DNA of 64,000 nucleotides from IMG/VR virus record IMGVR_UViG_3300024513_000016, positions 1 to 64,000 of that record. One strand, written 5' to 3'. Below the pieces are notes generated by a model. It was not told the origin of the DNA. It saw only the letters and a program-made list of their open reading frames with translations, and made no database searches. The translations under genes were made by a program, and so were the position numbers. How positions within the stretch are numbered: the stretch's first letter is position 1; the number at the start of each line of letters is the position of its first letter. This stretch comes from a virus. Shown here one piece after another: positions 1 to 64,000 of this stretch.

Positions 1-24
1 AAAAAAAGACCCCTTGCAGGGTCT
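1..24 (-). terminator. Rho-independent terminator after the 466-aa gene
   Basis: Minus strand AGACCCT-GCAA-GGGGTCT followed by a T-run, 21 nt after the stop codon at 46. Confidence 0.85.
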
Positions 25-45
25 GGGGACAGTTTATGGAGTGTC

Positions 46-1446
46 TCACTGGGGCATTGGTTTTCCAGGAGTTCTACTTCTAGCAACTTGAGAATTATAT
101 CTCCTTCTTTCATCTCCAGTTGGACCTGCACCTTGTCTTGGTTGCATACCACCTACACCACGGTCAATATGAGTATCACCTTGTTTAATTTTCTCCCTCT
201 GACCTGGAGTTGTAGTTGTAAATGTCCCAGGAACTGGTTTATTTGGACCTACTCCAATATCAGTTCCAGGAATACTTAATGATGGTCTAACTTTCACTGA
301 ACCAGGAACTCCACCTTTCATAGCAATAACTTCTGCTTCGATAATTGTTTGTCTCCACTCTTCACTCATATTTGCCATAATGACTAATGCATTTTCATTA
401 GTATCTGCATATCCTTCTGCAACCAGATACTCAAGAATAACATCAAACAAATCTGGTTCATATGAATTAGCAAGATTCTTTTTACCTTGTGCAATTACCT
501 GGTCTTTAGTCATACCAGTTGCTTTCATCTTTGCGGCACCACCACCAGCAGCAAAATCATCCATTGGTTTTTTTGGTGTAGATTGCTGTTGAGCAGGTTT
601 GTTTATTCTATTTGAGAAATCTTGTTGTGCTTTTGCTTGCTTTGCTTTTTGTCCTGCATAAAGAACATCACTTACACTGCTTCCCTTTTTCAGTGCTGCT
701 TGTCCACCACCTGCTTTGAGTCCTGCATATCCACCTCTATCAGAAAATTGCTTTGAACCAATCTGATTTGAAGCATATGCATTTCTTTGGGCACTTGTAG
801 TGAAACGACTATTTGGATTTATTGCCATTTCATCAATCTCATAATCATAGTCTTGCTTCAAGACATTACCAAGAGTTTCCTTTGCCTTATCATACATTCC
901 CTGTGCTTGATTTCTTCCCCTTCTTCCACCTTCATTCTTAATAACATCACCAATAATAGGAACATTTGCACCAGGGACACTCTTTGCTTTTTCTCTGCCA
1001 ATTACCTCACCAACTCTGCCTGCAGTATCTCTAGCAGCTTTATCTAATGAACCAAGGAGTCCACCAGCAGGTTTTGGTGCTTGTGCTACTGGTCCTGTTG
1101 GTCTTGGAGTTGTTACTGGACCACCAGGAGTTCTTACAGGTCCACCAGGAGTTCTAACTTGTCCACTGCCAGTAGTTGTTGGTTTTCTATCAAATCTTGG
1201 ATCAAACCCACCTCTTGCACTTACATCTCTACTTCTTATATCTTCTTCAATTTCTTCACCTTCTGGTTCATAAGCAGCATTTTGCAGTGTTGATTTGGGA
1301 GTATATACCTTCTCTCCCTTTGGAATCATTTTTTGCAATTGATTCTTTGCATCACGGTCAGATGCACTCTTTAGAGGAACACCAATCTGCTGCTCATAAA
1401 CATTAGTATATGCTTCGTAGAGATTGCGTAAGTCTTGGGAATCCAT
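46..1446 (-). CDS. Low-complexity putative internal head/virion protein (possible polyprotein)
   Basis: Basic Gly/Pro/Lys/Arg-rich segments separated by acidic linkers (EEIEE, YEIDE, TIIEA); module DLFDVILEYLVAEGYADT..A..IM.NMSEEW recalled from cyanophage virion proteins; CTAAATA upstream. Confidence 0.6.
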   Translation of the reverse strand: MDSQDLRNLYEAYTNVYEQQIGVPLKSASDRDAKNQLQKMIPKGEKVYTPKSTLQNAAYEPEGEEIEEDIRSRDVSARGGFDPRFDRKPTTTGSGQVRTPGGPVRTPGGPVTTPRPTGPVAQAPKPAGGLLGSLDKAARDTAGRVGEVIGREKAKSVPGANVPIIGDVIKNEGGRRGRNQAQGMYDKAKETLGNVLKQDYDYEIDEMAINPNSRFTTSAQRNAYASNQIGSKQFSDRGGYAGLKAGGGQAALKKGSSVSDVLYAGQKAKQAKAQQDFSNRINKPAQQQSTPKKPMDDFAAGGGAAKMKATGMTKDQVIAQGKKNLANSYEPDLFDVILEYLVAEGYADTNENALVIMANMSEEWRQTIIEAEVIAMKGGVPGSVKVRPSLSIPGTDIGVGPNKPVPGTFTTTTPGQREKIKQGDTHIDRGVGGMQPRQGAGPTGDERRRYNSQVARSRTPGKPMPQ

Positions 1447-1462
1447 ATTTATAGTTTTTTAT

Positions 1463-2161
1463 TTATTTAGGTTTAGTCCATCCTTTATGTTGTTTTTGTT
1501 TTCCACATAAAACTCTACGAATACAACTATAATTTAAATTATTTTCAATACAAAATTTAGTAAGATTAACTTCTTCTACTATATTTCCATCTGGACTAAT
1601 AATTTTAAATTTCTTCCAAAAATGTGGTTTGGATTTTCCTTTATGTAAATCACTTAACTTTTTTCTAGTTTCTTCAGTAAAAACTTGATTTGCTCTCTTT
1701 TCTTTTATTTTTCGTTTTGCTTCTTCGGTATGCTTTATTCCAGTTCTTCCTTTTTTTATTTTTTCTATAACTTCTGGGGGTCTCTTTTTACCTATTAATG
1801 CTTTACTTATTTTCAATTTTGTTTCATCAGTAAATTTTTGAAGTGCTCTTTTTTCTTTAATTTTTTGTTTAGTTTCTTCACTCATATTACAGACACCATC
1901 ACCACCATTAGTTTTGTTCTGTAAAATTCCCATTCCCAAATCTTTCCTTCCATAAACAGAAATCATATAAATCTCGTGCTTATAGGCATTTTCTGCTGTA
2001 ATATTCTTTTTAAGAAAAATTATTCTAGATTTATCTTTCGGGGGCTTAATATCTGTTGCTTTTCTTTTATGTATTCTATTCCCACTACCTTTACCTATGT
2101 AGTAAGGTGTTCTATCTTCACGCAAATATGCATAGGTATAAAATCGGTTAGGATTTACCAT
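1463..2161 (-). CDS. Free-standing GIY-YIG homing endonuclease with NUMOD3-like DNA-binding repeats
   Basis: FYTYAYLR..YYIGKG..R, catalytic E in AYKHE, N in LQNKTNGG; repeated (S/T)EET(K/R)xK(I/L) motifs. ATG at 2161 preferred over TTG at 2185. Confidence 0.9.
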   Translation of the reverse strand: MVNPNRFYTYAYLREDRTPYYIGKGSGNRIHKRKATDIKPPKDKSRIIFLKKNITAENAYKHEIYMISVYGRKDLGMGILQNKTNGGDGVCNMSEETKQKIKEKRALQKFTDETKLKISKALIGKKRPPEVIEKIKKGRTGIKHTEEAKRKIKEKRANQVFTEETRKKLSDLHKGKSKPHFWKKFKIISPDGNIVEEVNLTKFCIENNLNYSCIRRVLCGKQKQHKGWTKPK

Positions 2162-2172
2162 TTCTACTCTTA

Positions 2173-2248
2173 AATTGGTTCGCAATAGTATTTATACAAG
2201 AAAAGGAGCATTTCTGCTCCTCCTCTACCTTAAAGATGCGAACCAATT
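2173..2248 (-). promoter_or_regulatory. Endonuclease control region: 12-bp inverted repeat enclosing a terminator hairpin and TATAAATA late promoter
   Basis: AATTGGTTCGCA (2173-2184) / TGCGAACCAATT (2237-2248); GGAGCA-GAAA-TGCTCC-TTTTCTT (2198-2220, minus); TATAAATA (2189-2196, minus). Confidence 0.75.
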
Positions 2249-2257
2249 AAGGCATTA

Positions 2258-3109
2258 CTATTTATCAACTGCTCCAGTCATTAGTCCCGTTTTGTTGCTC
2301 TTATCACTGCTTCTCTTGCCAAACACTTTCTTATAAAGTTTTGCTCTCTTTGCTACTCCAGTCTTTTGATCTTCACCAGACATCACTGCTGTTGGTTTTC
2401 CAACTACAGTCTCACCTTTCTTTGCACCTGCTCTCTTGAGATGCTTTGGAGTATCTTTTAGTGCTTGAATAAAGTTTCTACCTCTTTCCATTTGATTATC
2501 TGGGTCACCTTTTCCGACATCACTATCACGGTGCATAATATCTACAGTATGAACTGGACCTCTCTTATTAGCACCTGATTTAGAGATTTGCTTTTTCAAA
2601 TCCTTTACTCTTCTTACACTTTCACTTGAAGGTGCAGTTTTCAATCTAGTCATTCCAGTTGGAGTTTTTCCTGCTGTTTTGAACTTACGGATTAACTGTT
2701 CTCCCTTTGCTGCTTTTCTTGCTGATGCGTGAGTACGAATGTAATGATCCTGCTCGGTGCTGCCATAATCATCTTCAGTATCTTCACTATCATAAGTTGT
2801 GTAGTCTTTTGCTTTGGTTCTCAAATCTTTGGTGGAATACTTACCAGTTCCTTTGAGTCCTGCTTTCTTTGCAATCGCAGCAGTAGATCTTTCTTGCCTT
2901 GTCATATCAGCACCACGACCACGAGCAAGAGTTACCTTGCCTCGTGTTCTTCTACCACTTCTTTCACCAGTTGAACTCTCTTCAAGTTCTTCAATATCTT
3001 CTTTCACACAACGATTATAAGTCTTCCCAAAGAGTTTTTGTGTCCCTTTCTTCTTATAACCAGGCCAGCACTTTTTTGCTTCAGAAATAAATTCCTGATA
3101 TGTCTTCAT
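2258..3109 (-). CDS. Basic putative internal head protein with T4-type capsid-targeting leader
   Basis: Starts MKTYQEFISEA (T4 IPIII leader is MKTYQEFIAE); CWPGY...NRCVKE mini-module; very K/R-rich. Confidence 0.7.
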   Translation of the reverse strand: MKTYQEFISEAKKCWPGYKKKGTQKLFGKTYNRCVKEDIEELEESSTGERSGRRTRGKVTLARGRGADMTRQERSTAAIAKKAGLKGTGKYSTKDLRTKAKDYTTYDSEDTEDDYGSTEQDHYIRTHASARKAAKGEQLIRKFKTAGKTPTGMTRLKTAPSSESVRRVKDLKKQISKSGANKRGPVHTVDIMHRDSDVGKGDPDNQMERGRNFIQALKDTPKHLKRAGAKKGETVVGKPTAVMSGEDQKTGVAKRAKLYKKVFGKRSSDKSNKTGLMTGAVDK

Positions 3110-3579
3110 TGTCCACCACCCATTGAACGTGATCTTTGTGCTCTCTTCAATGCAACTTTATATTCTGGGGATGGACCTGAACCAATAGGTCTTTCTCCTT
3201 TTTCTCTCTTTGCTCTTTCTATTTTTTGTTGTTCCAACTTACCAACACCTCTCTTTCTTCCAGGTGCTTCTGCACCACTTCCACCACCTCCATGTGCATG
3301 TCTCTTATAAGTTCCAAGAACTTCATAACGAGAAGCATAGGGATTAGTTGCAGTGTCAATCATCCCTTGTTTAGTTCTACCTAATGATGCTTCACGAGAT
3401 ACAGTTTTCTTTTCTGACTTTTTTAATTTCCACTTTGTATCACTACCTTCAGGTTGTCTTTCAACTCTAGCAGACTTTACAGTTGTATAAAGAGGAGTCT
3501 TTTTCTTTCCAGCAACTTTATCTTCTTTACGCATTTCGTAAAGATGTGCTTCTTCTAGAAACTCTTTAAAGGTCTTCAT
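3106..3579 (-). CDS. Basic putative internal head protein with capsid-targeting-like leader
   Basis: Starts MKTFKEFLEEAHLYE; K/R-rich; ATAAATA at 3600-3606. Confidence 0.65.
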   Translation of the reverse strand: MKTFKEFLEEAHLYEMRKEDKVAGKKKTPLYTTVKSARVERQPEGSDTKWKLKKSEKKTVSREASLGRTKQGMIDTATNPYASRYEVLGTYKRHAHGGGGSGAEAPGRKRGVGKLEQQKIERAKREKGERPIGSGPSPEYKVALKRAQRSRSMGGGQ

Positions 3580-3606
3580 CTTTTTATAACTTTTATTTTT
3601 ATTTAT

Positions 3607-4626
3607 CTAGGATTTTGCTTTTGCTTTTTTCTTTTGTCTTCTCACTGCTGCAGAAAGAAGTTCTTTATGAGGAATTGAACCAGAAACAATATCTTTTGTT
3701 TTTGATTCTATTTCATGTGCTCCACCCTTTCTATGATAAATTCCAGGTTTATCTGAAGGATCAGTAGATCTCTTAGCACCCATTATATTTCTTGGATGAT
3801 GTCCATGATAAACCCCTTGCGAAGCATCTTTTTTTACTCGTTCTTTCCACTCTGCATCACTCATAGATGACTTCAATTTTGAAGAATAATGTAGTGGAGT
3901 AATATGATGTGCTTCTAATCCTTTAGACTTCAATTTTCTTATTTTAGTATCTGCAGTTCTTCTTTCTTCACTCGAACTTAAATTTTCAATTCTTTCTTTT
4001 CTTCTTCCTCTTTCACCTACACCTCCAGATTTAGGTTTAAGTCTCCATTTTGGATTTTCAGTGCTGCCAGCATTATTAGCATAATAACCTGATGGAATCC
4101 CACCATGATGTTTTTCTAATTCAGATCTACTTGAAAAATATCTCTGTGCTTCAATTAAATATACTTCTTCAAAAAACTCTTTAAATGTTTTTTTCTTATT
4201 TCCCCAATTCTTTGCTCCTACTTTTCTACACTTAACTAATGCTCCAGAAGCATAAGCACTTGGCCATACACTATAACGAGATTTTACTTTATGATAACAT
4301 GCATCTTTTTCTTCAGTTGCAACCATTTTTGCTTTCCCTCTCTTATTTGGGTCTGGATCTTGACGATTCTTACGTTCAAAAGCTTTCTGCTCTTCTTCAT
4401 CAGAAAGTGCTGCTTTCATCTTGCTAGAACCACACTTCGGTTTTGTAGTTTGTCCTGGTTGTTTTGCACAAGGTTTTCCTGCATATCTTCCACCCAACTG
4501 AACCCAACCAGGTTTACCATCTGATGACTTACTTTTAGTAAACCAATCATGAAGAGAATAATCTCCAGATTTTCTACCTTCATAGATATTATCAAAATCT
4601 AAAAAAAACTCTCTAAAACCTTTCAT
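3607..4626 (-). CDS. Putative internal head protein fused to a C-terminal HNH-like domain
   Basis: MKGFREFF start; modules SLHDWF..GWV..PCA and KDACYHKVKSRY.VWPSAYASGALVKCRK; internal KKTFKEFFEEVYLIEA; then EAHHITP...HHPRN...YH...H; CTAAATA at 4646-4652. Confidence 0.6.
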   Translation of the reverse strand: MKGFREFFLDFDNIYEGRKSGDYSLHDWFTKSKSSDGKPGWVQLGGRYAGKPCAKQPGQTTKPKCGSSKMKAALSDEEEQKAFERKNRQDPDPNKRGKAKMVATEEKDACYHKVKSRYSVWPSAYASGALVKCRKVGAKNWGNKKKTFKEFFEEVYLIEAQRYFSSRSELEKHHGGIPSGYYANNAGSTENPKWRLKPKSGGVGERGRRKERIENLSSSEERRTADTKIRKLKSKGLEAHHITPLHYSSKLKSSMSDAEWKERVKKDASQGVYHGHHPRNIMGAKRSTDPSDKPGIYHRKGGAHEIESKTKDIVSGSIPHKELLSAAVRRQKKKAKAKS

Positions 4627-4648
4627 ATTCTAATATCTTTTAAAATAT

Positions 4649-4813
4649 TTAGTAATTTGTAGGTTTTTCTTGATTTGAATAATCTCCTTTTCCAACAAGG
4701 GACTGGACAAATAATTCAGTAAATTTTTCCATTTTATCTGGATGTACTGATGCTGGATTGTATGAAATTGCATCCTTAAGTGCTACAAGTTCTTCCCAAT
4801 CGTTGTTTTTCAT
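4649..4813 (-). CDS. Small hypothetical protein (54 aa, MKNNDWEELVALKDAISYNPASVHP...), not in ORF track
   Basis: Translated by hand; fills the intergenic gap; CTAAATA at 4844-4850. Confidence 0.65.
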   Translation of the reverse strand: MKNNDWEELVALKDAISYNPASVHPDKMEKFTELFVQSLVGKGDYSNQEKPTNY

Positions 4814-4913
4814 TTTTGTCAGGGTTTCAAAACATTCCTACTATATTTAGAACAAAATCATAGAAATTGCAAGGGTTTTAGAGGGGTTTAACAATCTCTA
4901 AAGATTTTAAAAA

Positions 4914-5228
4914 TCATTCAAAATTGATAATTTCTTGATTCTGATAAAATTCCCATAATGCATTATGTAAATTTGAGAGATCCATAATCCAAAATCCTTG
5001 GGGATAAATTCCTAATTCTTTCTGCAATTGTCTATGTGAACAACCAGATTTCTCTGCTTCACATGCGATTTCAATTACTGCTTGAACTGCAGAAAACCTA
5101 TCCTCATCTGATAGATTTTTATACCACTCTAAAGATTTTTCCCTACGTTCTTTTATCAAATTTTGCAAATTTTCTAGGTTTTTTTCAACCTTCTCTATAA
5201 CTTCAACTTTAGATTCAGAGTCCATCAT
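4914..5228 (-). CDS. Hypothetical protein
   Basis: ORF coupled to upstream gene. Confidence 0.7.
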   Translation of the reverse strand: MMDSESKVEVIEKVEKNLENLQNLIKERREKSLEWYKNLSDEDRFSAVQAVIEIACEAEKSGCSHRQLQKELGIYPQGFWIMDLSNLHNALWEFYQNQEIINFE

Positions 5229-5452
5229 TAGAAAATTCCTCCAAAGAAATCCTTTCCATCTTTGCTACTAAATTTTTCTTCAACTTTATCCATAAATTTA
5301 TCAGTTTTAATCAAAGAATCGATTCTATAAATAAGATCCGAAATTTCTCTGGAAACAAAAGGTTTTTCTTGCCTTGCAGCATATGCTAATGCATTTCTTA
5401 GACATTGTTCTGCTTCCTTTAGTGATCCTTCTACTGATTGGGAAAGTGCCAT
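5228..5452 (-). CDS. Hypothetical protein (conserved cyanophage type)
   Basis: Coupled ORF, MALSQSVE.SL.EA...LRNALA.AAR.E. Confidence 0.75.
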   Translation of the reverse strand: MALSQSVEGSLKEAEQCLRNALAYAARQEKPFVSREISDLIYRIDSLIKTDKFMDKVEEKFSSKDGKDFFGGIF

Positions 5453-5724
5453 TATTCCATTCTCCGATAATGATTTTGCAATACTTCAATTAATCTAGCA
5501 GTAATTTCTTTATTTAACAAGATTTCTGAAAATGCTCCAGAATTATAACTAGATCTTTTACCTAAAATATAGTTAAAAGCATACTTTAACCTATTCCAAA
5601 ACCCAACATCAGACAAATGAACTTCTACATATAGATCATTATAATCTTCATCATCATCGAAAGAAGTAATAATAAATTGATGATCTACACTACCACAAGA
5701 ACATACAAACAATTCTTGTTTCAT
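5452..5724 (-). CDS. Hypothetical protein with CxC..H motif
   Basis: Coupled ORF, FVCSCGSVDH. Confidence 0.7.
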   Translation of the reverse strand: MKQELFVCSCGSVDHQFIITSFDDDEDYNDLYVEVHLSDVGFWNRLKYAFNYILGKRSSYNSGAFSEILLNKEITARLIEVLQNHYRRME

Positions 5725-6494
5725 GATTCTTTAATCCAAAATCCATCAGCAGTCATTGTCCAACCTTCTGCAATCATTTCATCATAAGTTTTATATTTTT
5801 CAGGTTGATTATTATCTACTTTTTGAAGTTTGAATGATCCATCTCGATTATCAATCCACTCTAGAGTATCACCCTCTTTCCAACCAATTTCATTCAATAG
5901 ACTCTCGGGAAGAATAAGATTATAGTCATCGTCAATCGTCACTTTCCATTTTTTTGTTATATTTCTGCGATAATCTTTTGGTGGAAACATTTTATCAAAT
6001 TCATCATTATTTACATTTTTCCAACCAAAATGTATTTGATGTGGAGGTAATGGACTCTTAGATGCATAATCTAGTTCTACTCTTTTATTATAATATTCTG
6101 CTTCACGTAGATTATATTCTCTACATTGTTCTTTTTCTTCATCGGATGCTGCTTTATCGCACATTGCATCCAATTCTTCTTCAGTATATTGCGAGTTTGC
6201 TTTATTTAAATTGTTATTATTTTCAATAAAAGATTGTCCAGTTAGAATATCAATTCGAGTTTCTAGTGAATTTTCCAAACGATATAGTTCATTTGTCGTT
6301 GATAGGTTTTCTTCTTCAAGTACATTTACTCGATCATATAATTCCCTATTCTTATGCTCTAGACTAGAAATCCTAGTCATCAATTGATCAATAAAATCCG
6401 ACAAATTGGTCTTCTGACCAGTGATCATATCATTTATATTAACTTGATAATCTTCAATTGTATTTTCTTTTGTAAGATTTTTAATAATATTCAT
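5721..6494 (-). CDS. Coiled-coil protein with C-terminal AbrB/MazE-like DNA-binding domain
   Basis: VTIDDDYNLILPESLLNEIGWKEGDTLEW fits the swapped-hairpin AbrB pattern. Confidence 0.6.
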   Translation of the reverse strand: MNIIKNLTKENTIEDYQVNINDMITGQKTNLSDFIDQLMTRISSLEHKNRELYDRVNVLEEENLSTTNELYRLENSLETRIDILTGQSFIENNNNLNKANSQYTEEELDAMCDKAASDEEKEQCREYNLREAEYYNKRVELDYASKSPLPPHQIHFGWKNVNNDEFDKMFPPKDYRRNITKKWKVTIDDDYNLILPESLLNEIGWKEGDTLEWIDNRDGSFKLQKVDNNQPEKYKTYDEMIAEGWTMTADGFWIKES

Positions 6495-6540
6495 AATATA
6501 CGATTAGATTTTTTTACTTTAATGTTAATTAGTTAAAAAG

Positions 6541-6816
6541 TCAAGATTTTTTTACAGGAGTAACACATTCACTACAATAAGTATCTTCCAATAACTCAAC
6601 TTCATCTGATGAAACTACTGTCCATTCTCCTGATTTATCGCAAAAATGTTCCCAAATTGGAATATTTTCCGATTCCATACGACGATATTGCTTTCCTCTA
6701 TAGGGTTTAAAATAATCCCCAGTAAAATGTCTAGAAACTTCTAATTTTTGAATTTGCATAGATTCTACTATTCTTTGAAGTTCTACTATTTGTTTTTGAA
6801 TTTCTTCGATAGTCAT
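6541..6816 (-). CDS. Hypothetical protein
   Basis: ORF on the coding strand. Confidence 0.65.
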   Translation of the reverse strand: MTIEEIQKQIVELQRIVESMQIQKLEVSRHFTGDYFKPYRGKQYRRMESENIPIWEHFCDKSGEWTVVSSDEVELLEDTYCSECVTPVKKS

Positions 6817-6862
6817 AATAGTTCTTATGTGTGGTTAATACTATTTAATCTTATTAAATTTT

Positions 6863-7288
6863 TTATATAAATTGTACATTTCTAGAAAGTGTTATTCTTT
6901 TACATGATTTATCATCTTTAATAATTTCTACAAGATCTGCAAAGTAATCTTCAACCTCAGATAATCCAGAGGAACAACCATATTCCCATGCTTTTTCAAA
7001 TAATTTATTTGCTTTTGGATGATGAGTAATTTCATACTTTTTAATAAGATCACAACAAAATTCATCTTGTAATCTTTTGTTTTCTCTATGATAATGTTCC
7101 AAGTGTGTTTGATATGAAACTTCGTCTAAAACTTTTTCTTCTACACAGTTTTTTGGTGATTCAAAGTCTTCATCAAATTGTCTTTTCATTGCTACCATTA
7201 CCCCCTTTCGGTAATAATAGATGGTCATATATTTGTCTTTTGTTGGAACCGAAACTGTATTATTTTGATAACATGAATAAGGTCTCAT
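6863..7288 (-). CDS. Hypothetical protein
   Basis: ORF; HPKA.KLF.KAWE.G.SSGL.EV motif typical of phage early proteins. Confidence 0.7.
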   Translation of the reverse strand: MRPYSCYQNNTVSVPTKDKYMTIYYYRKGVMVAMKRQFDEDFESPKNCVEEKVLDEVSYQTHLEHYHRENKRLQDEFCCDLIKKYEITHHPKANKLFEKAWEYGCSSGLSEVEDYFADLVEIIKDDKSCKRITLSRNVQFI

Positions 7289-7447
7289 AAAATATTCATT
7301 TGTTTTTTCGATAGGTTAGTTCAAGATCGATTGGTCAATCTTGAAAAAACTATAAGATATAAAGATTATAGTGTCTATACCTTTTTTTGGAAATATTGCA
7401 GCATAAATGACGCATTATAAGAGAGTCTTATTGTTCCAAACACCTAT

Positions 7448-7654
7448 TCAATCTTCCAAATAGTAAATATTTTCCTTTGGTCTATTTTGTTGTTTTTTAA
7501 TGAATTTAGTTGCACTTTCAAGTGAATAAAATTCTATTCTTTTTGGAGGAAAGTCAAAATCCCAAAAATCCCACCACATAAAATATTTTTTATATTGTGG
7601 ATAGAAAACTAAATCTCCAGAAAAATTTGATCGTTCTACAATTCGAAATTTCAT
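7448..7654 (-). CDS. Hypothetical protein
   Basis: Coupled ORF. Confidence 0.7.
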   Translation of the reverse strand: MKFRIVERSNFSGDLVFYPQYKKYFMWWDFWDFDFPPKRIEFYSLESATKFIKKQQNRPKENIYYLED

Positions 7655-7863
7655 TTTTTTAATTCAGGTACTTCTTTTTGATAATCTACATCATTCCAAT
7701 GCCGAATTACTCCAGCTACAATAAAACAATTTGTAATCAAATATGTTGCAAATATAACGGTTCTTACAATAGAAATAATATCTGCTTCCCTATCATCTTT
7801 TCCGTGTTTTTCACCCAAAGAATAACTCCACAATCTCCAAATCGTTTTTCTTTGCTTTTTCAT
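7651..7863 (-). CDS. Small membrane protein
   Basis: One hydrophobic helix IISIVRTVIFATYLITNCFIVAGVI. Confidence 0.7.
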   Translation of the reverse strand: MKKQRKTIWRLWSYSLGEKHGKDDREADIISIVRTVIFATYLITNCFIVAGVIRHWNDVDYQKEVPELKK

Positions 7864-7869
7864 TGATAA

Positions 7870-8109
7870 TTATTCTTCTAATTTCTTTGGTTCAGTATCA
7901 TAGACATCAAATGATCCTTTTTTTAAGTTATGTCTAGATATGTATTTTTTTAAATGATCTTCGCAAACGAAATAACAGTATTTTTTATCTTTTCCTTCTT
8001 TATAAAATAATGTTATTGGAAAAAATTCATGAAAAGGTGGGACCTGCATATCTATACTAGAAGCAGTCCCACCTGTTTTTATTATTTTAGACTTCGATTT
8101 CCTTTTCAT
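7870..8109 (-). CDS. Hypothetical protein
   Basis: ORF in operon. Confidence 0.7.
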   Translation of the reverse strand: MKRKSKSKIIKTGGTASSIDMQVPPFHEFFPITLFYKEGKDKKYCYFVCEDHLKKYISRHNLKKGSFDVYDTEPKKLEE

Positions 8110-8113
8110 AAGT

Positions 8114-8722
8114 CTAATCCAAAGTAAGATTGAAAGAGAATGTCATTCTCATATTATCTTTGTGATAATCATATGATGTGACAGAGTGTTCAAAATATGG
8201 AGGAAACAATAAAACATCACCATCTTCTACGGATGGTGAAAAATCGGAATAGTAAAAATCATGCAATTCACAATCTTCATAACCAGGAAATAACTGGGTA
8301 CTATACATTTTATTTGGTCTATAAAACTTAGTAGGTGAAGCATTTTTATTGTAATATACTCCAGACCAATAGATAGCCTTATGCCCAGGGACGGCTAAAT
8401 GATTATGAGTTTCCTGTCCTTGATTGTCATGATATATGTTATACCAGAAATCAGAAAAATAATAATTCAATGGGCATTTTAATTGAATGAGAACTTCATC
8501 AATATCTTTAGTTAGATCTAAAATCATTTGTTCCCTGACTTCAGAAGGAACAAGAAGATCATCATCAGGAATATTCGGGAAAGTAGAGTTCAATGGAACT
8601 ATCCATCCCTTTGGTAGGTTTACCTGTTTTTCAATGTCATTGAAAAAATATTTGTGATGTTCTTTAAATCTAAATTTAATAATTGGAATAGGAAATAAAG
8701 CTAAAACATTAAAATCTATCAT
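8114..8722 (-). CDS. Putative 2OG-Fe(II) oxygenase (TIGR02466-like)
   Basis: LFPIPI start, WYNIY..Q..HNH, WSGVYY, EDGDVLLFP.Y.EHSV, RMTFSFN. Confidence 0.85.
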   Translation of the reverse strand: MIDFNVLALFPIPIIKFRFKEHHKYFFNDIEKQVNLPKGWIVPLNSTFPNIPDDDLLVPSEVREQMILDLTKDIDEVLIQLKCPLNYYFSDFWYNIYHDNQGQETHNHLAVPGHKAIYWSGVYYNKNASPTKFYRPNKMYSTQLFPGYEDCELHDFYYSDFSPSVEDGDVLLFPPYFEHSVTSYDYHKDNMRMTFSFNLTLD

Positions 8723-8925
8723 TTAAGTTTAGAAAGTTCACGAATTTTGTAATAGTTTAACAGATCTTCTATAAATTCCAAAGAAACATTATAATATTCT
8801 GAGATCATTTCATTAGTCCAATTGGAAGAATTGACGAATTGTGCTAATTGTAATGGATCATAAGATTCAAAGGTCGTACTCTTTGTTCTTTTTCTGGTTT
8901 TTTTCGTGGAAGTTTTAAGTTTCAT
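8719..8925 (-). CDS. Hypothetical protein, possible HTH (likely start MKLKT at 8925)
   Basis: 3' part of track ORF 8719..9012; upstream part overlaps a better ORF. Confidence 0.55.
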   Translation of the reverse strand: MKLKTSTKKTRKRTKSTTFESYDPLQLAQFVNSSNWTNEMISEYYNVSLEFIEDLLNYYKIRELSKLK

Positions 8926-9070
8926 TGTGTGTGCTCTCTGTAAATAATGATTTGAAATACTGATTATAACGAAAAAATCGTGAAAGACTTGGGGTAACAC
9001 CAAGACTCTCACAACATCTTATATATGAGACAAATTCATACCAAGGTGCAGTCTCATCAGTATCAGTCAT
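8915..9070 (-). CDS. Small hypothetical protein (51 aa, MTDTDETAPWYEFVSYIRCCESLG...), not in ORF track
   Basis: Translated by hand; ATGA overlap with upstream gene. Confidence 0.7.
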   Translation of the reverse strand: MTDTDETAPWYEFVSYIRCCESLGVTPSLSRFFRYNQYFKSLFTESTHNET

Positions 9071-9279
9071 AGTTTTCCACCAACTACTCCTTCATATTTA
9101 ACAGTATTTTCAGACCACCCTTCTTGAATACCTTTTAGATAAAAACGAGTTGCATTTATACATTGTTCTTCAGTCAATGAAGTTACAATACATTTGCCTT
9201 CCTTATTATAAGAGTCCCAGGTTCCCCACTTCTTTTGTTCTACACGAAAACAATCATCAATCCAAGTATACTCTTCCAT
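9067..9279 (-). CDS. Hypothetical protein (conserved cyanophage type)
   Basis: WIDDCFRV...YEGVVGGKL. Confidence 0.75.
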   Translation of the reverse strand: MEEYTWIDDCFRVEQKKWGTWDSYNKEGKCIVTSLTEEQCINATRFYLKGIQEGWSENTVKYEGVVGGKL

Positions 9280-9443
9280 TAAATTACAACTCCATATTTT
9301 TCACGTAAGATCTTTTTATAAGGTAAACCTTCCTTTTTCAAATCTCTTACTAGTTTAAGTTTTTGATATAGTTGAACATTTCCTCCAACTCCAAGTGCAT
9401 AAAGAATTGTATCCAATTCTTTATCATCAATAGGTAAATCCAT
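9279..9443 (-). CDS. Small hypothetical protein (54 aa, MDLPIDDKEL...), not in ORF track
   Basis: Translated by hand; TAATG coupling. Confidence 0.7.
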   Translation of the reverse strand: MDLPIDDKELDTILYALGVGGNVQLYQKLKLVRDLKKEGLPYKKILREKYGVVI

Positions 9444-9448
9444 AAAAT

Positions 9449-9622
9449 TCAATCTTCAGAATCCAATCCTTCAATCATACTAACTGGAACTTCATTTCCT
9501 GCAATAGAGTAATAATGCTCACCTTCACGAATTCCAAGATATTGAAGATCGGAAAAAGTATGCTCTCTAAGGAGTGCCTGAAGTTGTAGATGCATTAATT
9601 CATTTTTGCTTGGCACTTTCAC
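9449..9622 (-). CDS. Hypothetical protein (likely GTG start near 9622)
   Basis: 3' part of track ORF 9449..9706. Confidence 0.6.
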   Translation of the reverse strand: MKVPSKNELMHLQLQALLREHTFSDLQYLGIREGEHYYSIAGNEVPVSMIEGLDSED

Positions 9623-9722
9623 TATTTTGTTTCTCTTGGTTTTGAATAAATTTTTTAAGTTCGGGAGTTTCTTCCCAAATCCAAACCGTTCCGTTTTTTT
9701 GTTCAAATGTTTTAGTTGCCAT
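9600..9722 (-). CDS. Small hypothetical protein (40 aa, MATKTFEQKNGTVWIWEETPELK...)
   Basis: Translated by hand; TAATG coupling. Confidence 0.55.
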   Translation of the reverse strand: MATKTFEQKNGTVWIWEETPELKKFIQNQEKQNSESAKQK

Positions 9723-9874
9723 TAGACATAATCTCCTACAATAAATTCTTCTTCAGTTACTTTACCATTTTCTATAAGATTTTCAATCATTTCCCAATAA
9801 ATCAGTGCTTGATCTTCATCTCCTTCAAACAATGCCTCTTTACGAAGTTCAATCAATTTGAGATAATCACTCAT
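9722..9874 (-). CDS. Small acidic hypothetical protein (50 aa)
   Basis: Translated by hand; GAGG before ATG. Confidence 0.6.
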   Translation of the reverse strand: MSDYLKLIELRKEALFEGDEDQALIYWEMIENLIENGKVTEEEFIVGDYV

Positions 9875-10085
9875 CCTCTAATTTAAGAAAACAGACACTA
9901 TTAAATTTACCATTCACTCCTTTTAAAGTCAATTTTGTATGATAAGAATGAACTTCAATTTTTTCTACAATATAAGTATTATTTTTAATTAGAATCCCAT
10001 TTGGGTCATCATTATTTCCCCAATTAATTTGTTCCTTTAAACATCCAATAAAGACTACAATATCTCCCTCAATAATCTTCTTCAT
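9867..10085 (-). CDS. Hypothetical protein
   Basis: ORF in operon. Confidence 0.7.
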   Translation of the reverse strand: MKKIIEGDIVVFIGCLKEQINWGNNDDPNGILIKNNTYIVEKIEVHSYHTKLTLKGVNGKFNSVCFLKLEDE

Positions 10086-10356
10086 CTATAATTTCCCATT
10101 CTAAATCATAGTTAATTGCTTCAATATATTCTCTTACTGCTTCAATTGGATTTTCCATATAAATTCCAGATCCAATATCACTTATATGCTCAGCAACATC
10201 AGAAAGATTTACTAAAGCATAGCATACTGCTGGACCATATTCGTCAGGTTCAAATCTAGTTTGCCTATGTGTCAAAACCATGTCTTCGACAATTGCCTTT
10301 ACATAAGCAGTCTCATAATTTTCAAGACTTACTTCAAGAATTTCTACGTTAGACAT
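10069..10356 (-). CDS. Acidic hypothetical protein
   Basis: D/E-rich ORF. Confidence 0.7.
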   Translation of the reverse strand: MSNVEILEVSLENYETAYVKAIVEDMVLTHRQTRFEPDEYGPAVCYALVNLSDVAEHISDIGSGIYMENPIEAVREYIEAINYDLEWEIIDEEDY

Positions 10357-10360
10357 AAAC

Positions 10361-10669
10361 TCACATTACAATTTTTGTAGTCTCACCTGGACAAACATCT
10401 GGTGTTTCTAGATTCTGAAACATTAAATGTGGTCCATGATAATAAATGTAAACATCACTTAAATCTTCCATGGTAAGATTAGGATATTTCTTCAAAACAT
10501 CCTTCTGACTTAATCCTGAATTTGCAAGATTTGCTATAGTTTTTACTAAAACTTCAGTTCCACGAATGCATGGTTTTCCACCACAACGATTTTTTTGAAT
10601 CGTGATCCGAGGACACAAATAGGATACAGGATACTCTTTAGTAAATTCAAATTCCATTTTCATCTTCAC
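10361..10669 (-). CDS. DUF433-domain (antitoxin-like wHTH) protein
   Basis: RITIQKNRCGGKPCIRGT.V.V..I.....SG.S...VL..YP.LT.EDL. Confidence 0.85.
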   Translation of the reverse strand: MKMKMEFEFTKEYPVSYLCPRITIQKNRCGGKPCIRGTEVLVKTIANLANSGLSQKDVLKKYPNLTMEDLSDVYIYYHGPHLMFQNLETPDVCPGETTKIVM

Positions 10670-10940
10670 TCAAATCTTCATTGTAAAATTCCTTGGTATA
10701 AAATTCACATCCATCGTAGAAAGATTTTTCACAATATCCAACTGCTAGTACATATGACTTAAAAAGATTAAACAATTGCCAAATAGTCATGTCATCATCA
10801 TTGGATGTAATTGTTACATTCTGATCACGCAGACTTCCCTCATAAATTTTAAGTGGAGGGTTATCATTCTTATAAATGTAAGAAAATGTGTGTGTAACTG
10901 ATGTATCGAAATTCATAGATCTCCTTTTATCTATAACCAT
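10647..10940 (-). CDS. Hypothetical protein
   Basis: ORF; real start probably the ATG at 10916 after AGGAG. Confidence 0.65.
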   Translation of the reverse strand: MVIDKRRSMNFDTSVTHTFSYIYKNDNPPLKIYEGSLRDQNVTITSNDDDMTIWQLFNLFKSYVLAVGYCEKSFYDGCEFYTKEFYNEDLSEDENGI

Positions 10941-10967
10941 TATACGACGTTATGGGTGACATCTCAA
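10939..10967 (-). promoter_or_regulatory. Sigma70-type early promoter
   Basis: TTGAGA-17 nt-TATAAT. Confidence 0.7.
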
Positions 10968-10968
10968 G

Positions 10969-11208
10969 TCACTTTGTGCCAGAGTCTGGATCGTCCACCT
11001 TACCATAAGACATCATTTTAAGATGCTTTTGATATGAAATTTTTTTGTATCTTTTCGCAATAGGATCAGGAATCCAATGGACTTCAACATAATCTGCACG
11101 TTGAAGTTTCATGAATTCTTCTAAAGTTGAATGAAAAAATCCAAGTTGAACATTTCCATCATGAGTTATCAATGTAGTTTCACTGGTGCGAACAACATAT
11201 AAAGTCAA
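10969..11208 (-). CDS. Hypothetical protein
   Basis: ORF in operon. Confidence 0.6.
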   Translation of the reverse strand: MTLYVVRTSETTLITHDGNVQLGFFHSTLEEFMKLQRADYVEVHWIPDPIAKRYKKISYQKHLKMMSYGKVDDPDSGTK

Positions 11209-11435
11209 TCTTCAAATTCCTTTCTCAGTTGCTTTGCAATTTTAGCATATTCCCACCTTTTGATCAAATTTGTAATGGGGTTTTTAGGATGAAATCTTAT
11301 CATCCAGTAAAATCTTTTTGTATTTACTTCTAAAAGTTTATACAACAAAATTACATACTTTGCAACACTTTCATCTGTTGCTATAAAGTATGCAATTACA
11401 GAAAATATTGACAACCATACGTAATATGTGGTCAT
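11205..11435 (-). CDS. Small membrane protein
   Basis: Hydrophobic N-terminus. Confidence 0.7.
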   Translation of the reverse strand: MTTYYVWLSIFSVIAYFIATDESVAKYVILLYKLLEVNTKRFYWMIRFHPKNPITNLIKRWEYAKIAKQLRKEFED

Positions 11436-11436
11436 A

Positions 11437-11631
11437 TTATTTTTTTAAATTGTCTATTATATATTGAAATTTTTTTGCCTTTGATTTATGATCAGAAGCA
11501 AATTCATTTAAGATATCTAATATATCGTCTAAAACAACTTCTGGAGAAATCTCGTCGTCAAAATACTTTTGTATTGCTTCAGACAAGTAACGTTTTCTAC
11601 TCCATTCTATTGTATAAGGTTTGTAGTCCAT
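11437..11631 (-). CDS. Hypothetical protein (conserved cyanophage type)
   Basis: YKPY..EW.R.RYL.EAI..YFD; directly behind a promoter. Confidence 0.75.
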   Translation of the reverse strand: MDYKPYTIEWSRKRYLSEAIQKYFDDEISPEVVLDDILDILNEFASDHKSKAKKFQYIIDNLKK

Positions 11632-11653
11632 TCTAAAAAGTCATATAGTTCAA

Positions 11654-11682
11654 ACTATAGAATATCTATTTTTCGTTGTCAA
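11654..11682 (-). promoter_or_regulatory. Sigma70-type early promoter
   Basis: TTGACA-17 nt-TATAGT. Confidence 0.75.
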
Positions 11683-11812
11683 GTTCTTTTAAATAATCCG
11701 TCCACCATTTTGGATCTTTCTGACACTTCCAGTTGGGAACTTCCTTTCCCATCTCAAAATACCATTCCCATATTGCTTGATCAATAATATCTGCGACTTC
11801 AATCTTCCTCAT
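11666..11812 (-). CDS. Small hypothetical protein (likely start MRKIEVA)
   Basis: 3' part of track ORF 11666..11902; Trp-rich. Confidence 0.6.
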   Translation of the reverse strand: MRKIEVADIIDQAIWEWYFEMGKEVPNWKCQKDPKWWTDYLKELDNEK

Positions 11813-11990
11813 CCTCTTTATCAACATCTGCATATGCTCCCTCCACGTAAGGTCCGTGTTCTCGTTTGGCATCTTCTCTGACATAATTGATCTCCGAAGC
11901 ACTAGAGGACAACCATAAAGATACTTTCATAATCACATAAATGATTGCAAGGGGGAGAAAACATAGTGAAAGGATGATAGTATTTTTCAT
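11799..11990 (-). CDS. Small membrane protein with acidic tail
   Basis: N-terminal TM helix; ATGA overlap. Confidence 0.7.
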   Translation of the reverse strand: MKNTIILSLCFLPLAIIYVIMKVSLWLSSSASEINYVREDAKREHGPYVEGAYADVDKEDEED

Positions 11991-12187
11991 TGATTTTTTC
12001 TGTCATATTGATGCCATTTACACCAACCATCTGGTGAGATTTTACCACTTACTGCAGTGCAAGCATTTGGAGGTCTCCACATGTTACAATTGGAACATTT
12101 TTCATTTCCTTTTGGTTCATTTTGATATTTTGCAATCGATTTAGATGCTTTTTCTTCCTCGAAAAGAAATTCTTTAAATGTTTTCAT
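11987..12187 (-). CDS. High-potential iron-sulfur protein (HiPIP) domain with capsid-targeting-like leader
   Basis: YQxxPKG-x3-C31xxC34-x8-C43-xxVxGxISPxGW-C56: four cluster cysteines and conserved Y/W; N-terminus MKTFKEFLFEEE in place of a Tat signal. Confidence 0.8.
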   Translation of the reverse strand: MKTFKEFLFEEEKASKSIAKYQNEPKGNEKCSNCNMWRPPNACTAVSGKISPDGWCKWHQYDRKNQ

Positions 12188-12405
12188 TCATCAATTTCCC
12201 AACATTTTTCGAATTTATATCTTAGTTCGTTAAGTTTCATTTCTTCCCAATACTTTAACAGATGTTGATTTATTTCCTTCTCCTGCTCACTAAACTCTAA
12301 TCGATATTTATGTTTAATATTTATTAAATGTGCCATATCATCCAAAAAAGTAGTTGGCATATCCAAAAACTCTTCATAATCCATCTTTAATCTCTTTGAC
12401 GCCAA
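12184..12405 (-). CDS. Hypothetical protein
   Basis: ORF in operon. Confidence 0.65.
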   Translation of the reverse strand: MASKRLKMDYEEFLDMPTTFLDDMAHLINIKHKYRLEFSEQEKEINQHLLKYWEEMKLNELRYKFEKCWEIDE

Positions 12406-12707
12406 TCATCGGGTTTATCTTCCGTCCACCAATCTATCATATCATCAATATCATCAAATCCTCTTTTTCCAAATCTTTCGTGCCCTAATCCACCAATATC
12501 AAGTTGATTCAAAAAATCATCCATATCACCTTCTTGCATATCAGGATTTTCTGCCTTTCTCCTAGCCTGACGAAGTATAGTAGAAGCAGAACGATTTGAT
12601 TTTGCAAGTTTTTCGGCCCAAATCATGTCCTCTAAACTTACTTCTTGATGTAAAGCAATCTTTTTACAAATTGCTTCAAGACGAAGACGATATTGTGTAG
12701 ATAGCAT
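12387..12707 (-). CDS. Conserved cyanophage hypothetical protein
   Basis: MLSTQYRLRLEAIC...WAEKLAK; CTAAATA at 12729-12735. Confidence 0.8.
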   Translation of the reverse strand: MLSTQYRLRLEAICKKIALHQEVSLEDMIWAEKLAKSNRSASTILRQARRKAENPDMQEGDMDDFLNQLDIGGLGHERFGKRGFDDIDDMIDWWTEDKPDDWRQRD

Positions 12708-12739
12708 AAATTACTCCAGATATAGGGTTATTTAGATTA

Positions 12740-12940
12740 TCAAACAAATTTACGAATAGTTTTCAAATAGTCTAAAACATTTTCCCTAATTTCCATAAAT
12801 TCATTATAACATTTTTGATCATGTGAACATTGACGAAGTTCCTGATCTGGTTTTAATACAGATTCCACAAAGAGATCCAAACCTCTGTTCCATTTTATGT
12901 CTTTAGATTCTTCACTATAACTTAATTGTTGATTGTTCAT
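12740..12940 (-). CDS. Conserved cyanophage hypothetical protein
   Basis: KWNRGLDLFVESVLKPD.ELRQC.H.Q.CY. Confidence 0.75.
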   Translation of the reverse strand: MNNQQLSYSEESKDIKWNRGLDLFVESVLKPDQELRQCSHDQKCYNEFMEIRENVLDYLKTIRKFV

Positions 12941-13101
12941 CTTTTTTCAATCCTAATGGGACAAGATGGAATAGTTTTCTTTACTTCCAAAACAATTTCA
13001 TTTTTTTGTTGTTCGGTAAGACCTACTATTTTTTGCAACCTATTGATAATACTAAGTGCCTGAGTACAGGAAATCACGGTTGTAGAAATTAATACAACCA
13101 T
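12937..13101 (-). CDS. Small hypothetical protein (54 aa), not in ORF track
   Basis: Translated by hand; ATGA overlap. Confidence 0.65.
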   Translation of the reverse strand: MVVLISTTVISCTQALSIINRLQKIVGLTEQQKNEIVLEVKKTIPSCPIRIEKR

Positions 13102-13135
13102 AACTTTCGATATATACTGTTAATATTTAACAATG

Positions 13136-13312
13136 TCACCAACTATCCTTTTCTTTTTTTCTAAGTGATTTTAATTCTTGATATAAAGACTTAACCTGTT
13201 GATGTGCATCTTCTGGACTTAATTTTCCAGAAATTTCGAGTCCTGCTATAATAGCAACACGATCGCCAAAATTTGCAAGTGCTATTTCATATGGGGAAAG
13301 TTCTTTATACAT
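13136..13312 (-). CDS. Small hypothetical protein (58 aa, MYKELSPYEIALANFGDRV...), not in ORF track
   Basis: Translated by hand. Confidence 0.7.
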   Translation of the reverse strand: MYKELSPYEIALANFGDRVAIIAGLEISGKLSPEDAHQQVKSLYQELKSLRKKEKDSW

Positions 13313-13314
13313 TT

Positions 13315-13518
13315 TTAAAATCCTTTTTTTGTTGATTTATCGTGAACAGTGATAATATCTAAAAAATCTGGAATTCTGCAATTTTCAAACCAAAAATTTC
13401 TTACATCTTCATAATAATCAAACTTCTTTGTTGTATTATTTTTTAATAATACTTTATAATAATGTCTATCATAAAGACCATCCGAAGTTTGAGAAAACAA
13501 ACTTGGTAAATTAACCAT
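13315..13518 (-). CDS. Hypothetical protein
   Basis: Coupled ORF ending KKGF. Confidence 0.7.
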   Translation of the reverse strand: MVNLPSLFSQTSDGLYDRHYYKVLLKNNTTKKFDYYEDVRNFWFENCRIPDFLDIITVHDKSTKKGF

Positions 13519-13754
13519 TATGCAACCAAAAGCAAATCATCAGACCAAACTGGAATAAACGAATTCCAATCCAATTCTTTATCTTCAAGATAATAGCACA
13601 GTTCATCCTCATCTTCAGGAAGTTGTTCAGAATTCAAAAGAAAGAAGTCTGAAATTCCCAATGTTTGTTTCCCATCTTCATCTTCAATGGTAGCAACCAC
13701 TTCTACATGATTTTTAATTTGACGAACAGTTTCAATAAGATTCACGTAAATCAT
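13518..13754 (-). CDS. Acidic hypothetical protein
   Basis: Coupled ORF. Confidence 0.7.
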   Translation of the reverse strand: MIYVNLIETVRQIKNHVEVVATIEDEDGKQTLGISDFFLLNSEQLPEDEDELCYYLEDKELDWNSFIPVWSDDLLLVA

Positions 13755-13951
13755 TTTTTAGTTTTCCTCTGTTGTTTGGCAATAAAGTTTTTTGCAGATT
13801 GTAGATTATTAGCTGTATGGACTTGATATCCATTATTAATAATCACATATTTAGTGTTACCATATGGAATTGCAGCCCACATTCCATCTCTAGTTACATA
13901 AGAAGAATAAGGTTCTGGTTCTTCCAAAGGTCTAAATGCAACAATGGTCAT
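13751..13951 (-). CDS. Hypothetical protein
   Basis: Coupled ORF, DGMWAAIPYG. Confidence 0.7.
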   Translation of the reverse strand: MTIVAFRPLEEPEPYSSYVTRDGMWAAIPYGNTKYVIINNGYQVHTANNLQSAKNFIAKQQRKTKK

Positions 13952-14088
13952 CGAGAGTAATCATCGAAATCAAGATCAAAGTATAGTTCTTCCAAGTCTT
14001 CGGTGTCAATTCCCAAATAACTTGCAAATTCATCCAGATCCTTGTTTTTAATTTCGGTTAAAATTTCTTGCTCTAACTGGTTGTTCAT
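13948..14088 (-). CDS. Small acidic protein (46 aa), not in ORF track
   Basis: Translated by hand: MNNQLEQEILTEIKNKDLDEFASYLGIDTEDLEELYFDLDFDDYSR. Confidence 0.65.
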   Translation of the reverse strand: MNNQLEQEILTEIKNKDLDEFASYLGIDTEDLEELYFDLDFDDYSR

Positions 14089-14103
14089 GAGACATTTTCT
14101 CCA

Positions 14104-14253
14104 TTAGTATCCATATCTGGAGATCATATCATCCATTCGATCATTATCACGATATTCATCTTCGAAGTCTTCAAGATCTTCACTGCTTTCATTTACGAAA
14201 AGTTCTTCGTAAATTGTATCTGAATCTTTTTCTAGATAGATTTTTGAAGTCAT
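14104..14253 (-). CDS. Small highly acidic protein (49 aa, likely start MTSKIY)
   Basis: First ORF behind the promoter at 14319-14347. Confidence 0.65.
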   Translation of the reverse strand: MTSKIYLEKDSDTIYEELFVNESSEDLEDFEDEYRDNDRMDDMISRYGY

Positions 14254-14318
14254 AAGAAGAAAGAAGGGTACAAGTTTATATAGTAGACACAATCACAGTT
14301 TTATGGTTGTGTCTTAAT

Positions 14319-14347
14319 ATCTTAACGATTGTATTCTCATATGTCAA
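14319..14347 (-). promoter_or_regulatory. Sigma70-type early promoter with 5' leader hairpin
   Basis: TTGACA-17 nt-TAAGAT; AGACACAA...TTGTGTCT inverted repeat at 14285-14314. Confidence 0.7.
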
Positions 14348-14412
14348 GATAAAAACCAAGATACCCCCCGTATGAAAAAATTAAAATAGTATATCAATAT
14401 TTTATTGCCTTA

Positions 14413-14682
14413 TCACTCTGCAGCAGGCCAAATGTCCTCAGCAAGTTTTGCTTCGCCAGTTGTAATTGCAGATTGTAGATCTGAAATATCTTCTCCAGAA
14501 TTAACAATTTCTTCATCAGAAACAACAAGTTTCAGATGCCCAACATTACGTTCAATATTAGATTTTAATTCTTTAGAAGGTGTTTTTCCCCCATCTAATT
14601 TTGCAATAGTATCTTCAATCACCCAAACACTATCTCTAGCTGCAGTAATTGTTCGTAAAATTTGTTCTTGAGTTCTTTCCAT
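14413..14682 (-). CDS. Small helical hypothetical protein, last gene of the glycan cassette
   Basis: ORF abutting the sulfotransferase. Confidence 0.75.
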   Translation of the reverse strand: MERTQEQILRTITAARDSVWVIEDTIAKLDGGKTPSKELKSNIERNVGHLKLVVSDEEIVNSGEDISDLQSAITTGEAKLAEDIWPAAE

Positions 14683-14683
14683 T

Positions 14684-15598
14684 TTAAGATCCTATAAAGT
14701 TACTAGACTCTTCTGAGTCTTGATTGTTTATATTTATATTTATATTAACTTCACTATTTTTATCTAATTCAAGATCTCTCCAAAATTCAAGACCTTTACA
14801 TCTTGATAAAATACTTTCCGAGAGTACTTCTTCTGGAGGTAAAGAAGTTTTTTTCAATTCTTTTCTGACTTGATGCATATCACTCAAACCATAAGTAGCA
14901 GCATCATTCTCATTATTGATATTAATGAGATTATTGAATTCGTGTTCATAATATTCTTCATCGAGAAACTCATAAATTTCTTTCATCGTTTCTTCTGGAG
15001 AATTAACAAGATTATCGTATTCAACAAAATGTAAATATTTTTCTTGTCCTTTCATTAATACATTTCTAATTCCCAAATAACTTTGTCCAAGAATTCCAGA
15101 TTCACTAACAAGAAATTCACATCGATTATCATCTGTTAATGGAATATTAGATTTAATCAACATCTCATCAATAAAATTTATTTTTCCATTTACTTCATAT
15201 GGATTGCGATGATGTATCGAAATAAAAGATGCTAAAATTTCATCAATATTTCTAACGGGGCAAATAATCTTTGGTGTAATTCCTAAGTAACCTTCGATAT
15301 AATGAATTCGATTGACCCAAGATCTATTTTTATCAAAAATTACTGGTTTTTCTACATCATAATAATACTGTTGAATGATATTAGAAATAATCATCGATGC
15401 TTGTTCTGGTTTTGGATATGCCAAAAACAATTCATCCTGAGACAATTGTTGTTCTAGCATAGCCATTAACCCAGTTACAGGAGAACTGGGTCCAGAATAA
15501 AATCTTGGATTTTGATTTAAAATACTAGATAAAATTGTGCTTCCCGAACGAGGAAGTCCTGCCATAAAATAATATGTTTTTTGCATGGGTTCTGTCAT
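14684..15598 (-). CDS. PAPS-dependent sulfotransferase
   Basis: 5'-PSB loop GLPRSGST.LSSIL, FDKNR.W, 3'-PB motif PVRN..EILAS, VEYDNLV..P. Confidence 0.9.
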   Translation of the reverse strand: MTEPMQKTYYFMAGLPRSGSTILSSILNQNPRFYSGPSSPVTGLMAMLEQQLSQDELFLAYPKPEQASMIISNIIQQYYYDVEKPVIFDKNRSWVNRIHYIEGYLGITPKIICPVRNIDEILASFISIHHRNPYEVNGKINFIDEMLIKSNIPLTDDNRCEFLVSESGILGQSYLGIRNVLMKGQEKYLHFVEYDNLVNSPEETMKEIYEFLDEEYYEHEFNNLININNENDAATYGLSDMHQVRKELKKTSLPPEEVLSESILSRCKGLEFWRDLELDKNSEVNINININNQDSEESSNFIGS

Positions 15599-15607
15599 GG
15601 TGTTAAT

Positions 15608-16510
15608 TTACTGAGCATCAACGGATTTAACAATTTCATGGAAATCGAATAGTTCTATCCCTTCTTCGTAGGGATACTCAACTTCATTACCATTAAAATC
15701 AAAATCAAAAAGATAACTTCCTGGCAATTTAAAATCATATGGTACTGTTGTGCAGATATTGTGGTGAATATCATATCCAAATACTTTTGGACTAGTCCCA
15801 TTCCACAAAACTGTCGATGATTTATTTAGGGCAGCAGATGCATGTTGCACACAGGAATCAATTAAGATTCTTTTTTTTGCATGGAGGACAATACTAAAAT
15901 ACTCCATTAAACTTAATGAGTTTTCTGGTGTTGCAAAAATATGTTCTGCACCCTCTAACTTTGGAGAATTAATTTTTGTAAGTTGAATAATATGATATTC
16001 TGATTTGTAATAATCCGCAAGTCTTTCTGCGAGATCAAATGGCATATCTCTTGTCCAGGAATATGGTTTTGCATCGGCAGTCATGAGTCCACCATTAGTG
16101 TGGATAATCATGACTGGTTTTTCTCTCTGCCAAAATTCCTTTGATATACTATGTTGAAGTTTATTAAATCTTATTTCTGGTTTTTCTCCAGAATATTTGA
16201 TGCCATACAAATCACACCAATTCTCGATTAAACGTTTGCGTTTGTGAATATGGTTAGTTGTATAATATGGTTCATTATGGAATAAAATAGAATCTTTATC
16301 TTGAATATATTCTTGATAAAAATATTGCGTCGATCCTAGAGTATAAACTCTATGAACATACGGAAGATTTATAAAAATATCCGCATATGCACAGACTACA
16401 ACTAGTTTTCTATCTGGATGGTTTGCTTTAATTGCTTTTGCTACTGCAGTTGCTGCAATGTGCTTACCAATGCCACCTTGAACATGAAAAATACTATACT
16501 TTGATTTCAT
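15608..16510 (-). CDS. GT-B fold glycosyltransferase (GT9/heptosyltransferase-like)
   Basis: GGIGKHIAATA..KAIK..HP; LIDSC.QHA.AAL...STVLW..T.P. Confidence 0.75.
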   Translation of the reverse strand: MKSKYSIFHVQGGIGKHIAATAVAKAIKANHPDRKLVVVCAYADIFINLPYVHRVYTLGSTQYFYQEYIQDKDSILFHNEPYYTTNHIHKRKRLIENWCDLYGIKYSGEKPEIRFNKLQHSISKEFWQREKPVMIIHTNGGLMTADAKPYSWTRDMPFDLAERLADYYKSEYHIIQLTKINSPKLEGAEHIFATPENSLSLMEYFSIVLHAKKRILIDSCVQHASAALNKSSTVLWNGTSPKVFGYDIHHNICTTVPYDFKLPGSYLFDFDFNGNEVEYPYEEGIELFDFHEIVKSVDAQ

Positions 16511-16558
16511 ACCGAATAATCAATTTATCTAAACTATGTATAACGATATTATGATCGA

Positions 16559-25504: not shown

Positions 25505-27598
25505 TTAAATTGCCGAAATTGAAATCCCTTCAAAACTAACCCCAGAAATAGTAGTAGTACTATCAAATGCATAGGGATTAAAAAGTACTCTACTCGTAGA
25601 ACCTCTTAAATTACCATTACCTCTAAGGTTGTATGAGTCACCAGCAGAATCAGGATAATCCGTTAGTGCATTATAAGTCTGTGACCAATAACCAACTTCA
25701 TTTGGATCAGGATATGGATCTGACATGTTTATGTCTCTACTTCCATATAATTCTAACCAATCGTGAACATCACTTTGACTTGCACTTCTATTTTGTTGCA
25801 GATACAATGCTATAACTGAGCAAGCATTTGGACCAGCTGAACTTGTTCCATTGAACCAAGTATCATAAAAACTTGTATTATCTTGTCTTACAAAATCTTC
25901 ATAAGTAGAAGTATAACCAGCAGCCATAGTCATTTCTGCAGGTGCCCAAACATTAATCATTGGACCATTTGCAGAATAACAAACTTTTCTGACAGAATAA
26001 GGAGCAGATCCTTGTCTAGAACCTACAGGTTCTACACCACAATCTAAAGCACCAACTCGAATTGTTCCTTGCTTTCGAGTCTCAACATTTGCACCACCTT
26101 TTTGAACTCCACCAACTCGATTAATATAATTAGTACTAGTGGAATACCAATTATTATAATCTATATCATTAACATCCGAAAGTTTTTGATTGGTATTTCC
26201 AGCAGAAGAAACTACTATACATCCTGCAGCAATTGCATTTTCTGCTCCAGCATTATCAGCACCAGCAGGTGAAAGAGGAGAATACTGTCCAGTTCCAGAA
26301 TAAGCAGTAGTGCTAGTAGTAACTCCCGTGTTATAAGTAAAATACTTATGATTCCTACATGCTCCAGAGTTTGCTGGTGGATTTAATAGACTCGCATTTC
26401 CTACATAAGTTAATGTAGAACCCCTATATCCATGAGTATAAGTAGTGCCACTATTATTACCTGTAGATGAAGTCCACCCATAACTATTATTAATTAATGT
26501 TGGATCTGGATCTCCATTTTGAGATATTTTTTTTGCATTGTGGAACATAGCACAAATATTTAATGCTATCGATGCATCAATAATTCCCCCAACACCACCT
26601 AAAGCAATTCTGAATCCCCATACATTACATTCATATGCCAATCCAAAAGATTTTCCTCCAATTTGAGAAGCACATGCAGTTCCATGCCCATCTACAAGTT
26701 GATTTCCATTGGAATTTGGTGTTTTAGTTGAAGTATGAGCTAAAGTATATAAAGAACTAAATGTGGCATACCCAATACCACTAAATTGTGGAGATCTATT
26801 GGATGGATTTGACCACCAACTATGTGCAGCAGTAGTTGCAATTCCAACTCCCAAATTTACTCCATCTACGATTTTTGTATAAGTTAATCCTCTAGAATTA
26901 AAATATTCAGGATCTACTTTGTAAGGACCATCTAATATAACATCTTTAACTCTAGTAGATCCATCAGCATTTCTAAATTCTGGATGTAAAGGAGTTACAC
27001 CAGAATCTATAATTACACAATCAACATTAGCACCAGTAACTGTATAGTCTATGTCAGTGTCTACTCGTGTTGTAGATGCAATACCAACACCACGAAAAGG
27101 TTCACTGGAAGGATTATTTACAAAAAGATGTCCCCAATTTGATCTTACACCATTTGTATGAGTTACTGTATGAAATCTATTTGTTGCCATGAAGGGGGCA
27201 GCAGTAAATCCTGGTTTATTAAAAGCTACATCTTTACCATACCTTCTTAATACAAAAAGTGATTTAGGTTGAGGATATATGGATGGATCTAAAACTACAC
27301 TTTCAACTTTAGGATGAGTCCTGAGGATTTCAGCCTCTTCAGGACTCATAGTATAAACAGAGGTTCTCAATGAATATTCTTCAATATTTTCACATTCAAT
27401 TTTTCGATTAGGAATACCATCAATTTCATTTTCATTCACAATGTAATTATGAATTTCTTCCCAATCATTCTCATCCTTAACTATTACTTTATATGAATCA
27501 ATTTCATTTGGAGTATATTCTATTGGAACAGTATCTGGAGAAATCTCTATGATACGTTCACGTTCTAATTGGTTTTCACTAAGAGATATATTTTGCAT
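25505..27598 (-). CDS. Subtilisin-like (S8) serine protease with acidic pro-region
   Basis: Triad motifs IIDSG, DGHGTACA, FNGTSSAGP; oxyanion SAGN. Confidence 0.9.
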   Translation of the reverse strand: MQNISLSENQLERERIIEISPDTVPIEYTPNEIDSYKVIVKDENDWEEIHNYIVNENEIDGIPNRKIECENIEEYSLRTSVYTMSPEEAEILRTHPKVESVVLDPSIYPQPKSLFVLRRYGKDVAFNKPGFTAAPFMATNRFHTVTHTNGVRSNWGHLFVNNPSSEPFRGVGIASTTRVDTDIDYTVTGANVDCVIIDSGVTPLHPEFRNADGSTRVKDVILDGPYKVDPEYFNSRGLTYTKIVDGVNLGVGIATTAAHSWWSNPSNRSPQFSGIGYATFSSLYTLAHTSTKTPNSNGNQLVDGHGTACASQIGGKSFGLAYECNVWGFRIALGGVGGIIDASIALNICAMFHNAKKISQNGDPDPTLINNSYGWTSSTGNNSGTTYTHGYRGSTLTYVGNASLLNPPANSGACRNHKYFTYNTGVTTSTTAYSGTGQYSPLSPAGADNAGAENAIAAGCIVVSSAGNTNQKLSDVNDIDYNNWYSTSTNYINRVGGVQKGGANVETRKQGTIRVGALDCGVEPVGSRQGSAPYSVRKVCYSANGPMINVWAPAEMTMAAGYTSTYEDFVRQDNTSFYDTWFNGTSSAGPNACSVIALYLQQNRSASQSDVHDWLELYGSRDINMSDPYPDPNEVGYWSQTYNALTDYPDSAGDSYNLRGNGNLRGSTSRVLFNPYAFDSTTTISGVSFEGISISAI

Positions 27599-27618
27599 TT
27601 ATTGAGTACTAATAAAAA

Positions 27619-29484
27619 TTATAGTTGACGAGAACTATTTGGTTTTAATTGTGCAACTTCAGATTCAGAAATTTCGGAAATAGTTGGATCATCATCTGTT
27701 TTTTCAGGTTCTATAATGACTTTTCCATTTTCATCTGTCCAATCTGTATCAATCATATGTTTATCTTTTCTTTCTCCAATAACAATCCATGAAATGTTAT
27801 CTATAGAATTTGGATTCTGACATTCAATAGTTAAAATATTTCCATTTACTGCACCTCTCACTTGATCCCATCCACTTTCATTTGTAGTAAAGCACTGAAC
27901 ATCTCTACATAAAGCCGAGAAAGTTCCTTCAGTCATTCCAGAAACTTCATCAATATTTACAGAAGCAGTTCCATTTACAAGATTAACTTTCCCCCTGTAA
28001 ATAAGATCAGCTTTAGGTCCTTCTATAAATGAATGAACCAAATAATGTGTATCCTTCTTATCCTCTAATGGGTGATCAATTTTAAATGATCCTGATCCTT
28101 TTGATAAAGCTCCAGTTACGTACAAACTATCCCATATAGTGGTACTAAAAGAACCTCCAGCGGAAACTTTTGCTTGGAAATGTCCATAAAAAGAACCATT
28201 TCTTCTCAAATACATTGTATTAGTAGAAACCCCGGCAAGAGATATTCCAGTACTATCAGATGCTTGCATCCAAGAGTCTCCACCATACATTATAATATTC
28301 TGATCTGTAAGTATAGCCATTACAGATCTATTAGTAGAAACTCCAGTAGTAGTTTCAAAAGTTGTTATAATTGCCTCACTTTCATTAACTTTAAATACTA
28401 AATCAAGGGCATTTCCAAAAGTATCTGGAGTTGTAGGATAAATTGCAAGTCTATTTGTTCCAGATTTATCAGTTATGTAGAACAAAGTTTCATAATCTGT
28501 TCCAGGTGTTAGAAAATCAAATATAGAAATACCAGGTGTTGATATTTGAGGAAGTACTGTAGATCCAATTCCAACGGTCAGTAATTCATTTTGTTTACTA
28601 TAACGGTACCAATCACCAACGGTTACACCAGATGAAGGAATTTTAATTTGATTTCCTGCATCAGAATAAACAACACTTGAAACATCATAATAAAGAACAC
28701 TAGGAGTATCTTCAGTTATTAAAATTTCAGTGTATTTTGGAATATTAGATACTGTAACACCATTAGTATATTCTTCTGTTCTTGCTTCATCGATATAGAA
28801 TTTTATTCTACCTAATGAAAAAGCACTGCTATCAGATTCATTAAAACGATAGGTTTTTCCTGGTAAAAATGTTAAATATGGAGCCTCTACACCATCAAAA
28901 ACATATGATTTATTTTTTCCTACTCCAGATGGATATCTATGGTTACTAGTTTTATTAGCTACAGTAACTATAATTTCTATCGGATTTCCATTATTAACAG
29001 AATGAGGCTCTGCATAATATCCACCACTTAAAGGTCCAGAACTTATAATTCTACTGGAAGAAACATTAGTTGCAGTAAGAATTCCAGTAAAGTTTGCATC
29101 ACCAGAAGAATTAACTAATTCATTAGATCCTACACTAATTCTACCAGCATCTGCATCTATACTAAGTTGAGAACCAATATTAATTTGATTACTCGTTGGA
29201 TCTAAAGTAATAGTAGCAGTACCAATTGAAAGAATTCCAGTGATTCTAGCATTACCATTTACAAGTAAATCAGTTCCTGCTGTACCAATTACAACATTCC
29301 CTACAGTGACTATTCCAACTACGTTTGATAGATCAGATTTTGCTAATTCATGTCCACCAGCATTTACACCATCATGAACACGAAGAGAATTATTGTCAGT
29401 ATTTACTGAAATTTCCCCAGAACCACCTGTAAAATTGTTATTCTGGGATTCATCCCCTCTTCTAAATTGTACTTGTGTAGGCAT
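27619..29484 (-). CDS. Tail fibre with Mtd-like N-terminus
   Basis: MPTQVQFRRG...GE..V.TD...RVHDG...GG; C-terminal F.IDHP..L.H..IEGP...YRG domain; CTAAATA at 29503-29509. Confidence 0.8.
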   Translation of the reverse strand: MPTQVQFRRGDESQNNNFTGGSGEISVNTDNNSLRVHDGVNAGGHELAKSDLSNVVGIVTVGNVVIGTAGTDLLVNGNARITGILSIGTATITLDPTSNQINIGSQLSIDADAGRISVGSNELVNSSGDANFTGILTATNVSSSRIISSGPLSGGYYAEPHSVNNGNPIEIIVTVANKTSNHRYPSGVGKNKSYVFDGVEAPYLTFLPGKTYRFNESDSSAFSLGRIKFYIDEARTEEYTNGVTVSNIPKYTEILITEDTPSVLYYDVSSVVYSDAGNQIKIPSSGVTVGDWYRYSKQNELLTVGIGSTVLPQISTPGISIFDFLTPGTDYETLFYITDKSGTNRLAIYPTTPDTFGNALDLVFKVNESEAIITTFETTTGVSTNRSVMAILTDQNIIMYGGDSWMQASDSTGISLAGVSTNTMYLRRNGSFYGHFQAKVSAGGSFSTTIWDSLYVTGALSKGSGSFKIDHPLEDKKDTHYLVHSFIEGPKADLIYRGKVNLVNGTASVNIDEVSGMTEGTFSALCRDVQCFTTNESGWDQVRGAVNGNILTIECQNPNSIDNISWIVIGERKDKHMIDTDWTDENGKVIIEPEKTDDDPTISEISESEVAQLKPNSSRQL

Positions 29485-29515
29485 CTTTCTTATCTTTTTA
29501 AGTATTTAGTATAAT

Positions 29516-31405
29516 TTATAAAACCCCGAAATCAAATGAGGGTAAAAATCCTGCAGGATCTGTTAAACAATCAAAGACACTAATGATAGAAATTCCAAAA
29601 GCATCATAATTAGAAGATAAATTACCATAATCACCTAATGGTAATGATGAAGTATGAATTCCAGAAACTTTATTTGCTCTCACTGTATTTTGGTTGCCAT
29701 CAATAATTACACTTGACTGACCTACTGTTAAAATTCCAGTAACTCTAGCATTACCATTAACCATTAATGTGGTTCCAGATGCACCTACTGCACCAACTTC
29801 CAAAGCAAATCTTGCATTTGTAGTTCCTATACCAACTCCAGAACTGTTAATTCTTACATACTCTTGAGTTTCTGATTTATCGGTAAAAATAATATCTTCA
29901 GATCCAATAGTAATATTAGAACCTGTTGAGATTCCATTATAATCTGTGACAATTTTTAAATCACCATTTGAAGTAAAGATTCTTGCTACTCCTCCAGTAC
30001 CAGGAATTCCCCCAAAATTATCATAAATGAAACCAAGATGATCTTCACCACTTCCATCAATATTTTGACCTAAAGTAAAAGTAGCAGGTAAACCAGAAGC
30101 AGAAGATGTAATAGAAATAGTAGGAAGAGTGAACGTCTGTGGGAACAGAGAATTTAATGAAATTACACCAGAATTCAGTATAAATGTGTCAACATCAGTT
30201 TGAAAATATCCTCCAGGAGTATTGATTGCAATATTAGGAGCATAAACACTTAAAAGAGGTGTAGAAATATCTACAATTGATGTGCCAATTCCAACTGAGG
30301 TAAATGTATTGCCGTCATTACAATCAAAATTTACTGTTCCTAAAACATCTAATTGTGATATTGGGTCTGTGGTTCCAATACCAATGTTTCCACTAAAAAT
30401 AGAAACATCAGAAACACTTAAAGTTTCAAGAGAAGTATCACCTTTTACTGTAAGAGCACTTGTTGGATTTGTGGTTCCAACACCAACATTAGATAATGTG
30501 TGGATTCCTGATGCTGTTGTGACCCACTGAGAAGAAATAGGTAACTGCGAATTACCCCAAATACCAGTAGAAGAATCATAAATTAAAACGTCATTATCTG
30601 ATAATGTTGTAGTATCAATCCCAACATCATGAAGATCATTTAAAAAGAATCCAAATGTAGGTCTAACTAAAATAATCCCAGCATTCTGATGAGATCTAAG
30701 AACTGCTGCAATTTGAATAGAGTGATTTGGTGCAGATGGCTGCACATTTGTCATAACACCTACATTATTTGGATCAGCATAAAGAATATCACCTACATTC
30801 CATTCTTCAGTATTAAGATCTCCGACTTTACCAAAACTAGTAACATATCCAAAATCATTAGTTGCAAAATCTTGAGTTGCAACACCCATAATGTAAGTAT
30901 CTCTGAATCCCACTGATTGTAAATCTGATGGGGTTATGAGTGCATGATCCCCCTGGACTCCCGCAAACATTATAAGTTGACCATTAGTTATTGGTGCTAC
31001 AGCTTTAGCATAAAAATATTGCTCTTGCCCCACTTGAAGTGTGACATCATTCAATAATCCAATATCTAAAGTTCCTTCAGAACTATTCCAAGAAAGATCT
31101 CCCGCACTTATAGTTGCTACAGTATCTGTTTTAAATCCAATGGAAGTAAATTCCGATATCACTGTAGATAAACCTACAGTTGAAATACCAGAATTATAAG
31201 ATATTGAAAAATTATTATCAAAATTAAATGTAGTAGTAGCACCCACTACAGCATTATTACTTTCTAATGCAACAGAAGATGCATTATAATTTACAGTCAA
31301 CGATGTTGAATATCCCACCCACTGTTTCCCATTCCAAATAAAAGAATTTTCACCACTAGTAAAAATTTGATATAGTGTTGGTGAACCTGGGAAATTTATT
31401 GCCAT
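29516..31405 (-). CDS. Tail fibre/appendage protein
   Basis: MAINFP.SP..WNG.QW anchor; repeated VG(I/V)GTT.P motifs. Confidence 0.75.
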   Translation of the reverse strand: MAINFPGSPTLYQIFTSGENSFIWNGKQWVGYSTSLTVNYNASSVALESNNAVVGATTTFNFDNNFSISYNSGISTVGLSTVISEFTSIGFKTDTVATISAGDLSWNSSEGTLDIGLLNDVTLQVGQEQYFYAKAVAPITNGQLIMFAGVQGDHALITPSDLQSVGFRDTYIMGVATQDFATNDFGYVTSFGKVGDLNTEEWNVGDILYADPNNVGVMTNVQPSAPNHSIQIAAVLRSHQNAGIILVRPTFGFFLNDLHDVGIDTTTLSDNDVLIYDSSTGIWGNSQLPISSQWVTTASGIHTLSNVGVGTTNPTSALTVKGDTSLETLSVSDVSIFSGNIGIGTTDPISQLDVLGTVNFDCNDGNTFTSVGIGTSIVDISTPLLSVYAPNIAINTPGGYFQTDVDTFILNSGVISLNSLFPQTFTLPTISITSSASGLPATFTLGQNIDGSGEDHLGFIYDNFGGIPGTGGVARIFTSNGDLKIVTDYNGISTGSNITIGSEDIIFTDKSETQEYVRINSSGVGIGTTNARFALEVGAVGASGTTLMVNGNARVTGILTVGQSSVIIDGNQNTVRANKVSGIHTSSLPLGDYGNLSSNYDAFGISIISVFDCLTDPAGFLPSFDFGVL

Positions 31406-31420
31406 TTTTACCCTTTCTAA

Positions 31421-32347
31421 TTATTTATTATAAACTCCACGAGGGAATACTTGACCTTGTGAAGGTCTTCTTCCTGTCAAGTATCCAGGTCTAGTATCTG
31501 TTAAGACATTAAAATTAGATCCACTTATATTTCCCAAAGAAACAGATCCATTTGTTACTTCAATAAAACCTGTTCTACTATTTACAAGAATTTCATTGGA
31601 ACTTAAAGTTTTATTTTTATATGCACGAATTAGTGCTATCCTTCCATTAAATGTATCATTATACTGTAGTTTATCTCCATTAAATGCAGCGATTCCAATA
31701 TTTTTACTCGTAGAATAAATTGTAGGAACAGAATAACTAACATCCAAATTACCATTAATATAAAATGAAAGTATAGAACTACCATAAGTTACTACAACAT
31801 GATTCCAAACATCTTGAGTGATTGATGTACTTGAGGATTTACCGACAGCAGTTGCTCTTGTAGATCCTGTTTGATATATAAAATCCAACTTATTAGTAGA
31901 TTCATTAACTCTAAACTGCCAATTTAATGGATCAGTATCTCCAGTATCTGCAGTAAATATTTGTGAATTAGCTCCATCTCCAGAATCACTATCGTAGTAA
32001 ATCCAAGCCTCAATTGAAAATTGAGAACTATTAGTTAAATTCAAACTATCAGATTCAGGTATTGTTCCCTTAGAAGTAGATGATCCATTGAAAACAAGGG
32101 AAGAAAAATTAACAGTTGCAGTGTTAAATGATATATTTGTTAAAAATGCATTGTTATTTTGTCCACTTATATCAGTCCAAGTATTTCCATTTCCAGGATA
32201 AGATGTTATTTTGTTGGTATTTAAATTTAAAACCAAACCGTCAGTAATTTCAGGTGGTTGAAAAAAAATATTTGAATAATTAAAATGTACTGAAGTATTT
32301 AATCCAGAAACAGCAGTTGTTAAAGTTGGAAAACTATAATCTGCCAT
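31421..32347 (-). CDS. LamG/concanavalin A-like lectin domain virion protein
   Basis: GLVL.L...SYPG.G.TW.D.SG; FSIEAWI; WNHVVVTY...FYING; FNGRIA.IR.Y...LS..EI. Confidence 0.85.
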   Translation of the reverse strand: MADYSFPTLTTAVSGLNTSVHFNYSNIFFQPPEITDGLVLNLNTNKITSYPGNGNTWTDISGQNNNAFLTNISFNTATVNFSSLVFNGSSTSKGTIPESDSLNLTNSSQFSIEAWIYYDSDSGDGANSQIFTADTGDTDPLNWQFRVNESTNKLDFIYQTGSTRATAVGKSSSTSITQDVWNHVVVTYGSSILSFYINGNLDVSYSVPTIYSTSKNIGIAAFNGDKLQYNDTFNGRIALIRAYKNKTLSSNEILVNSRTGFIEVTNGSVSLGNISGSNFNVLTDTRPGYLTGRRPSQGQVFPRGVYNK

Positions 32348-33816
32348 TAGACTGTCCTCGCACAGAAGAGAATACCACGAGTTCTTGTAGTTTGATTGTA
32401 AGAACCAGTAATTACAGTATAAACTTCAGATCCACTAATTGTGATTGTATCACCCTGTTGGATATTTGCAGATGGAGTTGCATAATCAAAATCAATTAAT
32501 ACAAAATCATCAGGAATGTAATAAGGAACGGGAACTAACAAAGCATTAATTGGAATACCTTTAATTACAGCATTAAAGTTTGATGCTGATGGTAAGGTTT
32601 CACTGAAATTGTCTCCACCGGATCCACGACTTGTAATATTTCTTACATAAATGTTAGAATCAGTAGCTGTATATGATTGTGAATGAGATGTTGAACGATA
32701 AGTATTAGATTTATATGGTTGTGAATGTAAATTAGCACTATCAAATTGAGTATATCCAAATTCAGCAGCACGTTTTGATGGAACTGTTGAACTGTATGCA
32801 GAGTATTCCCCTGCAGTATATGTTCTAAATTCTAAACCTGGATAATAATCATTTGAAATAGGTATAATCATTGTCATTCCACCCAGGAAAACATAATCAT
32901 AATCCCATAAAGTGGATGTATGATTATGAAGTATGAATGTAAGGTATGTATTATCTCTCAATTTAGTAGAAGATAGTGTTGGATGCCTATAGGATAAAAC
33001 AGAAAATTTTGGATCTATTCCAGATTTGAAAATATTCAAATCTAATTGATAAGAAGTAGAATTTGCAATTGTTTCTCCACCATTATTTGCTGCAGTATAA
33101 TATCCAAACTGATCAGATGCCCTATCAAAATATGCACCACTTATAACTGGGGTATAAGGCATATCAAAATATGAGTTCCCAGCAAAACGATTTGGATATC
33201 CTTTCCCTCTATTTACATATACATTTGAAATATCTGAAGGATGAAATCCAGATCCAACGTGAAATTCTAAAGAAGTATCACTCATCATTTGGAATCCTCT
33301 GTAGGTATCTCCAAATTTCTTATTTGATTGAATTGTATGTCTCAATACTCCCCAAGGATATGTCCCCCCTGCGGTTACATCCTTATCGTAAAAAGCATTT
33401 GTTGCTCCATAACTAACGGGAGTTACACCACCATCAACTAAAACAGTAATACCAATCGCAACAGCTCCATTTGCAGCACCACCAATATCCGCTGGTGATA
33501 ATGTTACATACTCGCCATTCGTATATCCAACACCAGGACGATTGACATAAATGTTTTGAACCGTTCCACCAGATCTATCAACATAAAAACTTGCTCCAGT
33601 TCCAATTCCAGTTGTAGTTGCAGTAAATACATCATAGTGATCTGTACTTGATGATCCTACAGTTCCACCACCACTATAAGCACTAATACCAGTTACAATT
33701 CCAGTTTGAGTTGCCCCGTGCCAACCTAACCAAGTAAATGCACTTTCTAATTGCTCTATAACATTAGTTCTTGCCCAACCAGGATTAATTGAAATTGTTG
33801 TCGTTGTAATTGCCAT
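32347..33816 (-). CDS. Virion structural protein
   Basis: In fibre operon; GTGASF.V...G.GY module. Confidence 0.65.
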   Translation of the reverse strand: MAITTTTISINPGWARTNVIEQLESAFTWLGWHGATQTGIVTGISAYSGGGTVGSSSTDHYDVFTATTTGIGTGASFYVDRSGGTVQNIYVNRPGVGYTNGEYVTLSPADIGGAANGAVAIGITVLVDGGVTPVSYGATNAFYDKDVTAGGTYPWGVLRHTIQSNKKFGDTYRGFQMMSDTSLEFHVGSGFHPSDISNVYVNRGKGYPNRFAGNSYFDMPYTPVISGAYFDRASDQFGYYTAANNGGETIANSTSYQLDLNIFKSGIDPKFSVLSYRHPTLSSTKLRDNTYLTFILHNHTSTLWDYDYVFLGGMTMIIPISNDYYPGLEFRTYTAGEYSAYSSTVPSKRAAEFGYTQFDSANLHSQPYKSNTYRSTSHSQSYTATDSNIYVRNITSRGSGGDNFSETLPSASNFNAVIKGIPINALLVPVPYYIPDDFVLIDFDYATPSANIQQGDTITISGSEVYTVITGSYNQTTRTRGILFCARTV

Positions 33817-33822
33817 TAGTCT

Positions 33823-36588
33823 TTATGCCTCCAGTTGAAGAATGGTTAGATTTGCTGTAATTGCTTGTGTAGAACCAGAAAGGTTTGTGATTGCTGCATA
33901 TATTGTAGTGTCAGTGGGATTATCAAGATTACCACCCATCACAAAAGGAGAAATAATTTGAGTAGTTGAAATGCCAGTAGTAATCACTTCAGCAATCACT
34001 CCACTTCCAGGTGTTGGATCAATTCCAACACTTCTAGAAGCATCAGCAGCACGAGATGCACTATCTGTATATAGTCTTAACCAACCTGCAGTGGAAAGAC
34101 CGACTCTCATTAAAGCATAAGACTTAAATCCTGTAATATTTGTATTACCAATTCCATTATTTGCAATTGATGTTGTTACACCAGTTACAGTAGTTCTTGA
34201 TTGTAGTGAACCACCAGATGCTGTAATTGTTGCAATACCAGAAGTAGAATAATCAACATCAAGTCCAGTTCCAAAGTTAATTGTTCGTGCAGAACCAACA
34301 TTTACATTATCGTCTAAAACAACAATACCAGATCCAGTTGCATTAACATTGAGAAGTGCAGAACCATCAATCGCAGGTAGTGATCCAGTTAATTGACCTG
34401 CAGGGAGACTGGTTATGTTTGCACCAGAACCATAGAAAGAAGTAGCAGTAATTACACCAGTTGCATTTATATGCCCAGAATTTGATAATGTAATTGCAGA
34501 TCCAACTTTAACATTTCCAATAAAAGTGTTATCCGAATTTCCATTAGATGTTAATGATCCATCTATTGAAAGATTTCCAGTATCAGAGTATAAAGTTGCT
34601 ATCTCAGATTTGTTTAAGAAAGATTCCTTTCTGTAGAATACAATATTTCCTCTATCACCATTTGTAAATCCATTTGCAGCAATTTGCAGTTCCTTACTGC
34701 TAGCATTAATATTTCCAGAAACACTACCTGCTGGATCCCTACCAATAATTATGGCATTATTAAGGTCTGAGTAACTACCTGCTCTTAAATAATCAACAGT
34801 GGTAATACCTGCGTAAATATTTGGAGTTCCTGCAAGACTATAAGCAGTTGTTGCTTCTGATACTGAACTTGCACCAGAGACAGTGGCAATACCAGACCCA
34901 AATGAAACATTTAAGTTTGTTCCAAAATCAATTGTCCCTGCAGTTCCCACTGGTGTTCCATCTTCTCTAATTTCAACTCCAGCACCTGTAGCAACAACTC
35001 CAGTCAATGCAGAACCGTCAATGGCAGGAAGTGCTCCTGTAAGTTGCCCAGCATTGAGTGTTCCATAGAAACTTGTAGCAGATACAACACCAGAAACTGT
35101 GAGTGCTTCTGTAGCTACTGTAGTCTTAATACCAACATTACCACTTGAGTTAATATATTGTCTGATGTTTCCTTCACCATCAGCAATGACTACATTATTT
35201 GATGATGTGCGAATATCTAATCCAGTCTGTCCATCATAACCACCAAGAATTACGTTATAAGAACCAGTTGTAATTTTTTGCCCTGCTCTTACACCAACAC
35301 CAATATTGTATTGTCCAGTGGTTGTGTCATAATAAGACAGTTCACCGATACCAATGTTTCTACCCTGACCACCGTTTAAAGTAACAAGAACCTGATCACC
35401 AATCGCAATATTTCTACCACTTCCAGATCCAGAAGGCAAATTACCAAATCTTAAGTTTGATGATGCATCTGCTTGAATTCTTCCCTGAGAAATTGTTGTT
35501 ACACCAGATACATTCAGTTGCGAAGCATTTGCATAACCACCTGTTAAGTTTGTTGCATCAGTTATAGAACCAACAAGATTTCCATAGAAAGTTGTAGCAC
35601 TAATAATTCCAGTAGAGGAATACATTGTGATGCCACTACCCACAAAAGTATTACCACTAAAAGTAGAAATACCGGAAGCATTTAATTGCCCTGTAACGGT
35701 TGTTCCTGTGATTGTTACACCAGTATTAGTGGTTGCTAACTTTTTAGATCCATTATAATAAAGATCTACAGATCCATCTGCAGTACAATCAAGCATGAAC
35801 TCAGCATCTGCTTTATTTTTTAATATAATTCTATCAGATGTTATCCTAAAAGTTGTGTTGCTGTATATTCTAGATCCAGTAACACCATTATATTGAAGAT
35901 AATATTGATTAGAATCTCCAAGATTGATATTAGAATTAGTAGAAAGATTTATATTATTTTTAAAAGTAGAAACACCAGTCACATAAAGTTGAGATGTTGA
36001 TGTTCCACTACCAACAACGGTAAGAGCACTTGTTGGATTTGTGGTTCCTATACCAACATTCGAAAGTGTATGAATTCCTACTAATGAAGATAACCAGTAA
36101 GACTCTCCAGAACCCCCTGTTGTATTAAGTCCTGCAGATGCTGGAGAAAAATCTACCCATTGTGAAGAACTTCCATCATTATAATATATAAATCCTCTTC
36201 CTAAAGTACTATCATACCATAAATTTCCACTAATAGGAGAGACAGGTTCAGTATCAGAAATGGTTACACTTGCACCACCACCTCCAGAGAATGCAATACC
36301 ATTCTGATATAAAGTTCCCGTAAGATTAATATCCCCAATTACTTCTAATTTATATTGGGAATTTGTTGTACCTATACCAATATTTCCATCATTATAGTAT
36401 GCACTGCCATTCGGGTTCTCAGTCCATACATTTAAAAGTGTGACGGTAGATCCTACTCCAACATTCTCTTTTCTTGCAAAGAGTCTACCATCATTAAAAT
36501 TATACCCTAACTCTCCAAGTTCTAAATCTGAAACTTGTGGTCTTTTTCCGGATACGGATGATCTTTTAAGTTTAAACGGAGTTGCCAT
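33823..36588 (-). CDS. Tail fibre protein
   Basis: KLKRSSV.GK.P...L.LGEL..N..DG.LF anchor; GNLWYDS..G..IYY.DG.S.QWV; LPAIDGSAL repeats. Confidence 0.8.
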   Translation of the reverse strand: MATPFKLKRSSVSGKRPQVSDLELGELGYNFNDGRLFARKENVGVGSTVTLLNVWTENPNGSAYYNDGNIGIGTTNSQYKLEVIGDINLTGTLYQNGIAFSGGGGASVTISDTEPVSPISGNLWYDSTLGRGFIYYNDGSSSQWVDFSPASAGLNTTGGSGESYWLSSLVGIHTLSNVGIGTTNPTSALTVVGSGTSTSQLYVTGVSTFKNNINLSTNSNINLGDSNQYYLQYNGVTGSRIYSNTTFRITSDRIILKNKADAEFMLDCTADGSVDLYYNGSKKLATTNTGVTITGTTVTGQLNASGISTFSGNTFVGSGITMYSSTGIISATTFYGNLVGSITDATNLTGGYANASQLNVSGVTTISQGRIQADASSNLRFGNLPSGSGSGRNIAIGDQVLVTLNGGQGRNIGIGELSYYDTTTGQYNIGVGVRAGQKITTGSYNVILGGYDGQTGLDIRTSSNNVVIADGEGNIRQYINSSGNVGIKTTVATEALTVSGVVSATSFYGTLNAGQLTGALPAIDGSALTGVVATGAGVEIREDGTPVGTAGTIDFGTNLNVSFGSGIATVSGASSVSEATTAYSLAGTPNIYAGITTVDYLRAGSYSDLNNAIIIGRDPAGSVSGNINASSKELQIAANGFTNGDRGNIVFYRKESFLNKSEIATLYSDTGNLSIDGSLTSNGNSDNTFIGNVKVGSAITLSNSGHINATGVITATSFYGSGANITSLPAGQLTGSLPAIDGSALLNVNATGSGIVVLDDNVNVGSARTINFGTGLDVDYSTSGIATITASGGSLQSRTTVTGVTTSIANNGIGNTNITGFKSYALMRVGLSTAGWLRLYTDSASRAADASRSVGIDPTPGSGVIAEVITTGISTTQIISPFVMGGNLDNPTDTTIYAAITNLSGSTQAITANLTILQLEA

Positions 36589-36605
36589 ATTGGTATATAC
36601 CTAAT

Positions 36606-36632
36606 AAAAAAGGAGACTTATCTAAGTCTCCT
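36606..36632 (-). terminator. Rho-independent terminator
   Basis: GGAGACTTA-GA-TAAGTCTCC-TTTTTT on the minus strand. Confidence 0.85.
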
Positions 36633-36637
36633 AATAT

Positions 36638-36793
36638 TTATTCAGTTTCCAATTCTTCTAATGCTTCTAATGCACCTTGAAGTTTCAAGAATTCTTCTTT
36701 CTTTTTATTGAATTCTTGTTCCATAGCAAGAAGTTCATCTCTAATTTTAGTTGCCTTTTCAGTCAGAATGGTTTTCATTTCATCTTGTTTCAT
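36638..36793 (-). CDS. Small coiled-coil protein (51 aa), possible fibre chaperone; not in ORF track
   Basis: MKQDEMKTILTEKATKIRDELLAMEQEFNKKKEEFLKLQGALEALEELETE. Confidence 0.7.
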   Translation of the reverse strand: MKQDEMKTILTEKATKIRDELLAMEQEFNKKKEEFLKLQGALEALEELETE

Positions 36794-36799
36794 AATAGA

Positions 36800-37396
36800 T
36801 TATTTTAACTCTTCGTTATTTATACATTTATCAAAACCAAATCCAAGATACGTCCTACCATTATAAATTAATTTTTTATTTGAACCATTTCCATCAACAA
36901 AATGTAAAAAACATTGAAGATTCCATTTACTTTTAGAAATTGGTCCAGAATTTGATAAGTATCTACTGTCAAAGATACATAGGTCACCCGGATTTAAATT
37001 AATTTCAATAGAATCAAATTGTTTATTAACTCTATTAAGGTGGATTGGATCTACATCATTTTCTTTTGAAAATCCTAAAGATAAAATTGCCGTAATTTCA
37101 CCAGAATTTTTATTTACATCGTACTGTAATTGATCACCTTTCATATACATTCTAACAAAACTATATGTTGGAAGTATATTAATTCCTAAAATCTCACCTA
37201 AAGGTTCACATGAATTTTGTAATATAACTTCAGACAGAGAATCATAACAAAAATCATAAGTATTTTGATAAAGATTAATATCACTTGAATTAATTTTCAA
37301 TGTAAAATAATCTTGGATAAATTCAACAAAATCTTCTTCTAAAAAATTTCTAATTATTTTATAATGATCACTTTTAAAATTTTGAGGTTCTATCAT
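36800..37396 (-). CDS. 2OG-Fe(II) oxygenase-fold protein lacking the iron ligands
   Basis: Scaffold LPTYSFVRMY.KGD.L, GEITA.L.LG, L.PGD..IF, Q.FLHFVD.NG present; expected HxD and distal H absent. Confidence 0.7.
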   Translation of the reverse strand: MIEPQNFKSDHYKIIRNFLEEDFVEFIQDYFTLKINSSDINLYQNTYDFCYDSLSEVILQNSCEPLGEILGINILPTYSFVRMYMKGDQLQYDVNKNSGEITAILSLGFSKENDVDPIHLNRVNKQFDSIEINLNPGDLCIFDSRYLSNSGPISKSKWNLQCFLHFVDGNGSNKKLIYNGRTYLGFGFDKCINNEELK

Positions 37397-37401
37397 AATT
37401 T

Positions 37402-38070
37402 TTATTTAAATCTTGGACCAATTACCCAACCAACAAGAACATATCTAGTTCCTTTTGTAATAGGAGTACATTCATGAAGAACATTAGATGGAAAAAATGT
37501 AATTAATCCTTTTTTCTTTTCTATAATTTGAGGAGTTTTACTTAAATGCAATCTCAATTCACCACCTTCATATTCAGACGGATCTGAAAGTTGTAATACA
37601 AAAGAAAGTTTCCTATCGTGTGGAACATTATTGTATATTGTATCCAAATGTGGTTTGTAAAAACTCTTAGTATTTCCATAATATTTTGTAAACTGAAGCA
37701 TTTCAATTTTTTCTAAATCAAATTTAAAATACTCAGAATTAACATAATTTATACAATCAGTTAATCTTTGATAAATCCATTCTGTTACATTATTAACAGG
37801 AACCCAAGATAATTTAGAAATTCTAGTTTGAATTTCTAAATCATTATTAGTTGAAACTAATGCATCAACTTCAGGAATACGATTGCAAATGGAAATTATT
37901 TTATTCAATTCATTATCTTTAAATAAATCACTATAATAATAAAATAAACCATTATTATTATAATTTTTTAAATAATATTCTTTTGCATTAACTACACTAA
38001 GTTCATCTTCATCTATCAATGGTCTGACCATGTTAATGATATTTTTACTTTTTAAAAATTTAGATATCAT
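37402..38070 (-). CDS. 2OG-Fe(II) oxygenase (PKHD/prolyl hydroxylase-like)
   Basis: FY.PHLD, RKLS..LQLS...YEGGEL, FFPS..LHE.TP...G.RY.LVGW. Confidence 0.9.
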   Translation of the reverse strand: MISKFLKSKNIINMVRPLIDEDELSVVNAKEYYLKNYNNNGLFYYYSDLFKDNELNKIISICNRIPEVDALVSTNNDLEIQTRISKLSWVPVNNVTEWIYQRLTDCINYVNSEYFKFDLEKIEMLQFTKYYGNTKSFYKPHLDTIYNNVPHDRKLSFVLQLSDPSEYEGGELRLHLSKTPQIIEKKKGLITFFPSNVLHECTPITKGTRYVLVGWVIGPRFK

Positions 38071-38672
38071 ATTTTTATCATATTAGAGGGCCAAGAAATA
38101 TCATTTGAAATCAATGAAAAAATATCTAAAATATCATTACATTTATCAATCTGATTATTAAGATCAAATTCTAAGTCAAATAGTTTTTGAAAAAATTTTT
38201 GAATTTCATTTACCATTTTAATAAATTCACTTGAAGTAAAATCAATAAATCCACTTTTTGATTTCCATTTGAATTTTAAATCATTATTAGAATTACATTC
38301 CAAATATTTTAATAGCAATAATGTTTTAGATCTATCGTCGGTAGATATTTCATATCTATTATCGATATTAATCCCTGAACATTCTATTTCATATCTTAAT
38401 GAACTTATTTGATCTTTGAATTGAGACTTTATAATTTCAAATAGTATACTATCACATTCAAATTCTTTCAACTTTTTTTCATTTTCTTTTGAAAATTTTA
38501 AGAACCCATGATTTGGATATCCTGCCCAAGAAAGATCATAAAGTTCATCTTTATTAAGATATACAATTCCTGAAATATTTTTCCAATTTATTTCTAATTT
38601 TTCTGGAGGACTTAAAATTTTTTTTTCTTTTGGATTTATTTCAAAATATAAATCAACTAAAATGTTCTTCAT
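38067..38672 (-). CDS. DUF4376-like tail fibre assembly protein
   Basis: P..L..NW.NISG...L..L.WAG; R...E.SGI...STDDRS...WK...GF; likely start MKNILV. Confidence 0.7.
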   Translation of the reverse strand: MKNILVDLYFEINPKEKKILSPPEKLEINWKNISGIVYLNKDELYDLSWAGYPNHGFLKFSKENEKKLKEFECDSILFEIIKSQFKDQISSLRYEIECSGINIDNRYEISTDDRSKTLLLLKYLECNSNNDLKFKWKSKSGFIDFTSSEFIKMVNEIQKFFQKLFDLEFDLNNQIDKCNDILDIFSLISNDISWPSNMIKI

Positions 38673-39321
38673 AATCTTTCCAAGCTTGGTCGGGATCTGC
38701 ACCATTTTCAATTGATTGTATAACTCTACGTTTAGCTATTTCTTTTTCACTCTTTTTCCTATCTTTTTTAACATTTTCTCTTAATTTTTCAAGATTTTTT
38801 AATGGTTCTTTTCCCAAATTATCAGAAATTTCTTCTTGAATTTTTAACTCTTCAAATACTTTTTTAGATTGTTCTTCAATATCAAAAGATTTATTTTTTT
38901 TCTTTGATTTTGTTTTTGTGGGAAGTGCCTTTTTCTCTTCAGTATTTCCTTCTAAAGATTTTTTATGTGTTTCCATTACCTGTTGCATTTGCCAAGGTGC
39001 AGCACCTGCCCAATATCTATCGTCAGCATCTAAATTCCACCCCCTCCAGGAAGCAAAATCTTGTCTAGGTCTCATAGCAATTTGAAGTCCTACTCCTGAG
39101 GCTAATTGTTCTATAAGTTCAATAACTTCTACAGGTTGAAGAACAGACCAAAGATTATAATAGTCTCCCCTCATTGATATTTCGACTACACCACCAAATG
39201 CAGTTCCCACTGTTACTGATCTAGCTCTACTTTTACTTGCTTTCAATCCTGCTAATTCATTTTCTTCATAAATTTGATTTATTTTTTCACGTATTTCATT
39301 AGTTTTCTTTTTTGAAGCCAT
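38653..39321 (-). CDS. Hypothetical protein associated with the Gly-rich fibre
   Basis: RARS.TVGTAFGG..EISMRGD..QPVEVIE...RPR.DF.SWR.W core with charged tail. Confidence 0.75.
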   Translation of the reverse strand: MASKKKTNEIREKINQIYEENELAGLKASKSRARSVTVGTAFGGVVEISMRGDYYNLWSVLQPVEVIELIEQLASGVGLQIAMRPRQDFASWRGWNLDADDRYWAGAAPWQMQQVMETHKKSLEGNTEEKKALPTKTKSKKKNKSFDIEEQSKKVFEELKIQEEISDNLGKEPLKNLEKLRENVKKDRKKSEKEIAKRRVIQSIENGADPDQAWKDYEEHFS

Positions 39322-39344
39322 GTTAATTGCATCTCCTTATTATG

Positions 39345-41012
39345 TTATTGTGCATACCATCTCACAGTTATAAATCCTCCATCTGGGACTACAACATCAT
39401 ATAATTGAAATGGATTGATTGAAATATCATTATATTTAGTTAAATTTGCAACAGATCCAGGAAGACCTTTGTTTGCATTACCTGGACTGCCAGCAGCACC
39501 AAGTTTACCATAACTAGCAGTATTTAAATTCCCAGCAGTTCCAGCTCGACCTGGAGTTCCATAACTACCAGGATTCATATTACCAGGTCTTCCATAAATT
39601 CCTGGATTTCCATACCCATCTCTCCCCCCAGAACCATTAGTACCTGACTGAGCAGAACCTCCAATCCCATGACCTCCTCCACCTCCTCCACCTCCTCCAC
39701 CAACAGGGTTCCCTAGTTTATTACCAATTGAAGGACTTCCACTACCTTTACCTCCTCCACCTCCTCCACCACCATCAGTTCCATCACCCCCAGGATTTCC
39801 CCTACCATTCGATTCTCTACCTCCTGCAAATCCCCCAGCACCACCATTTCCAGAATTTCCACCACTTCCACCATTATCACCATTAGCCCATCCCCCAGCA
39901 GAACCATTACCCGGACTTCCCCCCGGACCACCTGCTAAAACTTTACCATGACGACCGGCACCACCACCTCCACCACCAGAACCTCCAGGACCACCCCTCC
40001 AATTAGAAGGAGTTCCATCTTCACCTCGATTTCCATTTCCAGCACTCCCAGGTTCACCTATATTTCCAGCATCTCCACCAAAACCTGCACTCCCTGGACC
40101 TCCTGCATTTCCTGCAATTCCACGTTCACCTACAGTTCCAGGTGTTCCAAAATTTCCAGTTCCAGCTAATCCTCCAGCACCACCTACAAAACTATATCCC
40201 AACATTCTAGAAGAAGAACCAATATTTCCAGGTAAACCACTAGATCCAGATTTACCTGGACTGTTTGCATTTAAATTTCCAGGAAAACCATCAGTACCTG
40301 GAAATGAAGTAGCATTAGTATTTAAATTTCCAGGACTACCTATACTTCCGTTTCTACCAGGCCCACCACCAAACCCAGAAGATCCATTACCTCCAGGCTG
40401 TCCAATATTATTAGCTTGATTGCCAGGTTCACCATTTGCACCATTCCCCCCATTTCCACCATCTCCACCAGTACCATATGCTGATATTAATTCATAACCC
40501 ATAGTACCACTAGCTCCACCTGCACCACCTGGACGATTTCCAGTACATCCACCATTTCTACCATTTGCACCATTCCCACCTGCACCAGATCTACCATTTT
40601 GATTTCCTGCCCCTACAGATTTTTTAGGTCCCCAGGCACCTCCACCTCCTCCACCTCCACCCCCAGAGGCACCAGTACAACCAGCATTTGCAAACCCAAA
40701 TCCACCAGCACCTCCACGACCCCCAGTTCCAGGATTTCCAGGGTCTCCACCTGCCCCAACATTTCCATCACTCCCTTTATTTCCAGCAGGTCCTGCAGGA
40801 CCTGCTGTACCATCACTTCCTCGATTTCCAGCATCACCAGGTAATCCAGCAGTTCCATCAGTTCCAGAAGAACCTTTGGCACCTATACCTTCCAAATTTA
40901 CACGAGTAATTCTAGTTGAAGGTGCCTGCCAAGTAGCAGGTGCGTAAAAAGTAATTGACCCAGGAGGGGTCATTGTTGCTTTTGTTGCTCTTCTAGTGAT
41001 TCCAAATGCCAT
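39345..41012 (-). CDS. Glycine-rich, collagen-like fibre/adhesin
   Basis: Long Gly-X-Y runs (GLPGDAGNRGSDGTAGPAGPAG...) alternating with poly-Gly tracts; short non-repetitive termini. Confidence 0.8.
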   Translation of the reverse strand: MAFGITRRATKATMTPPGSITFYAPATWQAPSTRITRVNLEGIGAKGSSGTDGTAGLPGDAGNRGSDGTAGPAGPAGNKGSDGNVGAGGDPGNPGTGGRGGAGGFGFANAGCTGASGGGGGGGGGAWGPKKSVGAGNQNGRSGAGGNGANGRNGGCTGNRPGGAGGASGTMGYELISAYGTGGDGGNGGNGANGEPGNQANNIGQPGGNGSSGFGGGPGRNGSIGSPGNLNTNATSFPGTDGFPGNLNANSPGKSGSSGLPGNIGSSSRMLGYSFVGGAGGLAGTGNFGTPGTVGERGIAGNAGGPGSAGFGGDAGNIGEPGSAGNGNRGEDGTPSNWRGGPGGSGGGGGGAGRHGKVLAGGPGGSPGNGSAGGWANGDNGGSGGNSGNGGAGGFAGGRESNGRGNPGGDGTDGGGGGGGGKGSGSPSIGNKLGNPVGGGGGGGGGGHGIGGSAQSGTNGSGGRDGYGNPGIYGRPGNMNPGSYGTPGRAGTAGNLNTASYGKLGAAGSPGNANKGLPGSVANLTKYNDISINPFQLYDVVVPDGGFITVRWYAQ

Positions 41013-41019
41013 TTGCTTT

Positions 41020-41622
41020 TTACTCTAGATAAAACCAACCTGTTACTATATATTTGGATTTATTGCCATGAACTACATTTCCCCTATGTGTATGTGTATA
41101 TGCAGCAGGGAAAATAACAAGAGAATTTTCTTGTGGGGGTATTCTCATTCTTTGATATAAAAGTTCAGTCTCCCCTGCACCATCTTCATCAATATCATTA
41201 AGATATAAAATATAAGTTAATGCTCTAGCAGAAGAATCACCATTTCCCTGTTCACAATGCCATACATGATATCCACCACCGGGAAGAGTTTTTTGTACTT
41301 TAACACTTGTACATTTCATATTTAAATCATTAAGAACATCATATTCTCTCACATAAGAGTCATAACATCTCTGAAGTCCATCAAAAAAAATATCAGTGGC
41401 AGAAAATCCATTAAAAGAAGAAAAAGAATGATTCTTAAGATTTAAAAAGAAAAATTCATCCTGCTTTTTTGTTTTTGTAGTATTTTCACTATCCTGCCTA
41501 TTTCCACAATATCCACCTTCACGGAATCTTTCGAATTCACAAATCATGTGATTGCAAAATCCATCAGGATAAACATCCTTATACATTCCTACAAAATCTT
41601 TATAAGTTTCATTCATATTCAT
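41020..41622 (-). CDS. 2OG-Fe(II) oxygenase (prolyl 4-hydroxylase-like)
   Basis: GGYH.WHCE, ILYLND...GETE, FPA.YTH.HRG, KYI.TGW; ATAAATA at 41642-41648. Confidence 0.9.
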   Translation of the reverse strand: MNMNETYKDFVGMYKDVYPDGFCNHMICEFERFREGGYCGNRQDSENTTKTKKQDEFFFLNLKNHSFSSFNGFSATDIFFDGLQRCYDSYVREYDVLNDLNMKCTSVKVQKTLPGGGYHVWHCEQGNGDSSARALTYILYLNDIDEDGAGETELLYQRMRIPPQENSLVIFPAAYTHTHRGNVVHGNKSKYIVTGWFYLE

Positions 41623-41644
41623 GAAAAAATTAATTTAAAATTAT

Positions 41645-44600
41645 TTATGAGAAATTATAGAGTGCTATATTACCATACCAAGTTGTACCTTGATTTGGAG
41701 TAATGAAAATCCAAATATCAGTTTTTCCTGCATCTTGAGTTCTAATTGGACTCAAGTTATTTGGGAATTTAACATTACTTGAAGGATTCCAAGAAACAGA
41801 ATATGGACCACCAGTTCCATTTGTTAAAATTAAAGTGAAACTGCTGCCAACATTAGGAAGATTAATTGGATTTGTGATTGTAAATGTAGAATTAGCAGTT
41901 AAAGTTCCAATGAATACATTTCCATCATTTAGATTAATATTTCGATTTCCTGCAATATCTCCCATGTTATAAACAGTTTCACCATATTTTTGTAATACAA
42001 CATCAGTAAGATTTTTACCATTAAATGTAGAATTTGCATTTACATTTATTGAAGTAAATTGTGCTGAAGCACGAACAGCCGCACCAATAACTGTACCATC
42101 AATATTTCCACCATTGATGTCAACAGTAGCAAGTTGTGCAGTGCCATCAACAATCAGATTTTGATTAACCGTTACAATTCCACTGATTCTTGCATTGCCA
42201 GCAACATTTAAATTCTTAGCAATACCCACACCACCAGAAACAACAAGTGCTCCAGTATTTGCATTATTCGATTCAGTAGTTCCAAGAATATTAACTCTAG
42301 AAGTAATAGAATTAGAAGCAATATTTACATTATTAGCATTACCAAAAGCATTAATTGTAGTAACGTTTGTATTGAGTAAATTGAATATTCCAGTTGAAGT
42401 AGATATAAAATTAGATCCACCTAAAGTCAGATCTCCTGAGATTAGAGTATTTCCATTTGGATCCACTCTTAATTTAGCATCTACATCAAAATTCTCATTA
42501 CCATATGGAACTGTTACTAGAGGATTTGCTAACTTCCAGCTATATCCATCACTTGTATCAATACCTGCATACCAACGAATATTTGAGTTATTATGAGTGA
42601 TGTCCCAAGACATTGCAACATCACCAGTTCCACCCTGATTAATCTTAAAGTGAGCACCTCTAAGATTCTGACCAGAATTATTTTGATATGATGTTATTGT
42701 TCCTGAAGATCCAACTCTAAATTTCTCACTATTGTTGGTAAAAATACTTACATCAGCAGAATCTACAGTAATTAATCTAAGTGCAGCAGTTCCACGATGT
42801 AAAATATCAGAAGTTACATTTCCAATTCCAGCAGATCTTCCAATGCGAAGTCCATAATCAGGGAATACTCTAACATCATTATTGAATTCTGCATAAGATG
42901 TTTGATTTGTATTACCTACACCAAGTCTCAATACAGATGCTTCATTAATATATGCAGTTACGACTCCTAAATTAGGTACACTAATATTTCTTGTCGTAGA
43001 GATTGAAACATTTCCATCCGCAACTTTGAAATTAGAGTTTACAATTACATCACCAGATTTAGATTTGAGAACCAATTCTCTAGTTTTGGTGTCAATAATA
43101 TGAGATGCTGCAATTCCTACTCTAATTTCATCAAGTTCAATTGAATCTACAAAAAGATTATTATTAATATAAACATTTCCTGAGAATGTAGATACACCAA
43201 CTACTTCTAAATGATTGAGTCTAGATATACCTCTCTCATGAATCTGAGTATAAGATGTTCCAAGTCCTGTGATTGGATCAATTCCAGTTCCAGTAAATCT
43301 TGCAGTTCTATTAACAACAATATCTTCAAATTCAACATCACCCAAACTTTGAGTTTGATCAAAAACTACTTGTCCAGTTACACGAAGGTTTTGAATTAAA
43401 GTATCACCGTTAACACTAAAATTATAATTACCTACGGCAATAGTCCCTATTCCAAGTTTATCAAATTTAAAGTCTAAAATATCAGGAGTTCTACTAATAG
43501 GTCCCCAAGGTCTCCATTCATTTTCCAAATAAATGTGTCCAATATAACCATTGGTTGGGTTTGAAATATAAGAAATATCACCAAGAGTTGGATTTGGAAT
43601 GATTGCAGAAGTTGGAGTAGATAATCCAACAGTAAATAGTTTTTCTTGAGATGCTGTTCCACGAATATAAAAATTCTTGGTTAAGATTCCATCTTCAGAA
43701 AGATTAGTGATCTTTTGAGTAAAGTTTACTGGTCCATAGAATTGAGAACTTTGATTATTATTTTCTCCACCTTCTACAGTAATTCTTTCACGAACAAGAA
43801 TTTCATCAAATACACCACTCAATCTATTGCTATTTTCACCCTCTGCATCATCACCAGTGTAAGTAAGAATTGGTGCTTCAATTACTTTTTCTTCTCCAGT
43901 TGCAGAAATAAGTTTCTTACTTCCTGAGAAAAATTCTCCACTGTCATTCATACCAGTATAAACTACTGTTCCACCTCTTTGCTCTCTTGCCTGAGATGTT
44001 AAAATATCATCCTCATCAAGAATTCTATTTTGTTTTTGTGGTAAACCAGTAGAATAGTTACCTGGACCATATCCAAGATATTCAAATGTATGTCCAGATG
44101 CCCTCATGAATGAAGGTCTACGTAATTCCATAGGAAGAACTTTAATCTTCTTAATTAAAGATCCTACAGGTGCAGTAGTTTTAACAGTTCCGAATTGTCC
44201 ACGGAGAATATCAAATTCATTACCATTTGCAGTACTTGCAAGTCTAACAATTTCAGAGTTTATAGCAATATAATCTCCTCTATAAAATCCATTAGAACTT
44301 TGTAGTTGAATAATTGTACTATTTTCTGTTATGCCTTGAGAAATAGTTGTGGTTACACCTGCATAGATTGTAGAAGCACGAGATCCTAAATTCTCTTCAC
44401 CTCTACCAAGATTTTTAGCATTAGCAGATATACCATGCTTAAATACAAATCCAGTAGTTGAAGATTTAGTTTCTGTAACGATTCCTACATTAAAGGTAAA
44501 TGTATTGATTCCAATGTTATCACGGACTACAAATGTACTATTGTACATCGTATGACCACTGCCAACTATAGAAATTTTATTTCCAGGAAGTAATCCGTGA

Positions 44601-47600
44601 GGTTGACTTGTAGTTACAGTAACAATTCCCGAAGATACATTAGTAAAACTAAATGAAGTTATTCCTACTCCTTTAGATGCCAAATATCCAATAGGAACAT
44701 CATTATTGCTATTTTCTACATAGGAAGAAATTCCAGTTGGATGATAAATTTTAATAGTTTTACTATCAAGAACATCGATAATTTTAAAAGTTCCATTCAA
44801 TGGAATTGTAGAATAGAATCCAGAAAGATCTAATGCATCATTTACATTATTATTAATATCCTGAACCGTAACTACAGCATTATTTCCAGCAGATCCTCCT
44901 TGAATTTCAAGTCTCTGTCCTACAGTATGAGCAGATCCAACATCAACCAATCTCAAAGTTGAAGGATTGATTGCACCAGTTACAGTAGTATTAAATCTAC
45001 AGGTAGCATCTTCTTCTAAAAGGAATTGATCTATTAGATTTGCACTATAGATGCTAGAACTAATTGGATATCCTGCACCAGGAGAAACTACAGATAGTGA
45101 CTTAATTGAATTTAACTTATGTTCTATATCAGTATAAAGGGTAATTGTAGTATTACCAGTTCCAGAAATAGAAAGTCCAGTAATACCAAATCCAACTCTA
45201 CTATTTCTAAGTAATTGATTTAATGCTTCACGAGTTGTAGATTTCTTCTTATCATCTGTTACAACTCTTCCTAAGATATTTAAATCTGCGTAACTGATCG
45301 ATGGTAATGGATCTGGTGCATAATTATCTCTATCTGTCTGTGGATAAAGATTTCTAACATCTTGATTGAAAGTTTTTTCCGATACACCATAACCAACAAT
45401 TTCTTCAGGTCTTACACTCGAAGACAACATAATAATGTGGTAAATACCATCTTGACCATCTTCACCTGGAATGTGTCTCTTGACAGTGTTTACACGATAA
45501 GCAAAATAATTATCAAGATATGATTCTCTAGATACTAAAGGAAGATCATCTCTTTGTTGTCTTGTTGTACGAGAATTTATTGCATTTAAGAAGTTTCCTG
45601 GATTAGTAGATACCCCAGAAATTCTATATTTAAATGATTTAGAATCTAATACATCAACAACAGGATAAGATCCATTGAAAGTAGAAACAATTCCTGTTCC
45701 TGAAGTATTATTAGTACTCTTAATCTTTTGAACTTTTACAATATCTCCAGGGATAAAGTTATGAGGAACTTCAGTAGTAATGGTAACTACTTGTGAATTA
45801 TCGACAATACTATCTGCTATTGCATCGATAATAACTTTTTCATTTCTCAAATCTACTGGACTCTGAAGGTTAGTGCCTTCATCAATAGTCAAACTAGAAA
45901 TTCCAACATTCTTAGATTCTTGAAGAACAAATCCTGCCTGAGGTGGTCTTGCAAAAGTATATTCTTTTGGAATTACATAACGAAGTTTATAAATCTTATC
46001 TTCAATTGCTCTATTATCTAATTTTCTCTTAAAATAAGTTGAAGGACTTTCCAATCCTAATATTTCAGTTCCAAGTCCAACTACTGCACCATAAATTTTA
46101 TTTTGAGCAGTGAATTGAGAACTTGTAAGATACCAAGATCCCACATTTTCATCCCATTGGACTGGATGACCTAGATCTCCAGGGAACTTATCACTTACTG
46201 TACTTAAAACAGTAATTCTTCCGCCATTATTTCCAATACCTTGAATTGGAGTTCTAGATATTGCATCATTTAATGAAAATGCAAGTTGTATTTGATTATC
46301 AGATAAGAATCCACCAGTAATTGCATAATAAACTTTATCAATTTGAATACCATCAGGTGCTTGACCTGTATCACTAAAAATTCTTACTCGTTCACCATTA
46401 AACAACTGATGGTTTTGAGTTAGAGTTAAAATATTTGAAGATATATTATTGAAACCACCAGTTCTTGCAATTGTATATTCTTTTTTCGATGTTACACCTT
46501 CTCCACCACCAGGGACTGGCATGTATATTGGAGATTCAAAAGTTTGAAGATCTGTTCCTTGAGTAACAGTTAAATATAATTTATCTTGTAATTTAGCACC
46601 AATTCGATATCCATCAGTCTGAGAAGGTGGTGCAACATCTTTAGTACTATAACTAGAAATATATAATCTCTTTAAAGTATTTGATGGATTTATAGTTTTA
46701 TAAGTATCAATTGATAACCAAGTTACTTGGTTTTCATTAGTAGTAATTTCTTTTGGTGGAATAATATGAGTGATGTATCCAACATCATCCCTATCAAAAG
46801 ATTCTCTTCTATATCCAACACTTTCTAATGAAATTGCACCAAAGTTTGAGTTAGAGTTAGTGATGGACATGTCACCACCACTTTCAGTTACAAAGTGCTT
46901 TGCAAAACCGATGGCAAAGATAGAGACAGATTGGATAAATCCATCATTAGAGGTTTTAATATGGAAATTTTCGTATTCTGGTTTATAAATTGCTCTAGAA
47001 TTAGTATGTAACGGTCTCTCTGTGCTGTTATTAGGAAGAGTTAAATTATCATAATAAACACCATCCTCATAAATCAAAAATGCATTATCATCTTTCTGAA
47101 GGGAGACTCCCGTGTATTGAGCAACAACCATGGATTTAAATCCATCTGCTTTACTACCATCTCCATGCATACCACACATACCATAAACTGAACGCAATGA
47201 ACAGTTAAAGATATATGGAGATGCGGAAGATACTGTATCACTTTCTACAACAACAGTAGCAGTGTCAAAAGCAGCAGGATCTGGCAATAAATTAGTAGGA
47301 GTAGATACTGCACTAAAAGTAAAAGTAGTTAAACCTACAACTTCTCTTACAACAAATGACCCATTATATGATGCAGGTTCTTCAGTTATGCCAGAGATAA
47401 GAACTGGGGTATCAATAAACAATCCATGTGGTTTAGGAGTTCCTGTTTGAAGATCTGCTGTAGTTACAGTAATAATACTATTATCACCTGTACCGTCACC
47501 ATTTCCTGCACGAATACTTGAAATGCCTAAGGGATTTGATTGAAGAGATCCAACAATTCTGTATTCATCTATACTTGGTTCAAAATCATTATTAAGTGGA

Positions 47601-48385
47601 TAATCACCCAAACCTCTTCCAGAGATGTCACCATATGCTCTGGCAACTTTATAATAATACATTTGCAGATCTGTAAGATCTGTTTGTTCATATCCAAGAC
47701 GTGCTTTATTTACTCCATCAGCATATGTAAAAGCTGTAAGTTTATGGTGAGAAAAATTAGGAACAGAACGATTGTCTGTGTAATCTTTAAATACTGTCTT
47801 TGTAGTATCTGCGTCAAAGAATGTAAATGTACTGAAGTAACAAGTACCAGTTACATTAAAAATACTAGAAAGATCGACATCATCATCATAAGGATTGGGT
47901 ATATAAAGTGGTCTAATCTTGGTTTTTCTAAGGTCTACACCAATAATAGATGTACCACGAGGAAGAATTACTCCACCACTAATAGAATTAAATTTATAAA
48001 GATCATTATTGGTATCGAAAATATCAAAATTTGAAGAAAAAGATAATGGATCTAAAGTAGTAGTCTGCCAAGTATCTTTACCTACTCTTTTTTTATATAC
48101 TGCACTACCATTAACATCTTGGATTGAATATCCTGGTCTATTATCAATATAATGAGTTGATGGATATACCATAATGGTAGTCCTATCATTTAAATCATTA
48201 TTCTTACCTTGTTGGTATGAAAATCTTGCTGCTTCAATTAATGCTCTTTGAATTGAAACAAATGGTCTTACAAGACTATCTCCACGATTCTCTATGCTGT
48301 CTGTAGCATCAAAATTGTTAGGATCGACATATAGTATATTCCCTTCAGGATTACGAAGGAAGTTGTCTAAACGAGATAAAGGCAT
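41645..48385 (-). CDS. Very large virion structural protein (baseplate/fibre, beta-helix N-terminal region)
   Basis: MPLSRLDNFL...ILYV.P..FDATD.I.N.G.S..RPF..IQRA.IE; ELRRPS..RASGHTFEY.GYGPGNYST cyanomyovirus signature; CTAAATA at 48417-48423. Confidence 0.85.
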   Translation of the reverse strand: MPLSRLDNFLRNPEGNILYVDPNNFDATDSIENRGDSLVRPFVSIQRALIEAARFSYQQGKNNDLNDRTTIMVYPSTHYIDNRPGYSIQDVNGSAVYKKRVGKDTWQTTTLDPLSFSSNFDIFDTNNDLYKFNSISGGVILPRGTSIIGVDLRKTKIRPLYIPNPYDDDVDLSSIFNVTGTCYFSTFTFFDADTTKTVFKDYTDNRSVPNFSHHKLTAFTYADGVNKARLGYEQTDLTDLQMYYYKVARAYGDISGRGLGDYPLNNDFEPSIDEYRIVGSLQSNPLGISSIRAGNGDGTGDNSIITVTTADLQTGTPKPHGLFIDTPVLISGITEEPASYNGSFVVREVVGLTTFTFSAVSTPTNLLPDPAAFDTATVVVESDTVSSASPYIFNCSLRSVYGMCGMHGDGSKADGFKSMVVAQYTGVSLQKDDNAFLIYEDGVYYDNLTLPNNSTERPLHTNSRAIYKPEYENFHIKTSNDGFIQSVSIFAIGFAKHFVTESGGDMSITNSNSNFGAISLESVGYRRESFDRDDVGYITHIIPPKEITTNENQVTWLSIDTYKTINPSNTLKRLYISSYSTKDVAPPSQTDGYRIGAKLQDKLYLTVTQGTDLQTFESPIYMPVPGGGEGVTSKKEYTIARTGGFNNISSNILTLTQNHQLFNGERVRIFSDTGQAPDGIQIDKVYYAITGGFLSDNQIQLAFSLNDAISRTPIQGIGNNGGRITVLSTVSDKFPGDLGHPVQWDENVGSWYLTSSQFTAQNKIYGAVVGLGTEILGLESPSTYFKRKLDNRAIEDKIYKLRYVIPKEYTFARPPQAGFVLQESKNVGISSLTIDEGTNLQSPVDLRNEKVIIDAIADSIVDNSQVVTITTEVPHNFIPGDIVKVQKIKSTNNTSGTGIVSTFNGSYPVVDVLDSKSFKYRISGVSTNPGNFLNAINSRTTRQQRDDLPLVSRESYLDNYFAYRVNTVKRHIPGEDGQDGIYHIIMLSSSVRPEEIVGYGVSEKTFNQDVRNLYPQTDRDNYAPDPLPSISYADLNILGRVVTDDKKKSTTREALNQLLRNSRVGFGITGLSISGTGNTTITLYTDIEHKLNSIKSLSVVSPGAGYPISSSIYSANLIDQFLLEEDATCRFNTTVTGAINPSTLRLVDVGSAHTVGQRLEIQGGSAGNNAVVTVQDINNNVNDALDLSGFYSTIPLNGTFKIIDVLDSKTIKIYHPTGISSYVENSNNDVPIGYLASKGVGITSFSFTNVSSGIVTVTTSQPHGLLPGNKISIVGSGHTMYNSTFVVRDNIGINTFTFNVGIVTETKSSTTGFVFKHGISANAKNLGRGEENLGSRASTIYAGVTTTISQGITENSTIIQLQSSNGFYRGDYIAINSEIVRLASTANGNEFDILRGQFGTVKTTAPVGSLIKKIKVLPMELRRPSFMRASGHTFEYLGYGPGNYSTGLPQKQNRILDEDDILTSQAREQRGGTVVYTGMNDSGEFFSGSKKLISATGEEKVIEAPILTYTGDDAEGENSNRLSGVFDEILVRERITVEGGENNNQSSQFYGPVNFTQKITNLSEDGILTKNFYIRGTASQEKLFTVGLSTPTSAIIPNPTLGDISYISNPTNGYIGHIYLENEWRPWGPISRTPDILDFKFDKLGIGTIAVGNYNFSVNGDTLIQNLRVTGQVVFDQTQSLGDVEFEDIVVNRTARFTGTGIDPITGLGTSYTQIHERGISRLNHLEVVGVSTFSGNVYINNNLFVDSIELDEIRVGIAASHIIDTKTRELVLKSKSGDVIVNSNFKVADGNVSISTTRNISVPNLGVVTAYINEASVLRLGVGNTNQTSYAEFNNDVRVFPDYGLRIGRSAGIGNVTSDILHRGTAALRLITVDSADVSIFTNNSEKFRVGSSGTITSYQNNSGQNLRGAHFKINQGGTGDVAMSWDITHNNSNIRWYAGIDTSDGYSWKLANPLVTVPYGNENFDVDAKLRVDPNGNTLISGDLTLGGSNFISTSTGIFNLLNTNVTTINAFGNANNVNIASNSITSRVNILGTTESNNANTGALVVSGGVGIAKNLNVAGNARISGIVTVNQNLIVDGTAQLATVDINGGNIDGTVIGAAVRASAQFTSINVNANSTFNGKNLTDVVLQKYGETVYNMGDIAGNRNINLNDGNVFIGTLTANSTFTITNPINLPNVGSSFTLILTNGTGGPYSVSWNPSSNVKFPNNLSPIRTQDAGKTDIWIFITPNQGTTWYGNIALYNFS

Positions 48386-48435
48386 TTTATCAGAACTACT
48401 TACATTTCCTATGTTCTATTTAGGAGTTCTATATA

Positions 48436-48503
48436 CAACAAAACCTCCAATAAGGAGGTTCTGAAGTCACACTTTTCGGGTCACTGTAGGAATTCCTCCC
48501 ACC
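48436..48503 (-). ncRNA. Candidate ~68-nt small RNA (or minigene) with its own promoter and terminator
   Basis: Promoter at 48510-48538; 5' stem GUGGGA/UCCUAC; terminator AACCUCC-UUAUU-GGAGGUU-UUGUU. Confidence 0.55.
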
Positions 48504-48509
48504 GAATAA

Positions 48510-48538
48510 ATTGTAAATTAAAATGTATTAACTGTCAA
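48510..48538 (-). promoter_or_regulatory. Sigma70-type early promoter
   Basis: TTGACA-17 nt-TACAAT. Confidence 0.8.
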
Positions 48539-48695
48539 GTTCTCCTCGCAGTTCAGCAAGTTTTGCTGTAGCAAGACATTCAACACATGTCCAATAGGTT
48601 TCACCACTAATAGGAAAATTATTATCCGTAAAGTGTGCTGCAATATCTTCCTGAAGCTCTCTAAGGTCTTGAAGTGTGTCTCGCTCAATGTACAT
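48528..48695 (-). CDS. Small hypothetical early protein (55 aa, MYIERDTLQDLRELQED...), not in ORF track
   Basis: Translated by hand; lies behind its own promoter. Confidence 0.75.
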   Translation of the reverse strand: MYIERDTLQDLRELQEDIAAHFTDNNFPISGETYWTCVECLATAKLAELRGELDS

Positions 48696-48722
48696 AATTA
48701 AGTTTTTTCATCCTACAGATTC

Positions 48723-48751
48723 ATTGTAGCAATATTCGAGTATCCTGTCAA
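48723..48751 (-). promoter_or_regulatory. Sigma70-type early promoter
   Basis: TTGACA-17 nt-TACAAT. Confidence 0.8.
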
Positions 48752-51700
48752 GTGTCACCAAAAACCTTTGAATTCAACTTTCGAAGTTGTTCTTTTAGTT
48801 CTAAATTTTCTTCTTTTAAAGTTTTTACACTTTCAATAAGAAGACCAATTAAACCATTATAATTAACTGTCTTAGTTTCTCCATCAGTAACTAATTCAGG
48901 AATAACTGCTTCAACATCTTGAGCAATAACACCAGCAGATTGCTTTTTGTTTTCCTTCCAGTTAAAAGTTACACCGTTTATTTGAGAAACAATTTCTAGT
49001 GAATTTTCAATCTTATTAATATTTTCTTTTAATCTTCTGTCTGAAGTTGTATTATAATCAAATGCAGTTACAATACCAGGGAAATTTGCATTTCTTCCAA
49101 AATTAACATCGAGATCGGAGATACTAATAGTTGAATTTAAATTACTACTACTTCTGATTTCAGATGCAATAATCTTTCCTTGGAATGAAACATCACCCGA
49201 TGTGCTATACATATAGAATGAATTTGTTCCATCGGGTGCTTTAATAAATCCACTGGAAGAAATAAATGAATTTGCTGTTACAATTCCAGTAAAATTACCA
49301 GTAGTCGCAGTAATTGATCCAACTACAATATTTGGAGTTCCAGTAAGTCCCTGAGCAACAGTTGCAATTCCTGCTGAAGTTGCATAAGTTGCAATTCCAG
49401 AAGAAGTTGAATATGTAGATATTCCTGCAATACTTGCATAAGTTGCAATGCCTGCATAATTTACATACTGTTGATCAGTAAAGGTAATTGTTGCACCAAC
49501 ACCAATCGAATCAATACTTAAATTATTACCAACAAAATTTATTAAACTAATACTAGAAGCAGATCCAACTAAAACACCATTATCTAATAAAGTAATACCT
49601 TCAATTGCACCAGAAGCAGCAGCAGGTCTCCATTCAGGTTTTCCTGAGGAAACTGAAAGTACATATGATTCTGGACCAATTGAAAGGAAACTGGTAATAC
49701 CTACATTTTCCTGATAAGGTATTGCATATGAGGTTCCACCACTTAAATTGATCGAACTAGTTGCAGTTCCACTTAAATTTCCATAGAAATAATTGGCAGA
49801 TACTGAATCATCTGATACTGTTACTGCAGAACCTACTGCAAGTCTAACTCCATTTTTAACTTGAGTGGATCCAATACCAACCCCATAATTAAATAACCAA
49901 GCATCAGTAGTTCCTGTTCCAAGAGTTCCACCCTTTACCCAAGTTATCTGCTTATAAGTTGAAGAAATATCACCATTTGATAGATTTACTAATGGTGAAC
50001 CCTCAGTACTCGCAATCGAAATTCCACCATAATTAGCAGAAGTATCAGTTTCGTTATGAGATGTAGAGTATCCTAGAACAATATTCTTATCTTCTATAAG
50101 TTGTTCTACAACATTTAATATAACTTGTGTTCCATTAACAGTTAAATTGCCATCAATAACAACGTTATTATTAACTGTAAGATCATTTTGAATGGTTACA
50201 TTATTTGGAAGTCCAACTACTGGGGAAGACCCCTCACCAGTAGAAGATGTAACCTCAACTTCATTTACTGTTCCACTGATAGTCTTAACATAATCTCCGA
50301 AAGTATCAGTCCCCAGACCGACAGAATTTGGTTGAATAGTTGCAGCAATAGAAACATTTCCTGTTCCATCAAAAGTAACTCCAGAACCTACAATGTCACC
50401 AGTGATTGAAAATGTTCTTGGAGTTTGAAGTTTAGTTGATTGTGTAGATATTCCTGCAGTAGATGCATATGTTGCAATTCCAGAAGATTGTGAATATGCA
50501 GGTGTAGAAAATGTAATTACTGCTGTTGTTCCTACACCAGTAGCAGTAACATAATCACCAACAAAATCAATTGTTGCAAAACTGGAAGCAGATCCTACAA
50601 TATTTCCTTCATCTTTAATTGTAATCCCTTCAAGTTTAGATAGAATAAGATCCGTAAGATTCCCACCAGATCCATAAAATGCTGTAGCAGTTACAACTCC
50701 AGAAACATAAACCTGATTTGCGGTTACAATTCCTAAAGTAGAAATTCCACTGACATTTAAATTAGTAACTGATGCAATTCCACCAATTACGTTTGTAGAT
50801 ACTCCAGCAGTGGTTGCATAAGTAGCAATTCCAGCAATAGGAGAATAAACTGCTGTTACATTAGTTAATCCTGAACCATCTCCAACATGACTTCCACTAA
50901 AAATACCTGCAGAAAGTCTTCCTGAGAAAGGATTATAAATTAAACCGTTAGTTCTTACGGAAGTATATCCACTTTGACTAGTGAAAAATCCTACATAATG
51001 ATTTTGATTGCCTGAATAAGTACCTATTAAAACCTTATCGGAATTTGTAGCAATGCCTGCTGAAGTTGCATAAGTCGAAGTTGATGCATTTCCATCTAAA
51101 GTTCCAACAAAAGTTGTTGCAGTAACAACACCACTAAAATTTCCATTACCTGTAACATTTAGATCTGATACTATTTGTCCTCCGATAGACAAATTAGTAC
51201 TAATAGAAACTAAATTTGCATTTAAATATAGATCATTTGGACTCGTTATATTTGGAGTCCCAGCATTAGTAGAAACAAATGAATTTGCAGTTACAACACC
51301 AGTAAAATTACCATCCCCACTTACATTTAAATTAGTAACTGATGCAATTCCACCTATTACGTTTGTAGAGACTCCTGCAAAATCTGCATAAGTTGCTATG
51401 CCAGAAGAGGTTGCATAGGTTGATATGCCAGAAGAGGTTGCATAGGTTGATATGTCAGAAGAGGTTGCATAGGTTGATATGCCAGAAGAGGTTGCATAGG
51501 TTGCTATGCCTGCAGTAATTGCATAGGTAGCAATACCAGCATAAGAAGCATATTCAGTGTCAGTTTCTGAAAGAGGATACCAGAATCTACCACCCTCAGA
51601 AGTAGCAGTTGCAACTAAAATAAATACCTCTCCAGGAGGAAGAGGATTTGCCCCTATAGATGAGGGACCAACTAAAGGATCCCCAAGGTTAGGTTCAGCT

Positions 51701-51792
51701 TGCTCTAATCCTAAAAATTGATACCTATCAGGTGTGATATCAACTTGAGGAGTTCTTTTTACTCTCTTACTTAGGAACCCTTGATTTGCCAT
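48748..51792 (-). CDS. Tail fibre with C-terminal peptidase S74 chaperone
   Basis: RYQFLGLEQAEPNLG.P anchor; YAxxAGI(A/S)T repeats; TSDRRLKENI...TVNYNGLIGLLIESVK. Confidence 0.85.
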   Translation of the reverse strand: MANQGFLSKRVKRTPQVDITPDRYQFLGLEQAEPNLGDPLVGPSSIGANPLPPGEVFILVATATSEGGRFWYPLSETDTEYASYAGIATYAITAGIATYATSSGISTYATSSDISTYATSSGISTYATSSGIATYADFAGVSTNVIGGIASVTNLNVSGDGNFTGVVTANSFVSTNAGTPNITSPNDLYLNANLVSISTNLSIGGQIVSDLNVTGNGNFSGVVTATTFVGTLDGNASTSTYATSAGIATNSDKVLIGTYSGNQNHYVGFFTSQSGYTSVRTNGLIYNPFSGRLSAGIFSGSHVGDGSGLTNVTAVYSPIAGIATYATTAGVSTNVIGGIASVTNLNVSGISTLGIVTANQVYVSGVVTATAFYGSGGNLTDLILSKLEGITIKDEGNIVGSASSFATIDFVGDYVTATGVGTTAVITFSTPAYSQSSGIATYASTAGISTQSTKLQTPRTFSITGDIVGSGVTFDGTGNVSIAATIQPNSVGLGTDTFGDYVKTISGTVNEVEVTSSTGEGSSPVVGLPNNVTIQNDLTVNNNVVIDGNLTVNGTQVILNVVEQLIEDKNIVLGYSTSHNETDTSANYGGISIASTEGSPLVNLSNGDISSTYKQITWVKGGTLGTGTTDAWLFNYGVGIGSTQVKNGVRLAVGSAVTVSDDSVSANYFYGNLSGTATSSINLSGGTSYAIPYQENVGITSFLSIGPESYVLSVSSGKPEWRPAAASGAIEGITLLDNGVLVGSASSISLINFVGNNLSIDSIGVGATITFTDQQYVNYAGIATYASIAGISTYSTSSGIATYATSAGIATVAQGLTGTPNIVVGSITATTGNFTGIVTANSFISSSGFIKAPDGTNSFYMYSTSGDVSFQGKIIASEIRSSSNLNSTISISDLDVNFGRNANFPGIVTAFDYNTTSDRRLKENINKIENSLEIVSQINGVTFNWKENKKQSAGVIAQDVEAVIPELVTDGETKTVNYNGLIGLLIESVKTLKEENLELKEQLRKLNSKVFGDT
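51400..51507 (-). repeat. 4 x 27-nt near-perfect tandem repeat (YATSSGIST)
   Basis: gccagaagaggttgcataggttgatat units at 51400, 51427, 51454, 51481. Confidence 0.9.
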
Positions 51793-51802
51793 TTCTTATA
51801 TA

Positions 51803-52159
51803 TTATTGATTAGAAGTTTCAAGAATACTGATAATAAACTTTAAATCAGTTGAACTACTACTACTTATAGTAATATAATCCCCTTGCTCAAGAACTAATT
51901 TTCCAGGCAATAAGTTTGCAGTATCATTACTAGGAATGTGAAAATTTTTAACAATTTCCGTAGAAACTGTTCCTACACCAGACACTACACGATTGTGATA
52001 CCAACTTAATGTTTGAGTTTCGTTACCAATATTTGAACATTGTGCAAGCAAAAACACTCCAACGAATCCAACGGGTGCTTCATATATATTTTCTGTCGAT
52101 AATCCAACAACTTTAGTAATTGTACGGAAATTATTTACTGCTGCTGCTGCAACTGCCAT
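51803..52159 (-). CDS. Small virion structural protein
   Basis: N.F.T...IY.AP.G...IP.ND...GKLVLE.GD...SILET. Confidence 0.75.
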   Translation of the reverse strand: MAVAAAAVNNFRTITKVVGLSTENIYEAPVGFVGVFLLAQCSNIGNETQTLSWYHNRVVSGVGTVSTEIVKNFHIPSNDTANLLPGKLVLEQGDYITISSSSSTDLKFIISILETSNQ

Positions 52160-52174
52160 TTTTAACGTTCCTCC

Positions 52175-55100
52175 TTAGTCTGATAGTGCAAGAATAAAAG
52201 GGGTTAAAGTTGTAAACAAACTCTTGGAGTAAATTCTACCAGAAATTGTTCCTGATGCTTGATTTATAACAACTCCATCACCAATTCGGAAATTTCCTGC
52301 TTGGTCGGTACTGGTATAAACTACAATTCCTCCATTTTCTTGAACAACTTCATTATCTTGAATAGCAACACCACCGAGAGCAGGTTTGGCACGATTAATA
52401 TCATTTCCAGAACCAACCCATTCAAATGAATGAGATGATGTAATTTGTAAACTTACTCGTGTAAAGTATACTGTAGTTCCTGCACTAACTGTATTATTTA
52501 GGTTCTGTAATAAAGTGATTGTAGAAATTCCGGCACTTGGTAAAGTAGCAGAATCAACTTTATAAAATATTGGTTGCATTCTAGACACTGATGCTTGTGC
52601 TTGAACTCCAACTCCAGTTGGAGGAGCAATCGTGACAGTGGGGGGATTTAAATATTGAGTTCCCGAGTTTATAATATTGATAGAAACCACTCTTCCATTT
52701 TCAATTGTAGATGTAGCTTGAGCAGTAATTCCATTTTCACCCTCAGGTGCAGAGAAAAACACTCTAGGTGCAGATTCATATCCGAATCCACCATCAGTAA
52801 CTTCTACGGTATCGACAAAATTATATAAATCTCCAAAATAACAAACCTGTCCATCATAAGGTCTATATGATCCTAATCCTCCAACCTGTACATCATTATT
52901 TTTTGCTGGAGAATCTGTGGTAACTGTTCCAGTATAACGATAAATTGATTTAGTATTTTCATCTCCATCTCCATCGGCATAAAGTCCTAGTCTACCAAAT
53001 GATGAGTTAGAGTTTGTAATATCACATTGACCTCCAGATCCAGTAAATACTGAAATATCATTACAAATAGTAAAGATAGAAACTAACTGTGCATATGCAC
53101 CATTTGTAATAGAAACTCCAATTCCACCTTGATTATACTGAGTGTATGAGTCAACACTCATTGTACCAGTAACACCTATATCATTTAAATCACCAGGTTC
53201 AGCATCAAATCCTTCCACTTTCATGCCTATACTGTTACCAATAAAATTGGTACAGTTTCTTACATATGGTCCCTGTGTAATAGGTCCTACACCTTTAGAA
53301 TATGGAGGTAAAACTAATCCTCCAGAAGAATAAGTATGCGGAATAGTAGAAGTTCCAACTACGATTGTAAATGATCCTGGAGATGGTACATCTATTACTC
53401 TGAACTGATACCCCTCACTTCCTGTTGGATATATTGTAGTGGTCCCTGCACCACTCATACATGTAAATTCTAAATCACGAATTCCAACTAAATCACCTAC
53501 ATTAATGATTGCGTTTGGTGAAGAAATTGTAGTAATTCCTGTAGTATGATCATAATCTGCATCTATTACAGGAATAGAACGATCCACTACAAATCCACCT
53601 GAAACATAAGTATGAGGTAGCGTAGATACTCCAACGTAAATATCAAAAGAACCATCTTCATTAACTTGCTCAACTAAAAATTGATTTCCATATTTTCCAG
53701 ATGGGAACTTTTGAGTAGATGTAGTTATACCAGAAGAACACTCAAATACTAAGTCATATATTTCTACGGTGTCATTTTCTTTTACTGAAAAATTAGGAAT
53801 TGTAAGTGTGGTTCTTCCACTTACTTCATCATAAACTGCATTGGTAACTTCTTTTACTGTTGTAAATCCAATTCCTGCATTTCCTGGATATGTAACATTA
53901 AATACATTGCCCAAAACAGTTGGACCTTGATCAATAATTGTAGTTACAACACCAACACATGAATAGATTGCAGATACTACATTTGCACAAGAATTTATAT
54001 CAATATTTGATCCTGTAGCACTGTCTGCTTGCATTCCAAGATCTCTAATTTGAGTAAATTCGGATTGATAATTACCATCCCAGGAGACATTATTAATACA
54101 AGATTTTGCAATTCCTGCAGCATAACGAATAGTATCTATAGTTTCAGTCTTAACACCAACAATATGTTGAAGAGTTTCATCACTATAATATGAAAGTCCT
54201 GCTCCTACACACTTAGAATTACCACCCCTAGTAATATCAAAGCAAATTGCTTTAAAAATATCCTTAATGTCATCTTTACATGAAGTATAGTCATTACTAG
54301 ACAAAGTAAATGCTGGATATTGGTAATCTGTACTGGTTAAATATCCAACTGCTTCAGATGCAATAAAATCAAGATTCATACGAATCAGTCTTGCAGCATC
54401 AAAAAATCTATCTTCAGATACACCTAAAAGTGGTTGAAATGCTACAACTGCTGCACCTGAAGTAACATTAGGTCCAACAAAACTCATATCAGTTATATGG
54501 CATCCATTATTTACATGGAATAGATCTCTATCCAAATATTTTGGAGTGACTATACAGTTTCTCAGTTCAGTTCCTTCTACTGATACTGTTCTAGAAAGAA
54601 CAATTGGATTTTCTTCAACATAAGCTCCAGGGAATACTTTTATAGTATCTCCAGACAATGCAACTGCGGATGCTGATTTAATTGTTCTTTTTGGATGATT
54701 TTCTGACAATCCTGTATTATTATCATCACCATTTTGGGAAACATAAATTGTTTTACCAACTGGTCTATATGAAGATATTTCAACTACACCCTTTCCAGCA
54801 GTTTGACTGCTGTTAATATCAATACCAATTCCTGCAACAAGTTGTGTTACTATCCCAACCAGTCCTACACCATCACCAAGATATTCATTAGCAATAACAG
54901 TATTAAGAGTAGATACTCCAGATACAGATAATTGCGTTACCGAAGCAATTCCACCAACAACGTCAGTAGATACACCAGATGCTAAAGTGTATGCAGAAAC
55001 TTCTGTTTGGAAAGACGTTCCTGTGATATTAATATCATATGTTCCAGACAGTCTTTCTTTAGGAATAACACCATCAAGAATATTTGCACCATCTGTTAAA

Positions 55101-55459
55101 AAATTTGCAGTATTTGCAGATCCAGTAACATTAATATCATAAGTTCCCTGAAGAACTGATGTGGAAACTATTCCACTCTTAATATTGCCTGCGTCTTCAA
55201 GAAAGTCTGCACTATCTACTGAAACTGGATAATAACCAGATAATCTTTCAGAACTAATTGTTCCTGAAATAATATTTGAACCATTCAGTAAAGCATTAGC
55301 AAAGTCTGCAGTTCCTGAAAAAATACCAACAAATTTGTTTGCAGTAATAGTAGATGCACCTACTATACTATTCCCATCAAGATTTAGATTATCCCCGTAG
55401 GACAGTTCCTCAATCTTACCTGTATCGGGATTAACTATAAGTGGATATCTATCGGCCAT
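52175..55459 (-). CDS. Virion structural protein with beta-helix (pectate lyase-like) domain
   Basis: IYVS.NGDD.N.G....PKRTIK.A...GD.I.V.PG.Y.E; PYV.NCT; DSYTQYNQGG.G; YTSTDQ.GNFRIG. Confidence 0.8.
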   Translation of the reverse strand: MADRYPLIVNPDTGKIEELSYGDNLNLDGNSIVGASTITANKFVGIFSGTADFANALLNGSNIISGTISSERLSGYYPVSVDSADFLEDAGNIKSGIVSTSVLQGTYDINVTGSANTANFLTDGANILDGVIPKERLSGTYDINITGTSFQTEVSAYTLASGVSTDVVGGIASVTQLSVSGVSTLNTVIANEYLGDGVGLVGIVTQLVAGIGIDINSSQTAGKGVVEISSYRPVGKTIYVSQNGDDNNTGLSENHPKRTIKSASAVALSGDTIKVFPGAYVEENPIVLSRTVSVEGTELRNCIVTPKYLDRDLFHVNNGCHITDMSFVGPNVTSGAAVVAFQPLLGVSEDRFFDAARLIRMNLDFIASEAVGYLTSTDYQYPAFTLSSNDYTSCKDDIKDIFKAICFDITRGGNSKCVGAGLSYYSDETLQHIVGVKTETIDTIRYAAGIAKSCINNVSWDGNYQSEFTQIRDLGMQADSATGSNIDINSCANVVSAIYSCVGVVTTIIDQGPTVLGNVFNVTYPGNAGIGFTTVKEVTNAVYDEVSGRTTLTIPNFSVKENDTVEIYDLVFECSSGITTSTQKFPSGKYGNQFLVEQVNEDGSFDIYVGVSTLPHTYVSGGFVVDRSIPVIDADYDHTTGITTISSPNAIINVGDLVGIRDLEFTCMSGAGTTTIYPTGSEGYQFRVIDVPSPGSFTIVVGTSTIPHTYSSGGLVLPPYSKGVGPITQGPYVRNCTNFIGNSIGMKVEGFDAEPGDLNDIGVTGTMSVDSYTQYNQGGIGVSITNGAYAQLVSIFTICNDISVFTGSGGQCDITNSNSSFGRLGLYADGDGDENTKSIYRYTGTVTTDSPAKNNDVQVGGLGSYRPYDGQVCYFGDLYNFVDTVEVTDGGFGYESAPRVFFSAPEGENGITAQATSTIENGRVVSINIINSGTQYLNPPTVTIAPPTGVGVQAQASVSRMQPIFYKVDSATLPSAGISTITLLQNLNNTVSAGTTVYFTRVSLQITSSHSFEWVGSGNDINRAKPALGGVAIQDNEVVQENGGIVVYTSTDQAGNFRIGDGVVINQASGTISGRIYSKSLFTTLTPFILALSD

Positions 55460-55502
55460 TAACTTATGTTTAGATGCTTTTAGTTCTTATAATATATAGG
55501 TT

Positions 55503-57185
55503 CTACTCATAAGGCCTAAAATCAAAATTAGATATATCTGAAATAACTGCTTCCAATTCTGTTATTTCTTCATCTAATTTAGATGCAGATTGAAGAATAG
55601 ACCATGCATATCTTTGAAGTTTTTCCCTTTGCTTTCTTAACGTATTAGATATAGATGCAGTTTGTTTAATTGCAGGAACATTTTTATTTCTAGTTTGAGT
55701 ATAAGAATTTAAAGAATTATTAATTGTATTATCAAAAGAAGAACAGTTTGGAGGAAAAACTCCGAGAGGTGGAGGTCCTGCAGCATATCCAATTACATCA
55801 GTTGCTGTAGCTGCTACTGTAACTCTAGTTCCTTCGGGTGCATACTTTATAGTATAAATTGGAGGATCACCACCATTAGAAGTTTTTATTGTTGGCCACT
55901 GAGTTGTTCCAATATTATAACCACCTCTTCCTGCTCCTACCTCAGGCTCTGCATTCCTAATACATTCTCTCGTATCTTTATTCCATGTTGTATTTGATCT
56001 TAAAGTCCCATCACTTTTATATAAACAATCATTTTTATTTTTTTTAGTGCTGTCAACATAAGTTTTTCCGGGTTTATACTTATCAAACTCATTTTCTATT
56101 CCAGATTCGTCAAAATAAACACTACCCCCAGTACCTACAGTTGAAGATCCAATTATACCTATTTTAATAGGAGAATTTGGACTTTTAGTATAATCAAATC
56201 CTTTATAAATTTGAGAATCAACCCTTAGTGCAATAAGATCTGTAGTCAATCCGGACCTTGATGCTTCAGTTGATAAAAATACTGCAGAATAATTAGTAAG
56301 TATTCCAACAAAAAATTCACCCTCTTCAATATAATCAGTTGCATTTGCACTCAATATTAAAGTATTGACTGTCAATAAAGATGTTTCTAAAACACCATCT
56401 TCACCATAATATTCAATAGGTTGACTGGCACTACCAAAACCAGTAATAGTTGTTAGATATGGAATGACTGGAGGATTAGTACCTACACCCAAATGAACAA
56501 GAGTCATGCCAGTTTTGATACCAACAAAACTACCTGCACCAAAGTTATTAAAAACATTAGAACCAGTAGAAATACCCCCTATTAGAGATGTTATTACACC
56601 AACTGAAATAGTTTCACCAAATCCAACTATCTCAGGTAAATTTCCAGGAGAATATATTGAAGGGTTATCAATATCGTCTGAAATTGTATCATTTATTTTT
56701 AATTCAGGTGGTCTAGATGTCGGATTTCCATCTTCATCCGTAATTGCAATAATTGTAGATCCAGAAGAAACATTAGCATAAAACTCTGCAACTAAAGTTG
56801 ATCCATAATCACGATCTAAAGGTTTTTTATAATATTTCAAACCAACTTTTGGTTTATAATCATAAGTGTCTGGATTTTTTTGTACTTCCCAAACTTTATA
56901 TTGTCCTATATTAAAAGGTGTAGGAGATTCTATTTCTACCCATTTTAAATCTGTTCTACATCCTGAAGCAATTCTTGCATCATATGCTGCTTTTACAGCA
57001 TCTACAGAAGCATTTACTTCACCGGATAAAGGTAAAGTACTTTCATCTATTGGATCAATTAGTCCATCATACTTATCAAGTTTAATATCTATTAATGATA
57101 ACTGATCCAATAAATTATTTAATTGATTTTTTTTTCTTATTATCTCTAACTTATATTCTTCAATAATGTCACTAGAATTACTCAT
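55503..57185 (-). CDS. Putative virion structural protein
   Basis: Coiled-coil termini, beta-rich core; baseplate context. Confidence 0.65.
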   Translation of the reverse strand: MSNSSDIIEEYKLEIIRKKNQLNNLLDQLSLIDIKLDKYDGLIDPIDESTLPLSGEVNASVDAVKAAYDARIASGCRTDLKWVEIESPTPFNIGQYKVWEVQKNPDTYDYKPKVGLKYYKKPLDRDYGSTLVAEFYANVSSGSTIIAITDEDGNPTSRPPELKINDTISDDIDNPSIYSPGNLPEIVGFGETISVGVITSLIGGISTGSNVFNNFGAGSFVGIKTGMTLVHLGVGTNPPVIPYLTTITGFGSASQPIEYYGEDGVLETSLLTVNTLILSANATDYIEEGEFFVGILTNYSAVFLSTEASRSGLTTDLIALRVDSQIYKGFDYTKSPNSPIKIGIIGSSTVGTGGSVYFDESGIENEFDKYKPGKTYVDSTKKNKNDCLYKSDGTLRSNTTWNKDTRECIRNAEPEVGAGRGGYNIGTTQWPTIKTSNGGDPPIYTIKYAPEGTRVTVAATATDVIGYAAGPPPLGVFPPNCSSFDNTINNSLNSYTQTRNKNVPAIKQTASISNTLRKQREKLQRYAWSILQSASKLDEEITELEAVISDISNFDFRPYE

Positions 57186-57207
57186 ATACTTTTCCTCATC
57201 AATTTAA

Positions 57208-58095
57208 TTAAGAATTAATTCCTGGTCTATAATCATAATGATATCCAACTATAGATCTTTGATCTTTTCCCGGATAATCTTCTATTTTACCTTCATATTC
57301 TACAACAATTTTATCTACATCTTTTCTTTCACCATAAACAATATAACTACAGTGAACTGCACTCCCTGCATTATTTAGAACTTTAATTTTAGACCCCCAA
57401 TCTGATATTTCATAATAAAGTTCTTGATATGTTCCAATAGGAGTCAGGTAAACTGTAATTGTTTCCGAATCTACTAAACCTTTCCAATATTCTGGTAATT
57501 CTATAATATTAGAATCTTTTAAAATTCCTCTATGATAGACTGCCGCTTCAGGACCTTCTAAACAAATATGAGTCAATCTCCACCCTTTTTTAGTAGGGTG
57601 ATGCATATCAAATCCTTTTGGAGGTGATGCTGCTGCAGTAGCTAATTGAGCATCAAGCCATTCACAACTAATAACTCCATCAACTCTCAATGCTCCATTT
57701 ACAACTTCTGTAAGATTTGCTATACAAACATCATTACCAATTGCTAAGGCATTGCTGAGACTCGTTCCTTGTTTAATGTCTGCAGATTGTTTAATTTCTA
57801 TTCCTTCACAAACAACTGCACCTGCAAATAAACTAGAACCTTCTACATTAAAAGATCCAATAATATTTGTTATACCATCGACAACAAGAGATGCAGGAAA
57901 AGAAGCAGATACTGGTGGTCCAATTGTGCAAGTAGCTCTTGCTGCAGGAGCAGCAAGAGCAGCACCCATCAAAACAGGTCCATTCAATACTGCAGTTCCG
58001 GGTAAAACTTTACTAGTAGCACTAATAAATGAAGTATCAAGTTGTCCTACAATAAGTTTATCACCTACTTGTGATATAGAAGTGGTATGTGACAT
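57208..58095 (-). CDS. Baseplate spike/fibre-like protein
   Basis: Beta-repeat N-half; C-terminal FDMHHPTKKGWRL.H.CLEGPE..VY.RG domain, shared in outline with 27619..29484. Confidence 0.65.
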   Translation of the reverse strand: MSHTTSISQVGDKLIVGQLDTSFISATSKVLPGTAVLNGPVLMGAALAAPAARATCTIGPPVSASFPASLVVDGITNIIGSFNVEGSSLFAGAVVCEGIEIKQSADIKQGTSLSNALAIGNDVCIANLTEVVNGALRVDGVISCEWLDAQLATAAASPPKGFDMHHPTKKGWRLTHICLEGPEAAVYHRGILKDSNIIELPEYWKGLVDSETITVYLTPIGTYQELYYEISDWGSKIKVLNNAGSAVHCSYIVYGERKDVDKIVVEYEGKIEDYPGKDQRSIVGYHYDYRPGINS

Positions 58096-58096
58096 A

Positions 58097-58648
58097 TCAA
58101 ATCATTTTCAAGAATTTTTTAAGATTACTTAAAGCACTTAGTATCGATCCAACAAATGATCCTTGTGTTACATCTGAGAATGACGCACTAGATACTTGAA
58201 CATTTGCTGCCATATCTACAGTTTGCCCATACATACCAATTTCATTTGTAGCCGTAATATCGACATTTGTTCCTTTCGTTCTAACAATAGGAGCATTAAA
58301 TTCTATGATTTTACCGGACCCCAGAGTAATCTCACCACTACCATCTGTAGCAACAATTCTTATATTTCTTGCACGAATTATAATATCTCCAGCAGGGGCA
58401 TCTAAATAAATATCACCATTTTTTGCGTATATGACTTTCGCAGGTTCATCATCTACACATTTTGATCCAACAACTTCTATGGAAGTTTTAGGATTTGCCT
58501 CCACCCTATTTCCGTCTTCTCTAAGTTGAATCGAACTTCCACTATCAGTAGTTACTGCCCATTCATATGTTGCTTCTTTGTTAGTAACATTATCATAAAT
58601 CTTATGTGCAATATTTGTATCTATATTTTGCCTTTCGCTTTTACTCAT
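58097..58648 (-). CDS. Baseplate hub/spike beta-helix protein (gp5 C-terminal-like)
   Basis: A.NGDI.L.AP.G.I.I.A.NI.I.A short beta repeats directly after the gp5-like gene. Confidence 0.6.
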   Translation of the reverse strand: MSKSERQNIDTNIAHKIYDNVTNKEATYEWAVTTDSGSSIQLREDGNRVEANPKTSIEVVGSKCVDDEPAKVIYAKNGDIYLDAPAGDIIIRARNIRIVATDGSGEITLGSGKIIEFNAPIVRTKGTNVDITATNEIGMYGQTVDMAANVQVSSASFSDVTQGSFVGSILSALSNLKKFLKMI

Positions 58649-61155
58649 ACGCAGTCAACAACCGTAAGTATTCCAACTTGATTAATAATAACTCTTGGGA
58701 GAATTGATAGTTGAGGCAGATATTCCAGAACTGGATATAAATCTGCACCTTCACCATTTTGACTATTTATAATCGCATTAGGAAGTGCATCAAAAATATT
58801 AGCACAAGTAATAGATTGAATTCCAACAATAGATCCATTAGGAGTAACAATAGGGGTAAATGTACAAAGACCTACTTGAATGACATCCCCTGTCGAATAT
58901 CCAATTCCAGGATTTTCTACGACAATTGATGTTATAATTCCAACAATATCAGTTCCAACTCCAGGTCCAGGTGGTATGACATTATCAAATATTTCTTTTG
59001 GAAATGTTCCAACTCCAGTTGAAACTGGAGTTCCAGGTGGAGTTTGAATAGGATCGTCCGGAATTGGAGTAAGTATTGGAGATAGTCTATTTGATATGTT
59101 TACTATGGTCCTTGCTACAATAACACCAGAGGTATCTTGTAAATCAAAGAACATCTGTTCTACAGATTCTTGTATACTATCTTGACGTATTTTAACTTTA
59201 ACTTGTGCAGTATTTGATTTTATTGTCACACTTCCATTCATACTTCCTTCTATATCATTAGAAGTAATATCTCCACCCAACATATAAGATAAAGATGTAT
59301 TATCTTTAACATTTTGAGTAAAAATAGTATAAGTTACAGTTTCACCTTCAAAAAAAGTATATCTATCTGCAGTAACCAAATATGAAGGAATATCAAACTC
59401 TGAACTTAAATCTGGTGGACAATATCCTGTTCCAGATCGAGTTAGATATATTTGCGTAATTCTTCCTCTAGAAATAGATGCAGATGCTTTTGCACCAGAA
59501 CCGTGATTTGTTTTATCTACTATTGAAATTCTAGGTGGTTTACTGTATCCAAATCCAGAATTAATAATTTTTACAGAAATTATGCTTCCATCTTTTGAAA
59601 CAATTGGAACTGCCTTTGCCCCAGATCCATCTCCAAATATTTCTATCTTAGGTGGAACACAATATGGATATACTTTTCCTGTATCAGTCAAATCATCTTG
59701 ACCCTTTGGAGTTTTTACTTTTTTGGTACAATCTCTAAATACAGAACCTTCATATCCATATAATGATAAAGAACCTAATGCATTATCAATATTATCATTT
59801 ACACCTTTGAGGACATTCATATTCCCCAAAACATTATTCCAATTATCAATCCCTGCTCGTTTAGGTCCAAACTTTAATGACCATTCAGATGGGGTTTTAC
59901 ATTTTAAACTATCACAACCAATAAAATTAAGAATTTGATTTGCAATTGAAGATACTTGAGATAAAATTCCTTTAATTTGAGATAATCCACCAAGTAACCA
60001 ATCAAGTCCAGACATTACTGGTTCTAAAAGTTCTTCAATTTTATCCATTAATTTAGAAAGAATTGCTGAAGTAAATTGTTCAGCAGCACAAAGTGGTGCA
60101 TTGATAGCTCTACCTACCAATCCCTTAAGCATATCTAAAAGAAAATCTAAAAGCAAATCTATAAGTTTCTCAAAGATACAAAATATAATATTCATTATAT
60201 TTTTAGTTGCTTCTGCAACTGGAGTATGTTGAGGTAAGGGTAAAACTAATGCAATAAATTTTCCAAACAAATCACCTACCAATTTCATTATGGTAGATCT
60301 AAAATTATTAATAATAAATTTAATTACTCCTGTAATTATTCTTGCAGTTCTTTTAATTTCATTAGTAATATCAATTATTGTATTTAAAACTGGATCTACA
60401 TAAGCATCAATATATCCTTCCAATCCATTAACTATTGTAATAAAATCTTGAATTGCCCTTGTAATCTTTCCAATTATATTATTATCACAACCATTTTCTT
60501 TTGTAATGGTAATACTACCTACTTCTTTTTGAATTATATCAAGTTGTTTATCAACATAAAATATTTTATCCTTACCAGAGTTCCTATCCGAACCTAGATC
60601 TACAGAAATTGGATTTTCAATTTTACCACCAATAATAGTGGGAGGAGATTCTTCTTCTTTAGCATCTCCCTGTTTAGGGTCAACAGTTGGTTGTATTTTT
60701 GTCTGGCCTTGTGCAACTGTTGATCCTAATGTGGTATCATTTCCTTCAAATGGTTGAAATGCTATATCAGATTCAGGAAATGATTTTACATTTTTATCTC
60801 TATGAATTACTCCAATTACTACTGGTTGTTGGGAATCATCACCATCTAGGAAAAATCCAAAAACAGTTTCTCCTCCAACTAATTTATGACTTTTACCTAA
60901 TCCACCTTGAGCACTACCATCAGTAGCACCAAGCATTATTTGTGCCCAAGGTAGATCTTTATCTGGAAGTTCTTTTTTATTATAGGTATGATATCCAATT
61001 ATTCTAACCTTACATCGATATGCCCAAGATCCACCAGTAACTATATCAACCTTTTCTGGTATATCCCATACCTTTGCAGGAGCAACCTGACCTATCCACC
61101 AAATAAAACCATCTTTTCCAAGATAGTTACTTTTTAATAAAGCATCATCAATCAT
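58645..61155 (-). CDS. T4 gp5-like baseplate hub subunit (OB-fold N-terminus), no lysozyme domain seen
   Basis: GF.WWIGQV...R.KVRI.GYH...LPWA...G..VFGFFLDG...Q.PV.IG. Confidence 0.85.
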   Translation of the reverse strand: MIDDALLKSNYLGKDGFIWWIGQVAPAKVWDIPEKVDIVTGGSWAYRCKVRIIGYHTYNKKELPDKDLPWAQIMLGATDGSAQGGLGKSHKLVGGETVFGFFLDGDDSQQPVVIGVIHRDKNVKSFPESDIAFQPFEGNDTTLGSTVAQGQTKIQPTVDPKQGDAKEEESPPTIIGGKIENPISVDLGSDRNSGKDKIFYVDKQLDIIQKEVGSITITKENGCDNNIIGKITRAIQDFITIVNGLEGYIDAYVDPVLNTIIDITNEIKRTARIITGVIKFIINNFRSTIMKLVGDLFGKFIALVLPLPQHTPVAEATKNIMNIIFCIFEKLIDLLLDFLLDMLKGLVGRAINAPLCAAEQFTSAILSKLMDKIEELLEPVMSGLDWLLGGLSQIKGILSQVSSIANQILNFIGCDSLKCKTPSEWSLKFGPKRAGIDNWNNVLGNMNVLKGVNDNIDNALGSLSLYGYEGSVFRDCTKKVKTPKGQDDLTDTGKVYPYCVPPKIEIFGDGSGAKAVPIVSKDGSIISVKIINSGFGYSKPPRISIVDKTNHGSGAKASASISRGRITQIYLTRSGTGYCPPDLSSEFDIPSYLVTADRYTFFEGETVTYTIFTQNVKDNTSLSYMLGGDITSNDIEGSMNGSVTIKSNTAQVKVKIRQDSIQESVEQMFFDLQDTSGVIVARTIVNISNRLSPILTPIPDDPIQTPPGTPVSTGVGTFPKEIFDNVIPPGPGVGTDIVGIITSIVVENPGIGYSTGDVIQVGLCTFTPIVTPNGSIVGIQSITCANIFDALPNAIINSQNGEGADLYPVLEYLPQLSILPRVIINQVGILTVVDCV

Positions 61156-61360
61156 CGTAAATTCTACATTCTAATGAATTTGGATTTTCGTCGCAGTATA
61201 ATTCCAGTGGAGTTGGATCATGATCATCTTCTGGATGACGTTCACGATATCTTTCCAATGATTCCAATTCTTCTTCAGTATGACGACGTGACTGAGAAGA
61301 AATCATAGGATCATCAAGTATTTTTTTGTCGTTTTCAATGTGTTGATGGATGTTTTCCAT
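61148..61360 (-). CDS. cp12: Phage CP12 Calvin-cycle regulator
   Basis: C-terminal PTPLELYCDENPNSLECRIYDD; start MENIHQHI at 61360. Confidence 0.92.
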   Translation of the reverse strand: MENIHQHIENDKKILDDPMISSQSRRHTEEELESLERYRERHPEDDHDPTPLELYCDENPNSLECRIYDD

Positions 61361-61361
61361 T

Positions 61362-62708
61362 TTAGTACTGTACGTTAGTTGAACTATAGAGACCATAACT
61401 GTCTCTTATTAATCTTAAACTAGTAATCATCTGTCCAGGTTCCATATGATGTCTCAATTCTTTAATTAAATAATTTCCACTTTGTTGAGGATCTGCCTCT
61501 TTTTTATCACTTCTATCAATCTTAGGAAATTCTGCATAAATGATATCACCAGCTTTCAAAGTCACATTACAAGGAACTACCATATTTAGTGCTTGAGTAA
61601 ACAAAAGATTGTAACGAGAAAATGATTTTGCCATATCTGCTTCATCCCTCATATTTGTTTTATCATCAATCTTCGAATCCCCTTCTATAGTATTATCCAT
61701 AACTCCAATATCAGAGGTTCTTACCATTATTCTCGATACAGATTCTCCAAATTCTTCAGATACTGCTATTGATGCATCTCCACTGAGAACATTGGCATTT
61801 CTTATTTCATCCTTTAACGTATATTTGTAAATATTTAATTTATTTTTATAAAGATCATAAAAATATGTTTTACTAGAATACATACCTACTCTTAAATTTG
61901 TTAAAAGATTATTATTTTTTTCAAAACTATAATTTAATATTTTGTAATTATTTACTGGTTTGTTATGCTCAGTAACTTGAGTATAATAATATTTTTGAAT
62001 ATTTTCAGAATTAGAACTACCAGATTGAACTCTGGTATTTTTTACAAGACTGTCAATACTTCTAAAATTAAATCCATCTTTATTCTCATAAAATAAAAAT
62101 CCTGCTATACCTTTACCTTCACTTGCAACTCCACTACCAGATACTCCTGTCGTTTTAGATGTAGTTGGTATAGATTTAGGACCTAACCAAGTTAAGATAT
62201 GAAATGGTTTTTTCTGATTTCCAATAAAAGCATAACTATTCAAAGTTTTTTCTATATTCTCTGCTTTATATTTTTTAGTTTTTAAAATATCTTTTAAAAT
62301 TGAAGTGACCGATTGGTCAATTGTTCCTCCATATCTTTTTACACATCTTACTGTCTCATTGGTAAGTGCTTCCCGAGAAACTAGATTCAGAGTAAACATT
62401 TCACTGGTACTATCTGGACTTATTCCACTAACTTTATACACATACAGTGAATTTTCCCCATCAAATTCAAATTTTCCAAATCCAGTATCAACACTTAAAA
62501 ATACCTTTTCACCACCACGTATTGGAAGTAAATTTACAAGTGATGTACTATTCATCACTTGAATTGTCATAGTAATAGATGGTGATAAAATATCTTCAAA
62601 ATAATCTAAAAACATGATGGAAGATGATCCTGCAAGATCAACAGATTTAGATCCATCTAAAGATTGAATAACAAACCCATTCGGTTTTAGTGCGTTTACT
62701 GCTGACAT
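61362..62708 (-). CDS. Baseplate hub protein (T4 gp27-like)
   Basis: YFEDILSP.IT...LPIRGGE; GFLFYE..DGF.F.S.D.L; L.AGD.I...SG.YLI..L.H; upstream of gp5-like gene. Confidence 0.7.
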   Translation of the reverse strand: MSAVNALKPNGFVIQSLDGSKSVDLAGSSSIMFLDYFEDILSPSITMTIQVMNSTSLVNLLPIRGGEKVFLSVDTGFGKFEFDGENSLYVYKVSGISPDSTSEMFTLNLVSREALTNETVRCVKRYGGTIDQSVTSILKDILKTKKYKAENIEKTLNSYAFIGNQKKPFHILTWLGPKSIPTTSKTTGVSGSGVASEGKGIAGFLFYENKDGFNFRSIDSLVKNTRVQSGSSNSENIQKYYYTQVTEHNKPVNNYKILNYSFEKNNNLLTNLRVGMYSSKTYFYDLYKNKLNIYKYTLKDEIRNANVLSGDASIAVSEEFGESVSRIMVRTSDIGVMDNTIEGDSKIDDKTNMRDEADMAKSFSRYNLLFTQALNMVVPCNVTLKAGDIIYAEFPKIDRSDKKEADPQQSGNYLIKELRHHMEPGQMITSLRLIRDSYGLYSSTNVQY

Positions 62709-64000
62709 TATGCGAAAGATAAATTGGTTAAAAGAATTGTCTTAACTAAACTATTTACCACAGCACCTTCAGATGGTCCAGTGACTACTACCTGATTGCC
62801 ATTACCTCCACCACCTGAAGGAATAATAATTGGTTTTTGAGAACCACCACCCCCACCTCCAGATGCAATAATCATTGGTCTATCAATAATATAAGATTGC
62901 CCCTGAGAATAAGAAGGATAATATGCAACCATCTGAGGTTGAATATTTTGGGAAATTGAATCTGGTGCAAGTGAAACCATAGATTCATATGCAGAACTAG
63001 ATTGCATAGATGGAGGTTGAATTTTTGGAGATGTTTCTGCAGATTTAATTGCAGATTCTTCATTTCCCGCAAAAGATGTTTTAACTTCACCAAGTTTCAT
63101 TCCCACATCTGATGCTTTTCTTTCTGTAACTTTAACCGATCCACCAAATCTAAAATAAGAAGATGCAACACCTTTGGGATTTACTGGTTTAGTTCCAGGT
63201 CCCCCAGGTCTATACTCAAAATGAACATGAGGTCCAGTAGATCTTCCAGTGCTACCTTGATTACCAATGACAGTCCCTGGTGATATTCTTTGACCTTTTT
63301 TTACATTTACTCTACTTAAATGTCCATAAAAAGTTTCAGAACCATTATCATGTTTTACTGCAACCCAATTTCCATATCCTGCTTCAGTACCAACATCTAC
63401 AACTCCTGCCTGTAGAATGGAAACTGGTGCAGTTGGATTTGGATGTGCAAAATCTGCACCATTATGCATTTTACCCCATCTCCACCCATACCCAGATGTA
63501 AAATGCTTTGATGGATCATCTCCACCTTCTGCAGTAGTTACTGCACCAACCTCTTCAGTTGAAGGTTGTTCATCAATATAAGAAGTATCTACCTCTCCAG
63601 TTGCATCTTCCATGGGAGGGGCACCATCTTCACCCATTAATGATGCACCAAATCCACTCACAAATTTTTCAAATTTTGACACAACACTATCAAATCTCGA
63701 AACTACCTGATCAAATCCCGTAGTACTTTGAGCAGATAATTTTTGCTTTACTTCTTGTTCTTTTATTTTTTGCTCTGTTTTTTCTTTGAGAGATGTACCA
63801 GAAGTAAAATCCATTGCTCGATCTGCAGCATATCCACCTAAAAATCCACCAGCCATACTGCCAAGAACAAAACCTAGACCTGGTACAGGTATCAGTGCCT
63901 GACCTATGGCACCACCAAGCATAGACCCCGCAAGAGATCCTCCTGCCCCTGCTGCAGCCTTCCCTATACCTTCACCCTGTTGAAGTCCAGTGGCAAAGTC
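62708..64000 (-). CDS. Tail/baseplate protein with M23 (LytM) peptidoglycan peptidase domain, 5'-truncated by window edge
   Basis: H.G.DF, GYGN.V...H, Y.HL, G.TG.STGPH.HFE; frame open to 64000. Confidence 0.85.
   Translation of the reverse strand, partial: DFATGLQQGEGIGKAAAGAGGSLAGSMLGGAIGQALIPVPGLGFVLGSMAGGFLGGYAADRAMDFTSGTSLKEKTEQKIKEQEVKQKLSAQSTTGFDQVVSRFDSVVSKFEKFVSGFGASLMGEDGAPPMEDATGEVDTSYIDEQPSTEEVGAVTTAEGGDDPSKHFTSGYGWRWGKMHNGADFAHPNPTAPVSILQAGVVDVGTEAGYGNWVAVKHDNGSETFYGHLSRVNVKKGQRISPGTVIGNQGSTGRSTGPHVHFEYRPGGPGTKPVNPKGVASSYFRFGGSVKVTERKASDVGMKLGEVKTSFAGNEESAIKSAETSPKIQPPSMQSSSAYESMVSLAPDSISQNIQPQMVAYYPSYSQGQSYIIDRPMIIASGGGGGGSQKPIIIPSGGGGNGNQVVVTGPSEGAVVNSLVKTILLTNLSFA

Follow-up and report, generated by a model that had tools for sequence, protein, structure and literature searches.

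The window analysed here, a stretch of 64,000 nucleotides, is part of an 86,447-base (86 kb) contig from an uncultured T4-like cyanophage of riverine metagenomes. A cluster of three genes encodes basic proteins of 283, 157 and 339 residues, a fourth gene for a 66-aa protein lies further along, and the cluster adjoins a homing endonuclease gene and a gene for a 466-aa protein (Table 1). The comparison of the contig ORFs with Syn9 and T4 by tblastn indicated a divergent T4-like cyanophage whose psbA is 89% identical to that of Syn9. With megablast, positions 1–6000 gave a single 158-base match, to S-CAM8, and nothing more, and positions 14600–36600 gave zero matches. The 86-kb fragment, for which CheckV estimates a completeness of 42%, shares 65–86% DNA identity with two relatives, G002 and the complete 247-kb genome G001.

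Table 1. Genes and features at the tagged locus, in window coordinates.
Feature	Position	Strand	Remarks
466-aa neighbour	46..1446	-	different common leader, MDSQDLRNLYE/AY, ending in L-x-E
Homing endonuclease (NUMOD3, I-HmuI-like)	1463..2185	-	insertion in the cluster; Pfam NUMOD3, E 2.7e-9; phrog_314
283-aa basic cargo	2258..3109	-	tag MKTYQEFISE (3080-3109), then C-W..G-Y-K-K..N-x-C mini-module, then basic domain
157-aa basic cargo	3106..3579	-	tag MKTFKEFLEE (3550-3579); pI 10.20
ATAAATA, T4-type late promoter core	3600..3606	-	21 nt upstream of the ATG (3579) of the 157-aa gene
339-aa two-module protein	3607..4626	-	ORF; pI 9.92
HNH-like cargo module	3610..4164	-	invariant motifs HHITP, HGH, N, H..GGAHE (alignment A1)
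Internal tag KTFKEFFEE (K146-E154)	4165..4191	-	junction between the two modules; second site L-I-E159 behind
Leader MKGFREFFLDFDNIYE of the 339-aa protein, 16 residues	4579..4626	-	tag variant with Asp10, then I-Y-E16 junction, then A module
66-aa HiPIP-like protein	11987..12187	-	tag MKTFKEFLFE (12158-12187); four Cys

The four proteins share a short leader, which an initial annotation of the DNA had already pointed out and described by the motif MK[TSG][FY]x[EQ]F[ILMF]xE. A six-frame scan of the whole contig with this motif placed ORF-initial tags at exactly four positions, 3109 (MKTYQEFISEA), 3579 (MKTFKEFLEEA), 4626 (MKGFREFFLDF) and 12187 (MKTFKEFLFEE), and the motif without Met gave one internal match in the contig, KKTFKEFFEEV at window position 4191. 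All five peptides that had been listed were thus recovered, and all lie on the minus, that is, the coding strand. Position 4 is F or Y, position 7 is F and position 8 is I, L or F, whereas position 10 is Glu in four of the five and Asp in the fifth. As a DNA pattern, the tag has five matches in the window versus 0.15 expected, none of 100 shuffles reached five (the maximum was two), and two permuted control patterns had 0 and 0 matches in IMG/VR; chance is ruled out by the excess in the window together with the two empty controls. The cargoes behind the tags have pI values of 10.05, 10.20, 9.92 and 8.98, and the three clustered ones (pI 9.9–10.2) consist of Lys plus Arg to 22–24%. Without the tag, they fall into separate BLASTP clusters, and PHROGs assigns them only to families without known function, so that their earlier description as otherwise unrelated, mostly basic proteins holds.

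One of these cargoes is the 339-aa protein, in which residues 17–154 form a T4-GC119-type ‘A/B’ module and residues 155–339 a His-rich HNH-like module; its gene lies behind a fibre-like gene, with loose synteny only. The N-terminal half is 77–79% identical to Syn9 gp114, S-RIM8 gp114 and the S-P4 ‘structural protein, T4 GC0119’ (the S-P4 record note reads ‘T4 GC0119’), and tblastn found GC119-type modules in 366 phage records, with 77–79% identity over residues 11–143 among the top-listed cyanophage records. Judged by its sequence, the first tag of the protein, with its Asp10, most likely ends at the downstream I-Y-E16 site, and a hydrophobic-x-Glu is present two to three residues ahead of the A module in 62 of 64 occurrences, compared with 49 of 1280 random positions (3.8%). 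This site had been missed by the initial annotation, as had the fact that an internal tag is the common state in the HNH-like module family, in which, among the 120 relatives listed, the tag is N-terminal in 34 and internal in 76. In the alignment of this family, HH, N and H are invariant. PF13391 (HNH_2) matched 14 of 37 members, only below the cut-off (13.7 versus 21 bits; best E 0.039), and this sub-threshold match makes the C-terminal half a candidate nuclease. No match to the module was found among PDB sequences at E up to 10, and no relative in 50,697 phage records.

The 157-aa protein has 324 metagenomic relatives and none in cultured phages; among the 120 listed, the tag is at the start in 110 and internal in 10. 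For the 283-aa protein there are 666 relatives, 112 of the 120 listed beginning with the tag, and in one relative (P0272) the protein is joined to a glucosaminidase domain (PF01832). Neither the 157-aa nor the 283-aa protein matches a Pfam family. The 66-aa protein matches Pfam HIPIP (PF01355) with E 1.2e-4, and since its 22.8 bits barely pass the cut-off of 22, a redox function can be assigned as a borderline case only.

Beyond the contig, the tag was found in at least 119 stretches of IMG/VR. Among the matches listed, 103 unique tagged proteins formed at least 45 cargo clusters in BLASTP after removal of the first 11 residues, and the Pfam families of the listed cargoes include S-AdoMet_lyase (E 1.2e-16), ART-PolyVal (E 9.7e-24), GNAT and DUF5661. 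These clusters and the differing Pfam families rule out that the proteins share a homologous N-terminal domain and not a portable tag. Neighbouring genes are homologous to T4-superfamily genomes at 77 of 80 tag loci, and no T4-like neighbour was seen at the other three. In G001 and G002, as in the controls T4 and Syn9, Peptidase_S77 (gp21) scored above its cut-off, and G002 contains a further tagged gene that lies between those for the portal and gp21. A gp21-type protease gene was not found in the 86-kb fragment, as expected because the fragment is 42% complete. These gene contexts support an association of the tag with T4-like phages that carry a gp21-type protease. Within the 157-aa family, positions 1, 2, 3, 7 and 10 are invariant in the 110 unfiltered N-termini among the matches listed, position 4 is restricted to F or Y and position 8 to L, I or V, and positions 5, 6 and 9 vary. 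Of 98 tag DNAs of 33 nt, 97 are distinct; synonymous codons are used freely at every conserved residue, and the DNA upstream of these tags is not conserved. The synonymous variation indicates that it is the peptide that is conserved, and together with the diversity of the tag DNAs and the lack of a common upstream sequence it rules out a DNA-level cassette.

The closest known counterparts of the tag are the leaders of the T4 internal proteins. IPII and IPIII of T4 begin with MKTYQEFIAEA, to which MKTYQEFISEA of the window is identical at 10 of 11 positions, and IPI begins with MKTFKEF, the first seven residues of MKTFKEFLEEA in the window. In the capsid targeting sequence (CTS) of T4, targeting is described to depend on residues 4 and 7 and processing on residues 8 and 10 (PMC9026906), and these four residues are invariant or conservatively exchanged in the 110 listed relatives of the 157-aa protein. 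By the criterion of sequence, the leader M-K-T-[F/Y]-x-E-F-[I/L/V/F]-x-E of each cargo is the CTS of the T4 internal proteins. Its near-identity to the T4 leaders, and its occurrence on many unrelated cargo groups in T4-like contigs, agree with the earlier view of a portable T4-type module. Further common traits are an aromatic residue at each of positions 4 and 7, the hydrophobic-x-Glu at positions 8–10, the basic and unrelated cargoes in a variable locus, and the gp21-type protease, found here in the relatives. In contrast to T4, the window phage infects cyanobacteria and belongs to another family, its cargoes have no similarity to the T4 internal proteins, and the window phage and its relatives place the tag also between the modules of putative polyproteins. 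T4 gp61.1 also begins with the tag (MKTFKEFIKED). We know of no evidence that gp61.1 is a head protein, and the motif alone may therefore not suffice.

A T4 head-loading tag of ten residues that stands before and between unrelated basic proteins suggests that these proteins are probably packed into the virion and freed there by cutting. We thus consider it probable that the window contains an internal-head-protein locus of an uncultured T4-like cyanophage, whose CTS-led cargoes would be packed, cut by a protease and would leave with the DNA. In analogy to T4, the leader would bind to the scaffolding core during prohead assembly, by which the cargo would become enclosed, a gp21-type prohead protease would cut after Glu10 or at a nearby hydrophobic-x-Glu site, and the basic mature proteins would stay with the DNA and exit with it at infection. 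The position of the tag at module junctions inside proteins points to polyproteins from which the gp21-type head protease may release the single pieces within the head; in the case of the 339-aa protein these would be the GC119-type module and the HNH-like module. The initial annotation had proposed an injected-effector system; the portability of the tag, its T4 type and the unrelated cargoes stand, whereas the second of the promoters named for it does not, and packaging, cutting and injection in the window phage, as well as any effector role, are what we infer by analogy.

Cultured cyanophages provide virion data, obtained by published mass spectrometry, that bear on this point. The SAM hydrolases and the NMNAT/cytidylyltransferases (T4-GC190) of cyanomyoviruses start with relaxed forms of the tag (MKDFDSFLEE, MKNFSSFLTE, MKSFLQFLKE, MKKFSAFLSE), and none of these enzymes is encoded in the window. 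In S-CREM2, a relaxed tag pattern has only two matches genome-wide, where ORF6 (SAM hydrolase) and ORF154 (cytidylyltransferase) begin, and both proteins are in Table 3 of the virion proteome as “non-structural” virion proteins (PMC10665884). ORF160, a GC119 homologue, is in this table as well. S-SCSM1 has two relaxed-tag matches, ORF91, which is a virion NMNAT, and ORF30, which is not labelled as a virion protein, and the sole match of Syn9 is a homologue of the T4-GC190 cytidylyltransferase, which is a virion protein (PMC3037559). With modest statistics, three of four tagged ORFs were detected in virions, compared with roughly one ORF in five overall. “Non-structural” enzymes are repeatedly reported from purified cyanophage particles, and the publications leave undecided whether they are real cargo or carry-over (PMC10665884, PMC9602691). 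In the cyanomyovirus virion papers, we found no link between a leader and the presence of enzymes in virions, and PMC10665884 nowhere uses the word ‘internal’. A literature search in open PMC papers and bioRxiv found no paper that describes the tag in cyanophages; the T4 CTS itself is already known, and its use by cyanophages apparently has not been described in this literature.

If the tagged proteins are packaged, they could still act as internal head proteins that condense DNA or balance its charge and not as anti-host effectors, and we regard this as the less probable but serious alternative. The high pI and the Lys plus Arg content of the three clustered cargoes would fit such a function, as would the lack of a Pfam family for the 157-aa and 283-aa proteins, and a T4 head is reported to contain about 1000 molecules of internal protein that lie within the DNA (PMC3012670). 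However, the same tag is found on enzymes (SAM lyase, ADP-ribosyltransferase, GNAT, NMNAT-like), a glucosaminidase fusion exists in one relative of the 283-aa protein, and the C-terminal half of the 339-aa protein keeps invariant His and Asn motifs that are typical of a catalytic or metal site. It is unlikely, in our view, that the motif serves the head protease only as a cut site or pro-peptide, or joins modules as a linker, and that entry into the head is determined by other parts of the proteins. An internal tag cannot serve as an N-terminal signal and may there be only a cut site, which concerns the HNH-like module in 76 of the 120 relatives listed and the 157-aa protein in 10 of 120, and a hydrophobic-x-Glu suffices at the junctions ahead of the A module. 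Yet the first 10 residues of the T4 leader alone are reported to bring foreign proteins into the head (PMC9026906), positions 2–7, which T4 needs for targeting and not for cutting, are the best conserved part here, and the unrelated cargoes have nothing else in common. That the common start is a feature of DNA or mRNA, for instance a recombination cassette or an AT-rich start that promotes translation, is very improbable, since, despite AT-rich tag codons and a variable region adjoining a homing endonuclease, tag DNAs vary synonymously throughout without conserved upstream sequence, permuted patterns of the same composition have no IMG/VR match, and the tag is conserved inside ORFs as well.

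The reading as an internal-head-protein locus can be compared with two further systems. The gene for the cyanophage T4-GC119 ‘structural protein’ (Syn9 gp114, S-P4 gp060, S-CREM2 ORF160) lies between the small and large terminase genes, and besides the similarity of the 339-aa N-terminal half to this protein, the 283-aa protein has the same C-W..G-Y-K-K module. In cultured phages, the GC119 proteins are long multi-module chains with degenerate tags only (PTYNEIFNE, GLTFQQFQE), and Syn9 and P-RSM4 have no strict tag, whereas in the window separate genes encode the modules, and every one of these genes bears a strict T4-type tag. In giant phages (phiKZ, 201phi2-1, SPN3US), gp21-like proteases cut ejection-protein polyproteins and propeptides after Glu; for many of their head proteins, cleavage is described behind the Glu of a short motif, with redundant sites in some cases (PMC9026906). 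The window also has double sites, for example F-F-E-E/V-Y-L-I-E/A (slashes mark the sites). Unlike the window phage, these giant phages lack a common decapeptide leader of the T4 type, and they use the motif S/A-x-E.

Tentatively, the T4 CTS decapeptide may be an ancient address label, nearly letter-for-letter the same from coliphages to cyanophages, that lists head-carried and DNA-delivered proteins from sequence alone. If this is true, the list of the river phage comprises several basic proteins besides a His-rich HNH-like and an iron-sulfur protein, and that of its relatives, in ready-made form, a SAM lyase, an ADP-ribosyltransferase, an acetyltransferase and enzymes of the NAD pathway, with polyproteins that are combinatorial and cut by the protease. 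The T4-type leader would then be a simple rule for which cyanophage proteins are loaded, which bears on the question of cargo or carry-over, it would allow one to read from metagenomes which proteins uncultured T4-like phages inject, and it would point to candidate counter-defence proteins. The shared leader also shows that an assembly signal of ten residues has hardly changed between branches of the T4 superfamily that lie very far apart, and it provides natural leader variants and polyprotein junctions for T4 packaging technology, which already uses the tag.

As to the expression of the locus, late promoters had been proposed at 3600–3606 and 4646–4652. The first is an exact ATAAATA, whereas the second reads CTAAATA and differs from the core. 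In the window, TATAAATA is not enriched (8 versus 9.9 expected), ATAAATA is depleted (20 versus 37 expected, 16 of the 20 being on the coding strand), and scans for sigma-70 promoters and terminators remained at background level. One polyA RNA library gave contigs with a depth of 205–669 over 2220–4919 and 30–1468 and of under 8 over 4915–7000, contig depth being a poor measure. In three RNA runs (X17, X18, X19), the depth was flat and low across the region (0–10, with single bins up to 52.6), which could be DNA carry-over, and uncovered parts of RNA runs carry no information. The RNA contig ends at 3594, 3604 and 1468 and the short T runs are not readable as transcript ends; the end at 3594 lies near the ATAAATA, which is a weak hint only. 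There is a slight indication that the tagged genes may be expressed late.

Next to the tagged cluster, the homing endonuclease is missing from the equivalent place in G001 and G002. The 466-aa gene is syntenic in relatives, and its leader heads four different proteins across G000, G001 and G002; by its sequence, this leader probably represents a second class of head-cargo leader.

The contig is that of a T4-like cyanophage, as its ORFs show when compared with whole Syn9 and T4 (tblastn): psbA is 89% identical to Syn9, gnd and replication and baseplate genes were found, and the structural genes are divergent (22-60% identity). The window covers bases 22448-86447 of the 86,447-base IMG/VR record, read on the reverse strand, no close cultured phage was found at the DNA level, and the DNA of the phage is present in riverine metagenomes from 2018-2019. 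The initial annotation had described a T4-type capsid targeting sequence (tag) heading basic, otherwise unrelated proteins. A motif scan recovered all its sites, four ORF starts and one internal, with no further match to the motif in six frames of the whole contig, and the proteins behind the tag (cargoes) are indeed basic (pI 9.0-10.2). As a DNA pattern, the tag has 5 matches against 0.15 expected, a number reached in 0 of 100 shuffles. The motif is of the T4 type residue by residue: MKTYQEFISEA of the window differs at only one of 11 positions from the start of the T4 internal head proteins IPII and IPIII (MKTYQEFIAEA), and IPI opens with the same seven residues as MKTFKEF (MKTFKEFTSTTTPVSTITEA; T4 gene sequences). 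Of the two proposed late promoters, the one at 3600-3606 stood as an exact ATAAATA, and the one at 4646-4652 did not, reading CTAAATA. T4 has another full CTS-like leader, MKTFKEFIKED, on gp61.1, a 54-aa hypothetical protein from the early primase region, and we know of no report of this protein in the head.

The tag is portable. An IMG/VR scan with the exact, back-translated tag gave at least 119 stretches, and no match was obtained with either of two permuted patterns built from these codons. At 77 of the 80 tag loci analysed among the matches listed, one or more neighbouring ORFs match T4, Syn9 or the relatives G000-G002 at E < 1e-6, and at 72 two or more do; the tagged gene itself may account for some of these matches. 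The exceptions are L038, L067 and L103. The 80 listed loci, G000-G002 and T4 hold 110 tagged ORFs (103 unique), and after removal of the first 11 residues they form 45 BLASTP clusters. A Pfam scan of 20 representatives in two sets of ten gave matches above cut-off to the S-adenosylmethionine lyase family (E 1.2e-16), ART-PolyVal (E 9.7e-24), GNAT acetyltransferases and DUF5661, and the second ten gave nothing above the cut-offs. The tag DNA has 97 distinct versions among 98, with free use of synonymous codons (AAA 56 vs AAG 42, GAA 49 vs GAG 43, four codons for Thr) and no conserved sequence upstream, so that selection acts on the tag peptide. Two further tagged proteins are nucleotidyltransferase-like with no Pfam match above cut-off, one at locus L107 (start MKTFKEFFTE, ..GH.H.. 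motif), and one in G001 (start MKSFAQFVKE) that shares 35% identity with the cytidylyltransferase homologue of Syn9.

According to a review, residues 1-10 of IPIII are enough for loading into the T4 head, targeting depends above all on residues 4 and 7 and processing on residues 8 and 10, and Asp10 blocks processing but not targeting (PMC9026906). In the 157-aa family, as judged from 110 unfiltered N-termini, positions 1, 2, 3, 7 and 10 are invariant, position 4 is F/Y, position 8 is L/I/V, and variation is found at positions 5, 6 and 9. In T4, the prohead protease gp21 cuts at (L/I)-x-E. The 339-aa protein carries the tag at a module junction, and 157 metagenomic proteins form the family of its C-half; in the best 120 of them the tag is N-terminal in 34, internal in 76 and degenerate in 10. 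The internal tag stands behind a leader segment of ~73 residues, and 10 of the 120 listed relatives of the 157-aa module also have segment plus tag in front of it; the segment is conserved (MLDEA.KRE.., an Ala-rich hydrophobic stretch, end ..ARNRKK). For the N-half, or A/B module, there are 3013 representative relatives, in which it is found at many different places within proteins 120-980 residues long. When it was located by an anchor pattern in 73 of 150 listed relatives (of the 3013), 64 occurrences had sufficient sequence upstream, and in 62 of these a hydrophobic-x-Glu preceded the module by two to three residues, compared with 49/1280 at random positions of the same proteins. Head proteases of the gp21 type cleave after Glu in a short motif (PMC9026906), and, judged from sequence, the junctions fit polyproteins that would be cut at each of them. 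Such cutting would explain the Asp10 in the first tag of the 339-aa protein, where a conserved junction, I-Y-E16↓G-R-K, follows six residues beyond.

The gp21 gene (Peptidase_S77) is absent from the 86-kb fragment, whose completeness CheckV puts at 42%, and it is present in two relatives reached via the tag: G001, a 247-kb record rated complete, and G002, a 72.6-kb fragment whose start overlaps the contig end at ~80% DNA identity. Both have the gene order internal-tag module, 157-aa family, C-W family (that of the 283-aa protein), and in G002 the stretch from the portal gene to gp21 contains one more tagged gene, of 106 aa, the product of which has a homologue in the cultured phage S-SCSM1 with the tag at its start, too. 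The NUMOD3 homing endonuclease of the window is missing from the same place in both relatives.

Virion proteomes back the tag as a putative head label, although the support is statistically modest. When whole genomes of cultured cyanophages were searched with a relaxed pattern, M-K-x-[F/Y]-x-x-F-[I/L/M/V]-x-E, S-CREM2 gave exactly two matches, at the start codons of ORF6 (S-adenosylmethionine hydrolase, MKDFDSFLEE) and ORF154 (cytidylyltransferase, MKNFSSFLTE), and both are among the six "non-structural" proteins of its 52-protein virion proteome (PMC10665884, Table 3). The same table contains ORF160, a relative of the GC119-type and C-W modules of the window (PMC10665884). S-SCSM1 also gave two matches, ORF91, an NMNAT detected in virions by the authors of that phage, and ORF30, which has no virion-protein label; three of the four tagged ORFs in these two phages (ORF6, ORF154 and ORF91) are thus virion proteins. 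The single match in Syn9 aligns as a homologue of the cytidylyltransferase T4-GC190, which was reported in S-SM1 virions (Sullivan et al., PMC3037559). The mechanism would be the one known from the T4 CTS, and the use of a single conserved CTS for a range of cargoes in T-even phages has already been proposed (PMC3012670; PMC9026906); new relative to the literature searched are the near-verbatim T4 tag in cyanophages, its position between modules of putative polyproteins, and its link to unexplained virion enzymes.

In the 339-aa protein, the N-half is T4-GC119, a "structural protein" of cyanophages (77-79% identity to the top-listed cyanophage records), and the motifs HHITP, HGH, N and H..GGAHE are invariant in the alignment of the C-half, with HNH_2 matches of the family below the Pfam threshold only. 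The 157-aa protein matches no known Pfam family, and no cultured relative of it was found; the 283-aa protein combines a small two-Cys module with a basic domain, and the 66-aa protein has a borderline HiPIP match (Pfam). The initial annotation had proposed injected effectors, and by analogy with T4 IPI (PMC3012670) and the tagged enzymes of relatives, we infer that the predicted cargoes of the window may act as such. P0272, a relative with 86% identity to the 283-aa protein, ends in a glucosaminidase domain (PF01832; FlgJ-like in the JGI naming) and, from its domains, would be a tagged cell-wall hydrolase.

Coordinates of tagged genes, their neighbours and leader-bearing proteins
Feature	Record	Position	Strand	Remark
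339-aa ORF	window	4626-3607	minus (coding)	first in transcription order
157-aa ORF	window	3579-3106	minus	second
283-aa ORF	window	3109-2258	minus	third
Homing endonuclease (NUMOD3, I-HmuI-like)	window	2185-1463	minus	fourth; between 283-aa and 466-aa genes
466-aa ORF	window	1446-46	minus	fifth; second leader
Second-leader proteins	G001	126113; 219527
Second-leader protein	G002	5225
~73-residue segment	P0011, P0092, P0106, P0124			before internal tag of HNH-like or 157-aa module
~73-residue segment	G001	215519-216313		as above
~73-residue segment	G002	1248-2123		as above
Nucleotidyltransferase-like	L107	1622-2209
Nucleotidyltransferase-like	G001	83702-84898
T4 gp61.1	NC_000866	18966-19130		locus L013, 967-1131

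In one polyA-selected aquatic RNA library, contigs with a depth of 205-669 cover 2220-4919 and 30-1468, the homing endonuclease has a depth of ~40, and 4915-7000 remains below 8; coverage of the region in three other RNA runs is low and even. Contig depth is a poor measure of transcription, and this one library gives no more than a hint that the tagged genes are strongly transcribed. In the RNA-library contig from run X15, 7 bases are missing at 4567 (codons 20-22 of the 339-aa ORF), which would shift the frame just past the first leader in that population variant. ATAAATA is depleted in the whole window (20 vs 37 expected; all 100 shuffles had 20 or more), and the coding strand has 16 of the 20, several at a short distance ahead of a gene; depletion and strand bias fit a signal that is avoided elsewhere. 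A second leader, M-D-x-Q-[D/E]-[L/F]-x-N-L-x-E↓A-Y, begins four different proteins of this phage and two relatives, and because it ends in L-x-E, it may represent another class of head-cargo propeptides.

Follow-up and report, generated by a model that had tools for sequence, protein, structure and literature searches.

The stretch of DNA analysed here, hereafter the window (64,000 nt), corresponds to the minus strand of an 86,447-bp IMG/VR viral contig (33.7% G+C), which is estimated to be about 42% complete. A T4-type baseplate hub and tail-fibre module lies within the window, and the part of the contig beyond it has genes for a photosystem II reaction-centre protein, for transaldolase and for 6-phosphogluconate dehydrogenase, as judged from their N-termini. 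DNA of this stretch is also contained in riverine metagenomes, and the closest cultured relative with the gene described below is the freshwater Synechococcus phage S-SRM01 (Kyanoviridae, 240.8 kb; host Synechococcus sp. KCZYC6), in which the product (QPX48026.1) is annotated as hypothetical. That gene encodes a short protein with a HiPIP-type domain (Table 1), and its ORF reads as stated in the original prediction, with C31, C34, C43 and C56, a YQxxP motif at residues 21–25 and an ISPxGWC motif at residues 50–56. The ATG overlaps the stop codon of the upstream ORF (ATGA) and the stop codon overlaps the next start, within an overlapping string of genes in the order 106 aa, 73 aa, HiPIP and 63 aa. 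In most relatives phrog_507 is followed directly by the HiPIP gene, and the sequence just upstream of the HiPIP start resembles the 3' end of phrog_507 in relatives; this upstream spacing suggests that the 73-aa ORF is confined to a subgroup of them.

Table 1. Features of the HiPIP locus and of the basic-protein genes in the window
Feature	Position	Strand	Basis
HiPIP gene (pre-HiPIP), leader plus HiPIP domain, 66 aa	11987..12187	-	ORF reading, profile, fold
Putative capsid-targeting-type leader, codons 1–10 (F4, F7, L8, E10)	12158..12187	-	Comparison with T4 IPII/IPIII (NC_000866)
HiPIP [4Fe-4S] domain, residues 13–59, ligands C31, C34, C43 and C56	12011..12151	-	Profile, phmmer, fold
73-aa ORF between phrog_507 and the HiPIP gene	12184..12405	-	ORF list and upstream spacing
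phrog_507, 106 aa, conserved cyanophage gene heading the gene string	12387..12707	-	Family match
Late-promoter-like CTAAATA, 21 nt ahead of the start at 12707, within an intergenic gap of 32 nt	12729-12735	-	Motif scan
Second late-like motif, ATAAATA, in the context CATAAATA, inside the 73-aa ORF, 117 nt before the HiPIP start	12305-12311	-	Motif scan
339-aa very basic protein (pI 9.9), phrog_727, T4-GC119 family	3607..4626	-	Family match
157-aa basic protein (pI 10.2), first eight residues identical to those of the HiPIP protein	3106..3579	-	Sequence comparison
283-aa basic protein (pI 10.0), first 11 residues matching T4 IPII/IPIII at 10 of 11	2258..3109	-	Sequence comparison

The claim that the protein contains a complete HiPIP-type domain was borne out by a Pfam match, by a match to PioC in which all four cysteines align, and by the HiPIP fold of the predicted structure. 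The search with the Pfam HiPIP model that had been proposed as a check gave a score above the cut-off (HIPIP, PF01355; 22.8 against 22 bits, E 1.2e-4, residues 14–57), with a marginal excess of 0.8 bits that counts against the identity of the domain as a HiPIP. Among PDB sequences searched with phmmer, PioC (6xyv) of Rhodopseudomonas palustris TIE-1, which is the smallest HiPIP known, matched residues 12–59 with an E value of 1e-10, followed by other HiPIPs. C31, C34, C43 and C56 align with Cys22, Cys25, Cys34 and Cys47, the cluster ligands of PioC (PMC7462912), and the spacing C-x2-C-x8-C-x12-C is found in both proteins. In PioC, Trp46 and an aromatic residue at +3 shield the cluster, in keeping with a rule that places a Trp immediately before the fourth cysteine, an aromatic residue two or three positions after it, and a Tyr in the N-terminal part (PMC7462912); the phage protein has the corresponding shield residues in W55, W58 and Y21. 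Across 121 aligned relatives, Y21, C31 and V46 do not vary, and C34, C43, C56, P25, P40, G48, G54 and W55 are conserved in at least 90%. The AlphaFold2 model built on the relatives' alignment has a mean pLDDT of 86.8, with values of 89–96 over the domain and about 60 over residues 1–10, and shows a detached low-confidence helix at residues 4–12. When this model was compared with the PDB by Foldseek, ranks 1–17 were all HiPIPs, the best folds being 1isu (rmsd 1.1 Å over 56 columns) and PioC (rmsd 1.4 Å, 41% identity). A search of PHROGs returned no family for the protein, in NCBIfam the Iro iron-oxidase HiPIP was matched only below threshold (43 bits, cut-off 100), and the Pfam label PF28414 is precomputed on three homologues. 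Neither a twin-arginine motif nor a hydrophobic segment was found in the sequence, the first 12 residues of which are acidic and amphipathic on inspection. The domain shows all the sequence and fold hallmarks of a HiPIP without a Tat signal, and from its conserved ligands and fold we infer that it binds a [4Fe-4S] cluster.

A profile of 18 close homologues recovered 2229 representatives at E <= 1e-3 from 1.84 billion proteins, in the form of cellular HiPIPs with Tat signals (85–110 aa), bare domains (54–70 aa), leader-bearing proteins and fusions. RR signals were present in 53 relatives among the matches listed, and the twin-arginine signals of the closest cellular relatives stop at the same point as the phage leader. 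Neighbours in the ESM Atlas belong to all-viral clusters that are already auto-labelled as HiPIP-domain proteins. The maximum-likelihood tree of 148 HiPIP domains (50 columns) is mostly unresolved, with three starred branches, and carries no claim on donor or direction; signal-less forms group in it apart from most Tat forms, and the window protein falls in a group made up entirely of leader-bearing forms (SH-aLRT 93). A search of the viral contigs for leaderless short relatives, made with the single bare protein P0061, gave no match. Among the viral fusions, one has a leader followed by the HiPIP domain and then by GH19 and LysM modules, others join the domain to Phage_Mu_F or to NUDIX and DUF2213, and it is also found inside viral proteins of more than 1000 aa with a nucleotidyltransferase motif at their start. 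In their architecture these fusions are reminiscent of polyvalent proteins delivered from the head, and they lend soft, independent support to a role as head cargo.

The N-terminus of the HiPIP protein reads MKTFKEFLFE, and both IPII and IPIII of T4 begin with MKTYQEFIAEA (NC_000866). In the capsid-targeting sequence (CTS) of T4 the first ten residues suffice for encapsidation, and mutagenesis assigned residues 4 and 7 to targeting and residues 8 and 10 to processing (PMC9026906); IPII and IPIII have Y4, F7, I8 and E10 at these functional positions. A cut by a prohead protease is predicted after E10, in the context L-F-E↓E. Residue 11 is a Glu, as opposed to the Ala that follows the cut in the T4 internal proteins and in the neighbouring basic proteins, and this difference counts against packaging. 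The leader is more than a chance match: of the 753 Met-started ORF candidates of the 86-kb contig, only 3 begin with M-K-T-[FY]-x-E-F, each of them a plausible gene. The 283-aa and 157-aa genes are adjacent, with a 4-nt overlap, and lie about 8 kb from the HiPIP gene on the same contig, and the 339-aa protein carries a looser N-terminal leader together with a clean internal copy near residue 146. Since synonymous codons differ among four of the leaders and their upstream DNA is unrelated, the leader is conserved at the peptide level. A DNA-level recombination cassette as the origin of the shared leader was ruled out by the same codon differences and unrelated upstream sequences.

The same kind of N-terminus recurs in the cultured relative and in environmental genomes. 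Nine unrelated proteins of S-SRM01 start with M-K-[STN]-F-x-[QE]-F, among them a 440-aa cytidylyltransferase-like protein and several basic proteins encoded in tandem, and a looser pattern searched at the DNA level found nine gene starts on the coding strand, none on the other strand and none with the reversed-pattern control. The other S-SRM01 leaders read F-Q-E and not [LI]-x-E, which counts against [LI]-x-E as the cleavage rule of this lineage. In IMG/VR, more than 80 loci contain the HiPIP gene, and most have the window-type leader, so that the retention of the leader in phage homologues, which the original prediction had singled out as a check, holds for the majority, the distant ones differing along with their neighbours. 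At locus L025 the HiPIP leader is MRLHDLFEEKG and four adjacent genes start with M-R-[LI]-x-[DE]-[LI], two of them with peptidoglycan-binding or tail-lysozyme domains; at L029 the leader is of a type of its own, M-I-K-F-K-K-Y-L, which four neighbours have as well; at L078 a third type is common to the HiPIP gene and three neighbours; and at L040, with the window-type leader, the HiPIP gene directly follows two leader-bearing basic-protein genes. A matrix of leader against locus for 10 lineages fell into two blocks, with scores of 12–38 within the own class and 2–16 across classes. In more distant T4-like phages the HiPIP leader covaries, in these sequence comparisons, with the leaders of neighbouring genes, as in the clusters with M-R-L-x-D-L-F-E leaders. 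The earlier proposal that a leader has replaced the export signal agrees with these results, the Tat signal being absent and the N-terminus matching a T4-type CTS template that is found on unrelated proteins of this phage lineage. As judged from these comparisons, the leader is a lineage-specific address common to unrelated proteins, including families that have been found in virions.

Head genes (gp21-type protease, gp22 scaffold and gp23) were absent from the 86-kb contig fragment, and we therefore infer protease and scaffold from relatives. The head genes missing from the fragment are present in S-SRM01 and in all four examined genomes of at least 90% completeness with a leader-bearing HiPIP (246–382 kb), each of which encodes a Peptidase_S77 (T4 gp21) protease. 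The maturation site of the capsid protein reads S-F-L-T-E↓A (Glu65) in T4 and S-F-L-S-E↓A in S-SRM01, and a context F-[LI]-x-E is common to the capsid-protein site and the leaders. After the predicted cut at Glu10, the mature HiPIP would consist of 56 residues and be basic (pI about 9). It contains no further [LI]-x-E site, as compared with 19 in the S-SRM01 scaffold, and should therefore survive maturation. A complex prediction for the gp22 scaffold of one genome (G005) with its own HiPIP precursor scored 0.00, which speaks neither for nor against binding.

A link between such leaders and virus particles is offered by the proteome of phage S-SM1, in whose purified virions 41 proteins were detected by mass spectrometry, among them T4-GC119, with 13 peptides (Table S8), and the core cytidylyltransferase T4-GC190 (Sullivan et al. 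2010). The GC119 family includes the 339-aa protein of the window, Syn9 gp114 and P-RSM4_120, and the GC190 proteins of S-SM1, S-TIM4, S-SSM7, Bellamy and S-SRM01 all begin with M-K-x-F-x-x-F-[LI]-x-E-A, that of Bellamy being read upstream of its annotated start. Because both families were found in S-SM1 virions and the template occurs on both, template-bearing proteins are present in cyanomyovirus particles. S-SM1 belongs to the same family, Kyanoviridae, and freshwater relatives of GC119 carry the template too; the folds of the two proteins are, however, unrelated to that of HiPIPs, and Sullivan et al. (2010) reported no N-terminal processing and made no link to a targeting leader. Our searches found no paper tying GC119 or GC190 to a targeting sequence.

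We consider it probable, at roughly 0.6, that this T4-like freshwater cyanophage makes the protein as a precursor, to be matured into a head-internal protein that is ejected. The PioC-like domain would receive its [4Fe-4S] cluster in the cytoplasm from the Fe-S machinery of the host, and the ten-residue leader would then bring the protein into the core of the assembling prohead, as the CTS of T4 does with IPI–III and with foreign fusions. There the gp21-type prohead protease would cut the leader off after Glu10, leaving a compact basic domain among the packed DNA, and at infection this domain would leave through the tail together with the DNA, as the internal proteins of T4 do. Entry into the prohead, cleavage and ejection are proposed here from the leader evidence and by analogy with T4. 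The HiPIP fold is known for its air stability. Its cluster is buried behind aromatic residues (PMC7462912), and the two properties together would suit a protein carried in an extracellular particle. The original prediction had suggested an electron shuttle, a redox buffer or an iron/sulfur payload as possible roles. As CTS fusions are packaged in T4 at 20–200 copies per head (PMC9026906), a stoichiometric payload of iron or electrons is unlikely. For the role on arrival, our leading guess is an early-acting effector, either a catalytic one-electron carrier or a redox sensor, and the runner-up is a cluster-stabilised binding module directed against host defence, as IPI* is in T4.

It is unlikely, although several observations speak for it, that the protein is instead a soluble cytoplasmic auxiliary metabolic protein, produced in the course of infection and left out of the head, whose N-terminal helix serves stability, oligomerisation or a common partner. 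Such a role would accord with the position of the gene among consecutive small ORFs, such as are usually transcribed early, a placement that counts against packaging, and with strong sigma-70-like sites upstream (14009–13980), from which, in the absence of a terminator between them and the gene, additional early transcription may arise. Cyanophages do carry electron carriers, with plastocyanin and PTOX encoded near the GC119 locus in Syn9, P-RSM4 and S-P4, and the leaderless relatives of 54–70 aa in the protein library are also in line with a protein that stays in the cytoplasm. Against it, the leader fits the mapped targeting and processing positions of T4, stands also on basic proteins with late motifs from a virion-detected family and on the virion-detected cytidylyltransferase, and covaries with its neighbours across lineages that have a gp21-type protease; in addition, the HiPIP domain occurs fused to head-associated modules such as Mu F.

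The late-promoter motifs reported upstream of the gene were both recovered on the coding strand at the positions given for them, the heptamer within the 73-aa ORF being the weaker promoter candidate of the two. Heptamers of the form [CA]TAAATA are rarer in the window than expected by chance (35 against 56 in shuffled sequences), with a bias of 29 to 6 towards the coding strand, and they stand 16–31 nt before the starts of large tail genes. Late-like motifs also lie 19 nt upstream of the 339-aa gene (4646–4652) and 20 nt upstream of the 157-aa gene (3600–3606). In about 36 of 43 distinct relatives the closest upstream heptamer is 344–356 or 539–544 nt before the HiPIP start, a spacing that fits a putative site just before the phrog_507 gene, and in one locus (L064) a heptamer stands 16 nt before the HiPIP start itself. 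Contigs from four metatranscriptome runs, drawn from two or more studies, span the gene with 100% identity, which, for assembled contigs, indicates presence in RNA libraries only. In one metatranscriptome run the k-mer depth over the basic-protein genes was far above that of the surroundings, which argues against a flat carry-over of DNA.

A further reading accepts entry into the prohead by means of the leader and assigns the protein only a role in assembly or DNA condensation, its cluster being a structural staple, or has it degraded or expelled before packaging, in either case without any redox role in the next host. We regard this as quite improbable. The mature part is basic (pI 9.0), like the T4 internal proteins with their DNA-contacting lysines, a stoichiometric redox effect would be negligible at the copy numbers known for T4, and in fusions the HiPIP forms a short N-terminal part that precedes the enzymatic domains. 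However, a protein bound for degradation with the core would hardly be expected to lack the [LI]-x-E sites that abound in the scaffold, and the four ligands and the shielding Tyr and Trp are almost invariant in the 121 relatives, which suggests selection for the environment of the cluster and not for the fold alone. That the ORF is not a real gene, or that its resemblance to HiPIPs is a chance pattern of cysteines, might be supposed from its short length, the marginal Pfam score and the lack of a PHROG match, but is effectively refuted by the retention of the gene with an intact frame in the viral loci and in 17 protein clusters at 74–89% identity, by profile relatives that include HiPIPs with Tat signals, and by top-ranking folds that are HiPIPs only.

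A head-internal HiPIP that is ejected into the host would combine features of several known systems. To our knowledge, cyanobacteria do not use HiPIPs, and a HiPIP is no normal part of their photosynthesis. PioC is similar to the phage protein over the whole 50-residue domain (about 41% identity), in the Trp before and the aromatic residue after the fourth cysteine, and in the modelled fold. Unlike the phage protein, it is exported by means of a Tat signal to the periplasm, where it acts between an iron oxidase and the reaction centre (PMC7462912); the phage HiPIP has an acidic amphipathic decapeptide in place of the signal and is encoded by a virus of cyanobacteria. With IPI, IPII and IPIII of T4 it shares the ten-residue template M-K-T-[YF]-x-E-F-[IL]-x-E ahead of unrelated, mostly basic cargo, and a genome that encodes several such cargo proteins, in part from tandem genes. 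The late promoters of T4 have late-like motifs as their putative counterpart here, relatives in the lineage encode gp21 and gp22, and the cleavage context resembles that of gp23. The known cargo of the T-even phages, however, consists of DNA-associated basic proteins and the anti-restriction inhibitor IPI*, none of which is a metal-cluster redox protein, and processing and ejection have been demonstrated in T4, whereas here they are predicted from sequence. The plastocyanin PetE, the ferredoxin PetF and PTOX are likewise small redox proteins of T4-like cyanophages, thought to sustain or redirect the electron flow of the host, but they derive from the host and are made in the infected cell with their usual targeting, and nothing suggests that they are virion cargo. 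Ejected polyvalent and MuF-linked proteins (PMC5512222) are comparable in that the phage HiPIP domain is also found with Phage_Mu_F, peptidoglycan hydrolase, NUDIX and nucleotidyltransferase modules, although the window protein differs from them in having a single domain and a T4-type leader. Neither a HiPIP nor an Fe-S domain is named in the text of the polyvalent-protein paper (Iyer et al. 2017, PMC5512222).

Literature searches for HiPIPs in phages, among auxiliary metabolic genes or among polyvalent proteins, found nothing relevant, and searches for a CTS in cyanophages found no description, in agreement with the original prediction, which knew of no described example of a capsid-targeted Fe-S protein. 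The T4-type cargo system itself is known; what would be new is the HiPIP as a class of passenger in such cargo and, conversely, a HiPIP with a new address. We would extend this only tentatively, at somewhat less than even odds, to the proposal that T4-like cyanophages and their jumbo relatives load their heads by means of lineage-specific leaders, and that the HiPIP is ejected as an intact holo-protein and acts before phage genes are expressed. The arsenal of cargo under such a proposal would comprise basic DNA-associated proteins, a cytidylyltransferase, cell-wall enzymes and the HiPIP.

The host first encounters a phage through its internal head proteins, which in T4 determine how the infection fares against restriction systems, yet they are little known outside the T-even coliphages. 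The evidence gathered here suggests that the cyanomyoviruses, which are ecologically dominant, and uncultured jumbo relatives use a T4-type loading tag, with a metal-cluster electron carrier as an unexpected cargo, and, because the cultured S-SRM01 has the same gene, the question is directly testable. If the proposed role is true, the HiPIP would be the first known case of an iron-sulfur redox protein that a virion delivers. With confirmation, virion cargo could be predicted by a sequence rule across thousands of T4-like genomes from the environment, and a cleavable N-terminal address would be seen to have been swapped, from a Tat signal to a capsid tag, on an otherwise unchanged domain. Redox chemistry would then join the repertoire of the effectors that phages inject into their hosts.

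The capsid-targeting-type leader is also carried by other proteins of these phages. In all genomes examined, a leader of this type was found on T4-GC190, the core cyanophage cytidylyltransferase, which is a component of the S-SM1 virion; in Bellamy, the start of the gene appears to have been annotated 16 codons too far downstream, thereby removing the leader. The 339-aa basic protein has a second copy of the leader inside, at approximately residue 146 (K-T-F-K-E-F-F-E-E, followed by L-I-E), and looks like a fusion of two leader-plus-cargo modules, which are possibly separated by the prohead protease. Leader-like stretches in the middle of the protein are present too in Syn9 gp114, P-RSM4_120 and the GC119 protein of S-P4.

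The HiPIP domain itself occurs in fusions in T4-like viral contigs of jumbo size (138-382 kb), where its partners are GH19 plus LysM, Phage_Mu_F, NUDIX plus DUF2213, or giant proteins headed by a nucleotidyltransferase. A linker (G-R-I-V-K-G-V-N-T-T-V-D-V-G ...) is conserved among these fusion proteins, as is the motif E-W-A-I-I-x-G-G-H at their C-terminus. In the uncultured viral locus L025, five consecutive genes carry an M-R-[LI]-x-[DE]-[LI] leader, and among their products are one HiPIP protein and two with PG_binding_1 or tail-lysozyme domains. The run has the appearance of a phage cassette for proteins tagged with the leader. Three close homologues of the HiPIP (P0009, P0010 and P0015) bear the precomputed Pfam label PF28414, which may be a recently created family that takes in these viral proteins.

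Features of the window and of related viral loci
Feature	Location	Strand	Remark
Homing-endonuclease-type ORF (NUMOD3 and I-HmuI-like motifs)	1463-2185	-	directly follows tandem basic-protein genes
339-aa basic protein, T4-GC119/phrog_727 family	3607-4626	-	
63-aa ORF, phrog_2832	11799-11990	-	immediately 3' of HiPIP gene
gp5-like baseplate hub gene	58645-61155		
Tail-protein gene	61362-62708		between hub gene and 404-aa ORF
404-aa ORF, M23-like metallo-endopeptidase/endolysin-type domain	62708-63922	-	two genes upstream of hub gene
Cytidylyltransferase T4-GC190	S-SRM01 (L018) 165428-166747		
Cytidylyltransferase T4-GC190	Bellamy (L117)		
HiPIP fusion proteins P0035, P0059, P0066, P0043, P0092, P0046/50/51	loci L022-L036		
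Five leader-bearing genes	L025 8811-16018		

The phrog_2832 ORF is translationally coupled to the HiPIP gene and encodes a small membrane-type protein, with an N-terminal hydrophobic segment and then an acidic tail. Close to the baseplate hub gene, the 404-aa ORF may encode a second cell-wall enzyme that is associated with the virion.

Over the window as a whole, there are fewer copies of the late-promoter-like heptamer [CA]TAAATA than chance predicts (35 found against 56 expected), and their distribution between the strands is strongly biased (29 against 6), the pattern expected if stray copies were selected against. Two contigs from a single poly(A)-selected metatranscriptome run cover the basic-protein genes (2220-4919); their k-mer depths are 669 and 205, compared with 0-18 in the neighbouring regions, and the break between the two contigs, at approximately 3565-3594, falls beside a late-like motif (3600-3606). 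Shuffling of this variable cargo locus may be aided by the mobile nuclease that adjoins it.
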